A DNA stretch of 35,887 bases from Chiloscyllium plagiosum. Lineage: Eukaryota. The stretch lies in the NCBI RefSeq assembly GCF_004010195.1, contig NC_057749.1, positions 17,744,203-17,780,089 on the forward strand, in the 5' to 3' direction. Of the stretch, positions 1-35,887 are shown piece by piece (position 1 is the first letter of the stretch; every line of letters begins with the position of its first letter). The notes under the pieces were generated by a model. That model was given only the letters and a program-made list of their open reading frames with translations. It was not told the origin of the DNA and ran no database searches. The translations under genes and the position numbers were made by a program.

Positions 1-194
1 GTGTGGGCGCAAGTTTTGCATTTCTTGCGGTTGCAGGGGAAGGTGCTGGGAGTGGCGGTTGGGTTGGTGGGGGGTGTGGACCTGACGAGGGAGTCAGGGA
101 GGGAGTGGTCTTTTTGGAACGCTGATAGGGGAGGGGAGGGAAATATATCCTTGGTGGTGGGGTCCGTTTGGAGGTGGTGGAAATGACGACGGAT
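1..194 (-). mobile_element. Penelope-like element ORF fragment (linker between RT and GIY-YIG endonuclease)
   Basis: Minus-strand translation IRRHFHHLQTDPTTKDIFPSPPLSAFQKDHSLPDSLVRSTPPTNPTATPSTFPCNRKKCKTCAH resembles the PLE linker with its CxxxxCxxC knuckle; continues off the window edge. Confidence 0.75.
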
Positions 195-256
195 TTTATT
201 GACTATGATTGGGGTTGTCAGCCTGCGCCAATCAGTGAGCCCTGGATGACGGATAT

Positions 257-2570
257 AAACAGGGGAAGAGGTAGGCGCCGCAGGGAGTGGAGTGCATCAT
301 TTCTCCCTCCAACTCTATTTTGATTTAGTCCCTACCCTCCCCTTCACTGTTTTGATCACACAGCACTGTCCTTTGATGTGAAGGGCAGTGCTTGTCACTG
401 GCCACCCGGGTGTTTTCCTATCTTCCTGGTGGTGGAAATTGAATAAAGATTGGTGCACTTTGTGTCTTTCACTGTGTCTCCCACCTGCACACACACACCA
501 TGGGTGCTGGGGATAAAATAAGCACTACCGCACTTAGGTGGTAGTGTGGGGGTTAAATTTAAAAAAGAAAAAAAAAGAAAAAGAAAAAAAATAAATAAAT
601 AAAAAGGAGTATCTTCTCCCTCCAATTCTATTTTGATTTAGTCCCTACCCTCCCCTTCACTGTTAAAAAAAAGGAAAAAAAAAGAAGAATAAAAAAAAAT
701 AATAATAAATAAACAGGGGAAGAGGTAGGCGCCGCAGGGAGTGGAGTGCATCATTTCTCCCTCCAACTCTATTTTGATTTAGTCCCTACCCACCCCTTCA
801 CTGTTTTGATCACACAGCACTGCCCTCTGATGTGAAGGNNNNNNNNNNNNNNNNNNNNNNNNNNNNNNNNNNNNNNNNNNNNNNNNNNNNNNNNNNNNNN
901 NNNNNNNNNNNNNNNNNNNNNNNNNNNNNAATAAATAAAAAAAAATAAAAAAAATACACAGGAGGGAGCACTTTGTGTCTTTCACTGAAAAAAAAAACAG
1001 GGGAAGAGGTGGGCGCCGCATGGAGTGGAGTGCATCATTTCTCCCTCCAACTCTATTTTGATTTAGTCCCTACCCTCCCCTTCACTGTTTTGATCACACA
1101 GCACTGTCCCTTGATGTAAAGGGCAGTGTTTGTCACTGGCCACCCAGGTGTTTTCCTATCTTCCTGGTGGTGGAAATTGAATAAAGATTCGTGCACTTTG
1201 TGTCTTCCACTGTGTCTCACACCTGCACACACACACACCATGGGTGCTGGGGAAAAAAAAAATAAGCACTAAAAAAAATAAATAAAATAAACAGGGGAAG
1301 AGGTGGGTGCCGCAGGGAGTGGAATGCATCATTTCTCCCTCCAACTCTATTTTGATTTAGTCCCTACCCTCCCCTTCACTGTTTTGATCACACAGCACTG
1401 TCCCTTGATGTGAAGGGCAGTGTTTGTCACTGGCCACCCAGGTGTTTTCCTATCTTCCTGGTGGTGGAAATTGAATAAAGATTTGTGCACTTTGTGTCTT
1501 TCACTGTGTCTCACACCTGCACACACACACCATGGGTGCTGGGGAAAAAATAAGCATTACCGCACTTAGGTGGTAGTGTGGGGGTTAAATTTTTTTAAAA
1601 AAGAAAAGAAAAAAAAAGAAAAAAAACTTAACCAGGGATTGGTGGGCGCCGCAGGGAGTGGAGTGCAAGAAGAAAAAAAAATAAACAGGGGAAGAGGTGG
1701 GTGCCGCAGGGAGTGGAGTGCATCATTTCTCCCTCCAACTCTATTTTGATTTAGTCCCTACCCTCCCCCTCACTGTTTTGATCACACAGCACTGCCCTTT
1801 AATAGATAGAGTAGACAGTCAGAAACTTTTTCCCCGGGTACAACAGAGTGTTACAAGGGGACATAAATTTAAGGTGAAGGGTGGAAGGTATAGGGGAGAT
1901 GTCAGGGGTGGGTTCTTTACCCAGAGAGTGGTGGGGGCATGGAATGCGCTGCCCGTGGGAGTGGTAGAGTCGGAATCATTGGCGACCTTTAAGCGGCATT
2001 TGGATAGGTACATGGATGGGTACTTAATCTAGGTTAGAAGTTCGGCACAACATCGTGGGCCGAAGGGCCTGTTCTGTGCTGTATTGTTCTATGTTCTATG
2101 TTTGTCACTGGCCACCCGGGTGTTTTCCTATCTTCCTGGTGGTGGAAGTTGAATAAAGATTCGTGCACCTTGTGTCTCTCACTGTGTCTCACACCTGCAC
2201 ACACACACCATGGGTGCTGGGGCAAAAATAAGCACTACCGTGGTTAGGCGGGAGTGTGGGGGTTTTAAAAAATAAAAATAAAAAGATAAAAAAGAAAAAA
2301 ATAAACATAAAAAAAGGGAATGAGGTGGGCTCCGCGGGGTATGGAGTGTTTTATCTCCCCCTCTAATTCTGTTTTGATTTAATCCCTATTCCCCCCCCAC
2401 CCCTTTCACTGTTTTGATCACTTCGGCATTGCCCTCTGGGAAGGGCACTGCTTGTCTCTGGACACTCGGGTGTTTCCTTTCTTCCTGGTGGTGGAATGTG
2501 ACTCATGTTTTCTGCACTAGTTGTTTCTTCGCTGTGTCCTATACCTACACACACACATGCACACTATATA
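257..2570 (+). mobile_element. Head-to-tail array of Tx1-clade non-LTR retrotransposon 3' ends (about 300-bp units plus shorter pieces, each A-tailed)
   Basis: Units start at about 257, 606, 709, 958, 995, 1288, 1630, 1682 and 2316. Most begin AAACAGGGGAAGAGGT(A/G)GG and encode a terminal peptide RWAPQGVECIISPSNSILI*; complete units end GGTAGTGTGGGGGTT plus an A-rich tail. The same 3' end is linked to a Tx1-like ORF2 at 13561-14195. Confidence 0.8.
1801..2100 (+). mobile_element. CR1 LINE 3' end nested in a Tx1 unit
   Basis: Peptide IDRVDSQKLFPRVQQSVTRGHKFKVKGGRYRGDVRGGFFTQRVVGAWNALP (CR1 ORF2 C-terminus) and a (GTTCTAT)n-type tail. Confidence 0.9.
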
Positions 2571-2700
2571 TAAAACCAGGAGATTAGAATCTCCTCAGTT
2601 GAAGACTGACTCCGAGCTGGCAAAAAAAAAATGTAAATAGGATTTTGTGTAACCAGGAGGTTCCGAATCTCCTCAGTTCAGGGGACTGACTCTGAGCTGG

Positions 2701-4393
2701 CTGCTGTTACAGTCAGTGTGTTACTGTTGGTTTCTACTTCTCTTTTTTTTGGAGGGGGAAACCTGATGCCTGAATTATTTAGTCAGTTTGTTAACTGCCA
2801 TTCCTCTTTTTTTTTTTCTTCTTTTTTAACTGCCATTCCTCTTAGTGAGGACTGATTGTTAAACTCCTGATGCACATCATGTGTTTCAGGTGAAACTCAG
2901 TTCTCATTAGGGGACTGTTGTTTCACTGGCTGGTTATAGCCTGTGTGTTACTCTTTTCTCTCCTTTTACTTTTGAGAAAAGGACAATGTGGATTTTTGGT
3001 AGCCTTTGGACTCTAGTTTTCTTTGTCCTTTCTTGTATGTGTCTTCACTTTTTATTGGTGTTTGGACTGAGCCCTTGTGGAAGACATACATTTCACCAGA
3101 GGAGCTGTTCCTATGGGGAGGCCTAGCCCTCTGAAGATTGAACACCTGTGTGTGTGCTGGGAGGTGAGCAGTTGCTGTATCCTGGAGTTTGGCACACAGA
3201 CCTCTCCTTCAGGAGTGGATCAAACCCCTGCGAGTTAATTGCACCTGTACTATGTTCCTGTGAGTGGGCCTGGTTTTCCAAGGCTGGGCCAGGGCTCCAT
3301 GGAGACTGACTGCCTGTGTGCTGTGGGATGTGCATTTGCTGCCTTCAGGAGTGGACTCTGCCCTTGGTTGTGGACTCTGTTTTTAGCAACAGACTCTGCT
3401 GTTTGGAGTGGACCCCATTTCTGACAATGCACATTGTATACTGGAGTGGACTCTTCCTGGAAATGGATTCTATATTTTGAAGACTGTATAGAGTTGGACT
3501 GTGTACCAGAAAGGACTCTGTTTTTTGATAATTAACTGTATTGTGGTGTTTCCTGGGTCTATCACTTGCACTGTCTTGTGTGTCCCTGGGTCTGGTAGGC
3601 CTTACTGTGAGCTGGGAGGCTCATGGGTCGTCCTGAAAGCTGTCACCCCGAGAGCCGGAGGGTGGGTAGGCCATCCTGTGAACCTGAAGGTTGGTAGGCT
3701 GTCCTGAAAGCTGGTGGGTGGTATGCCACCCTGATGCCAGTCCCCCAAGAGCCAGATGGTGGGTAGGCTGTTCTAAGCGCTATCGTCCTAAGAAGGGGTA
3801 TTCGGGACGGGCTGTCCTAAAGGTGTGTCAGAGCAGCTGAGAGCCAGAAAGTGCGTAGGGGTGGGCTGAGATCCAGAAGGCTTGTGGGCTACCCTGCAAG
3901 CTGTCATCCCAGGGAAGGAGATGGGCTGTCCTAGAGGTGGCTGGATGGTGTACCAGGATAGCCCATTGGCTGGATGGTGCATCGGGGTGGGTGAGAGCCC
4001 AATGGTACATAGGGGCAGACCGAGAGCCAGAAGGCAGGTAGCCGTCCTGACTGCTGTCACCCCGGGCGGGTACCGGGGCAGGCTGCCCTAGAGGTGGTCG
4101 AAAGGTGTGTCAGGGCAGACCGAGAACTGGAAGGGGCATGGGGTGGACTGGGAGCGGGAAGGTGCGTGGGGGCGGGCTGCCTTAGAGTGGTCGGAAGGTG
4201 GGAGGGATGGGGTCTTGCTGGGTCTGTATTGTATGCACTGTTTATGTAACTGGATTAGCTTTTTATGTACAAATGTCGCTGTCTTTTATATGTGGAACTG
4301 GGATTTGAGGTTTGTCCTCATCTCCCTGTAAACTGGTTGAACGGTAGGGTTTGGAGCCTAGCTTTGCTGCTCTTCTCCCTTGTATATAATTAT
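2701..4393 (+). other. Unclassified 1.7-kb insert inside the LTR, bounded by 125-bp direct repeats
   Basis: 2576-2700 and 4394-4518 are near-identical. The interior has recurring GGAGTGGACTC motifs (about 3210-3500), degenerate GC-rich repeats (GGCTGTCCT(A/G).../CCGAGAGCC, about 3620-4200) and a T-rich end. Confidence 0.5.
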
Positions 4394-4632
4394 CCAGGAG
4401 ATTAAAATCTCCTCAGTTAAAGACTGACTCCAAGCTGGCCAAAAAAAAATGTAAATAGGATTATGTGTAACCAGGAGGTTCTGAATCTCCTCAGGTTAGG
4501 GGACTGACTCTGAGCTGGTATACAGTGCATGTGTAAATAAAGGGAGACTTGGTGATGGGATACCAGCCTCTGTGCAATTATTTCATTTCATATCCTGGAT
4601 TTCCCCAAAGTCTTTATATGTAAGGATGATAT

Positions 4633-4947
4633 GGGTGGCATGATGGCTGTGGTTAGCACTGCTGCCTCACAGCATCAGGGACCTGAGTTTGATTCCAGCC
4701 TTGGGCGACTGTCTGTGTGGAGTTTGCACATACTCCCATGTCTGCGTGAGTTTCCTCCGGGTGCTCCGGTTTCTTCCCACAATCCAAAGATATGCAGGTT
4801 AGGTGAATTGGCCATGCTAAATTTCCCATAGTGTTCAGTGTATTAGTCAGAAGGAAATGGGTCTGGGTGGGTTACTCTTCGGAGGGTGGGTGTGGACTGG
4901 CTGGGCCGAAGGGCCTGTTTCCACACTGTAGGGAATCTAATCTAATC
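4633..4947 (+). mobile_element. HE1-type tRNA-derived V-SINE
   Basis: A/B-box head (TGGTTAGCACTG...GAGTTTGATTCC), core GTCTGTGTGGAGTTTGCACA...GGTGCTCCGGTTTC, CR1-like tail ending (TCTAA)n; five copies in the window. Confidence 0.9.
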
Positions 4948-5440
4948 CAGTTTCTTTTTGAAAGTTATGATTGAATTTGTTTCCCCTGATCTTTTGGGTA
5001 GCCCATCCAATCATAGCCTTGACACAGTGTAAAGGAAATTCTTACATCCTTCATAATGTTGGTGGGAGGTCCCTGCACCTTTAGTAAGTGGGAAAATGAC
5101 TCCTGAAGGAATGGTGCCTATTTTATTTGAAGCTGGAATCCCACCAATGGGGTTTGTGGCAGCAGCTGTTTGTCGAATTCCTTTCCTGTTTCATATTTTT
5201 GAGGATGGAAGGAATTCTGAGAAGAGTGTATATTGTAAAGACTGTGTCTTTTTATTTAACTTTTTTTTTGTGACCTGAAATGGCAAAAAGACTCTTTTCT
5301 TTAAAAAAAAAAGATTGTGGAAATGATCATTGCATTTTTTAAAAGCAAGTTCCTGAAACTCATTGCAAGTTCTGTTTACACAGCTGCTTGTACAGGAGGG
5401 GAAGTTACTCCAGACAGGCTGGAGCCAGGGAACGCTTACC

Positions 5441-5696
5441 AAGGTAGATTGTAATATTTCTTAACCAGCTCTGTCAACTCTTGGAAAGTTTTAGTGTCTG
5501 TTGCTTCTGAAAAAGTTAAGCCCCTTATAACAGAGAATGCTGTTGGTTCACAAGCAGTCAGAAGGGTTACTCATTGTTTTTCATCTACCGCAATGTCACT
5601 TGCCCAGAAAAAAAATATACGCCATTCTTTCCACAAACTGGGCCCAGTCTTCAACAGATTGTTCAAACGACTCAAGCTTCCCAAATAAAGGGCTGA
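5441..5696 (-). mobile_element. Degenerate Gypsy-type gag N-terminal fragment
   Basis: Minus strand reads PLFGKLESFEQSVEDWAQFVERMAY, then after a frameshift DIAVDEKQ*VTLLTACEPTAFSVIRGLTFSEATDTKTFQELTELVKKYY; this resembles fish Gypsy gag starts. Confidence 0.7.
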
Positions 5697-5939
5697 CCCC
5701 AACTTCAAGATGATTGCTTACAAAGAGAGATTCAGCAGACAACAAGTAGCTGATTGGTCTGTTAATGATAAACACTTGTTGATGACAAAGACTTTGATCT
5801 CCAGCATCTGCAGACCTCACTTTCTCCTCCCAAATAAAGGGCTGACCCCAACTCCAAGATGATTGCTTACAAAGAGAGATTCAGCAGACAACAAGTAGCT
5901 GATTGGTCTGTTAATGATAAACACTTGTTGATGACAAAG
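5681..5939. repeat. 110-bp direct duplication flanking a 39-bp Penelope-derived terminal fragment
   Basis: 5681-5790 equals 5830-5939 with one visible mismatch. The spacer 5791-5829 (...GATCTCCAGCATCTGCAGACCTCACTTTCTCCTC) is the reverse complement of 28621-28654. Confidence 0.9.
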
Positions 5940-7364
5940 GCCTTCTGCCTGGCAACATCCACGTGATTGGCTGGCAGGTAGCTGAACAGCTTGTGGGTGT
6001 GAATATTTTGGGCAGAAGCCAATCGGACGTCCAGACAGGAAGAGGCTATTTATGTTGGGCATAAAAACGCCTCAAACCTCAAAGGAAGCCAGTTTATATT
6101 CTCCTATTGGCTGCTGCAAGCTGTGGCTCTTGACTCAAGTTGGTTTGGTTTGAAAAATAATTTGAGAATAAAACTGACTTCGAGGATGTTCTACCAAATA
6201 ACACAAGTTCTCCAAGTTTTTTGAGGAAAAAAATGACTTCGAGAGAAGTGGATAATGCCTAGTAGTTCTGAGAGGATGTTTATCTCTTGATTAAATTCCA
6301 AGGCAGTGTTAATGGGTGTTTAGTGAGGTATTGTTTGTGACTGCCTGTACTCAGACCAGCTGCTCACATTGGTTCGAATACACCACAGATCAGAATAAAA
6401 TACAATCATCTTCCAGGGGATGAGTCTATTGAAATGAAAAACCACAGATTAAAAATTGAACTGGTTTAAATTTGTTAGATTGGGTTTAAGGCGAAAGTTT
6501 ATTGTTTAAAATAAATCTCCTACTTGTTCCACGTACCTATTTAATCATTATTGTGTGTGCTGGCTTTGTTTTAGTTGGTAGAGATTCCATTAACATTTCA
6601 AATTCACACGGATGATCTGCTACTTGTTTTCTTACCATTGATTCAGCTGGCTTCTATTCAGCCAGATCCCAATGACTATCTAACTTGTCCAGTATTCCCA
6701 GAATTGGGATCCTGTATTAGTGGAAGTTTTGAGATCGAGCTGTGCTCTCCATGTCTAGGTATCTCGACTTGGTTTTGCCACTAGTCCGGGGGGGTGGGTG
6801 AAGAGAAAATAAGGCAAACTTAAACCATTCTGTGGCATTTCCATCTCCTGCTTTGGATTTTCCCAACACCCGGTGGGCATAGAGAATGACAAAGCAGCTG
6901 GTGAGGTCAGACTGGGAGCTGTTGAGTCTGCACAGGATTCCCATACACCGAATGGATCGGGAGGTCAGGGATCCCTGTGCACCGAATGGATCGGGAGTGG
7001 GAGATGAAGCCAGAGAGCACAGCTATTTTTGGTATCTCCAAAGTGTAGACCTGTCAGGTGCTGTATAAATCTTGCCAGGTGAGGGAGAATTGAGGATTGC
7101 TTCCTGTTCAGTTTTCAGTGAGTGCTTGGTGTCAGTCGCATGGTCAGAAAGCTCTCTTGGTATTGTCCTGTTGATTGCAGCTCGACACAGTGCTGAGACC
7201 TCCTCTCTCTCCGATACTGACCAAATCACTGTCCAATTTCCTGCGAATCAATCAGCTTATCCAAGATGTCTTTGTCTTCTGAAATACTTGGGTAAATATT
7301 CCATGTTAAGGAGCAATTTAAAGTCTGTGTTGTCACACAGTATTACAATGAATGGAGAGAGAGT

Positions 7365-7600
7365 GCTAATTACGTGAAGGCAGCAATGATTAATTCTGAT
7401 TGACATTGGGAGCTTTAATTATTCCAACTGGTTAACCGAAGTATTAATTACTCCAATTAATAGGGAGTAGTAATTATTCCAATTGATGGGAGAACTGATT
7501 GCTCCAATCAATGGGGAGTGTTAGTTACTCCAGTGACTGTATGGAGTAGTAATTATTCAAATTGACATATGGAGCGGTAATTACTCCAATTGTTATAGGA
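7365..7600. repeat. Degenerate minisatellite of about 27-31 bp (TAATTA(C/T)TCCAATTG...GGAG)
   Basis: About 8 imperfect copies, e.g. at about 7416, 7445, 7471, 7550 and 7578. Confidence 0.7.
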
Positions 7601-8113
7601 ATCTTTCTCAATCTTGGACAGAATTTCTTTTTAAAACATGGCTTTTGTCTGCCCTCCAGCCTCTGCCATTGTTTTTCTTTGCTCTGCAATTTATATTCTG
7701 GTCAAACATTTCTCTCTCGCTCCTTCGAAACTTCAAATACCCCAGACCAGTCATTAGTAGCCCTGACCAGACTGGATTCCGTGCTGAAAACCGTACTGTG
7801 CTGTATTGACATCCCTAACAAACATCTCCATGTTTGATATCAAATGAGTTTAAGCTGAAGCTTATGGTTATGGAAACACCAGCATATTCTTACAGCATGT
7901 TCCCACTTGCAGTGTGGATGACTAAAGGCTGAACTGTATAGGCAGGGTGAAAAGACATCTGGTGGTGATACATGCTGCATACCAGAGGGTTCCTGTGGCA
8001 GGTTGCCTTCTCTAAACCATGACACTCTCGCTGGATTTCTAAAGAAAGAAAGAATCTCTTTTTAAGCAACTCTTTCAATAAAACAAAAGGGGTCCTGCTG
8101 GTGAGATTTCTGT

Positions 8114-8304
8114 GATGTGGAGGGGCCGGTGTTGGACTGGGGGGGGGGGGGAAACAAGGTCAGAAGTTACGTGACCCCAGGTTCTAGTCCGACAGGTTAA
8201 TTTGAAATCACAAGCTTTCAGAGAGCTGCTCCTTCATCAGGTTCACCTAGTGATTTCAAATAAACCTGTCGGACTAGAACCTGGGGTAGTGTGACTTGTG
8301 ACCT
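8114..8304. mobile_element. Short fold-back Penelope-derived element with a hammerhead-like core
   Basis: Inverted arms at about 8157-8211 and 8250-8305; minus-strand CTGATGAAGGAGCAGCTCTCTGAAAGC at 8213-8240; 12-bp target duplication TGAGATTTCTGT at 8102-8113 and 8305-8316. Confidence 0.75.
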
Positions 8305-9254
8305 TGAGATTTCTGTTGTTTAATTTATTTACTCTCTGACTTCCTTAAATTGGCTGCAAGAGGTGATTACCTTTCTGTATTCCTCCAGTGAGGAAAGTCA
8401 GATTCTGTTTGATTCTCTAATTTCTAAATTGATATTGATGTTTCTCTGATAACAGACTGCAACTCCTGCAGAAAGGGGAAGGGCCAGAATTTCCCTTCTA
8501 TTTGTACAACGAGGTATGAGGTGTGCTTGTGGTTTGAGCTCTCTGTTCTCTGCTTTCCTTCACACAACCTTCAACTCTCCAATGTGAAGCTTTCATCAGT
8601 CATGGTGACTTTGGTCTCTGGCCCTGGTTTTGTTGTGGTAATGAAATTCTTAATCGTAATGTTGACAGTCTGCAGCCTTTTGGAGTCTGACTTTTGATCG
8701 AAAGAGACATTGAATTTAGAACATCAGTGTGAAGCCCTTAAAGTAGGGTACCTAACTGCAGATCTTTCAGATGACATAACCTCTCAATGCCTAATACATT
8801 CTGCCCAGGGGGTGATTTACCCTTCTGGTTTGTGCATGCACATTACTGCTCAGGCCAATTAGAGACAGGCAATGGAAGCTAACTAGTGAGGTACATCCCA
8901 TCAATTGGTAAATTGTAAAATGATCCACTTCCATCTGATACTATCCAACAGTTTTAAAGATTCCTTGCTGGGATGTGGAAAATGCTGGCCTGGCCATTGA
9001 GGAGATGACAACAAACTGCTGCAGTTCTTGTCGTGTTAAGGACGGAGTTCTCAGATTTTGACCCAGTTTACGAAGAAGGAATTGAACCTGATTTGAAATC
9101 GGAAGGAAGTTTGCAGGGAGTAGTGTTCCCTTGTCCTTCTTGATGGTCGCAGGTATGGGATTGAGAAGTGCTGTCAAAGGTGAGCCATAGACTCCCCTGT
9201 CCAGAAGGAGGTCACTTGGCCCATTGAATCTGCAATGACCATCCCTAGATACAG

Positions 9255-9485
9255 CCCTATCCTGTGGCTAACCCACCTAGCCTGCACATCCCTGGACACT
9301 ATGGGCAATCTAGCATAGCCAATCCACCCTAACCTGCACATCTTTGGACTGTGGGAAGGAACTGGAGCACCTGGAGGAAACTCTCACTGACGCGGGGAGA
9401 GCATGCAAACTCAACACCGATAAACTCCACAAACACCTGAGGGTGGGATTGAACCCAGGTCCCTAGCACTGAGCCACTGTGCCAA
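9255..9485 (-). mobile_element. HE1-type V-SINE, diverged
   Basis: Reverse-complement similarity to 4633-4947 (CCTGCACATCTTTGGACTGTGGG...GGAGCACCTGGAGGAAAC). Confidence 0.8.
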
Positions 9486-10214
9486 CCCTAAATTACCCCT
9501 AAAGAGATTTGGTGAATTTCTGCAGTACATCCTGTAGTTGGCACACTCTGCTGCTAAGCATTGGTGTTGGAGCAAGTGAATAATGGGGTCTATCACGTCA
9601 GCTGCATTGTTCTGGATAGTGCCTGGGTGAAGCCCAATGGTGTAAGGTATTCTCTGGCAAGAAGAGAATGTTCCATTACACTCCTGACTTGTGCCTTGTT
9701 TACTTTGGAGAGTCAGGAAGTATAAAATGTCCAGTCACTGACCCTACTGATACTAAAGTAACATCAGAAATTAAGAGAAATGAAAAACACCACAAATTCA
9801 GTCAGACCTCAAAAGGAAAGAGTTGGGGTATCCTGTTGAATGGGATTAATTTCTAAAAAAGGATCTCAACCTTTCTTTTCCATTTGCTAATAGACTCCTT
9901 TTTATATTCCAAATCCCTGTCATCATTCACTGGTCCTGCTTTGGTCCAATCCATCCTTTGGCTGCAATGGTCACTAACTCTATCTCTCCCCTTTTGTTAC
10001 TAACCCTCCTGCATTTCAGTTCTGCTCCTCTGTATCCATGTGCTGTACATCCTCATCAAACTGCCCTCCTTCACTGGCCCTGCCATGCTCTGCCTTTGAA
10101 AAACCACCACAAAATACATAAATAAAAGAAAACTTCTGCAGAGGCTGGAGATCTGAAAACAATAATGAAATGCTGGAGAGATACTGCAGATCTAGCAGCA
10201 TCTGTGGAGAAAGG

Positions 10215-10622
10215 AGGGGATGTCCTAATGGTATTATCCCTAGACTATTAATCTAGTAATTCCGATAATGTTCTGGAGGCTGTGTTTGTATCTGCCACCG
10301 CAGATGGTGGAACTTGAATTCGATATAAAATATCCGAAATTAAGAATCTATCGATGACGATGAAAAAAACCATTGTCGGGGGAATATCACGTCCAGTTCA
10401 CCAAAGTCCTTCAGGGTAAGAAATCTGCCATCCTCACCTGGTCTGGACTACATGTGACTCCAGACCCACATAATGTGGTTGACTCTCAATTTCCCTCTGA
10501 AATGGCCTAACAAGCCTTTCAGTTGCACCCAATAGCTACAAAGTCCCTTCACAGGCAACTGGGGATGTGCACTGAGTGCTGGCCCACCAACAATCCCCAC
10601 ATCCCCACAAATGATTTTTTTA
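10215..10622 (+). mobile_element. tRNA-derived SINE (possibly SacSINE1/DeuSINE-like), within a split Penelope-derived remnant (about 10125-10212 and 10625-10675)
   Basis: Shares CAGATGGTG..., CCT(C/T)ACCTGGTCTGG(A/C)CTACA and TCCAGACCCACA with 15783-16040. The family name is from recollection. Confidence 0.6.
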
Positions 10623-11129
10623 AGAAAGGAACAGTGTTAATGTTTCAAATCCCATGACATCCTCAGAACTGAACTGAATACCATTATACTTCATCTCTAC
10701 CTCTCCCCTCATACCCATTAATCCCTTCCTCGGCCTTTTGAGCTGGGCACCTCACCATGTCTTTCACTCAGTCCTCCTTCCCCTTTGCCAGCAGCATAAA
10801 ACCCATTGGTCTCCAGTTCCTTTCATTGCAGAGAAGAGTCATCTTTGACTCCAGGTATAGACTCTGTTTCTGATGCTGTCAGATCTGTTGCATTTCTCCA
10901 GCTCTTCCTCTGATCTAGAAAGGTGCAGACAAGTTGTTAATGCTGCCTGAGACAGGGACGTGTGGGGGAGTTTAGTGGATGGATTTGGGGGTTCCAGCTC
11001 CAATACATTGACTTGTGTATGTAGACGTGGCTGACACTCTCAGACACGGCAACATTCCAATGAGGTACTAATTCCAAGACCATGTCTGTCCTCTCAGGCA
11101 GGTGTGGCAGATTTCATGGCACTATTCAT

Positions 11130-11522
11130 CAAAACATACAAAATAGGAGTGGGAATAGGCCATTCGGCTGTTCGAGCCTGCTCCACCATTCAATATGATC
11201 ATAGCTGATCATCCTACTTAGTACTTCCTGCTTTCACCCCAGACTCTTTGGCCCCTTTCACCCTAAGAACTATATCAAATTCCTTCCTGAAAATATTCAA
11301 TGTTTTGCACAACTGCTTTCTGTACAGAGAATTCCACAGGCTCACCACTGTCTGTCTGAGTGAAGACATTTCTCTCATCTCAATCCTAAATGGCCCATTT
11401 CCTCAGACTGTGTTCCCTGGTTCTGGACTTCCCTGGTCATTGGGAACATCCTCCCTGCATCCACCCTCTCCAGCCCTGTTAGAATTTTATAGGTCTCTAG
11501 GATGGGTCCCCTCATTCTTCTG
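11130..11522 (-). mobile_element. CR1 LINE 3' end
   Basis: Minus peptide RRMRGPILETYKILTGLERVDAGRMFP followed by a CR1-type 3' UTR (GCAGGCTCGAACAGCCGAATGGCCTA). Confidence 0.85.
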
Positions 11523-11529
11523 TTTGAAG

Positions 11530-11822
11530 CAGTGGTTAGCACTGCTGCCTCACAGCGCCAGAGACCCGGGTTCAATTCCCGACTCGGGCGACTGTCTGTG
11601 TGGAGTTTGCACATTCTCCCCGTGTCTGCGTGGGTTTCCTCCAGGTGCTCTGGTTTCCTCCCATAATCCAAAAATGTGCAGGTTAGGTGAATTGACCATG
11701 CTAAATTGTCCGCAGTATTAGGTGAAGGGGTAAATGTATGGCTCTGGGTGGTATACGCTTCGGCGGGTCGGTGTGGACTTGTTGGGCCGAAGGGCCTGTT
11801 TCCACACTATAAGTGATCTAAT
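11530..11822 (+). mobile_element. HE1-type V-SINE
   Basis: CAGTGGTTAGCACTGCTGCCTCACAGCGCCAGAGACCCGGGTTCAATTCC head; ends GGGCCTGTTTCCACACT...TCTAA. Confidence 0.9.
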
Positions 11823-11844
11823 ATCGAGAGCAGGGTAAGTCTTT

Positions 11845-12100
11845 TAGTTGGATAGAGGTCTTAAGGATAGTGGAATCAAAGATTATGGGGATAAGGCAGG
11901 AACAGGACACTGATTGAGGATGAGATGGAAATGTGTTGCTGGAGAAGCGCAGCAGGTCAGGCAGCATCTAGGGAACAGGAGAATCGATGTTTCGGGCATT
12001 AGCCCTTCTTCAGGAAAGAGGATGATCAGCCATGATCATAATGAATGGTGCAGGCTCGAAGGGCAGAATGGCCTACTCCTGCACCTAATGTCTATTGTCT
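11845..12100 (+). mobile_element. CR1 3' UTR fragment interrupted by a short Penelope-derived insert (11924-12017)
   Basis: CR1 tail GCAGGCTCGAAGGGCAGAATGGCCTACTCCTG. The insert matches 28660-28745 and is flanked by GAGGATGA at 11916-11923 and 12018-12025. Confidence 0.75.
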
Positions 12101-13109
12101 CCCTAGTCTCCCATTGCTATCCATAATATTTTAATCAATGCAGGGTGATACAATATAACGGAGATACGCAAGAGAACAGGAAATATTGAACATCACTGTT
12201 CAAGTCATTAGCTACGACAGCAATGCTGTTTTGTGGGTTCTGTTTGTAGAAACCATTCTTCATCCAGTTTCAGGAATAAAATGTATTTAAATACATCCTT
12301 AGAATATTTCTTGCTGACTCAGGCTCATCTATTCCTGGTTTGAAATGCCCCATGTCCCAGGTGCAGCAGGGATGTGGAGGTTCAGCATCAGACTCTTCCC
12401 AGCACCCACAACGCTGGAGAGGCAGGAAGCCATCCTTGGCTCAGAGCAACTGCCTCATAGTCAAACCCCCATCTTGTTTGTGAATCTTGAACTGACAGGT
12501 TGGGAGTATCTCCACACTATCACCCAGAGTCACTCTCCCTGAGTCAGTAACATAGCTGCAATATTTAAGCGTTGTATTGTAGACAATTGTAAAGCATGAA
12601 ACAGGATTAATGTCCATTGCAATGAGAACGTGAGGAGATTTGTAGACTGGAGTTGACTGTATACCATGGGAGTGACTGCAGTGACACACTTTACAGGAGA
12701 AGATGCTGTATAAATCAGGCATCTATTTATATTGTGATGTGAATCATTATTTTCTGCACATAATAAATTAACTGAGGGTAATCTTGTTGTAGTAAAGAAG
12801 TTCCCTGATAACATGTGAAACACTTTTTTTTTATCGAATCCAATTTGCTTTACTCCAGTCATGTCTATCATTCTTGTGCTGGAAATCTTTTTACTTAACC
12901 AGGACCCACTGGAGAATCTTGTTCAGCTCATTGATACAATGGGCATCTTAACAATGTTTAGTATAATCTGATTTTAATTCACTTCAATGCATTCAGAGTA
13001 TTTGAGAGTCCTCAGCTGTAAGGAGTACAACAGTCTGTAGTTCATCGTCACACACAGTCGAGTTTTATTCAGAACCAAGCCCTGGTCTTTCTTGTTGAGA
13101 TAGAGAGAG

Positions 13110-13325
13110 AAAGACAGGAAGCCTTCTCACACAGTGAGTGGTGAGGTACTGTCTGAGAGCATGGGGGAGGCAGGTTAACTCGACTGGTGAGGTTCTGAAT
13201 GTACTGCCTGAGAGTGGGTGCCTGACTAAGTACACTGGGTAATGGGGAGAATGGTGCTGGAGAACTGCTCCAGACACAATGGCTGAAAGACCTCCTACTG
13301 CACTGTATCAATTCTCTGATTCTGT
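13110..13325 (+). mobile_element. Old CR1-like 3' end
   Basis: CTTCTCACACAGTGAGTGGTGAGG and terminal GGCTGAAAGACCTCCTACTGCACTGTATCAATTCTCTGATTCT. Confidence 0.5.
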
Positions 13326-13560
13326 GAAACACCTCATTGAGGACATAACCAGCAGAGTTACTAGTTTAACCAAGATAATCAGATTAGTTGAGGATGGTGA
13401 TAATCCTGAATGTTAGGATTGTAATGCTCTCATGGCTTTTGCTGGAGTAATATATCCCAAACTGCTTCATGGCTGCATGATCAAACTAAACTTAACAAGA
13501 CAATATTCAGGCAGGTAGCCAAAAGCTTGGCTGCTGAGATAGATTTTGAGCATTGTTTTA

Positions 13561-14195
13561 TTTTTTTTTCTTTTTTTGGAAAACACCCGAGTGGCCAGTG
13601 ACAAACACTGCCCTTAACACTCCTTTTTTTTTTCTTTAACCCCCACACTACCACCTAAGTGCGGTAGTGCTTATTTTATCCCCAGCACCCATGGTGTGTG
13701 TGTGCAGGTGGGAGACACAGTGGAAGACACAAAGTGCACCAATCTTTATTCNNNNNNNNNNNNNNNNNNNNNNNNNNNNNNNNNNNNNNNNNNNNNNNNN
13801 NNNNNNNNNNNNNNNNNNNNNNNNNNNNNNNNNNNNNNNNNNNNNNNNNNNNNNNNNNNNNNNNNNNNNNNNNNNNNNNNNNNNNNNNNNNNNNNNNNNN
13901 NNNNNNNNNNNNNNNNNNNNNNNNNNNNNNNNNNNNNNNNNNNNNNNNNNNNNNNNNNNNNNNNNNNNNNNNNNNNNNNNNNNNNNNNNNNNNNNNNNNA
14001 TGGCCAGTTTGGCCAGGCCCAGGGGCAGACCCACGAGGAGGTCTTCAGACCTGCCCTCCTTCCTCCGTACCGGGTGCCCAAAGATCAGGAGCGTGGGACT
14101 GAAGTGCAGCCAAAAATAGAGGAGAAGGTTTTTAAGGAAATCAAAAAGGGAGTGCAAACGCCCACACCCAATATAGACGTGGTCCACGGACTCCA
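13561..14195 (-). mobile_element. 5'-truncated Tx1-clade non-LTR retrotransposon (ORF2 C-terminus, 3' UTR, poly(A)) with a second short unit
   Basis: Peptide ESVDHVYIGCGRLHSLFDFLKNLLLYFWLHFSPTLLIFGHP...LGLAKLA (end of the L1/Tx1 CCHC knuckle). The 3' UTR matches the 257-2570 units. A 15-bp TSD TTGAGCATTGTTTTA at 13546-13560 and 14196-14210 ties both sides of the N-gap together. Confidence 0.85.
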
Positions 14196-15064
14196 TTGAG
14201 CATTGTTTTAAAGGAAGAAAGAAAGATTGTGATAGGCTGGAAGGTTTAAGGAAGCAATTCCAGGGCTTAGGAATTCAGCAGCTAAAGGCGCTGTCACCAT
14301 TAATGGTGGAGCCGTGTAAAACTGTGGGGGCACTCGAGTGACCCAGCAATGTAAAACTGGGGGAGGTGTTTGAGTGACCAGAATTAGAGGAACACAGATA
14401 TCTCCAGATGGTTGTAGAGTTGGAGGAGGTTACAGAGAAAGGGCTGAGGCCATTGGGGGATTTGATAAGAAGGTTAATGGTATTAAAATGGGTGGGATGT
14501 TAATGTGCACTGGGGAGACATGTGAACCTGGTTCAAGTTGGGGCATGGCAGAGTTTTGGATCTGTTCAGCTTTACAGTGTAGGAGTGCAGTTAGGAGACA
14601 ACTGGATCCACTTACAAACGTACTTTGTTAATTTTCCAATCTATAAATGCTCAGTAATGATAGAGATTTTCTCTCCTTTGTGGGATCTGATCTCAGTGAC
14701 ACCTTTAGTTTGCAAATTTGGCAGTTGTTTGTATGTGCAAATTGTCAATCTACATTGCATTTCTAAAGGGTTTCTGCCCTCTGGGACTAGCTGTCATTTC
14801 TCGTTATTGCAATTTCTGACACATAATCTATCTCAGAGACATCCTTAATAGAGTCAGTAGGAAACAATACTGTGTCTGTTGTTGCCTGCAGTATATTTCT
14901 GGGGGTATTTGGCACAGATGGTGGCAGACTTGTTTCAAATATTATACCTGGCCTGACGATTTCCCAGGAGAACATTAAGCATCCAGCATTTTTGACGAGA
15001 CATGAACAGAAGTATGGTTTTATTGAGAGAATGTCTTTCCTGGCACCAGTTCATGCCATGAAAT

Positions 15065-15412
15065 CATAATCAGATATAGGAGCAGAAATAGGCTATTCAG
15101 CCTATCGATTCTATCCCTCCATCCAATGGGATTGTGGCTGTTCTGATTAATCCTCAAATCCACTTTCCTACCTTCTCCCCATAATCTTCCATTTCCTTAC
15201 TGATTTAAAAAAAATCTGTCTATTGAATGTATTCAATGACGGAGTTTTCACTGTGCTCTGCAGCAAGGAATTTCACAAATTCACTATCCTCTGAGAGGAG
15301 AACATCCTCCTCATCTTGCTGCGAAAGTGTTGAGCCGTTATCCTGAGGTGATGACCCCTGGTCCGAGCCCATCCCGTCTCCCCTGTCAGCTCCCTAAGAA
15401 TCTGATAGATTT
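15065..15412 (-). mobile_element. CR1 LINE 3' end, diverged
   Basis: Begins ATAGGAGCAGAAATAGGCTATTCAGCC; colinear with 11130-11500. Confidence 0.7.
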
Positions 15413-15782
15413 CCACCATTATGTATGTGTCATACCCTGGGATAGGGATGGGGCCCAGGATTGCTCAGTGTAGGTTGTTCTTGGGAAAAATACTCCATTG
15501 GCTCAGTGTCTCCAGTAAGGACAGGGGAGGGTGCTGTTTGTGGAAGACATCTGTCCAGCAGTTGAATGGTAAGGAGGGAGAAGTATGTTTAATTCTTTCA
15601 AGTTATTCATTCATGCTGTGTGGGTGTGAAAGGCTCAGCCAGCCTTAGTTCCCCATTGCAAACTGTTCTTGAAAAGGTGATGGTCAGACTTAAGCCACTG
15701 CAGTTACACCCAGTGGTGCTAGGCAGGGAATCCCAGGGTATAGATCCAGTGACACCGAGGCAGTGGCAGTATTTTAGGGGAG

Positions 15783-16040
15783 ATGATGGCCTGGTGGTTG
15801 TTGACCAAGACACCTAGGGAACGTTCCAGGGGCCCGGGTTCGAATCCACAACAGATGGTGCAATTTGGAACTTAATAAAAAAATTCTGGAATTAAGAGCC
15901 TAATGATGACCATTGTCAGAAAACCCATCTGGGTCACTACTGTCCTTTAGGGAAGGAAACCACTATCCTTACCTGGTCTGGCCTACACATGATTCCAGAC
16001 CCACAGCAATGTGGGTGACTCGAAACTGCCCTCTGGCCTA
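15783..16040 (+). mobile_element. tRNA-derived SINE (same family as 10215-10622)
   Basis: B-box CCCGGGTTCGAATCC; shared core GTCCTTTAGGGAAGGAAA...CCTTACCTGGTCTGGCCTACA. Confidence 0.65.
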
Positions 16041-16629
16041 ACCAGTGACACCCTCAAGACATCAGAGACCAGGCAGAGCCCCCCTGCTCTTCCCAGAGAT
16101 AGTGACGTGGGATCTTTACATTCAGACTGGCTCTTGGTTTAATGTCACACCTGAAAGACTGCACCTTCAACAGTATCTTCTCAGATCAACAGTGGAGGAG
16201 TCAGCGAGATTGAGTTGGAAACTCTCCAAAGATGCTGTTCAACCTACAGCCAACTACCTCAGCGAGACTGAGGGCCTGCCGACTGGGGGAGAGGGATGGG
16301 CTGGGGTGGGGTGGAGACTGAGGGGCACCCATTGAGTGGCGTCTCAGTCTTGGCTTTGCAGCAGTGTTGTGAAGATTGCCTCCCTAACCACATCGTCAGG
16401 TGCTATTGTTTGCGCGAAATTATGCTTTAATCAGTTCGGTTTCCTTCTGCCAGAATGCGGTTCCAGATGCTGCTTTGAGCTGTTGAGTATTTGGAGCATT
16501 TTCTGTTTTCTGTCCTGGCTGATGTCCCTCCCCCTTTCAGTCCCAGAGCTCATTCACAGAGATCTCTGTTGTGGGGGACATACCACTGCATTGTTTGCCT
16601 ACCTGACAACTAAGTAAACTTTAACAAAT

Positions 16630-17972
16630 AGATGGTGACACCTTGCAAAATGTCCAGATTACAGAGGAGGAAGTGCTGGATGTCTTGAAACGCATAAAGG
16701 TGGATAAATCCCCAGGACCTGATCAGGTGTACCCTAGAACTCTGTGGGAAGCTAGAGAAGTGATTGCTGGGCCTCTTACTGAGATATTTGTATCATCGAT
16801 AGTCACAGATAAGGTGCTGGGAGACTGGAGGTTAGCTAACGTGGTGCCACTGTTTAAGAAGGATGGTAAGGACAAACCAGGGAACTATAGACCGGTGAGC
16901 CTGACATCGGTGGTGGGCGAGTTGTTGGAGGGAATCCTGAGGGACAGGATGTACATGTATTTGGAAAGGCAAGGACTGATTCGGGATAGTCAACATGGCT
17001 TTGTGCATGGGAAATCATATCTCACAAACTTGATTGAGTTTTTTGAAGAAGTAANNNNNNNNNNNNNNNNNNNNNNNNNNNNNNNNNNNNNNNNNNNNNN
17101 NNNNNNNNNNNNNNNNNNNNNNNNNNNNNNNNNNNNNNNNNNNNNNNNNNNNNNNNNNNNNNNNNNNNNNNNNNNNNNNNNNNNNNNNNNNNNNNNNNNN
17201 NNNNNNNNNNNNNNNNNNNNNNNNNNNNNNNNNNNNNNNNNNNNNNNNNNNNNNNNNNNNNNNNNNNNNNNNNNNNNNNNNNNNNNNNNNNNNNNNNNNN
17301 NNNNNNNNNNNNNNNNNNNNNNNNNNNNNNNNNNNNNNNNNNNNNNNNNNNNNNNNNNNNNNNNNNNNNNNNNNNNNNNNNNNNNNNNNNNNNNNNNNNN
17401 NNNNNNNNNNNNNNNNNNNNNNNNNNNNNNNNNNNNNNNNNNNNNNNNNNNNNNNNNNNNNNNNNNNNNNNNNNNNNNNNNNNNNNNNNNNNNNNNNNNN
17501 NNNNNNNNNNNNNNNNNNNNNNNNNNNNNNNNNNNNNNNNNNNNNNNNNNNNNNNNNNNNNNNNNNNNNNNNNNNNNNNNNNNNNNNNNNNNNNNNNNNN
17601 NNNNNNNNNNNNNNNNNNNNNNNNNNNNNNNNNNNNNNNNNNNNNNNNNNNNNNNNNNNNNNNNNNNNNNNNNNNNNNNNNNNNNNNNNNNNNNNNNNNN
17701 NNNNNNNNNNNNNNNNNNNNNNNNNNNNNNNNNNNNNNNNNNNNNNNNNNNNNNNNNNNNNNNNNNNNNNNNNNNNNNAGGAAGTGGTGGAGGCTGGTAC
17801 AATTGCAACATTTAAGAGGCATTTGGATGGGTATATGAATAGGAAGGATTTGGAGGGATATGGGCAGGGTGCTGGCAGGTGGGACTAGATTGGGTTGGGA
17901 TATCTGGTCGGCATGGACGGGTTGGTCTGAAGGGTCTATTTCCACGCTGTACATCTCTATGACTCTACGACT
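16630..17972 (+). mobile_element. CR1 LINE ORF2 (RT region) through to the 3' end, spanning an N-gap
   Basis: Peptide KSPGPDQVYPRTLWE...DWRLANVVPLFKK...NYRPVSLTSVVGELLE...SQHGF...LTNLIEFFEEV; after the gap a CR1 3' UTR ends CTCTATGACTCTA. Confidence 0.92.
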
Positions 17973-20259
17973 GTAAATAATTCATTGGGTAAATGTCCCA
18001 AAGTGCTTGATGCAATGTGATGTGGTTCTCTATCAGTAGGGACACTGTAAATAACAATTATATTGTCTCTGGTGAGAAGTGATTCGGATATCCTTTCACC
18101 AATGCTTTGTCAGACTGGAGAGTGGGGCAGCCCTTTATGTGACAGATGTTTGGGTCAGTGTAAAGTGTATTTATTTATCGGTATGATAGTTGGTAAATCT
18201 GGCAGCCCCTCCTCCGCAGGTGCAGTGACCAAGTGTTGTCAGAGTCAGTGAAGCAGACAATTCCCCCAACGTCCCCTTCACTTCCCACACTGCACTGTCG
18301 CTCTCTGTATACACTGGGAACTTCCAGGGTTCAGGTTGTTCTGAGTTATCTGTCCGTGTCTGCAGGTCTCAGCCTCTCACCATCTCCCATGACCTTCCGA
18401 ACTGACCCCCGTTCCTCCCTCTATCCCATCCTTGACCCTTGTATTCCCCAGCTGTGGTCCAACTCTGAATCTAACTGGCCTACGTTTCTCTGATGTTCCT
18501 CTCTGTTTCGGAGACTCTGAGGCTGGAGGAACAGGGGGGTGTCCTTTTCAGCAAAGTACAGAGATGCCACGGCCATTGGGCAAGGGAGAGGGCACTCCAG
18601 AATGGGTTGTGCCTTCTCTCTGAGGTTTTAATGTCTAAAACTGAAGAGCGGCTTTCACAGCCAGGCATCCAGGAATGAGAGACCAGTCCCTCATGGGCCC
18701 ACCTGCAGCTCTTTATGACTCCAGTTCAGGCAGGAGAGTAGCATTTGGCCCTTCAATTATGGGCCAAATGGCCTCCTTCTGCACTATAGCAATTCTGTGA
18801 GGGGGCCCCTGAGCCCTGTCGACCCCTGATCTCCAACCACAGTAGATCTTCCACCCCCCCACATCTGACCACCCCTCAGTCAGCTGAAACACCCCCTCCC
18901 CCACCTCACCCATGGGGAATCCCCCAACAACCATCTCCTATGGCAGCCATTGTTCCAGGGCTCAGTCGGCTGATGGGTTCTCCTGCTTCCAGTCCGCATT
19001 CCTACTCCGGGCCAGTAAGGAGCCTGGAGAAGGAACCCATTGTGAGCTAGCACAAATACATCCTCAGGGATGGTCCAACATGGAGCTGAACCTCCGTGAT
19101 GGAGGTTTGAGGGGGGTCTTGCTGAATTGGCATCAAATGCCCACAATTACGTGCCAGCATGATGTCCTTGCCCTCAGACTGTTGCAGCCCAACTGTGCCA
19201 GTAAAGCACTCACCTGTTCAGTGCATATCCAACTCCCTTCCCCAGCTCAGAGGACAATCCTGTTCCCGCCCCAGGCATCGTTGTGAGGGCACGGCCTGCA
19301 TCATTTCTCACGAGGGGACATTTTAGCCCCGTGTGCCAGATCCCCTTGGGGGGAATTGTCCCCTGTTCACTCCTCAATGTAATTTTCTGGCAGCCAGAAA
19401 TAGGAAGCGGTTATCCCATTGGGCTGGACCCAGGCTTGTATTACTCTGTTCCTGACTGAATTATTGTGCCATTAAGCAGTGTGAACATTGGCATGCTCAC
19501 GAACTGACACATCATTATGCCGGATATTTTTGCATCCCAATCAAATTTCCTCAGGCTCTTCATCATTTCCCTGATGTTTCATTGCTTTCATTTTTTAAAA
19601 TTCAGAATCTCTGAATCAATTCTCGCCTATTGTTAGCATTTTTGACTTCCATTGATCTTTGCGTTGGGTTCCATTTATCAAATACAATAATGCTGTCAGA
19701 ATTTTCTAAACGGGATATATTTCAGCTGCCCTATAACTGTCCTCAGCATCACTCTGGCTTTCTACCTCTCTTAGACGTGCAGTGCTACAGAGGTGAGCTT
19801 GTGCTGGGGTACAGGACCTGGGCTTAATCCTCTCCATTACTCACCCACAGGCCTGTTCCTCACTCACCAGGGCACATAGTGACAATGGGCAATCAGATAC
19901 TATGCTGCCTATACCTTGTTGTAAAATGAACACTGGGACAATGGGGGATGTAACTGAGCTCTGGTGGTTGCTAGATTGGCAGCTGCTGAGGTGTTTAAGG
20001 AGGTGGAAAGGGAGATGGGTGCTTTGCATATCGCTAATTGACGAGCTTGACCATCACACAGGTGGGTCCTGTGTCCTGTTTACTCCAGCTCATACAGATT
20101 AACCAGTAATCCCCAACCGGTGGTCACTCTCACTTACTGGCCACAGACATTTTTTGTAGTCGGGCTTTGGGATGCAGGTATAAAAGGGCAGGAGAGTTAT
20201 CCCTGATGCCACAAGATCATCATGTGTTACTCCCGGTCTGGGCTTGGAACCCATACTCC

Positions 20260-21277
20260 TCTCCTCCTTCTGCCTTTTCCTCTCCCTTCCTCTTTCTCTC
20301 CCTCTCTCTCCCTTACTCTTTCTCTCCCTCTCTCGCTCTTGCTCTCTCTCTTGCTCTCTCTCTTTCTGTTTCTCTGCCCCCCTTCTTTCCCACACTCTCC
20401 CCTCNNNNNNNNNNNNNNNNNNNNNNNNNNNNNNNNNNNNNNNNNNNNNNNNNNNNNNNNNNNNNNNNNNNNNNNNNNNNNNNNNNNNNNNNNNNNNNNN
20501 NNNNNNNNNNNNNNNNNNNNNNNNNNNNNNNNNNNNNNNNNNNNNNNNNNNNNNNNNNNNNNNNNNNNNNNNNNNNNNNNNNNNNNNNNNNNNNNNNNNN
20601 NNNNNNNNNNNNNNNNNNNNNNNNNNNNNNNNNNNNNNNNNNNNNNNNNNNNNNNNNNNNNNNNNNNNNNNNNNNNNNNNNNNNNNNNNNNNNNNNNNNN
20701 NNNNNNNNNNNNNNNNNNNNNNNNNNNNNNNNNNNNNNNNNNNNNNNNNNNNNNNNNNNNNNNNNNNNNNNNNNNNNNNNNNNNNNNNNNNNNNNNNNNN
20801 NNNNNNNNNNNNNNNNNNNNNNNNNNNNNNNNNNNNNNNNNNNNNNNNNNNNNNNNNNNNNNNNNNNNNNNNNNNNNNNNNNNNNNNNNNNNNNNNNNNN
20901 NNNNNNNNNNNNNNNNNNNNNNNNNNNNNNNNNNNNNNNNNNNNNNNNNNNNNNNNNNNNNNNNNNNNNNNNNNNNNNNNNNNNNNNNNNNNNNNNNNNN
21001 NNNNNNNNNNNNNNNNNNNNNNNNNNNNNNNNNNNNNNNNNNNNNNNNNNNNNNNNNNNNNNNNNNNNNNNNNNNNNNNNNNNNNNNNNNNNNNNNNNNN
21101 NNNNNNNNNNNNNNNNNNNNNNNNNNNNNNNNNNNNNNNNNNNNNNNNNNNNNNNNNNNNNNNNNNNNNNNNNNNNNNNNNNNNNNNNNNNNTCTCCCCC
21201 CTCTCTGTCTCTCTCTGTCTCTCTGTCTCTCCCCGCTCTCTGTCTCTCTCTGTCTCTCTGTCTCTCTCTGTCTCTCC
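20260..21277. repeat. CT-rich simple repeat on both sides of an N-gap
   Basis: (CT)n/(CTCTGT)n tracts at about 20260-20404 and 21193-21277. Confidence 0.9.
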
Positions 21278-21512
21278 AAACCCTTCCTATTCATGTACCC
21301 TCCAGATGCCTTTTAAATGCTGTAATTGTACCAGCCTCCACCACTTCCTCTGGCAGCTTGGTTCATGCACACACCACCCTCTGCTTGAAAACATTGTCTT
21401 TTACGTCCCTTCTGCTCACACCTTAATCCTATGTTGTCTAGTTTTGGATTCCCTTACCCTGGGGAAAATGACATTGACTATTCACCCCTCCATGCCCGTC
21501 ATGATTTTATAC
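21278..21512 (-). mobile_element. CR1 ORF2 3' fragment
   Basis: Reverse complement of 17780-17850-type sequence, and colinear with 26260-26420. Confidence 0.8.
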
Positions 21513-21724
21513 AGCGTTGGGTGTCTCTGGAGAAAGCGACCCAAATGGGGAGAAGGATGAGAAGGATCAGGTGGATGTGTAACACAGACTTCACTCTGCG
21601 TGAGTGCTACGTTTTTCCTGTTTAACCTGAATTTCCTTCCTGTAGTTAACTGATGAATGTGGAATGAAGAACCCCTGCTTCAGGATGTTTGGTCAGTCCC
21701 TATGTTCAAATCTCGTGTTACAAG

Positions 21725-23791
21725 TGAAATAATTCCACAGAGGCCTGAATCCTGTTACCGAGTCCCCTTTTATTTTCATGGGGAGAGTCCTTGACACTGA
21801 TCCAGCTCCCTCAGACCCAGCTCTGAGTGAGCAGAACCTCTGACACTCCTGTTTTTAAATTTTTTTTATTTTTCTTCACAAATCCCCAGTTTTTTTTTTT
21901 AACCCCCACACTACCGCCTAACCGCAGTAGTGCTTATTTTACCCCCAGCACCCATGGTGTGTGTGTGCAGGTGTGAGACACAATGACAGACACAAGCTGC
22001 ACAACCCTTTATTCAATTTCCACCACCAGGAAGATAGGAAAACACCCGGGTGGCCAGTGACAAACACTGCCCTTCACATCACATCAAAGGGGCAATGCTG
22101 ACACTCCTGTTTTTGTTTTACTCCTGTTTGTTTGTTTATTTATTAATTAATTAATTAATTTATTTATTTATTTTCTTACACTCCTGATTTTTTTTTAAGG
22201 GCAATGCTGAGACTCCTGTTCATTTTTTTTTCTTTTTTTTATATTAACCCCCACACTACCGCCTAACTGCGGTAGTGCTTATTTTTCCCCAGTACCCATG
22301 GTGTGTGTGTGCAGGTGTGAGACACANNNNNNNNNNNNNNNNNNNNNNNNNNNNNNNNNNNNNNNNNNNNNNNNNNNNNNNNNNNNNNNNNNNNNNNNNN
22401 NNNNNNNNNNNNNNNNNNNNNNNNNNNNNNNNNNNNNNNNNNNNNNNNNNNNNNNNNNNNNNNNNNNNNNNNNNNNNNNNNNNNNNNNNNNNNNNNNNNN
22501 NNNNNNNNNNNNNNNNNNNNNNNNNNNNNNNNNNNNNNNNNNNNNNNNNNNNNNNNNNNNNNNNNNNNNNNNNNNNNNNNNNNNNNNNNNNNNNNNNNNN
22601 NNNNNNNNNNNNNNNNNNNNNNNNNNNNNNNNNNNNNNNNNNNNNNNNNNNNNNNNNNNNNNNNNNNNNNNNNNNNNNNNNNNNNNNNNNNNNNNNNNNN
22701 NNNNNNNNNNNNNNNNNNNNNNNNNNNNNNNNNNNNNNNNNNNNNNNNNNNNNNNNNNNNNNNNNNNNNNNNNNNNNNNNNNNNNNNNNNNNNNNNNNNN
22801 NNNNNNNNNNNNNGGATCTTTCTATGCATCCTATTAATTCACATTCCAAAATTACTGGTTATACTCTTTCAAGTCTGTCCTAGTCTTGCTTATCTCTAAG
22901 GACTGCTTGAATTCTGTTATTCATTGTGGTCCATGTGCTATCTCTCTGAAATTCTGTTCTTCCTCTTACATTTTCAACTGTCCCAATTATAAATTTAAAA
23001 CATACAAAAGACAGTTGATTTGAACTAGCTTCTGTAAGAGTAGTCGTATTAATTTCCCAATATCAAGTTAGTTGTACTTTTTAATTAATAAGTTATGAAC
23101 AATCTATTTCATTCAGGACATGCCAGGCCTGGGTCTAGTTAACATTTACATCTAGATTTAAATGTTTATTCCCTAATGCTTCTATTATACTTTAGTTATA
23201 TATGTATCTATAATTATGTTGAAATCTATTTCTATGATTATCTGAAGAATCTTTAACGAAAACCTATTTCTTAATATTGTGAATAACGTCAAAGAAATAA
23301 CTGATTACTACAAAATAACCTTAGCTGTTGTTTCATAGCTGTTTAATGAGTTAGGCTGACTGGTTTATGGGTTGAGATTTACACCCCTTGTTCGAACTGG
23401 TGATGCTAACGAATGGGACAACACCCTTTCATTAATGAGGCTAGAATTAATCACATGTCGTATTTTAATGAACTTGTGTCTTATCCTTAGATATCCTCTT
23501 AGCAAAGCATCTCGGAAAGTCACTTGTAGGGTCTCCTATTTAGCTTGTTCAAAGGTACCATTAAGTTTCGCTTAAATTTTTTTTTCCACCACCAGGAAGA
23601 TAGGAAAACACCCGGGTGGCCAGTGACAAACACTGCCCTTCACATCAAAGGGCAGTGCTGTGTGATCAAAACAGTGAGGAGGAGGGTAGGGACATCACTC
23701 CTGTTTATAGCTGTCAACCAGGGCTCCCTGATTGGATCAGGTTAACAGCCTAATCATACTGTATGAGGCTGACCTCATTCCAATCGCTACA
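21725..23791 (-). mobile_element. Solo LTR (about 225 bp net) split at its TATA box by nested insertions
   Basis: Minus strand starts TGTAGCG (23791), then CCAATCAGGGAGCCCTGG, TATAAACAGGAGTG and AATAAA, and ends ATTATTTCA (21725). A 5-bp TSD ACAAG lies at 21720-21724 and 23792-23796. Confidence 0.88.
21855..23695 (-). mobile_element. Second stack of Tx1-clade 3' ends and A-rich tails inside the LTR
   Basis: Units at about 21890-22098, 22222-22326 and 23577-23695. The target motif ACTCCTG(TTT) repeats at 21841-21854, 22099-22112, 22120-22129, 22178-22186, 22208-22220 and 23696-23706. Confidence 0.85.
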
Positions 23792-24729
23792 ACAAGATGA
23801 CAGTGTACATGAACACACACTGACCTGTCTCAGCACAACAAAATAGGTGATGCCTGTTCTCAGTTTTTTTCCTCAGGCAAAGCTTTGACCAATCGTTTAG
23901 AATTTAAATTGTTTAGAATTTAAGCAAAGTTTGGCAGTTAACTGTCAGTCATCATTAACTGGAGCATTCTCTGTGGCAACAACTGTACCAATTAGAGTTC
24001 ACTTTCCAGCCAGTCGGTGCTCACCTCTCAAATGATATAAATGCTGTTTTCCCTTTATGTCCCTTTGATGAATAGCATCTCTTTACAACAGTGACCATTT
24101 GCAGTATCAGGAAAGTTCCTCTGGTGTCTGAGGGACATTCGTCTCTGAACGAACACCAGCTGCAGTGGACTCCCCTGGTTATTCCGATCCTCTCTCCGGG
24201 ACTTTCCTGATTGTGTACAGTCTAGCTGTTGTGTCTGTGACTATTGCACCCACACTCCAAATGGAGTCCATTACACATTAGGACTTCCAAGTTTAAATCC
24301 TTGACTGATCTCTGTACCTTTCCCCATCCCTCATCCTATTTCAACCAGTGATGAGGCAATACAAAATCAAGGATCAGAACATGAACCAGGAATTGAAATG
24401 GAGACACCCAACTACTTTATATATGTGCATCGGCTGCTTTAAGGATCATAACCCTTCAGTTCCTCTTGCGAGAAATAAACTCCTTAAGTTCTTACACAGA
24501 CAGAACAATTACTCTGAGACCAGAGCCTGAGGTAACATTATGTTTTTTTCTCTCTGATCCTGCCAATGTGTGTCCATTGAGTCTCTGATCACCACCTACA
24601 TCAAACCTTCATTGTTCTACATTCGCAATCTTACAGCTTCATTTAGACACTCAAATTAAGTGTCCTTTGAGGCATTTGTGAACAGACCTATCTCTATGTC
24701 AAGCAGAAATGAAATAATCATATTTATTT

Positions 24730-25600
24730 GTCATACCTATTGTCATAACTTTGTGGTGTCCCACTAGTTTTTGCTAAATTCTTGACTGGATAGTCTCCTT
24801 GACTGCCTGAGTTAACCATGGATGATTCATCCTTCTCAATGCGCCCTTCTTTTAGAATGGGATACATTTTTGCTGAGCATTCTAAAATACCTCTCTCATC
24901 CACTGCTCATCCACTGACCTTCCCCTTTGCCTATTTTCCTGACCTGCTTTTGACAACTCTTTCTCCATACTGCTGTGATTGTCCTTCTTTACATTGAGGT
25001 CACTGGTTTAAGACTTGAGTTGCTGTCCCTCAGACTGAATTTAAAATGTTTACATATTGTGATTGCTAGCCCCAGGGGATTCTTAACTGTGAGATCTCTT
25101 ATTAGTCTATCTCATTACACATCACTCGACCAAAATTAGCCCGTTCTTGAGTTGGTTGTATAATATACTTCTTGCCTAAATGATTTGTCCAGTCAATATG
25201 CAGGTTAAAGTCACCTGGCAAATGTGGTGTCTTTCTTATACACCTCCATTATTTCCTGATTTATGCTTCGTTCCATAGTGAGGTAGCTTTTTTAGGGGTG
25301 TATGGATGACTTCTTTCCCTTACTACCTCCACTCAAACTGATTCCAAATCATGATCTATTGCACCAATGTCACCGCTCACCACCACACTGATAATCTTCA
25401 TTACTGACAGAGCCACTCCACCTCCTTTTCCTTTATGTCTGTCTTTCATGATATTGAATCCCCTTGACTATTGAGTTCCCAGTTTTGGTCAACCTGCAAC
25501 CATGTCTCTGCAATAACTATCAAGTCATGGTCAATTATTTCTATTGTTGTATGGCTCGCCCATCTTGCTACAATGTTATGCACAAGGAATTAAAGTCAAA
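24730..25600 (-). mobile_element. Old, fragmented CR1-like ORF2 5' (endonuclease) region
   Basis: Patchy resemblance to antisense CR1 ORF2 (TTAACCATGGATG..., GCCACTCCACCTCCTTTTCC, CAACCATGTCTCTGCAATAACT); no open frame. Confidence 0.45.
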
Positions 25601-25692
25601 TCCTCTGTGTGATAGGGAAGGGATTTTTCTCAGTTGTGATGAAGGATCACCAGACCCGAAACATTCTCTCCACAGATGCTGCCAGAGCTTTT

Positions 25693-25998
25693 TAGATTAG
25701 ATTAGATTCCCTACGGTGTGGAAACAGGCCCTTCAGCCCAACCAGTTCACATCGACCCTCCAAAGAGTAACCCACCCAGACCCATTTCCCTTTGACTAAT
25801 GAACCTAACACTATGGGCAGTTTAGCATGCCCAATCCACCCTGACCTGCACATCTTTGGACCGTGGGAGGAAACCGGAGCACCTGGAGGAAACCCACACA
25901 GACACGGGGAGAATGTGCAAACTCCACACAGACAGTCGCCCAAGGCTGGAATCGAACCTGGGACCCTGGTGCTATGAGGCAGCAGTGCTAACCACTGA
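25693..25998 (-). mobile_element. HE1-type V-SINE inserted in a short Penelope-derived remnant (about 25633-26032)
   Basis: (ATTAG)n tail and full reverse-complement match to 4633-4947. The flanks GTGATGAAGGATCACCAGACCCGAAAC...CACAGATGCTGCCAGA and TGCTGAACTTTTC read as one interrupted element. Confidence 0.88.
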
Positions 25999-26257
25999 GT
26001 TGCTGAACTTTTCTTGCAATTTCTGTTTTTGTAAGTGATTTGTCTCTCTGTGTGTGAAGTTTGGGATTAATGGAATTTTATTTTAATACATTATGTATGT
26101 ATATATGTAATATCATTATTTTGGTTTATTCCATGTAATTTTCACTTCTTTTGCACATCAAACCTTCGTTTTATTGTTACAACTGAATTTGTGGCATAGT
26201 TTGCTTGCGTTTCAGTGAAAGATCACCTTATTAAAACCAAAATGCAAAATATGATCA

Positions 26258-27025
26258 TTCCATACACGTACCACCCTCATGTGAAAAAGTTGCCCCTTAG
26301 GTCTCTTTTATATCTTTCCCCTCTCACCCTAAACCTATGCCCTCTAGTTCTGGACTCCCCCACCCCAGGGAAAAGACTTTGTCTATTTATCCTATCCATG
26401 CCCCTCATGATCTTATACATCTCTATAAGGTCACCCCTCAGCCTCCGACGCTCCAGGGAAAACAGCCCCAGCCTGTTCCGCCTCTCCCTATAGCTCAAAT
26501 CCTCCAACCCTGGCAACATCCTTGTAGATCATTTATGAACTCTTTCAAGTTTCACAACATCTTTCAGTTAGGAAGGAGACCAGAATTACTCGCAATATTC
26601 CAACAGTGGCCTGACCAATGTCCTGTACAGCCACAACATGACCTCTCAAATCCTATACTCAGTACTCTGATCAATAAGAGAAAGCATACCAAACACCTTC
26701 TTCCTATCCTACTCTCTGTTCAAGGAGCTAAGAACCTGCACTCCATGGTCTCTTTGTTCAGCAACACCCCCTAGGACCTTACCATTAATGTGTAAGTCCT
26801 GCTAAGATTTGCTTTCCCAAAATGCAGCACCTCACATTTATCTGAATTAAACTCCATCTGCCACTTCTTAGCCCATTGGCCCATCTGGTCAAGATCCTGT
26901 TGTAATCTGAGGTAACCCTCTTAGCTGTCCACTACACCTCCAATTTTGGTGTCATCTGCAAACTTACTAACTGTACCTCTTATGCTCACATCCAAATCAT
27001 TTATATAAATACGAAAAGTAGTGGA
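26258..27025 (-). mobile_element. CR1 LINE ORF2 3' half fragment
   Basis: Peptide MLPGLEDLSYRERRNRLGLFSLERRRLRGDLIEMYKIMRG...TRGHRFRVRGER; the RT motif KFADDTK is encoded by TTTGGTGTCATCTGCAAACTT at about 26945-26966. Confidence 0.92.
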
Positions 27026-27085
27026 AACTTTGCTTTAATAAAAATTGCATGTATTCCATTGTTAGGGCTGCCTTGGATTTTTGAT

Positions 27086-27208
27086 GACGTGGCGGTGCCA
27101 GTGTTGGACTAGGGTGGACAAAGTCAGAAATCATACGACACCAGATCATAGTCCAACAGGTTTATTTAAAATCCCAAGTTTTTGGAGTGCTGCTCCTTCA
27201 TCAGGTGG
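27086..27208 (-). mobile_element. Penelope-derived short element (family of 8114-8304)
   Basis: GTGGCGGTGCCAGTGTTGGACT...GCTGCTCCTTCATCAGGT, colinear with 8117-8242. Confidence 0.7.
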
Positions 27209-27454
27209 AGTCACAATGAAGCCAACCGACATGGGAAATTAAGAATAAATAATTGTTTGCCGCCTTTGTCTTTTCCTGCCACACTCTGATCATTATTTCT
27301 CTTTTTTACTACCGTATTCTTTATGTTTTATCTTCTTTATTCAGTTCATTGCATCTTCCCAAGTTTGTTCACTCACGCCCACAATCTAATTTCAAGTTCT
27401 CTCCACTCACTGGGATATACAACCTGCCAACATCTCAACCTGCATAACTGAAAG

Positions 27455-27660
27455 AGAAATGGGAGAGGGGTGGAGTTGCATGGAGGTGGCTGGGAAAGTG
27501 ATAGGTGGATGAAGGTGAGGGAGAAGGTATAAGTCGGGGGGGGTGCAGTGATGGATGGGTCCAGAGGGCGGTGCCGAGTTGGAGGCTTGGGACTGGGATA
27601 ATGTGGGGGTGGGGAAATGAGGAAGCTGTGGAAATCCACATTCATCCCATGTGGTTGCAG
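27455..27660 (-). mobile_element. Penelope-like element, end of the GIY-YIG ORF and 3' region
   Basis: Minus peptide LQPHGMNVDFHSFLISPPP resembles the PLE endonuclease C-terminus (PxGxN motif), followed by pyrimidine-rich sequence. Confidence 0.65.
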
Positions 27661-27804
27661 CCCCCACTTTCTCCTTCAGACAGATTGGTCAGATGAGGTC
27701 AAGATGAGGGAATCACTGGGAAACATCATTTGATTACCTGTATCCTTGTCACTGCTCCCTAGCAGTGACAAAGTCATCCTGTCACATATCTTTTTGTAAT
27801 CATA

Positions 27805-28075
27805 TTTTTAAGGTGAGAGGAGAAGGATTTTAAAAAAGACACAATGGACAATTATTTTACACACAGAGTGGTTAGTGTGTGGAATGAATTTCCAAAGGAA
27901 AAGGTGGATGAGGGTTATAGTTGCAACATTTAAAAGACATTTGGATAAATACATGACTAAGGAATTTTCGGAGGGATATGAGCCAGGAGCAGTTAAGTGG
28001 GGTGAGTTTAGTTTGGCTGTATGGTCAGCATGGGCTGGTTGGTTTCCGTGCTGTATGACTCTATAACTCTATGAT
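27805..28075 (+). mobile_element. CR1 LINE 3' end
   Basis: TTTAAGGTGAGAGGAGAA...ACACAGAGTGGT...TGGAATG and tail GCTGTATGACTCTATAACTCTATGA. Confidence 0.85.
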
Positions 28076-28619
28076 TAGCTTTGAATTCACTTTACTGCCT
28101 GTGTTTAACATACATGGGAACGCTGCTCTCGAACGTTTTTCCACCCTCCAGAACAGTTTATAAAACTTGTCATATGTACTCAAGTGAGTACGGTAAAACA
28201 GTCACATGTTGCTGCTTTAGCATGATCTTAGTTAGAAGGTACCAAGGCACAGGTTCTTTCGTACCTGTTCTTAGGGAAAAAAAATTAGAAAAATGAAGAA
28301 ATAACAAGCCCAGCATAACTGATTGTAGGAATAAATTAGGATTATAGAGAAATAAAAAGTTCCGAACAATAGTCTTTCTAACCCAGTCAATGCTAGAGCC
28401 TAGCCTCCAGACTGGGTCAGGCTTCACCTTAAGGTTCAGGGGACCGCTCTGGAATCACCTCAAGGCTGGAAGTCCACACTGAGGCCAGACTGGTCCGGAA
28501 GGCTGTCACGTGCCACTGAGAGACTGCCACACCGGGTCAGTGCTGAGACAGAGTGTCCAAGACCGAGACAAGAAGAAAGACCTGTCGTACGTTTTGGTGA
28601 ACAGTCTCTCAGTCCTAAT

Positions 28620-28824
28620 CGAGGAGAAAGTGAGGTCTGCAGATGCTGGAGATCAGAGCTGAAAATGTGTTGCTGGAAAAGCACTGCAGGTCAGGCAGCA
28701 TCCAGGGAACAGGAGAATCGACATTTCGGGCATAAGCCCTTCTTGGGCTTATGCCCGAAACGTCGATTCTCCTGTTCCCTGGATGCTGCCTGACCTGCTG
28801 CGCTGTTCCAGCAACACATTTTCA
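28620..28824. mobile_element. Fold-back Penelope-derived element
   Basis: Near-perfect inverted arms at about 28660-28739 and 28745-28824; 13-bp TSD TCTCAGTCCTAAT at 28607-28619 and 28825-28837. Confidence 0.85.
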
Positions 28825-28955
28825 TCTCAGTCCTAATGCCAGGCCACTACTTTACTGAAAATAAATTTTCCCAAAAGTTTGTTGCAACCTTTTCTAAACG
28901 CTATTACTATCATTGCTACTCTGAACTTCCTTCAGTGAGATTCTAAATTTTTTTT

Positions 28956-29203
28956 TAGATTAGATTTCTTACAGTGTGGAAACAGGCCCTTTGACCCAAC
29001 AAGTCCACACCGACCCCTCTGAAGAGCAACCCACCCAGACCCATTCCCCTACATTTACCCCTTCACCTAACACTACGGGCAATTTAGCATGGCCAATTCA
29101 CCTGACCCGCACATCTTTGGACTGTGGGAGGAAACCGGAGCACCCGGAGGAAACCCACACAGACACGGGGAGAATGTGCAAACTCCATACAGACAGTTGC
29201 CTG
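28956..29203 (-). mobile_element. HE1-type V-SINE, 5'-truncated
   Basis: TTAGATTAGATT tail; reverse-complement match to 11585-11822. Confidence 0.88.
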
Positions 29204-30279
29204 CCAATTCATTTCAGATTTGAAACATCAACTTAGCTTCTCTCTCCACAGGCACGGCCAGACCTGCTGAGTTATCTCCAACACTTTCTGCTTTTATTTC
29301 AGATTTCCAGTTTCTGCAGCATTTCATTTTTATCCCACTCTATTGTCACCCTGGTTTAGAACTCTAAATCTTTCACCTTAATTCCTCAGCCTTTCGGTCC
29401 AAAATCCTCACCGCTTCCCCAGGGTTCATTCATTTAAATCAATCTCAATAAAATTTATTTCTCTTGCCCCCAACTAATCCTCTCATAGAACCCAATGCAG
29501 CTGAAAAACACTGAAAGACTGTTATAGATTTGAAAAACTTGAAATTATAAAAGCAAAAATGAGATTCTTTGCAAATAGTCAGAAGAAACATTTATTCAGT
29601 ATGTAAGACAGCAGTCAGATGCTTTTCATCAGAAAGTGACAGAAATTAGATGAAGAATTCTCATTGTATCTGATGGTAATGACAACAGTTATTACCCTCG
29701 AGAGCTGCTACTTCACAATACCTTACCAGGCCTGATGTTTCAAATGGAACCAAATGCAAATTGCAGAACACAGTTAATTTATGATCAATCAGCAGATTTT
29801 ACAAACAGAGAGACACCTTGAAGTGGATGTAACAATTTAAATTGTTCCTAAATGTTACAAGGGGGATGTAATATATGAGACTATATCAAATAGGAATTGA
29901 GGGGAAGCTGGTCAGAGAATCCCAATAAGTTCCAACCCAGAATCACCCCATTCTGAACATCATCGACATCAGCCTGCATTTCTATAATCACCGAGAAATG
30001 CTGGGAATCTGAAATTGAAACAAAACGCTGGAGAAACTCAGCAGGTCCAGCAACATCCATGGAGAGAGAAATTGTGTTAAAGTTTCAAGTCCAATGACTC
30101 TTCTCCAGAACTGATAGATTTTCTATAAAACTGCTTCACAGGTTTCTCTATATTGACTTGTCTCAGTCCTCCCTCTCTCTGTCTCTGTCTCTCTCTGTCT
30201 CTATCTCTCTCTCTCCCTGACACTGACTGGTTTCTCCCTCTTTCCTTCCCCCCATTCCTCGACCTCCCCCCAACTCTCA

Positions 30280-30749
30280 GGGTGATATCTGTACACTGAC
30301 TGATGTCTGTCAGTCCCCTTCTCTCTTAGGGAGATATCTGTACACTGACCGGTGTCTCTCAGTCCCCTCACTCACTCAGGGAGGTATCTGTACACTGACT
30401 GGGGTCTCTCAGTTCCCTCACTCACTCAGGGAGGTATCTGTACACTGACTGGTGTCTCTCAGTCCCCCACTCACTCAGGGAGGTATCTGTACACTGACTG
30501 GGGTCTCTCAGTTCCCTCTCTCTCTCAGGGAGGTATCTGTACACTGACTGGTGTCTCTCAGTCCCCTCACTCACTCAGGGAGGTATCTGTACACTGACTG
30601 GGGTCGCTCAGTTCCCTCACTCTCTCAGGGAGATATCTGTACACTGACCAGTGTTTCTCAGTCCCCTCACTCACTCAAGGAGGTATCTGTACACTGACTG
30701 GGGTCTCTCAGTTCCCTCACTCTCTCAGGGGGATATCTGTACACTGACT
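30280..30749. repeat. 50-bp minisatellite, about 9 units
   Basis: Unit GG(T/G)GTCTCTCAGT(C/T)CCCTCACTCACTCAGGGAGGTATCTGTACACTGACT; a degenerate continuation follows at about 32184-32265. Confidence 0.95.
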
Positions 30750-32183
30750 GTGAAACTGAATAATTACTTCACATCAGTCTTCATGGTGGAAGACATGAGT
30801 AATATCCCAAACATTCAGGAGAGTGAAGGGGCAGAGCTGAGTATGGTGGCCATCAGCAAGGAGAAGGTGCTAGAAAACCTGAATGGCCTGTAGGTGGATA
30901 AATCACCTGGACCAGATGGACTACATCCCAGAGTTTAAAAGGAGATAGCTAAGGAGATAATGGAAGCATTAGTGGTGATCTTTCAGGAATTGCTAAAATC
31001 AGGGACAGTCCCAGAGGACTGGAAAATTGGTAATGTGACACCCCTGCTTCAAATGGGAGTAAGGTAAAGATGGAAAATTACAGACTGAGTAGCCTAACCT
31101 CAGTTGTGGGTAAGATCCTGAAATCCATTGTGAAGGATGAGATTTCTGAATACTTGGAGGTGTATGGCAAAATAGGGCAAAGTCAGCTTGGTTTCAGTAA
31201 GCTGACAGGTTAGGAGTGTGGGCAAAGAAGTGGCAGATGGAATAGAACATGACCTCACACTTTACCATGTTGTATTCCATCTGTGTGAGGTCATGTTCTT
31301 TGGTCAGAAGAATAGAAGCATGGACTATGTTCTAAATGGGGAGAAAATTCAGAAGTCTGAAGTGCAAAGAGACTTGGGAGTGCTAATCCAGGACTCTGTC
31401 AAAGTAAACCTGCAGGTTGAATCAGTAGTGGGGAAGGCAAATGCAATGTTGGCATTTATTTTGCGAGGACTTGAATATAAAAGCAGAGGTGTATTTCTGA
31501 GGCTCTATAATCTCTGGTCAGACCACATTTAGAGTATTGTGTGCAGTTTTGGGCCCCATATCTCAGGAAGGATATACTGGCCCTGGAGTGTGTTCAGAGG
31601 AGGTTCACAAGAATGGTTCCAGCAATGAGAAGTTTAACATATGAGGAATGTTTGAGGATTTATACTCGGTGGAGTTTAGAAGGATGAGAGGGAATCTAAT
31701 GGAAACATACAGAACACTGAATGGCCTGGACAGAGTAGATGTTGGGAAGATGTTTCCATTCTTTAACTTAAAAATGTGTTGCTGGAAAAACACAGCAGGT
31801 CAGGCAGCATCAAAGGAGCAGGAGAATTGACGTTTCCGGCATGAGCCCTTCTTCAGGAATCATCCTCCAAGATGTTTCCATTGGCAGGAGAGACTAAGAC
31901 CTGGGGCACAGCCTCAGAATAAAGGGAAGACCTTTTAGAACGGAGATAAAGAGAAACGTCTTCAGCCAGAGAGCGGTGAATCTATGGAATTCATTGCCAA
32001 AGGCCGCTATGGAGGCCAGGTGATTGAGTATATTTAACACTGAGATAGATAGGTTCTTGATTGTAAAAGGGATCACGGTTATGTGGTGAAAGCGGGGTGA
32101 AATTTATCAGCCTTGATTGAATGGCGGAGCAGACTTGATGGGCTGAATAGCCTAATCTCTGCTCCAATGTCTTTTGGTCTTAT
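30750..32183 (+). mobile_element. Decayed CR1 LINE (ORF2 with internal RT deletion, stops, 3' UTR)
   Basis: LNNYFTSVF...KSPGPDGLHPRV, then a jump at about 31200 to KKWQME, QRDLGV, KANAMLAFI and RRMRGNLMETYR; ends TCTTTTGGTCTTAT. Confidence 0.9.
31761..31868 (-). mobile_element. Short Penelope-derived insert within CR1
   Basis: Matches 28660-28745; minus CCTGAAGAAGGGCTCATGCCGGAAACGTC; 14-bp TSD AAGATGTTTCCATT at 31747-31760 and 31869-31882. Confidence 0.85.
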
Positions 32184-33119
32184 GGTGTCTCTCAGTCCCC
32201 TGTCAGGGAGATATTTATATGGTAACTGGCATCTCTCACTCTCTCTGCCTCTTGGAGATATCTCTATTGTAATGGGTTATATGTTTCTTTCTGCTGTTCC
32301 TTTCCTTTGTGGATAGAGAATGTTTGATGAGCAGTGAAGCCATGAGGAAATATTTTAATCAGAGATAAATTTGTCCAGTATGAACATCTGTAGTAAATGA
32401 AGCCTTTGTTGTGTTGCATGTCTAATGCTGTGACTTCGTTTTATGACAGAGTCTTATTGATTCACATCAAAGATTGGCATGCTCCTCTTTACAATTTTGG
32501 ATATTGTAATCTCGATGGTTTGATTCTCTTTCACTTTTATTTCTTGCTAGTGTACGTTTCTTGATCAAAATACATTTGAGAACCCAAGGGGAGGGAAAGG
32601 AGGAGGAAGAGGTACAACATTCTTGGCTGAGAAAATGTGACATTTCTTTGGCTTGCAGTTTTCATGAATAGCTTCAGGAAGATTTCCACTTGATTTTATT
32701 TTTGTTGTTTGGATCATCTGTTTGATTCTCCAAAAGTGATTGCTATATTTAGACTGAGTCGGAGCATTAGCATAGCGGTGTGTGCGATATGGCATTGGGG
32801 TGGGGGTGGGGTATGATTTGGGGACAGACGTAAATAAGGGCTTTGCAAAGTGTTTCTGATTGCTATGCAGGAATGTTCTTTCTAAAATTACAGTATTCTA
32901 GCCAAAAAGGATGAGATTAGACCCTGAGAATCCAATTCACAGTTCGACATAATGTGCGCAGACACATTCCGCTGGCTGGCAAAGTGAAAGGGAATTTACA
33001 GAAAGAAACCTTCCTCTTTCTCCGTGCTAACATCACCGTTCTCCCTTGAAGATGGTGACTCACAGAAACACCAGAATTGTTGAAAGATAAAGATTACAGT
33101 TTTGTTCTTGGTAGCCAGG

Positions 33120-33510
33120 GCGTGGAGGTGCCAGTGTTAGACTGGGGTGGACTCCTTGGTAAAAACCAGGGCTGCAGATGCTGGAAACCAGAGTCTAGAC
33201 TAGAGTGCTGCTGGAAAGGCACAGCAGGTCAGGCAGCATCCGAGGAGCAGGACAATCGACGTTTCGGGCAAAAGCCGTGAGGAAATATTTCAATCATTCC
33301 TGATGAAGGGCTTTTGCCCAAAACGTCGATTTTCCTGCTCCTCGGATGCTGCCTGAACTGCAGTGCATTTCCAGCAGCACTCTAGTCTAGACTCTGGGTT
33401 GGACTCCTTACCTGATGGTTAACTGATGAAGGAGCAGTGCTCTGAAAGCTAGTGCTTCCAAATAAACCAGTTGGACTATAATCTGCCATTGTGTGATTAT
33501 TACCTTTGTT
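33120..33510. mobile_element. Nested Penelope-derived elements: a fold-back element (33158-33399) inside a second family
   Basis: Inverted arms at about 33188-33276 and 33309-33397; TGGACTCCTT duplicated at 33148-33157 and 33400-33409; the outer parts match the 8114-8304 family. Confidence 0.8.
33420..33455 (+). ncRNA. Minimal hammerhead-ribozyme-like motif
   Basis: CTGATGA-A-GGAGC-AGT-GCTCT-GAAA-GC-TA: conserved core boxes around a paired stem II with a minimal stem III, as known for Penelope-like elements. Activity is untested. Confidence 0.55.
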
Positions 33511-33538
33511 TTGTTCTGGTAGCCACACAGGAGTTTGT

Positions 33539-34974
33539 TGTGGATCAGTATCAGGGACCAATCACTGTGGATCAGTATCAGTGACCAATCACTGTGGATC
33601 AGTATCAGTGACCAATCGCTGTGGATCAGTAACAGTGACCAATCATTGTGGATCAGTAACAGGGACCAATCATTGTGGATCAGTATCAGTGACCAATCAC
33701 TGTGGATCAATATCAGTGACCAATCGCTGTGGATCAGTATCAGGGACCAATCCCTGTGGATCAGTAACAGGGACCAATCGCTGTGGATCAGTATCAGTGA
33801 CCAATCGCTGTGGATCAGTAACAGTGACCAATCGCTGTGGATCAGTATCAGTGACCAATCGATGTGGATCAGTATCAGTGACCAATCACTGTGGATAAAT
33901 ATCAGTGACCAATCACTGTGGATCAGTAACAGTGACCAATCGCTGTGGATCAGTATCAGTGACCAATCACTGTGGATCAGTATCAGTGACCAATCACTGT
34001 GGATCAGTAACAGTGACCAATCACTGTGGATCAGTAACAGGGACCAATCGCTGTGGATCAGTAACAGGGACCAATCGCTGTGGATCAGTATCAGGGACCA
34101 ATCCCTGTGGATCAGTAACAGGGACCAATCACTGTGGATCAGTAACAGGGACCAATCACTGTGGATCAGTAACAGTGACCAATCGCTGTGGATCAGTAAC
34201 AGTGACCAATCACTGTGGATCGGTAACAGTGACCAATCGCTGTGGATCCGTATCAGTGACCAATCCCTGTGGATCAGTATCGGTGACCAATCGCTGTGGA
34301 TCAGTATCGGTGACCAATCGCTGTGGATCAGTATCAGTGACCAATCACTGTGGATCAGTAACAGTGACCAATCGCTGTTGATCAGTATCAGTGACCAATC
34401 GTTGTGGATCATTATCAGTGACCAATCGCTGTGGATCAGTATCGGTGACCAATCGCTGTTGATCAGTAACAGTGACCAATCGCTGTGGATCATTATCAGT
34501 GACCAATCGCTGTGGATCAGTAACAGTGACCAATCGTGTGGATCATTATCAGTGACCAATCGCTGTTGATCAGTAACAGTGACCAATCGCTGTGGATCAG
34601 TAACATGACCAATCACTGTGGATCAGTATCAGTGACCAATCGCTGTGGATCAGTATCAGTGACCAATCACTGTGGATCATTATCAGTGACCAATCGCTGT
34701 TGATCAGTAACAGTGACCAATCACTGTGGATCAGTATCAGTGACCAATCGCTGTGGATCAGTAACAGTGACCAATCCCTGTGGATCAGTATCAGTGACCA
34801 ATAGCTGTGGATCAGTATCAGTGACCAATCCCTGTGGATCATTATCAGTGACCAATCGCTGTTGATTAGTAACAGTGACCAATCGTTATGGATCAGTATC
34901 AGTGACCAATCGCTGTGGAGCAGTATCAGTGACCAATCGCTGTGGATCAGTATCAGTGACCAATCATTGTTGAT
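33539..34974. repeat. 27-bp minisatellite, about 53 units
   Basis: Unit TGTGGATCAGTA(T/A)CAG(T/G)GACCAATC(A/G/C)C in direct tandem with no unique spacers. Confidence 0.97.
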
Positions 34975-35487
34975 TTGAAATACCCCAGTTTTGAGACCTT
35001 TCAGAATCTGTGGTCTACATCATCATCCAAGTGCACTACACTTCGCACATGTCACCCGTCAAACTATTCATATACAGCATCTCAAAATATTATTTTCTCA
35101 GAGAAATCTGTCCAATTTTCCTCTGAATATTTCAGTATGAGCTGCTTCCACCATCTCCCCGTGGAACATGTTTACGCGAGTGACTACTCGCTCACTGGAA
35201 TCCAGGTTTTGCAGAATATGTGGGAATTTCATCCCAGTCAAAAGAGGCCTGTGTTCTTCTGCATTCCCGTGGGAACAGAAACCCTCCTCATAGATATTCC
35301 CAAATCGAGTTGTTCAGACTGTTATTACATCTGTCTGGAGGAGGTGGGTGAGATTGGAGCTCACTCCTTCTGATCGTTGGCTTAGAGAGGGAGAACACAA
35401 AGGGGAGCAAGTTGTACAGAATCAGAATAAGACCCTGTCCCGTGCACTATGTTCAGATTGTACCCTGCACCACAGGAAGAGGACATG

Positions 35488-35887
35488 GACCCAACCATCT
35501 TCAGCTCTTCCTCAATGACCTTTCCTACATCCTAAGGTCTGAAGTGGGGATGTGCCATCATTGGCGAGCAATGCTCAGATACTGAAGCAGACCATATTCA
35601 ATTGCAGCAAGACCCAGATAATATCGCAATTTGGCTGACAAGTGGCAAGTAAGGTTCATGCCAAACAAATTCAGGCAATGGGTGACTCTAACCATTTCCC
35701 CCTTGTCATTCAATGGTGTTCCCATCACTGAATCCCCCACTATCAACATCCTGGGGGTGACCATTGACCAGAAACTCAACTGGATCAGCCATATCAATAC
35801 TATGCCTACAAGAGCAGGTCAGAGACTAGGAATCCTGCAGCAAGTAACTCCTGACTCCCCAAAGCCTGTCCACCATCTCCAAGGCAT
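35488..35887 (+). mobile_element. Decayed CR1/L2-group LINE RT fragment
   Basis: Pieces NDL...SEVGM, ADKWQVRFMP and INILGVTIDQKLNWISHINTMPTRAGQRLGIL; runs off the window. Confidence 0.8.

What the first reader, a model, noticed from the sequence alone, without database searches (positions are those of the whole stretch)
205..4585. Tx1-clade retrotransposon apparently targeting the TATA box of an LTR family (locus 1)
Seen: an LTR is opened at GATATAAACAGG (254-263) and filled by about 9 same-orientation, A-tailed pieces of one 3' end. Most junctions restart with AAACAGG(G/A)G, and LTR sequence resumes at TATAAAACCAGGAG (about 2569). A related LTR 20 kb away is split at the same point. Known: Tx1-clade elements are often sequence-specific (Xenopus Tx1L in a DNA transposon, Keno in U2 snRNA genes, Dewa in tRNA arrays, Kibi/Koshi in microsatellites). 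Inference: this family uses an LTR core promoter as its target, a parasite-on-parasite system that could borrow the promoter and disable the LTR. I do not recognise it as described.
Basis: partly seen in the sequence, partly recalled or inferred. Interest (0 to 1): 0.85.

Follow-up and report, generated by a model that had tools for sequence, protein, structure and literature searches.

The report
LINE that homes into LTR promoters
A very abundant jumping gene of the Tx1 type repeatedly lands at one exact spot, right at the TATA box of a small LTR family, building head-to-tail arrays there; this kind of aimed insertion is known, so it is a clear new example and not a new principle.

Summary
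At 254-266 an LTR is opened just behind its TATA box. It is filled with nine same-strand, A-tailed pieces of one LINE 3' end. A second LTR on the minus strand (23,709 to 21,715) is split at the same point.

The LINE is Tx1-clade. A natural copy has an APE endonuclease and an RT, and it is 52% identical over 622 residues to Xenopus Tx1L ORF2.

Targeting is real:
- 14 of 27 independent genomic copies of the 3' end lie in this LTR at the same site and in the same orientation.
- 7 of 20 LTR copies are occupied there.
- 23 arrays share the site, with an 8-15 bp target duplication.
- 9 of the 27 copies are dispersed with their own duplications, so this is a strong preference and not an absolute one.

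Array units come from different RNAs yet share array-specific 5' breakpoints.

Bases 2650-4383 are a second, non-coding retroposon with an LTR-derived head that uses the same site.

Promoter borrowing is plausible but not shown. Kojima 2015 already reports crocodilian Tx1 families aimed at LTR retrotransposons. This scan noted Tx1-like homing in two other genomes, but not this case.

The parts
206..259 (+). 3' part of the LTR's U3, with CCAAT (228-232) and TATAAA (254-259). The first ~50 nt of the LTR are missing or unrecognisable here.
   Evidence: 206-263 matches an intact LTR copy (L068) at positions 54-111, 83% identity. Motifs read.
259..2570 (+). Head-to-tail array of nine pieces of a Tx1-clade LINE 3' end (end of ORF2 plus 3'UTR). 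Each piece follows a copy of the target duplication (ACAGGGGA) and carries an A-rich tail. Seven pieces begin at the same LINE position. Four stop short of the 3' end. The last piece (2315-2556) is a diverged relative at 77% identity.
   Evidence: (D3-D5, D7, D10)
839..929 (.). Assembly gap (N) inside the array.
1800..2098 (.). Unrelated dispersed repeat inserted into the eighth unit. The unit lost about 14 nt there. This shows the unit is old.
   Evidence: LINE positions 1059 and 1074 flank it
2571..2649 (+). Short LTR-type head (ACCAGGAG...GAGCTGGC), then A10 and 19 further bases. Read as a head-only retroposed piece.
   Evidence: Repeated at 4389-4467 (D12).
2650..4383 (+). Second retroposon, called E2 here. 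It has a 48-nt head derived from the LTR just behind the TATA box, then about 1.7 kb of non-coding body. In this copy it is cut off about 100 nt before its own AATAAA/poly(A) end.
   Evidence: 2,350 first-look candidates. Searches show its 3' end plus A tail abutting the same target motif in other loci.
4384..4518 (+). Second copy of 2565-2700 (91% identical). Read as a long duplication made when E2 was inserted, or carried in with it.
   Evidence: D12
4519..4585 (+). 3' end of the LTR, with AATAAA at 4536-4541 and terminal CA at 4584-4585.
   Evidence: 4532-4585 matches LTR positions 183-236, 87% identity. Read.
21715..23790 (-). Second LTR of the same family, split at the same point. U3 with TATAAA at 23,709-23,704. 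LINE pieces at 23,693-23,583, 22,326-22,248 and 22,081-21,903, plus tail-only units. Each follows ACAGGAGT(GTCAG). LTR 3' part at 21,853-21,715. It includes an N gap (22,811-22,327) and about 0.8 kb of unexplained sequence.
13546..14209 (-). Dispersed, 5'-truncated copy of the same LINE outside any LTR. It has its own 14-bp target duplication (AAAACAATGCTCAA at 14,209-14,196 and 13,559-13,546). Its 3' end carries tail - GGAGTGT - short LINE piece - tail, that is, a stretch of an array copied along with it.

Best explanation
A young, very abundant Tx1-clade LINE strongly prefers one site in a ~236-bp LTR of a Ty3/gypsy- or retrovirus-like element. Its ORF2 carries an APE endonuclease, an RT and a C-terminal Cys/His motif.

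Proposed mechanism:
1. The endonuclease nicks the bottom strand inside or at the end of the TATA box (...GATAT/AAACAGGAG...).
2. The T-ended primer starts reverse transcription on the poly(A) tail.
3. The top strand is cut 8-15 bp further on, behind GTGTC. The stretch (AT)AAACAGGAGTGTC is therefore duplicated.
4. Each insertion regenerates the site, so it is hit again. Head-to-tail arrays grow in this way.

The units come from different RNA molecules. Their 5' ends are joined with the help of the resident copy, which gives array-specific breakpoints. The RT often skips along or between templates, which gives pieces that lack the 3' end and pieces with internal deletions. Read-through RNAs of arrays are themselves copied to new places.

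A non-coding retroposon (E2) with an LTR-derived head rides the same machinery to the same site.

Shown: clade, site, orientation, duplication, re-use of the site, independent templates.
Inferred: the exact nick position, the homology-guided 5' joining, that the endonuclease alone reads the site, and any use of the LTR promoter.
For: Clade:
- Pfam finds APE and RT domains.
- 52% identity over 622 residues to Tx1L ORF2, E 7.9e-204.
- Human L1 ORF2p scores only 191 bits.

Abundance: 14,109 first-look candidates for the ORF2 end and 5,990 for the RT part. These are lower bounds.

Site:
- 14 of 27 independent 3'-end loci lie in the LTR.
- 4 of 9 loci in a sample chosen by protein lie in the LTR.
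- 3 of 6 long copies lie in LTR arrays.
- 7 of 20 LTR copies are occupied at the same nucleotide, and 11 of 20 are intact.
- In 23 arrays the LTR runs to positions 106-117 on the left. It resumes at 99-106 on the right in 15 of the 17 arrays where the right side is seen.
- L036 is a clean single insertion with the duplication AACAGGAGTGTC.

The target is a true LTR:
- TG..CA ends.
- 5-bp duplications at L064 and L068.
- Integrase_H2C2 (E 1e-7) and rve just upstream of one copy.

Re-use of the site by independent templates:
- Identity within arrays is 0.951 (60 pairs) against 0.947 between arrays (2,286 pairs). The permutation test gave 361 of 2000.
- Tails differ between units.
- In locus 1 one unit is 77% identical and another is interrupted by a later repeat.

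Shared breakpoints: 66 of 133 units sit at their array's modal start, against a permutation mean of 30.3 and maximum of 37.

Template skipping: internal deletions are seen in L033.

Read-through RNAs: window locus 3 and L006.

Independent reads: contigs from two other runs show U3-TATA-duplication-LINE joints and tail-ACAGGAG-LINE joints.
Against: - 9 of 27 copies are dispersed. Their 10-16 bp duplications mostly start with ATA(A/G)A-like letters and have no CAGGAG. The endonuclease may therefore read little more than a TATA-like word, and the LTR preference may need something else, such as RNA-target pairing, chromatin or U3 context.
- Arrays also form at other words, for example AATCATGTC in L019 and ATCCAGGAAAGT in L016. 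Array growth therefore does not need the LTR word.
- The samples are the best-scoring, youngest copies, not a random draw. Counts of units rest on BLAST pieces, so some units are counted as two.
- Occupied LTRs carry ATAAA more often than empty ones (13 of 18 against 4 of 11), but this is not significant (one-sided P 0.065).
- No nicking data, no RNA data and no long-read check.
Confidence: 0.8

Rival explanations
1. Each array is made in one integration event. After copying one RNA, the RT copies the single-stranded target duplication and jumps to the poly(A) tail of the next RNA, so a concatemer of pieces separated by the duplication is laid down at once. Targeting of the first hit is still needed.
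For: - Arrays occur at non-consensus words such as L019.
- Units of an array are of similar divergence and come from different templates.
- Template skipping is frequent.
- Tail-only units are common.
Against: - Locus 1 holds a 77% piece and a unit broken by a later repeat, next to 95-97% units. At least some growth was therefore spread over time.
- The model does not explain why 66 of 133 units stop at the array's own breakpoint, unless a resident copy guides them.
Confidence: 0.2
2. One insertion per LTR, later multiplied by unequal crossing-over or replication slippage, so the arrays say nothing about repeated targeting.
For: - Units share 5' breakpoints within arrays.
- One pair of units in L013 is 100% identical with identical tails.
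Against: - Units within an array are no more alike than units of different arrays (0.951 against 0.947; 361 of 2000 permutations).
- Tails and 3' ends differ between neighbouring units.
Confidence: 0.08
3. The LINE-like units belong to the LTR element itself, either as part of its consensus or picked up by the retroviral RT at strand transfer. On this reading they are not insertions of a LINE.
For: - The junction lies near the U3/R border.
- The long LINE copies and E2 carry LTR-like stretches.
Against: - 11 of 20 LTR copies are uninterrupted.
- The insertions are flanked by duplicated LTR sequence.
- The same LINE has an ORF2 of its own and dispersed copies with their own duplications.
- The site lies about 20 nt ahead of the predicted start of R. 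This last point is inference.
Confidence: 0.03
4. The array is a misassembly of a short-read scaffold.
For: - N gaps lie inside both window arrays.
- No contig of the runs laid spans the stretch.
Against: - The same architecture occurs at 23 places.
- Joints of the same type occur in contigs of independent runs.
Confidence: 0.04

Closest known systems
Tx1L of Xenopus laevis (Tx1 clade), inserted at one site of the DNA transposon Tx1D
   Same: The ORF2 layout is the same, with 52% identity over the endonuclease and the first half of the RT. Both insert at one fixed site of another mobile element. Repanas 2007 (PMC1950540, passages read) reports that Tx1L endonuclease nicks almost only at its expected site.
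   Different: The target here is an LTR, not a DNA transposon. A third of the sampled copies are dispersed. The hairpin that carries RDGH in Tx1L is three residues shorter and different here (GPGVGV in the alignment; the loop's role is taken from PMC1950540).
Crocodilian Tx1-8_Crp and Tx1-4_AMi; Tx1-Mar with SINEU in Mariner-N4_AMi (Kojima 2015, PMC4494074, passages read)
   Same: [quoted passage not shown] Tx1-Mar and the non-autonomous SINEU share one target transposon, as the LINE and E2 do here. That paper's working rule (one sequence in more than 20% of flanks) is met here, with 14 of 27.
   Different: The host lineage is different. The main text of that paper gives no site within the LTR, and its supplement could not be read. 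Here the site is at the TATA box. The passenger's head comes from the target LTR and not from an snRNA.
R2/R1-type site-specific LINEs that depend on transcription of their target
   Same: The insertion sits where a host promoter could transcribe it. Target-derived sequence in the RNA could help homing. This idea is discussed in PMC4494074.
   Different: Co-transcription is not shown here. The endonuclease type differs from R2. This comparison is partly recalled and was not tested.
Zepp of Chlorella, a LINE that piles up in its own copies (recalled; a Trebouxiophyceae RT appears as hit P0070)
   Same: Clusters of 5'-truncated copies are stacked at poly(A) tails.
   Different: The relationship is distant (31% identity). 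No LTR target is involved. Details are recalled and were not checked.

Membership tests
Tx1 clade of non-LTR retrotransposons | APE-type endonuclease at the N-terminus of ORF2 | tested here: met
   Exo_endo_phos, E 1.1e-10, residues 17-222 of L056:3845-5743
Tx1 clade of non-LTR retrotransposons | LINE-type reverse transcriptase following the endonuclease | tested here: met
   RVT_1 in two adjoining open stretches of L056, E 1.7e-15 and 2.6e-13
Tx1 clade of non-LTR retrotransposons | RT/ORF2 groups with Tx1L rather than with L1 or other clades | tested here: met
   52% identity and 98% coverage to YTX2_XENLA, E 7.9e-204, against 191 bits to human L1 ORF2p. No formal tree or RTclass1 run was made.
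Tx1 clade of non-LTR retrotransposons | C-terminal Cys/His motif in ORF2 | tested here: inconclusive
   C-x2-C ... H-x4-C is read in the translations. Pfam found no family in the last 150 aa of L056. Related proteins carry PF13966.
Tx1 clade of non-LTR retrotransposons | ORF1 upstream of ORF2 | not tested
   An open stretch ends just before ORF2 in L058 and L056. It was not searched against families.
Target-specific LINE (rule of Kojima 2015: one sequence in more than 20% of flanks) | A single sequence family at the flanks, at a fixed site and orientation | tested here: met
   14 of 27 and 4 of 9 loci. 23 arrays at LTR positions ~103-117.
Target-specific LINE | The endonuclease nicks the target sequence specifically | not testable with these tools
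   Needs an in vitro nicking assay.
LTR of an LTR retrotransposon or endogenous retrovirus (the target) | TG..CA ends, short target duplication, promoter and poly(A) signals, integrase-bearing interior next to it | tested here: met
   TG..CA ends and CCAAT/TATAAA/AATAAA motifs. 5-bp duplications at L064 and L068. Integrase_H2C2 E 1e-7 and rve E 4.8e-5 within 1.5 kb upstream of one LTR. PBS and PPT were not examined.

The most novel reading that the evidence does not exclude
This may be a three-party system. The LTR supplies the promoter: CCAAT and TATA stay directly upstream of whatever is inserted.

The Tx1 LINE and a non-coding passenger (E2) both land 20-odd bases ahead of the LTR's start site. 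Both carry LTR-derived sequence at or near their 5' ends. New copies would therefore be transcribed from the host LTR. Their 5' ends would be rebuilt by pairing with the target, so that homing, transcription and 5'-end repair are all provided by one 15-bp site.

The A-rich tails ending in ATAAA would at the same time give the displaced LTR body a substitute TATA-like word.
Probability: 0.3. Interest if true: 0.65.

Novelty: new member of a known kind. Interest (0 to 1): 0.5.

Why it matters
This locus gives a precisely defined natural target for a Tx1-type LINE: about 15 bp at a TATA box. There are hundreds to thousands of occupied and empty copies of that target in one genome.

That is good material for three questions:
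- How APE-type endonucleases gain sequence preference.
- How 5' ends of LINE insertions are joined. The units come from independent templates yet share breakpoints.
- How non-autonomous passengers arise from the target's own transcripts.

It also matters for annotation. These arrays break short-read assemblies and would be mislabelled as satellites or as LTR variants.

Tried and rejected
- Long 'open frames' reported for copies were mostly N gaps. Natural gap-free copies were used instead.
- A first alignment of the LINE's 5' region with one LTR copy was not above shuffles: score 19, shuffle mean 17.6. With a gentler gap cost, 6 of 9 LTR copies gave z of 3 or more and 3 gave z 0.9-2.4. I keep this only as a lead.
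- Tandem duplication as the source of the arrays is rejected.
- 5' breakpoints fixed by microhomology with the duplication are rejected. Arrays with the same duplication (L018, L033, L036, L014, L015) have different breakpoints.
- Retroviral strand-transfer capture is rejected (see rivals).
- Sequencing runs: no RNA holder was listed. The one RNA raw-read run laid gave 0 reads, which is no test. One 120-nt contig of run X2 covers 165-284 but has fewer than 31 letters beyond the junction, so I do not count it as bridging.
- Papers: Christensen 2000 (PMC85248) is not held. The supplement of PMC4494074 is not readable, so where in the LTR the crocodilian families insert remains unseen.
- Searches for a shark or LTR-specific description: 6 papers, none on this; 1 paper, PMC4494074. 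Repbase and Dfam could not be consulted.
- Earlier notes of this scan: none for this genome. Two on Tx1-like homing in other genomes did not change my reading.
Full report
WHAT IS IN THE WINDOW

The window lies in a 3.56-Gb animal genome. At 228-232 there is a CCAAT box and at 254-259 a TATAAA. Directly behind it come ACAGGGGA and then sequence of a LINE.

BLAST against a natural copy of that LINE finds nine same-strand pieces between 263 and 2556. One more short piece at 958-988 was seen by eye. Each piece follows an A-rich tract plus ACAGG(G/A)G (family D5, seven copies), and each is followed by an A-rich tail.

- Seven pieces start at the same LINE position.
- Four stop before the normal 3' end and still carry a tail.
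- One unit is split by an unrelated 299-bp repeat (1800-2098).
- The last piece (2315-2556) is only 77% identical.
- An N gap (839-929) hides part of the array.

On the minus strand a second copy of the same LTR is split at the same point (TATAAA at 23,709-23,704; LTR 3' part at 21,853-21,715). It holds pieces that each follow ACAGGAGT(GTCAG).

A third copy of the LINE (14,209-13,546, minus strand) is not in an LTR. It has its own 14-bp target duplication.

THE LINE

The repeated unit is the end of ORF2 (the stop codon lies about 75 nt into the unit) plus a ~220-nt 3'UTR. The family is very large: 14,109 first-look candidates for the ORF2 end and 5,990 for the RT part. Both are lower bounds. 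Long copies are mostly broken by N gaps in this assembly.

A gap-free natural copy (L056) has an open 633-aa stretch starting with the endonuclease. It contains Exo_endo_phos and RVT_1. It is 324/622 = 52% identical to the Xenopus Tx1 149-kDa protein from residue 1. Human L1 ORF2p scores only 191 bits. It is therefore a Tx1-clade element, close to Tx1L itself.

In the alignment, the hairpin that carries RDGH in Tx1L is three residues shorter and different here. According to Repanas 2007 (PMC1950540, passages read) this hairpin reaches the DNA downstream of the nick.

THE TARGET

I fetched 20 copies of the LTR, chosen by similarity to its 3' part.
- 11 of 20 are uninterrupted. They show a ~236-bp LTR with TG..CA ends, CCAAT, TATAAA and AATAAA. 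Two of them (L064, L068) have clear 5-bp target duplications.
- 4 of 20 hold LINE pieces.
- 2 of 20 hold the 3' end of a second retroposon (E2).
- 1 of 20 holds a tail-only insert.
- 2 of 20 have protease-like coding sequence fused at the site.

All of these sit at the same nucleotide.

One LTR lies 1.5 kb behind integrase remains (Integrase_H2C2 E 1e-7; rve E 4.8e-5). It is therefore a true LTR of a Ty3/gypsy- or retrovirus-like element.

An initiator-like word (CTCA+1CTC) lies 30 nt behind the TATA box. This puts the insertion site between the TATA box and the predicted start of R. That placement is inference from motifs, not from RNA data.

HOW STRONG THE PREFERENCE IS

- Of 27 independent loci found with the LINE 3' end (the window's own two loci and one duplicate left out), 14 lie in this LTR, 4 are arrays whose ends fall outside the fetched DNA, and 9 are dispersed.
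- In a second sample chosen by the ORF2 protein (9 independent loci), 4 are in the LTR, 1 is dispersed, 1 is an array with unseen ends, and 3 are cut by N gaps.
- Three of six long copies lie in LTR arrays.
- Across 23 arrays, the LTR runs to positions 106-117 on the left. On the right it resumes at 99-106 in 15 of the 17 arrays where that side is seen; the other two are BLAST tiling effects. The orientation is always the same.
- L036 is a clean single insertion flanked by AACAGGAGTGTC.
- Even with 50,000 assumed LTR copies, 14 of 27 has P about 5e-28.
- The nine dispersed copies, L040 and window locus 3 have their own 10-16 bp duplications, mostly starting ATA(A/G)A-like. The enzyme's basic taste is therefore a TATA-like word, and the LTR site is a favoured case of it.
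- Occupied LTRs keep ATAAA more often than empty ones (13 of 18 against 4 of 11), but this is not significant.

HOW THE ARRAYS GROW

- Within arrays, 66 of 133 units share the array's own 5' breakpoint. Permutation gives a mean of 30.3 and a maximum of 37 in 2000 trials.
- Arrays with the same duplication have different breakpoints. Microhomology with the target therefore does not set the breakpoint.
- Units of one array are no more alike than units of different arrays (0.951 against 0.947; 361 of 2000 permutations). Their tails differ. They are therefore not tandem duplicates but copies of different RNAs.
- The reading that fits both facts is repeated target-primed reverse transcription at the regenerated site, with the new cDNA joined at its 5' side through pairing with the resident copy. 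This step is inferred.
- A single event with template jumps remains possible for some arrays. Locus 1, with a 77% piece and a unit broken by a later repeat, needs at least several events.
- Pieces lacking the 3' end, and pieces with internal deletions (L033), show that the RT often skips.
- L040 ends 25 nt behind an internal AATAAA, so early polyadenylation also contributes.
- Window locus 3 and L006 are dispersed insertions that carry a tail, the LTR-type junction word and a further piece inside their own duplication. Read-through RNAs of arrays therefore serve as templates.

THE SECOND HALF OF THE FINDING (2565-4585)

This half is not plain LTR. Bases 2650-4383 belong to a family with 2,350 first-look candidates. 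Its unit starts with a 48-nt head homologous to the LTR just behind the TATA box. It continues with about 1.7 kb of non-coding sequence and ends in AATAAA plus poly(A).

In 14 copies examined, the unit follows:
- an LTR U3 in 6 copies,
- a LINE tail in 3 copies,
- the tail of another such unit in 4 copies,
- another repeat plus a tail in 1 copy.

Its A-tailed 3' end abuts the same target word in L028, L065, L075 and L089, and in the four copies that follow another unit's tail.

Two copies outside LTRs begin 2-5 nt behind the initiator-like word of the head. This would fit RNAs started by the LTR promoter, but n = 2.

I read E2 as a non-autonomous passenger of the same machinery. The pairing resembles SINEU with Tx1-Mar in crocodilians (PMC4494074).

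PROMOTER BORROWING

This is not shown. Of 15 informative long copies:
- 5 begin at one fixed word directly behind the duplication; one of these (L087) sits right after the LTR U3,
- 9 run on upstream into LINE 3' sequence,
- 1 starts about 6 nt upstream of that word, with an unrelated flank.

The long copies also hold a ~60-nt stretch resembling the LTR's R region (z of 3 or more with 6 of 9 LTR copies).

These are leads only. No RNA evidence could be obtained.

KNOWN OR NEW

Aimed insertion is typical of the Tx1 clade. [quoted passage not shown] Its supplement could not be read. My searches found no description of this family or of a TATA-box site. Repbase and Dfam could not be consulted.

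I file it as a new member of a known kind, with well-defined extra features:
- the site at the core promoter,
- arrays of independent units with shared breakpoints,
- a passenger with a head derived from the LTR.

Noticed in passing
L079 (reverse strand) joined to L058; also L080-L095: Long copies of the LINE start with a 65-nt stretch that duplicates part of the element's own 3'UTR. A ~60-nt stretch resembling the LTR's R region follows, then about 2.5 kb of GC-rich ~200-bp repeats before ORF1/ORF2. In 9 of 15 copies the sequence runs on upstream into ORF2/3'UTR sequence without a tail, as if the RT had switched between homologous stretches.
   Followed up: partly
L070 and L078 (LTR copies): Protease-like coding sequence of an LTR element is fused directly to the target word (ACAGATA..AACAGGAG) in place of U3. 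This could be a deletion or a captured RNA piece. It is unexplained.
   Followed up: no
window 22,812-23,575 (minus strand): About 0.8 kb of AT-rich sequence of unknown origin follows the tail of the first LINE piece inside the second LTR array, up to an N gap.
   Followed up: no
L015: A tRNA-like or SINE-like piece follows the junction word CCGGAGTGTC inside an LTR array. RNAs other than the LINE and E2 therefore seem to be copied into these sites.
   Followed up: no
alignment, query residues ~198-213: The endonuclease hairpin that carries RDGH in Tx1L is three residues shorter and different here (GPGVGV). It is a candidate for the changed target choice.
   Followed up: partly
window 33,539-34,965 and 30,276-30,750: A 27-bp satellite of about 53 copies (91% matches) and a 50-bp tandem repeat of 9.5 copies.
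   Followed up: no
window 4,646-4,947; 11,529-11,830; 25,695-25,997; 29,039-29,201: Copies of a dispersed SINE-like repeat in both orientations, 85-91% alike.
   Followed up: no
window 28,656-28,828 and 33,185-33,400: Near-perfect hairpin repeats (84-92 nt arms, 93-94% complementary, 5 and 32 nt apart). They belong to a family that also has copies at 11,922 and 31,765.
   Followed up: no

What the first reader, a model, noticed from the sequence alone, without database searches (positions are those of the whole stretch)
257..1800. Array units share one 5' junction but differ in poly(A) position
Seen: units at about 257, 709, 995, 1288 and 1682 all begin ACAGGGGAAGAGGT(A/G)GG(C/T)GCCGCA, about 20 codons before the ORF2 stop. 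Tails start at different points across the array (about 556, 664, 987, 1270, 1590, 1667) and differ in sequence. Simple DNA tandem duplication would copy tails, and random 5' truncation would vary the starts. Inference: a short RNA of about 300 nt (a SINE-like derivative, or a transcript of the array itself) is repeatedly reverse-transcribed back into its own regenerated target, so the array self-elongates.
Basis: partly seen in the sequence, partly recalled or inferred. Interest (0 to 1): 0.7.

Follow-up and report, generated by a model that had tools for sequence, protein, structure and literature searches.

The report
Stacked LINE tails sharing one junction
Nine tail-end pieces of a frog-Tx1-like jumping gene have piled up at one landing spot, and five start at the same base, most likely because each new copy was cut to length against the copy already there, not because a new short RNA element exists; a small twist on known stacking behaviour.

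Summary
The array is real, but the description needs correcting. Five of eight units in 257-1800 share the head. Its first 8 letters are target DNA from an LTR-like repeat; LINE sequence starts at 267, and elsewhere runs on upstream into ORF2. Three of the six listed tails belong to units with other heads, and two mark the same normal end; only one shared-head unit is tailed early. The family is Tx1-clade. In public DNA contigs other copies start at 17 different places, and one poly(A) RNA run shows no pile of starts, so a SINE is not supported. Units carry alleles of different genome-wide lineages (12 of 25 variable columns), which argues for separate insertions. Best reading (0.55): only 11 target bases precede the LINE, fewer than the 15-24-base duplications seen nearby, so each new cut falls inside the resident copy and captures incoming cDNA at the same base. 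Rivals: local DNA duplication (0.2), re-inserted array transcript (0.13). The scan noted this LTR targeting before on other DNA of this genome; 5'-ward stacking (R1) and homology-fixed junctions (R2) are published.

The parts
1..194 (-). Unrelated high-copy repeat that cuts off the 5' part of the host repeat (reads like a Penelope-type ORF; label recalled, no Pfam hit)
   Evidence: open frame; no family; contigs leave the window at 185/194
195..266 (+). Left part of the LTR-like host repeat: CCAAT at 228, TATAAA at 254-259, target remnant TAAACAGGGGA 256-266
   Evidence: 81% to 23758-23701; aligned with the second split copy; contigs of other loci match up to 263-266 and then jump into the LINE elsewhere
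267..554 (+). U1: LINE 3' end (last 19 ORF2 codons, 3' UTR), shared head, near-private 273A (TGG to TAG), normal end; tail 555-602
   Evidence: 1 of 114 differences from the dispersed copy at 13637-13751
603..709 (+). U2: other head (AGGAGT linker), 53-nt LINE piece ending at 664, tail; possibly carried in with U1 as a 3' read-through
   Evidence: read-through is inference from the 13.5-kb insertion
710..838 (+). U3: shared head with 273A; runs into assembly gap 839-929
930..993 (+). Tail, then U4: other head, 20-nt LINE piece (968-987) and short A tail
994..1287 (+). U5: shared head, tailed early at 1270 (equivalent of 526)
1288..1627 (+). U6: shared head, normal end at 1586, tail
1628..1681 (+). 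U7: other head (AACCAGGGATT), 27-nt LINE piece from the equivalent of 270, tail
1682..1799 (+). U8, 5' part: shared head
1800..2099 (+). 3' end of another LINE inserted in U8 (reads like CR1; label recalled, no Pfam hit)
   Evidence: ORF 1685-2032; 75% to 17780-17843; no family
2100..2310 (+). LINE 3' UTR of an older lineage (probably the rest of U8), normal end at about 2266, tail
   Evidence: shares 533G and 539C with dispersed copies at 22.0 and 22.3 kb
2311..2560 (+). U9: oldest unit, about 19% diverged, starts near the equivalent of 268-269
2565..4586 (+). Right side of the host repeat: 136-nt duplication (2567-2700 / 4383-4518) that begins at the same TATA-CCAGG site, a 1.7-kb insert between the copies, then AATAAA and a ..TTTCA end at 4586
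21720..23780 (-). Comparison locus: second copy of the host repeat split at the same site by the same LINE family with other starts; one junction (target plus 10 LINE bases) is present twice, at 22220 and 22112
13546..14210 (-). Comparison locus: longer copy of the same LINE plus a second short unit behind a GGAGTGT linker, both inside one 15-nt target duplication, outside the host repeat

Best explanation
A Tx1-clade LINE that prefers the site TAAACAGG beside the TATA box of an LTR-like repeat (SHOWN in part: 2 of 2 host copies in the window are split there) inserted here many times from different source copies (SHOWN by alleles; the number of events is inferred). One early insertion was 5'-truncated at 267 and left only 11 target bases (256-266) in front of it (SHOWN). 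The family duplicates 15-24 bases of target (SHOWN at 3 places in the window). So when the same site is cut again, the second-strand cut falls inside the resident LINE and the overhang ends in about 4-13 LINE bases (INFERRED). Any cDNA long enough to reach that point can pair with the overhang, helped by the chance likeness of target CAGGGGA to LINE CAGGGAG, and is truncated there (INFERRED; R2-type heteroduplex priming). The new unit gets the old junction and its nearby private bases, but a 3' part and tail from the incoming RNA, and the target is rebuilt at the left end. Other-headed short units are passengers from read-through of source arrays, or long duplications capped by a tail-only insert (INFERRED).
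For: Head 259-266 is target: LINE letters before 267 are ..GTTGTTCAGGG in 20 (X1) and 31 (X2) contigs and 112 RNA reads; other loci join the target at 263-266 to LINE positions 333, 423, 473, 482. Duplication lengths: 15 nt at 14210/13560, 17 nt at 22114/21856, 24 nt with 1 mismatch at 22220/22112, of which 10 nt are LINE: a second locus where a private junction is recopied with a new tail. Head alleles shared by near neighbours lie at offsets 18 (U1/U3; 273A, with G in 270528 of 271369 contig depth and 143 of 144 RNA reads) and 21 (U6/U8). Further 3', 12 of 25 variable columns match alleles listed for the whole family (binomial p 1e-4 at a generous 15% chance, 0.01 at 25%). U1 is 1 of 114 from the dispersed copy at 13.7 kb and shares its rare 481C (4-11%), but 4 of 114 from U6 and 11 of 114 from the 2100-2266 piece. 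Private changes rise left to right. Precedent: R1 inserts into the duplication at the 5' end of resident R1 (PMC2718515); cDNA/target pairing fixes R2 5' junctions (PMC3774820).
Against: Tails after U1 and U6 have the same run pattern, as do those after U2 and U7; U5 and U6 share 372C and 408A far beyond any short duplication. All three fit DNA duplication. The allele table was made against U1, so sites where U1 is rare are listed automatically (273 was left out; 481 and 391 were kept), and only 40 of 127 rows were shown. The 3' half of U3 is in a gap, so U1 as a copy of U3 cannot be excluded beyond base 126 (3 differences in 126 columns). The 2100-2266 piece may not belong to U8. No genome-wide set of arrays could be examined. 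The pairing step was not observed.
Confidence: 0.55

Rival explanations
1. One truncated insertion was multiplied at the DNA level (unequal exchange or slippage), possibly as a block U6-U7-U8 to U1-U2-U3, with later tail drift, a few new insertions and gene conversion from dispersed copies.
For: Identical junctions are the published sign of amplification of one event (PMC2718515 table legend; PMC5932611). Tail patterns pair U1 with U6 and U2 with U7. U5 and U6 share two alleles at 372 and 408. The site has also undergone a 136-nt duplication.
Against: 6 of 10 U1-U6 differences and 8 of 13 U1 vs 2100-2264 differences are family alleles; U1 is closer to a dispersed copy than to its neighbours. 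U2 and U7 are different, non-overlapping parts of the LINE. A tail starting GGTTAAATT also occurs at other loci (joints from 560), so that likeness may be a source trait.
Confidence: 0.2
2. A transcript of the array itself (driven by the host repeat's promoter or by read-through) is reverse-transcribed by Tx1 proteins back into the left-end target, carrying or re-pairing the junction, as R2 co-transcripts propagate junction variants.
For: A CCAAT/TATA pair lies just upstream. U1/U3 and U5/U6 are neighbours that share alleles. Read-through of arrays does get re-inserted: two units in one 15-nt duplication at 13.5-14.2 kb. Precedent for junction propagation through RNA: PMC3774820.
Against: A start 25-30 bases after TATA (textbook spacing, recalled) falls at about 280-290, behind the junction. 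Units do not form a simple copy-of-the-left-neighbour ladder (369, 452, 469, 481). In the one RNA run laid, 273A is in at most 1 of 144 reads, depth at 196-259 is at most 1, and no pile of starts was found; weak, since tissue is unknown and 2% of the run was read.
Confidence: 0.13
3. Part of the repetition is an assembly artefact: short-read gap filling duplicated or mixed units.
For: A 91-N gap sits inside the array and four more in the window. No listed contig piece spans even 100-560.
Against: Each of the five heads has its own upstream letters within 31 bases.
Confidence: 0.07
4. A genome-wide ~290-nt SINE-like derivative with a fixed 5' end, or a genome-wide truncation hotspot at 267-270, supplies the units.
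For: U7 and U9 start at 270 and about 268-269 with other linkers; a tail-to-269 joint is seen in one contig each of organisms A and B. Target and LINE look alike at this point, so a mild hotspot is likely.
Against: The shared head includes locus target bases. Shown joints give 17 different starts. A crude bound puts sequence matching 260-266 at 1-8% of the depth at 273 (summed contig depth is not copy number). Even a 10% hotspot gives p 0.005. No pol III head is present: the unit begins inside ORF2.
Confidence: 0.05

Closest known systems
Tandem R1 arrays of Drosophila (Stage and Eickbush 2009, PMC2718515; passages read)
   Same: Site-specific LINE inserts into the target duplication at the 5' end of a resident copy; copies are separated by target remnants; growth is 5'-ward.
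   Different: R1 targets 28S rDNA. In the passages read, 5' junctions vary at the end of a fixed 14-bp duplication, and identical junctions are put down to amplification of one event. Here identical truncated starts go with 3' parts of different lineages.
R2 elements with upstream 28S sequence on the RNA (Eickbush et al. 2013, PMC3774820; abstract part and passages read)
   Same: Pairing of cDNA with target DNA primes the second strand at a uniform point and can propagate an odd junction.
   Different: In R2 the homology is carried on the RNA by ribozyme cleavage upstream and gives full-length uniform ends. Here it would be supplied by the resident truncated copy on the DNA and would force a truncation.
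Crocodilian Tx1-Mar, Tx1-8_Crp, Tx1-4_AMi and SINEU-3 (Kojima 2015, PMC4494074; passages read)
   Same: Tx1-clade families that prefer other transposons, two of them LTR retrotransposons; tandem copies sandwiching a target duplication, read as sequential insertion.
   Different: No shared truncation point is described in the passages read (supplementary figures not seen). SINEU has snRNA-derived heads; this array has none.
Tx1L of Xenopus laevis (UniRef YTX2, P0008)
   Same: Nearest named protein: 41% over 99% of the 622-aa relative P0001, 25 of 50 identical to the window's ORF2 piece.
   Different: Targets the DNA transposon Tx1D (PMC4494074). No endonuclease or RT region of this family is present in the window.
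TE dimers by double insertion as seeds of satellites (McGurk and Barbash 2018, PMC5932611; passages read)
   Same: Repeated insertion at one site makes tail-to-internal tandems with target remnants between.
   Different: There distinct truncations mark independent events and expansion is by unequal exchange.

Membership tests
Tx1-clade non-LTR retrotransposon | ORF2 sequence related to Tx1L | tested here: met
   C-terminal piece 73% to P0001, P0001 41% to Tx1L ORF2 at E 1.5e-138, direct 25 of 50; the units' own 19 codons match P0001's last residues at E 0.007
Tx1-clade non-LTR retrotransposon | Placement in the Tx1 clade by RT-domain phylogeny | not testable with these tools
   no RT region of this family in the window; no genome held
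Tx1-clade non-LTR retrotransposon | Poly(A) tail and target-site duplication (TPRT marks) | tested here: met
   A tails in DNA and RNA at 551-557; 15-nt duplication
Target-specific Tx1 family (Kojima's rule: over 20% of flanks of one type) | Preferred insertion in one repeat | tested here: inconclusive
   2 of 3 loci in the window are in the host repeat at the same site, 1 is not; about 6 of the 10 shown go-back linkers are target-like by eye; no genome-wide count
LTR (host repeat) | CCAAT/TATA, AATAAA, CA end | tested here: met
   both copies
LTR (host repeat) | TG..CA ends with 4-6-bp duplication, or pairing with an internal gag-pol region | tested here: inconclusive
   no clean duplication seen by eye at the second copy; 5' end of this copy is cut off; 'Gypsy' comes only from earlier AI notes
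SINE | RNA-gene-derived head with internal pol III promoter | tested here: not met
   the unit is target remnant plus ORF2 end and 3' UTR, with nothing between; tRNA and Rfam scans were not run
SINE | Many dispersed copies with one fixed 5' end | tested here: not met
   17 different starts among the shown joints; most sequence at 267 runs upstream into ORF2; tables were truncated
SINE | A discrete short transcript | tested here: inconclusive
   none in one poly(A) single-cell run, 2% read, tissue unknown
Satellite amplified by unequal exchange | Units descend from one local unit and share tails and junctions | tested here: inconclusive
   junction shared, two tail pairs alike, but 3' alleles point to different family lineages

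The most novel reading that the evidence does not exclude
The array is a self-feeding locus: a truncated LINE end that landed just behind another element's TATA box borrows that promoter, and its ~280-nt transcript is reverse-transcribed by Tx1 proteins back into its own rebuilt junction, a SINE in the making that needs no head and grows at one spot.
Probability: 0.13. Interest if true: 0.6.

Novelty: new variant of a known kind. Interest (0 to 1): 0.3.

Why it matters
If the best reading holds, a resident truncated copy acts as a ruler that cuts later insertions to its own length. Identical 5' junctions in a tandem would then no longer prove DNA amplification, which is how they are read in R1 arrays, and equal-length units could arise by retrotransposition alone before any unequal exchange. 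Stacks of this family would give many natural replicates for testing how second-strand priming sets 5' truncation, the least understood step of LINE integration according to PMC3774820. The effect is a refinement within transposon biology, and no host function is indicated.

Tried and rejected
No whole genome is held, so no genome-wide census of starts. Pattern scans for more copies: metagenome contigs gave 1 hit, L001, a chance 20-mer in a bacterial gene (dropped); viral contigs 0 and 0; prokaryote genome contigs 0. Pfam found nothing in the 65-aa ORF2 piece or in the two neighbouring fragments. P0007 (13% query cover) was not used for naming. The look-up of sequencing runs: no RNA holder listed; the raw RNA run laid was added by species label. 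Only 4 of 24 listed runs were laid, on 100-560 only. PMC11702581 (passages) gave nothing on cDNA pairing with a resident copy; chimeric L1 insertions of that kind (Gilbert et al. 2005) are recalled, not seen. Literature searches for a shared truncation point in tandem insertions found no description; the library lacks most subscription papers and Repbase Reports, and no supplements were read (Kojima 2015 figs S3-S4 may bear on this). Earlier-findings searches by sequence and by words found nothing on the shared junction. Discrete alternative poly(A) signals were considered and set aside as the general cause: early ends are scattered (equivalents of 296, 351, 417, 437, 474, 526), and only 474 lies about 25-30 nt behind the UTR's AATAAA at 442. 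No tree was built: too few informative sites.

Full report
Observation. The 14-mer ACAGGGGAAGAGGT occurs five times in the window, at 259, 713, 997, 1291 and 1685, 19 codons before a stop. Five coincident starts are far beyond chance (p about 1e-8 for uniform starts, 0.005 even for a 10% hotspot). But the stretch 257-1800 holds eight LINE pieces, and a ninth, about 19% diverged one follows at 2311-2560. Tails at 556 and 1590 are the same normal end, which is also where poly(A) begins in most RNA loose ends shown (60, 101 and 224 reads at 551, 552, 557; 43 at 518). Of the five shared-head units three end normally, one early (1270), one in a gap. 'One head, many poly(A) sites' thus shrinks to one case in four readable units.

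What the unit is. A longer copy at 14.0-14.2 kb keeps 65 codons of ORF2; it is 73% identical to P0001, which is 41% identical over 99% of its length to Xenopus Tx1L ORF2 (E 1.5e-138; direct comparison 25 of 50). That copy's 3' part (13637-13751, across a 248-N gap) is the same 3' UTR as the units'. The family is therefore Tx1-like by sequence; RT phylogeny was not possible. Earlier notes call the genome a shark; I did not test that.

What the head is. Bases 204-263 match 23758-23701 (81%), and 4532-4588 match 21778-21722 (79%). Aligned, both loci are the same LTR-like repeat (CCAAT, TATAAA, AATAAA, CA end) split just after TATA by a pile of insertions. Laying four public runs on 100-560 (4 of 24 listed) fixes the boundary: sequence that matches from 267 continues upstream as ..GTTGTTCAGGG, that is ORF2, in 20 and 31 contigs of two DNA runs and 112 RNA reads; contigs from other loci follow the window up to 263-266 and then enter the LINE at 333, 423, 473 or 482. 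So 256-266 is target and the LINE starts at 267. One contig of another sample spans 165-284 (4 differences), so the left junction is real.

Private or genome-wide. The joints shown (15 of 58 rows, and 12 of 179 rows with letters between) give 17 different LINE starts: 269, 285, 308, 313, 329, 333, 339, 370, 381, 389, 423, 434, 439, 442, 473, 482, 515; about 6 of the 10 go-back linkers look like tail plus target remnant. None of the shown rows returns to 256-259, though this locus's own joints must be among the hidden rows. A crude subtraction bounds sequence matching 260-266 at 1-8% of the depth at 273 (the tool warns that summed depth is no copy number). In the RNA run depth is at most 1 over 196-259 against about 190 at 276-291, and no place of many starts was found. 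Stacking is thus a family habit and this junction is mostly local. Against a purely local origin: U7 and U9 start at 270 and about 268-269 with other linkers, one tail-to-269 joint occurs in both organisms A and B, and target CAGGGGA resembles LINE CAGGGAG, so a mild hotspot exists.

Where the units come from. If all units descended from one local copy, by DNA or by its RNA, their differences should be mostly new mutations. Instead 12 of 25 variable columns (273 left out) carry alleles that segregate in the whole family (p 1e-4 at 15% chance, 0.01 at 25%; 10 of 22 without CpG sites). U1 differs from the dispersed 13.7-kb copy at 1 of 114 bases and shares its rare 481C, but differs from U6 at 4 and from the 2100-2264 piece at 11; that piece shares 533G and 539C with copies at 22 kb. 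Caveats: the table was built against U1 and only 40 of 127 rows were shown; U3's 3' half is missing; the 2100 piece is separated from U8 by another LINE. In contrast, head alleles are shared by near neighbours: the near-private 273A (a stop codon) by U1 and U3 at offset 18, and 276T (9-12% in the family) by U6 and U8 at offset 21. Private changes rise from 0 in U1 to 2 in U5 and U6, 4 in the 2100 piece and 27 in U9, in line with growth at the left end.

Mechanism. Target duplications in the window measure 15 nt, 17 nt and 24 nt; in the last, at the second locus, the duplication runs 10 bases into the resident LINE and is followed by a new tail, a small independent case of a recopied junction. 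Here only 11 target bases precede the LINE. A cut 15-24 bases on therefore leaves an overhang that ends in LINE sequence, and a cDNA that reaches this point can pair with it and be truncated there. The product has the old head, a new body and a new tail, and the target is rebuilt on the left. These steps are inferred. Cited support: R1 elements stack by inserting into the duplication at the 5' end of resident copies (PMC2718515, passages); cDNA/target pairing makes uniform R2 junctions and is hypothesised for L1 and R1 (PMC3774820, passages); Tx1-8_Crp and Tx1-4_AMi prefer LTR retrotransposons and SINEU-3 forms tandems around a duplication (PMC4494074, passages). Short other-headed units are probably passengers: at 13.5-14.2 kb a long copy and a second unit behind a GGAGTGT linker, tailed early, sit inside one 15-nt duplication at a site outside the host repeat, which reads as a re-inserted read-through of a source array; U1 plus U2 has the same form.

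Results against this reading. The tails after U1 and U6 share a run pattern, as do those after U2 and U7, and U5 and U6 share two alleles more than 100 bases into the unit. These fit DNA duplication (0.2), and identical junctions are the published sign of it. Inherited source tails could explain the first point, since a tail starting GGTTAAATT occurs elsewhere. An array transcript (0.13) is not excluded by one RNA run of unknown tissue.

Novelty. The LTR targeting was noted at least six times on other DNA of this genome by the scan (unchecked AI notes, consistent with what I measured here) and has published parallels. I found no description of a resident truncated copy fixing the truncation point of later insertions (searches; open-licence library only, no supplements read), but it joins two published ideas. 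Verdict: new variant of a known kind, interest 0.3.

Noticed in passing
window 2567-2700 and 4383-4518: A 136-nt direct duplication (92%) starting at the same TATA-CCAGG site flanks a 1.7-kb insert with no frame of 100 aa; the duplicated piece itself holds a 47-51-nt internal repeat around a short A-rich insert. Looks like very long target duplications by an older, unidentified element at the same site.
   Followed up: partly
window 13546-14210 (-): Two LINE units with an LTR-target-like linker inside one 15-nt duplication, at a site outside the host repeat: likely 3' read-through of a source array; also shows that the family is not confined to the host repeat.
   Followed up: yes
window 21853-22245 (-): Several tail-only inserts between target remnants of 10-24 nt; one remnant (CTGGGGATTTGTG) resembles the other target variant, seen at 259-266.
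   Followed up: partly
window 22814-23582: About 770 nt of AT-rich sequence inside the second pile, with no other copy in the window.
   Followed up: no
window 1800-2099: 3' end of another LINE (CR1-like by recall) interrupts U8, with about 13-16 bases of the unit missing at the site.
   Followed up: partly
window 33539-34965: 27-nt minisatellite, about 53 copies, 91% matches.
   Followed up: no
window 30276-30750: 50-nt tandem repeat, 9.5 copies.
   Followed up: no
window 28656-28829 and 33185-33400: Head-to-head pairs of one short dispersed repeat forming near-perfect inverted repeats (84-92-nt arms, 5 and 32 nt apart); the scan has notes on similar Penelope-type ends in this genome.
   Followed up: no
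window 5679-5944: Direct duplication of 117 nt (97%), spacing 149.
   Followed up: no

Follow-up and report, generated by a model that had tools for sequence, protein, structure and literature searches.

The window, that is, the whole stretch of 35,887 nucleotides of Chiloscyllium plagiosum DNA analysed here, contains on its minus strand a split solo LTR with TG...CA ends (21725-23791, sequence read directly). The 5-bp sequence ACAAG lies on both sides of this LTR, at 21720-21724 and 23792-23796 (plus-strand letters). The complete TG...CA solo LTR with an ACAAG TSD that was described in an initial annotation of this DNA is confirmed, as both ends and both 5-mers were read directly. The LTR is broken directly 3' of TATAA, and the inserts at the break are LINE fragments that end in poly(A) and have the orientation of the LTR. 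In minus-strand order, the locus comprises:

23792-23796, unstranded: ACAAG TSD copy adjoining the LTR 5' end, identical to the 5-mer at 21720-21724
23697-23791, minus strand: LTR 5' part with TG start, ATTGG and CCAAT boxes, and TATAAA (sequence read)
23704-23697, with G at 23696, minus strand: target copy 1, ACAGGAGT, terminal in the LTR 5' part
23577-23695, minus strand: LINE fragment U1, 5'-truncated in the 3' UTR, running to ...GGTGGTGGAAA and an A-run
22814-23576, plus strand: unrelated young repeat inside the LINE copy, in opposite orientation
22328-22813, unstranded: unreadable N-run of 486 nt
22220-22327, minus strand: LINE fragment U2, the LINE 3' end (stem-loop, ...GGGGGTTAA) with an A-rich tail (D16, D18)
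22212-22219, minus strand: target copy 2, ACAGGAGT, exact match
22187-22211, minus strand: insert U3, 15 nt of LINE (CTCAGCATTGCCCTT) followed by A9
22179-22186, minus strand: target copy 3, CAGGAGTG, with T before it
22128-22178, minus strand: insert U4, an A/T-rich tail only, of (TAAA)n and (TTAA)n type
22120-22127, minus strand: target copy 4, ACAGGAGT, exact match
22111-22119, minus strand: insert U5, a tail only of 9 nt (AAAACAAAA)
22102-22110, minus strand: target copy 5, ACAGGAGTG, exact match
21853-22101, minus strand: insert U6, 5'-truncated LINE 3' UTR with a CAG-microhomology joint, running to the LINE 3' end and an A-rich tail
21725-21852, minus strand: LTR 3' part, beginning with target copy 6 (ACAGGAGTGTCAGAGG), with AATAAA and a CA end
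21720-21724, unstranded: second 5-bp copy of the ACAAG TSD (sequence read)
23703-23697, 22218-22212, 22186-22180, 22126-22120, 22109-22103 and 21851-21845, minus strand: exact matches of CAGGAGT

The 5' part of the LTR, in which a CCAAT box is followed by TATAAACAGGAGTG, ends at 23696 and matches 29 other genomic copies at 78-98%, and the 3' part is 66-86% identical to the 3' halves of other copies. CCAAT, TATAAA, and AATAAA are candidate U3-R-U5 signals, read from the letters of the LTR alone. Exact 5-bp duplications flank two of the nine other copies that have both ends in view (GTCAG in L025 and GTGGG in L007); in the other seven, the duplication agrees in four of five bases (three copies) or is absent or unclear (four copies). 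Genome-wide, the LTR end followed by zero to three bases and TGG has 681 matches, against 46 for the control, and the LTR end followed by the PBS-like GTGGCGATGGGAG, with at most two mismatches, has 249 against 1. The interior of L089 contains an Integrase_H2C2 match above its cut-off (29.7 bits) together with RVT_1 and RT_RNaseH matches below theirs, and these weak pol matches are ordered RT, RNase H, integrase. In the interior of another LTR element (L079) none of 35 frames matched Pfam, and no pair of LTRs flanking one interior was seen among the copies examined. We regard the host sequence, from these features, as the LTR of a real LTR retroelement family that is old and mostly decayed.

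The target motif ACAGGAGT has six exact matches in the whole window, where 1.88 are expected and six were reached in 0 of 100 shuffles; five of them fall in the split-LTR locus on the minus strand. CAGGAGT is found 15 times window-wide, and the six matches within the locus are all on the minus strand, each right behind an A-run. The six motif copies counted in the initial annotation are correct when the first copy, within the 5' half of the LTR, and the sixth, at the LTR restart, are both included. Target copy 5, together with the TCAG that follows it, forms a duplicated stretch of 13 nt. The sequence between the target copies consists of LINE 3' ends with poly(A), which form inverted-repeat pairs (I1-I3, I8, I11-I13) with locus 1, at about 200-2760 of the window. 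U1 is 95-96% complementary to the locus-1 copies (I11-I13), and U6 is 92-95% identical across 184 nt to 39 other scored genomic copies. Locus 1 lies in a related but distinct LTR-like family and has truncation points unlike those of the present locus; because both differ, the two loci are independent, as originally claimed.

U1 and U2 are probably the front and back halves of a single LINE copy. The young repeat that separates them is 100% identical at eight other places, with a common end at 23575 and differing stop points, and has no similarity to the LINE and LTR loci. One DNA contig spans 23115-23606, the region of the boundary between the young repeat and U1. Further sequence of the young repeat, and some 40 nt of the LINE copy, may lie within the N-run, and on the best reading the young repeat landed in the first LINE copy later than the LINE inserts. 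Tx1 3' pieces do lie between the LTR halves, as was proposed, but the first two pieces are best taken as one interrupted copy. With six target copies, each behind an A-run, the one LTR holds at least five (about five) inserts between them. Serial insertion at one site with target regeneration stands from the initial annotation, with the number of inserts put at least at five, not six.

Other copies of the LTR provide the comparison with unoccupied sites. With the 5' 100 nt of the LTR as the query, 1265 first-look candidates were obtained, and scoring the best 40 returned 30 loci including the window; this sample, and likewise the LINE-tail sample described below, is the best-scoring 40 of a far larger set and is non-random. 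Empty LTRs, the existence of which had been put forward as a point on which the serial-insertion reading would stand or fall, were found: 17 of the 29 other sampled copies are empty, measuring about 225 bp with one motif and no LINE sequence. The remaining 12 are filled at the same site, always in LTR orientation, which gives the proposed count of filled versus empty LTRs as 12 versus 17. At the 5' junction of the filled copies a LINE of this family is present in 9 of 12, and the other three contain a tRNA-headed SINE-like element with the LINE tail, another poly(A) RNA end, and another repeat. On each empty LTR, the two LTR halves from the window share precisely one ACAGGAGT where they overlap, so the repeated motif is duplicated target and not a part of the LTR. 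The target repeats are therefore absent from the LTR consensus, in agreement with the earlier expectation, the empty copies having only the single ACAGGAGT.

The same preference is seen from the side of the LINE. The LINE tail as a query gave 856 candidates, of which the best 40 were scored, yielding 29 non-self loci and 27 tails at the hit position. An A-rich tail and an ACAGGAG-like motif directly follow the LINE 3' end in 19 of these 27 sampled ends, and the motif follows 55 of 81 when all tails are counted; with a looser motif test the figure is 57 of 81 tails, where 2000 random positions gave 15-18%. ATAA stands before the motif in 27 of the 55 cases, so the duplication often begins at TAAAC. 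The other eight sampled ends are at other sequences, one of which is used three times (L048). The specificity of the LINE is a strong preference and not an absolute one. Kojima 2015 calls a family target-specific when over 20% of its flanks are of a single type; the values here, 19 of 27 3' ends and 12 LTRs with the one site filled among 29, lie above this. The second LTR-like family also offers a target, with the related motif AACCAGGAGA; the enzyme probably recognises a short sequence rather than "the LTR". In DNA contigs of another run, other LINE copies adjoin the target in reverse complement (CACTCCTGTTTA... is one example).

The LINE encodes an AP endonuclease and a reverse transcriptase. 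In its ORF2 stretch of 847 aa (L078:4673-7215), residues 93-257 match Exo_endo_phos (29 bits, cut-off 24.5) and residues 554-803 match RVT_1 (114 bits). This stretch is 53% identical to the Xenopus "Transposon TX1 149 kDa protein" (88% coverage, E 1e-251), which agrees with the initial guess of a Tx1-like element. Its identity to an L1-like LINE from this genome is just 30-38%. Placed by these pairwise protein matches, the element is a Tx1-clade non-LTR retrotransposon. A CCHC zinc knuckle in ORF1 is a feature of the Tx1 clade; zf-CCHC was matched at 19.9 bits, just below the 20.8 cut-off, in one ORF1 fragment only (L078:3356-4039). The L1-like LINE adjoins the LTR in L061, as a bystander. Open frames of up to 1771 aa in the LINE copies were discarded, their lengths being inflated by N-runs within the copies.

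In long copies of the LINE a segment of at least 730 nt from the element's 3' part (the ORF2 end and 3' UTR) is repeated at the 5' end, and the repeated segment ends just short of an internal poly(A) signal. The likeness of the LINE 5' UTR to the LTR R region is weak: it scores 25, 22, and 31, where the highest shuffle scores are 25, 26, and 26, and the observed score was reached by 1, 7, and 0 of 500 mononucleotide shuffles. RNA was taken from two raw-read runs with the same species label, of which X20 yielded no reads; the library is 3'-primed single-cell RNA. In run X19, 267 reads were strongly one-stranded, consistent with sense LINE RNA, and 265 of them fit only partly and therefore derive from other LINE copies. 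Twenty-three X19 reads have a T-run that lies 14 nt past the internal AATAAAG, and these may mark a real poly(A) site or priming on genomic A-runs of truncated copies.

Taken together, we consider it highly probable (about 0.85) that a Tx1-clade LINE prefers (T)AAACAGGAG(TGTC), directly 3' of the LTR TATA box, and that the duplication made upon insertion regenerates this target. Target-primed reverse transcription is established for Tx1L, R1, and L1, and the proposed sequence of events follows this scheme. The endonuclease would nick the bottom strand within the AAA of TATAAAC or just 5' of the AAA; the predicted nick bonds sit in the TATAAACAGGAGTGTCAGAGG duplex, as read off junctions that are blurred by A-rich tails. 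The T-rich 3' end so released would pair with the A-rich or (TAAA)n tail of the LINE RNA and prime the cDNA. The top strand would be cut about 8-13 nt further on, mostly behind ACAGGAGTGT(C), and the cDNA end would be joined at this cut, often via a microhomology such as CAG. Observed 5' junctions fall 8-13 nt past the A of ACAGG. The resulting duplication would be roughly 10-15 bp with the recognised core included and, because it includes the core, each insertion would leave two usable targets. Repeated hits would then leave 5'-truncated copies and tail-only stubs arrayed head to tail, spaced by an A-tail and ACAGGAGT.

The 5' junctions within the array have a bearing on how many of its units arose locally. 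Two units of the locus, U3 and U6, have the junction GTGTCAG/CATTGCCC, with one base changed in one of them. Across the genome, CAGGAGTGTCAG/CATTGCCC has 16 matches, two of them the window's own, and the control has 0. The CAG microhomology noted earlier at the 5' junctions is present, but as proof of separate events it fails, since the junction recurs genome-wide and two units that share it do not prove two clean local events. That U3 and U6 have one 5' junction in common, bar one base, and that the tail-only stubs U4 and U5 could come from slippage would suit a single insertion, with the extra units and targets produced by local unequal crossing-over or replication slippage between target copies. 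A junction with 16 matches in the genome is, however, no mark of local copying, the full-sized units differ in 5' truncation (ATGTCCC... versus TCAGCATTGCC...), in tail length, and in tail composition, and arrays with many truncation points are usual elsewhere (for example L039, L043, L047, L051-L054, L057, and L059). We therefore hold a single insertion to be improbable. Still less can be said for the proposal that the ACAGGAGT repeats and A-rich stretches are a repeat internal to the LTR with nothing inserted; it is refuted by the 17 of 29 copies that are empty at about 225 bp, with a single motif and without LINE, and what lies between the motifs comes from the 3' end of a coding LINE.

Somewhat more weight, though still far less than local serial insertion, is given to partial import of the array: an RNA read through an array already present at another place would have been retrotransposed in one piece, so that not all internal targets are local. 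The composite junction GGAGTGT/TAAGGGCAGTG, behind a LINE tail, is present both at about 13600 of the window and in L078, on another chromosome-scale contig, and identical composite junctions at separate loci indicate that some array units can travel on composite RNAs. The repeats of at least 730 nt of own 3' sequence at LINE 5' ends show that composite templates propagate, and RNA reads continue beyond the tails into the flanks of other copies. The units of the present locus, on the other hand, are spaced by full target copies, as local duplication predicts. Serial insertion with target regeneration is thus preferred for the locus as a whole, and some units plus their "target" may have arrived in one composite RNA or by local duplication.

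The position of the target next to a promoter element invites a more far-reaching reading, which we put forward as speculative and rather unlikely: that the LINE is a parasite of the LTR promoter, that its redundant 5' end is an adaptation to this, and that the same machinery brings a tRNA-headed SINE and stray poly(A) RNAs to this site. If this were true, the site between the LTR TATA box and the start would have been chosen such that a full-length LINE copy in the same orientation is driven by the LTR Pol II promoter. The repeat of at least 730 nt and the short LTR-R-like stretch of the 5' UTR would then amount to an LTR-like terminal redundancy in a vertebrate LINE, a build that would suit transcription starting within the element's own 5' end. 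Independently of this reading, the target comprises about 10 bases, is regenerated per insertion, and adjoins a promoter element, and hundreds of natural filled and empty sites are available in one genome. The family thus offers a natural system for sequence reading by an AP-type endonuclease, for microhomology-based 5' joining, and for the question whether a LINE can live off the promoter of another element. For annotation, it accounts for recurrent A-rich "tandem" arrays within LTRs.

Several site-specific LINEs are known. R1 and R2 insert in rDNA, and R2 depends on transcription of its target. HeT-A and TART form head-to-tail arrays at fly telomeres, with the 3' part of an element ahead of the next element, and the long copies described here, which have 730 nt or more from their own 3' region at the 5' end, resemble them in this respect. 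R1/R2 and HeT-A/TART belong to clades other than that of the present LINE. Its closest named protein relative is Tx1L of Xenopus laevis, with which it has the domain order of AP endonuclease followed by RT in common. According to Kojima 2015 (PMC4494074), Tx1L prefers a site inside another mobile element, Tx1D. The target of Tx1L is a piggyBac-type DNA transposon, whereas here the preferred site lies in the LTR of a retroelement, immediately 3' of the TATA box; the host genome is another one, and arrays in which truncated copies alternate with regenerated targets are very frequent. Within the Tx1 clade, Keno (U2 snRNA genes), Kibi and Koshi (microsatellites), Tx1-Mar (Mariner-N4_AMi), and Tx1-9_AMi (Harbinger) likewise have a multicopy landing site, although both the sequence and the class of their targets differ from those of the present LINE. 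No paper was found that describes a Tx1-type LINE in the LTRs of cartilaginous or other fishes, in a literature search that did not extend to subscription journals or to Repbase Reports. LINEs of the Tx1 clade with other transposons as targets, crocodilian LTR retrotransposons included, are already on record (Kojima 2015, PMC4494074), and Tx1-8_Crp and Tx1-4_AMi of crocodilians, to which the text of that paper gives one sentence, are like the present LINE in this. The LINE described here therefore adds to a known targeting habit and is not a new kind of element; it is a well-documented further example of a vertebrate LINE that has a defined DNA target, of which few are listed.

The window belongs to contig C40 of a vertebrate assembly (3.56 Gb, 101,977 contigs), is crowded with interspersed repeats and contains several N-runs. 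At locus 2, on the minus strand of positions 21720–23796, an LTR is split by pieces (U1–U6) of a Tx1-like non-LTR retrotransposon, hereafter the LINE, arranged as follows.

Features of locus 2
23796–23792: 5-bp duplication on the LTR 5' side, CTTGT on the minus and ACAAG on the plus strand, from sequence reading
23791–23696, minus: LTR 5' part, starting TG, about 95 nt with an ATTGG box, a CCAAT box and TATAAACAGGAGTG
23695–23577, minus: U1, a LINE 3'-UTR fragment
22814–23576, plus: unrelated repeat inserted between U1 and U2
22328–22813: N-run, content unreadable
22327–22220, minus: U2, LINE 3' end with tail
minus: U3, 15 nt of LINE with A9
minus: U4 and U5, two stubs of tail alone
22101–21853, minus: U6, 249 nt of LINE 3' UTR and tail
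21852–21725, minus: LTR 3' part, 128 nt from ACAGGAGTGTCAGAGG, AATAAA inside, ending ...TTTCA
21724–21720: 5-bp duplication on the LTR 3' side, the 5-mer identical to 23796–23792

The TG...CA ends, the 5-bp duplication and the two halves together define a TG...CA element of about 225 bp split after TATAA, and the solo LTR with an ACAAG duplication described in the initial annotation is present as claimed, as are its six internal motif copies. These are six minus-strand CAGGAGT, five of them in the form ACAGGAGT, and each directly follows an A-run. Against the six copies found, simple arithmetic with equal base frequencies gives an expectation of roughly 0.1 for a 7-mer on a single strand of the readable sequence, about 1.6 kb; in the whole window ACAGGAGT is counted 6 times against 1.88 expected, and none of 100 shuffles reaches 6. 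The repeat at 22814–23576 is 100% identical at 8 other places in the genome, with a common end at 23575 and varied other ends, a pattern that suggests a very young, 5'-truncating element, the remainder of which probably lies under the N-run. Since about 40 nt of LINE coordinates separate the end of U1 from the restart of U2, with equal orientation and this young repeat between the two, they are read as one LINE copy broken later by that element. The six target copies are therefore separated by at least five inserts, and further inserts could be concealed by the N-run.

The split frame is read as an LTR belonging to an old retroelement of Gypsy- or retrovirus-like type. A genome search with its 5' 100 nt returned 1265 first-look candidates, of which the best 40 were scored and are 77–98% identical. 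Among nine non-self copies with both ends visible, the 5-bp duplication is exact in two, near-exact in three and absent or unclear in four, and because the flanks differ in all nine, these are solo copies. TGG lies within 0–3 nt of the LTR end in 681 genome matches (control 46), mostly as ...TTTCA-G-TGG, and GTGGCGATGGGAG follows the LTR end, with at most 2 mismatches, in 249 (control 1), which indicates that one conserved, primer-binding-site-like interior borders hundreds of LTR copies. The interior at L089, another locus of this genome, matches Integrase_H2C2 above threshold and RT and RNase H below it, in the order RT, RNase H, integrase; the L079 interior gave no domain match, and no paired LTRs around one interior were seen.

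A search with the U6 tail gave 856 candidates, and the 39 scored non-self copies, the best of these, are 92–95% identical, so the LINE copies are younger than the LTR copies. In longer copies, ORF2 encodes Exo_endo_phos and RVT_1 domains; a fragment of ORF1 gives a borderline match to a CCHC knuckle. An 847-aa stretch of ORF2 is 53% identical to the Xenopus 'Transposon TX1 149 kDa protein' (88% of length, E 1e-251), which makes the earlier name Tx1 right at the clade level, and 51–65% identical to turtle, sturgeon and elasmobranch records; identity of the LINE to an L1-like LINE of the same genome is 30–38%. A reverse transcriptase fragment of a different LINE family lies at 16625–17815 (plus), mostly beneath an N-run. 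Of two tandem arrays, at 33404–35000 and 30264–30766, the first has 27-bp units, 49 in register, and the second 8 units of 50 bp.

Comparison with empty LTRs, proposed as a check in the initial annotation, could be made directly: among 29 non-self LTR loci, drawn from the best-scoring candidates alone, 17 are empty at the site and 12 carry an insert at precisely this position, oriented like the LTR, the LINE being at the junction in 9 of the 12. In the empty copies the window's two halves overlap by a single common ACAGGAGT, hence no LTR sequence was lost or repeated. In the 29 non-self LINE-end loci, likewise from best-scoring candidates alone, 27 have a LINE end at the hit position, and 19 of these run into an A-rich tail and an ACAGG-like motif while 8 do not, by both a rule-based count and reading by eye; the rule erred at L055 (false positive) and L041 (false negative) and matched a spurious or variant word at L057 and L059. 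Counting all tails in these loci, the motif follows 55 of 81, and 57 of 81 under a looser test that 15–18% of 2000 random positions pass. The LINE also uses AACCAGGAGA, a related motif carried by a second LTR-like family, at L039, L042 and L060 and, in the window, where locus 1 ends (~2570–2760). The LINE thus strongly prefers a motif of about 10 nt, and the LTR family offers it thousands of times. At L048 (G000:C36) the off-target site ATGCTTTCAGT was hit three times by the LINE, so target regeneration works at a non-canonical site too.

Other sequences occupy the same target. At L016 (G000:C14, ~1597–1800), a tRNA-like head fused to the LINE 3' region follows TATAAACA of the LTR site and looks like a tRNA-headed SINE borrowing the tail and target of the LINE. 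At the LTR site of L017 (G000:C10, ~1556–1640), a LINE-unrelated, 64-nt poly(A)-ended RNA end with its own AATAAA lies between two ACAGGAGTGTCTGGG copies, roughly 15 nt being duplicated; it seems that foreign poly(A) RNAs are also delivered to the target by the LINE machinery. Another repeat, starting ...TTGTCTGCACTTTTGTATGTACTGTCTAATG..., occupies the ACAGGAG target at L020 (one of the 12 filled LTRs), L033, L043 and L053; it could represent either another LINE family or a partner that is non-autonomous.

Target-primed reverse transcription is established for Tx1L, R1 and L1, and the junction pattern fits it. The 3' junctions show LTR or target sequence restarting at CAGG, ACAGG, AACAGG, TAAACAGG or even TATAAACAGG, and ATAA precedes the motif in 27 of 55 cases; these positions would put the first nick within the AAA of TATAAAC or directly ahead of it, the exact bond being blurred by A-rich, often (TAAA)n, tails. 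The 5' junctions fall 8–13 nt past the A of ACAGG, most commonly after ACAGGAGTGT(C). The duplication thus spans the motif, which explains how an insertion leaves two usable targets and why arrays in which tail and motif separate truncated pieces are common genome-wide. The CAG microhomology junction noted initially, GTGTCAG/CATTGCCC, is present at locus 2 but has 16 genome matches (control 0); it is a preferred microhomology join rather than a peculiarity of the locus.

Two other loci of the window carry LINE sequence.

~200–2760, plus: locus 1, seven units, all starting ACAGGGG/AAGAGGTGGGCGCC
13558–13751, minus: third LINE tail, then GGAGTGT and a 39-nt LINE piece, ending in non-LTR flank

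Locus 1 is hosted by the second, related LTR-like family, where the target reads AACCAGGAG; its junction has microhomology with LINE ...CAGGGAGAGGTGGGCGCC, and its unit ends vary, each with poly(A). At locus 2 one junction is common to two units, and the composite junction of LINE tail-GGAGTGT/TAAGGGCAGTG occurs at window ~13600 and in L078. Long LINE copies (L076 1890–2020; L078 2286–2515; L080–L088; L090 1127–1380) open with a duplicate of their own ORF2 end and 3' UTR, which in one of them spans at least 730 nt. Its 5' truncation varies, but it has a constant end ...GGGTGTTT(G/T)CCTAT, directly ahead of the internal AATAAA poly(A) signal, and is followed by a unique 5' UTR and then ORF1. 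This self-repeat, an LTR-like terminal redundancy, indicates that the family copies composite RNAs, with which some of the internal target copies may have been imported. The observation on locus 2 is thus confirmed, and serial site-specific insertion is supported with corrections: at least five inserts and six targets stand, but the common junction and the composite RNAs qualify their local origin.

From a single-cell poly(A) library under the same species label, 267 raw reads matched, strongly one-stranded in the sense expected of LINE RNA; 265 fit in part only and hence come from other LINE copies. In 23 reads a T-run lies 14 nt past the internal AATAAAG. As a poly(A) site, it would account for the pieces of locus 1 and elsewhere that are 3'-truncated and end in poly(A); priming on genomically encoded A-runs could also have produced the T-run. 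Capture of the LTR promoter by the LINE is an attractive, hypothetical idea, on which the reads carry no information. The unique LINE 5' UTR (L076 1995–2120) and the LTR R-like region (window 21725–21852) share CAAGGACTCTCC and neighbouring bases, a weak similarity whose score was reached by 1, 7 and 0 of 500 shuffles for three copies.

The LINE is a target-specific member of the Tx1 clade aimed at a TATA-adjacent LTR motif, a type of targeting already known. No fish family of LTR-targeting Tx1-type LINE was found in the literature covered, which excludes subscription journals and Repbase Reports. Kojima 2015 (PMC4494074) reports target specificity in many Tx1-clade families, with Mariner-N4_AMi, Harbinger elements, microsatellites and LTR retrotransposons as targets of crocodilian families. 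Whereas Xenopus Tx1 is there described as targeting the piggyBac-type Tx1D, the LINE of C. plagiosum uses a TATA-adjacent LTR motif.
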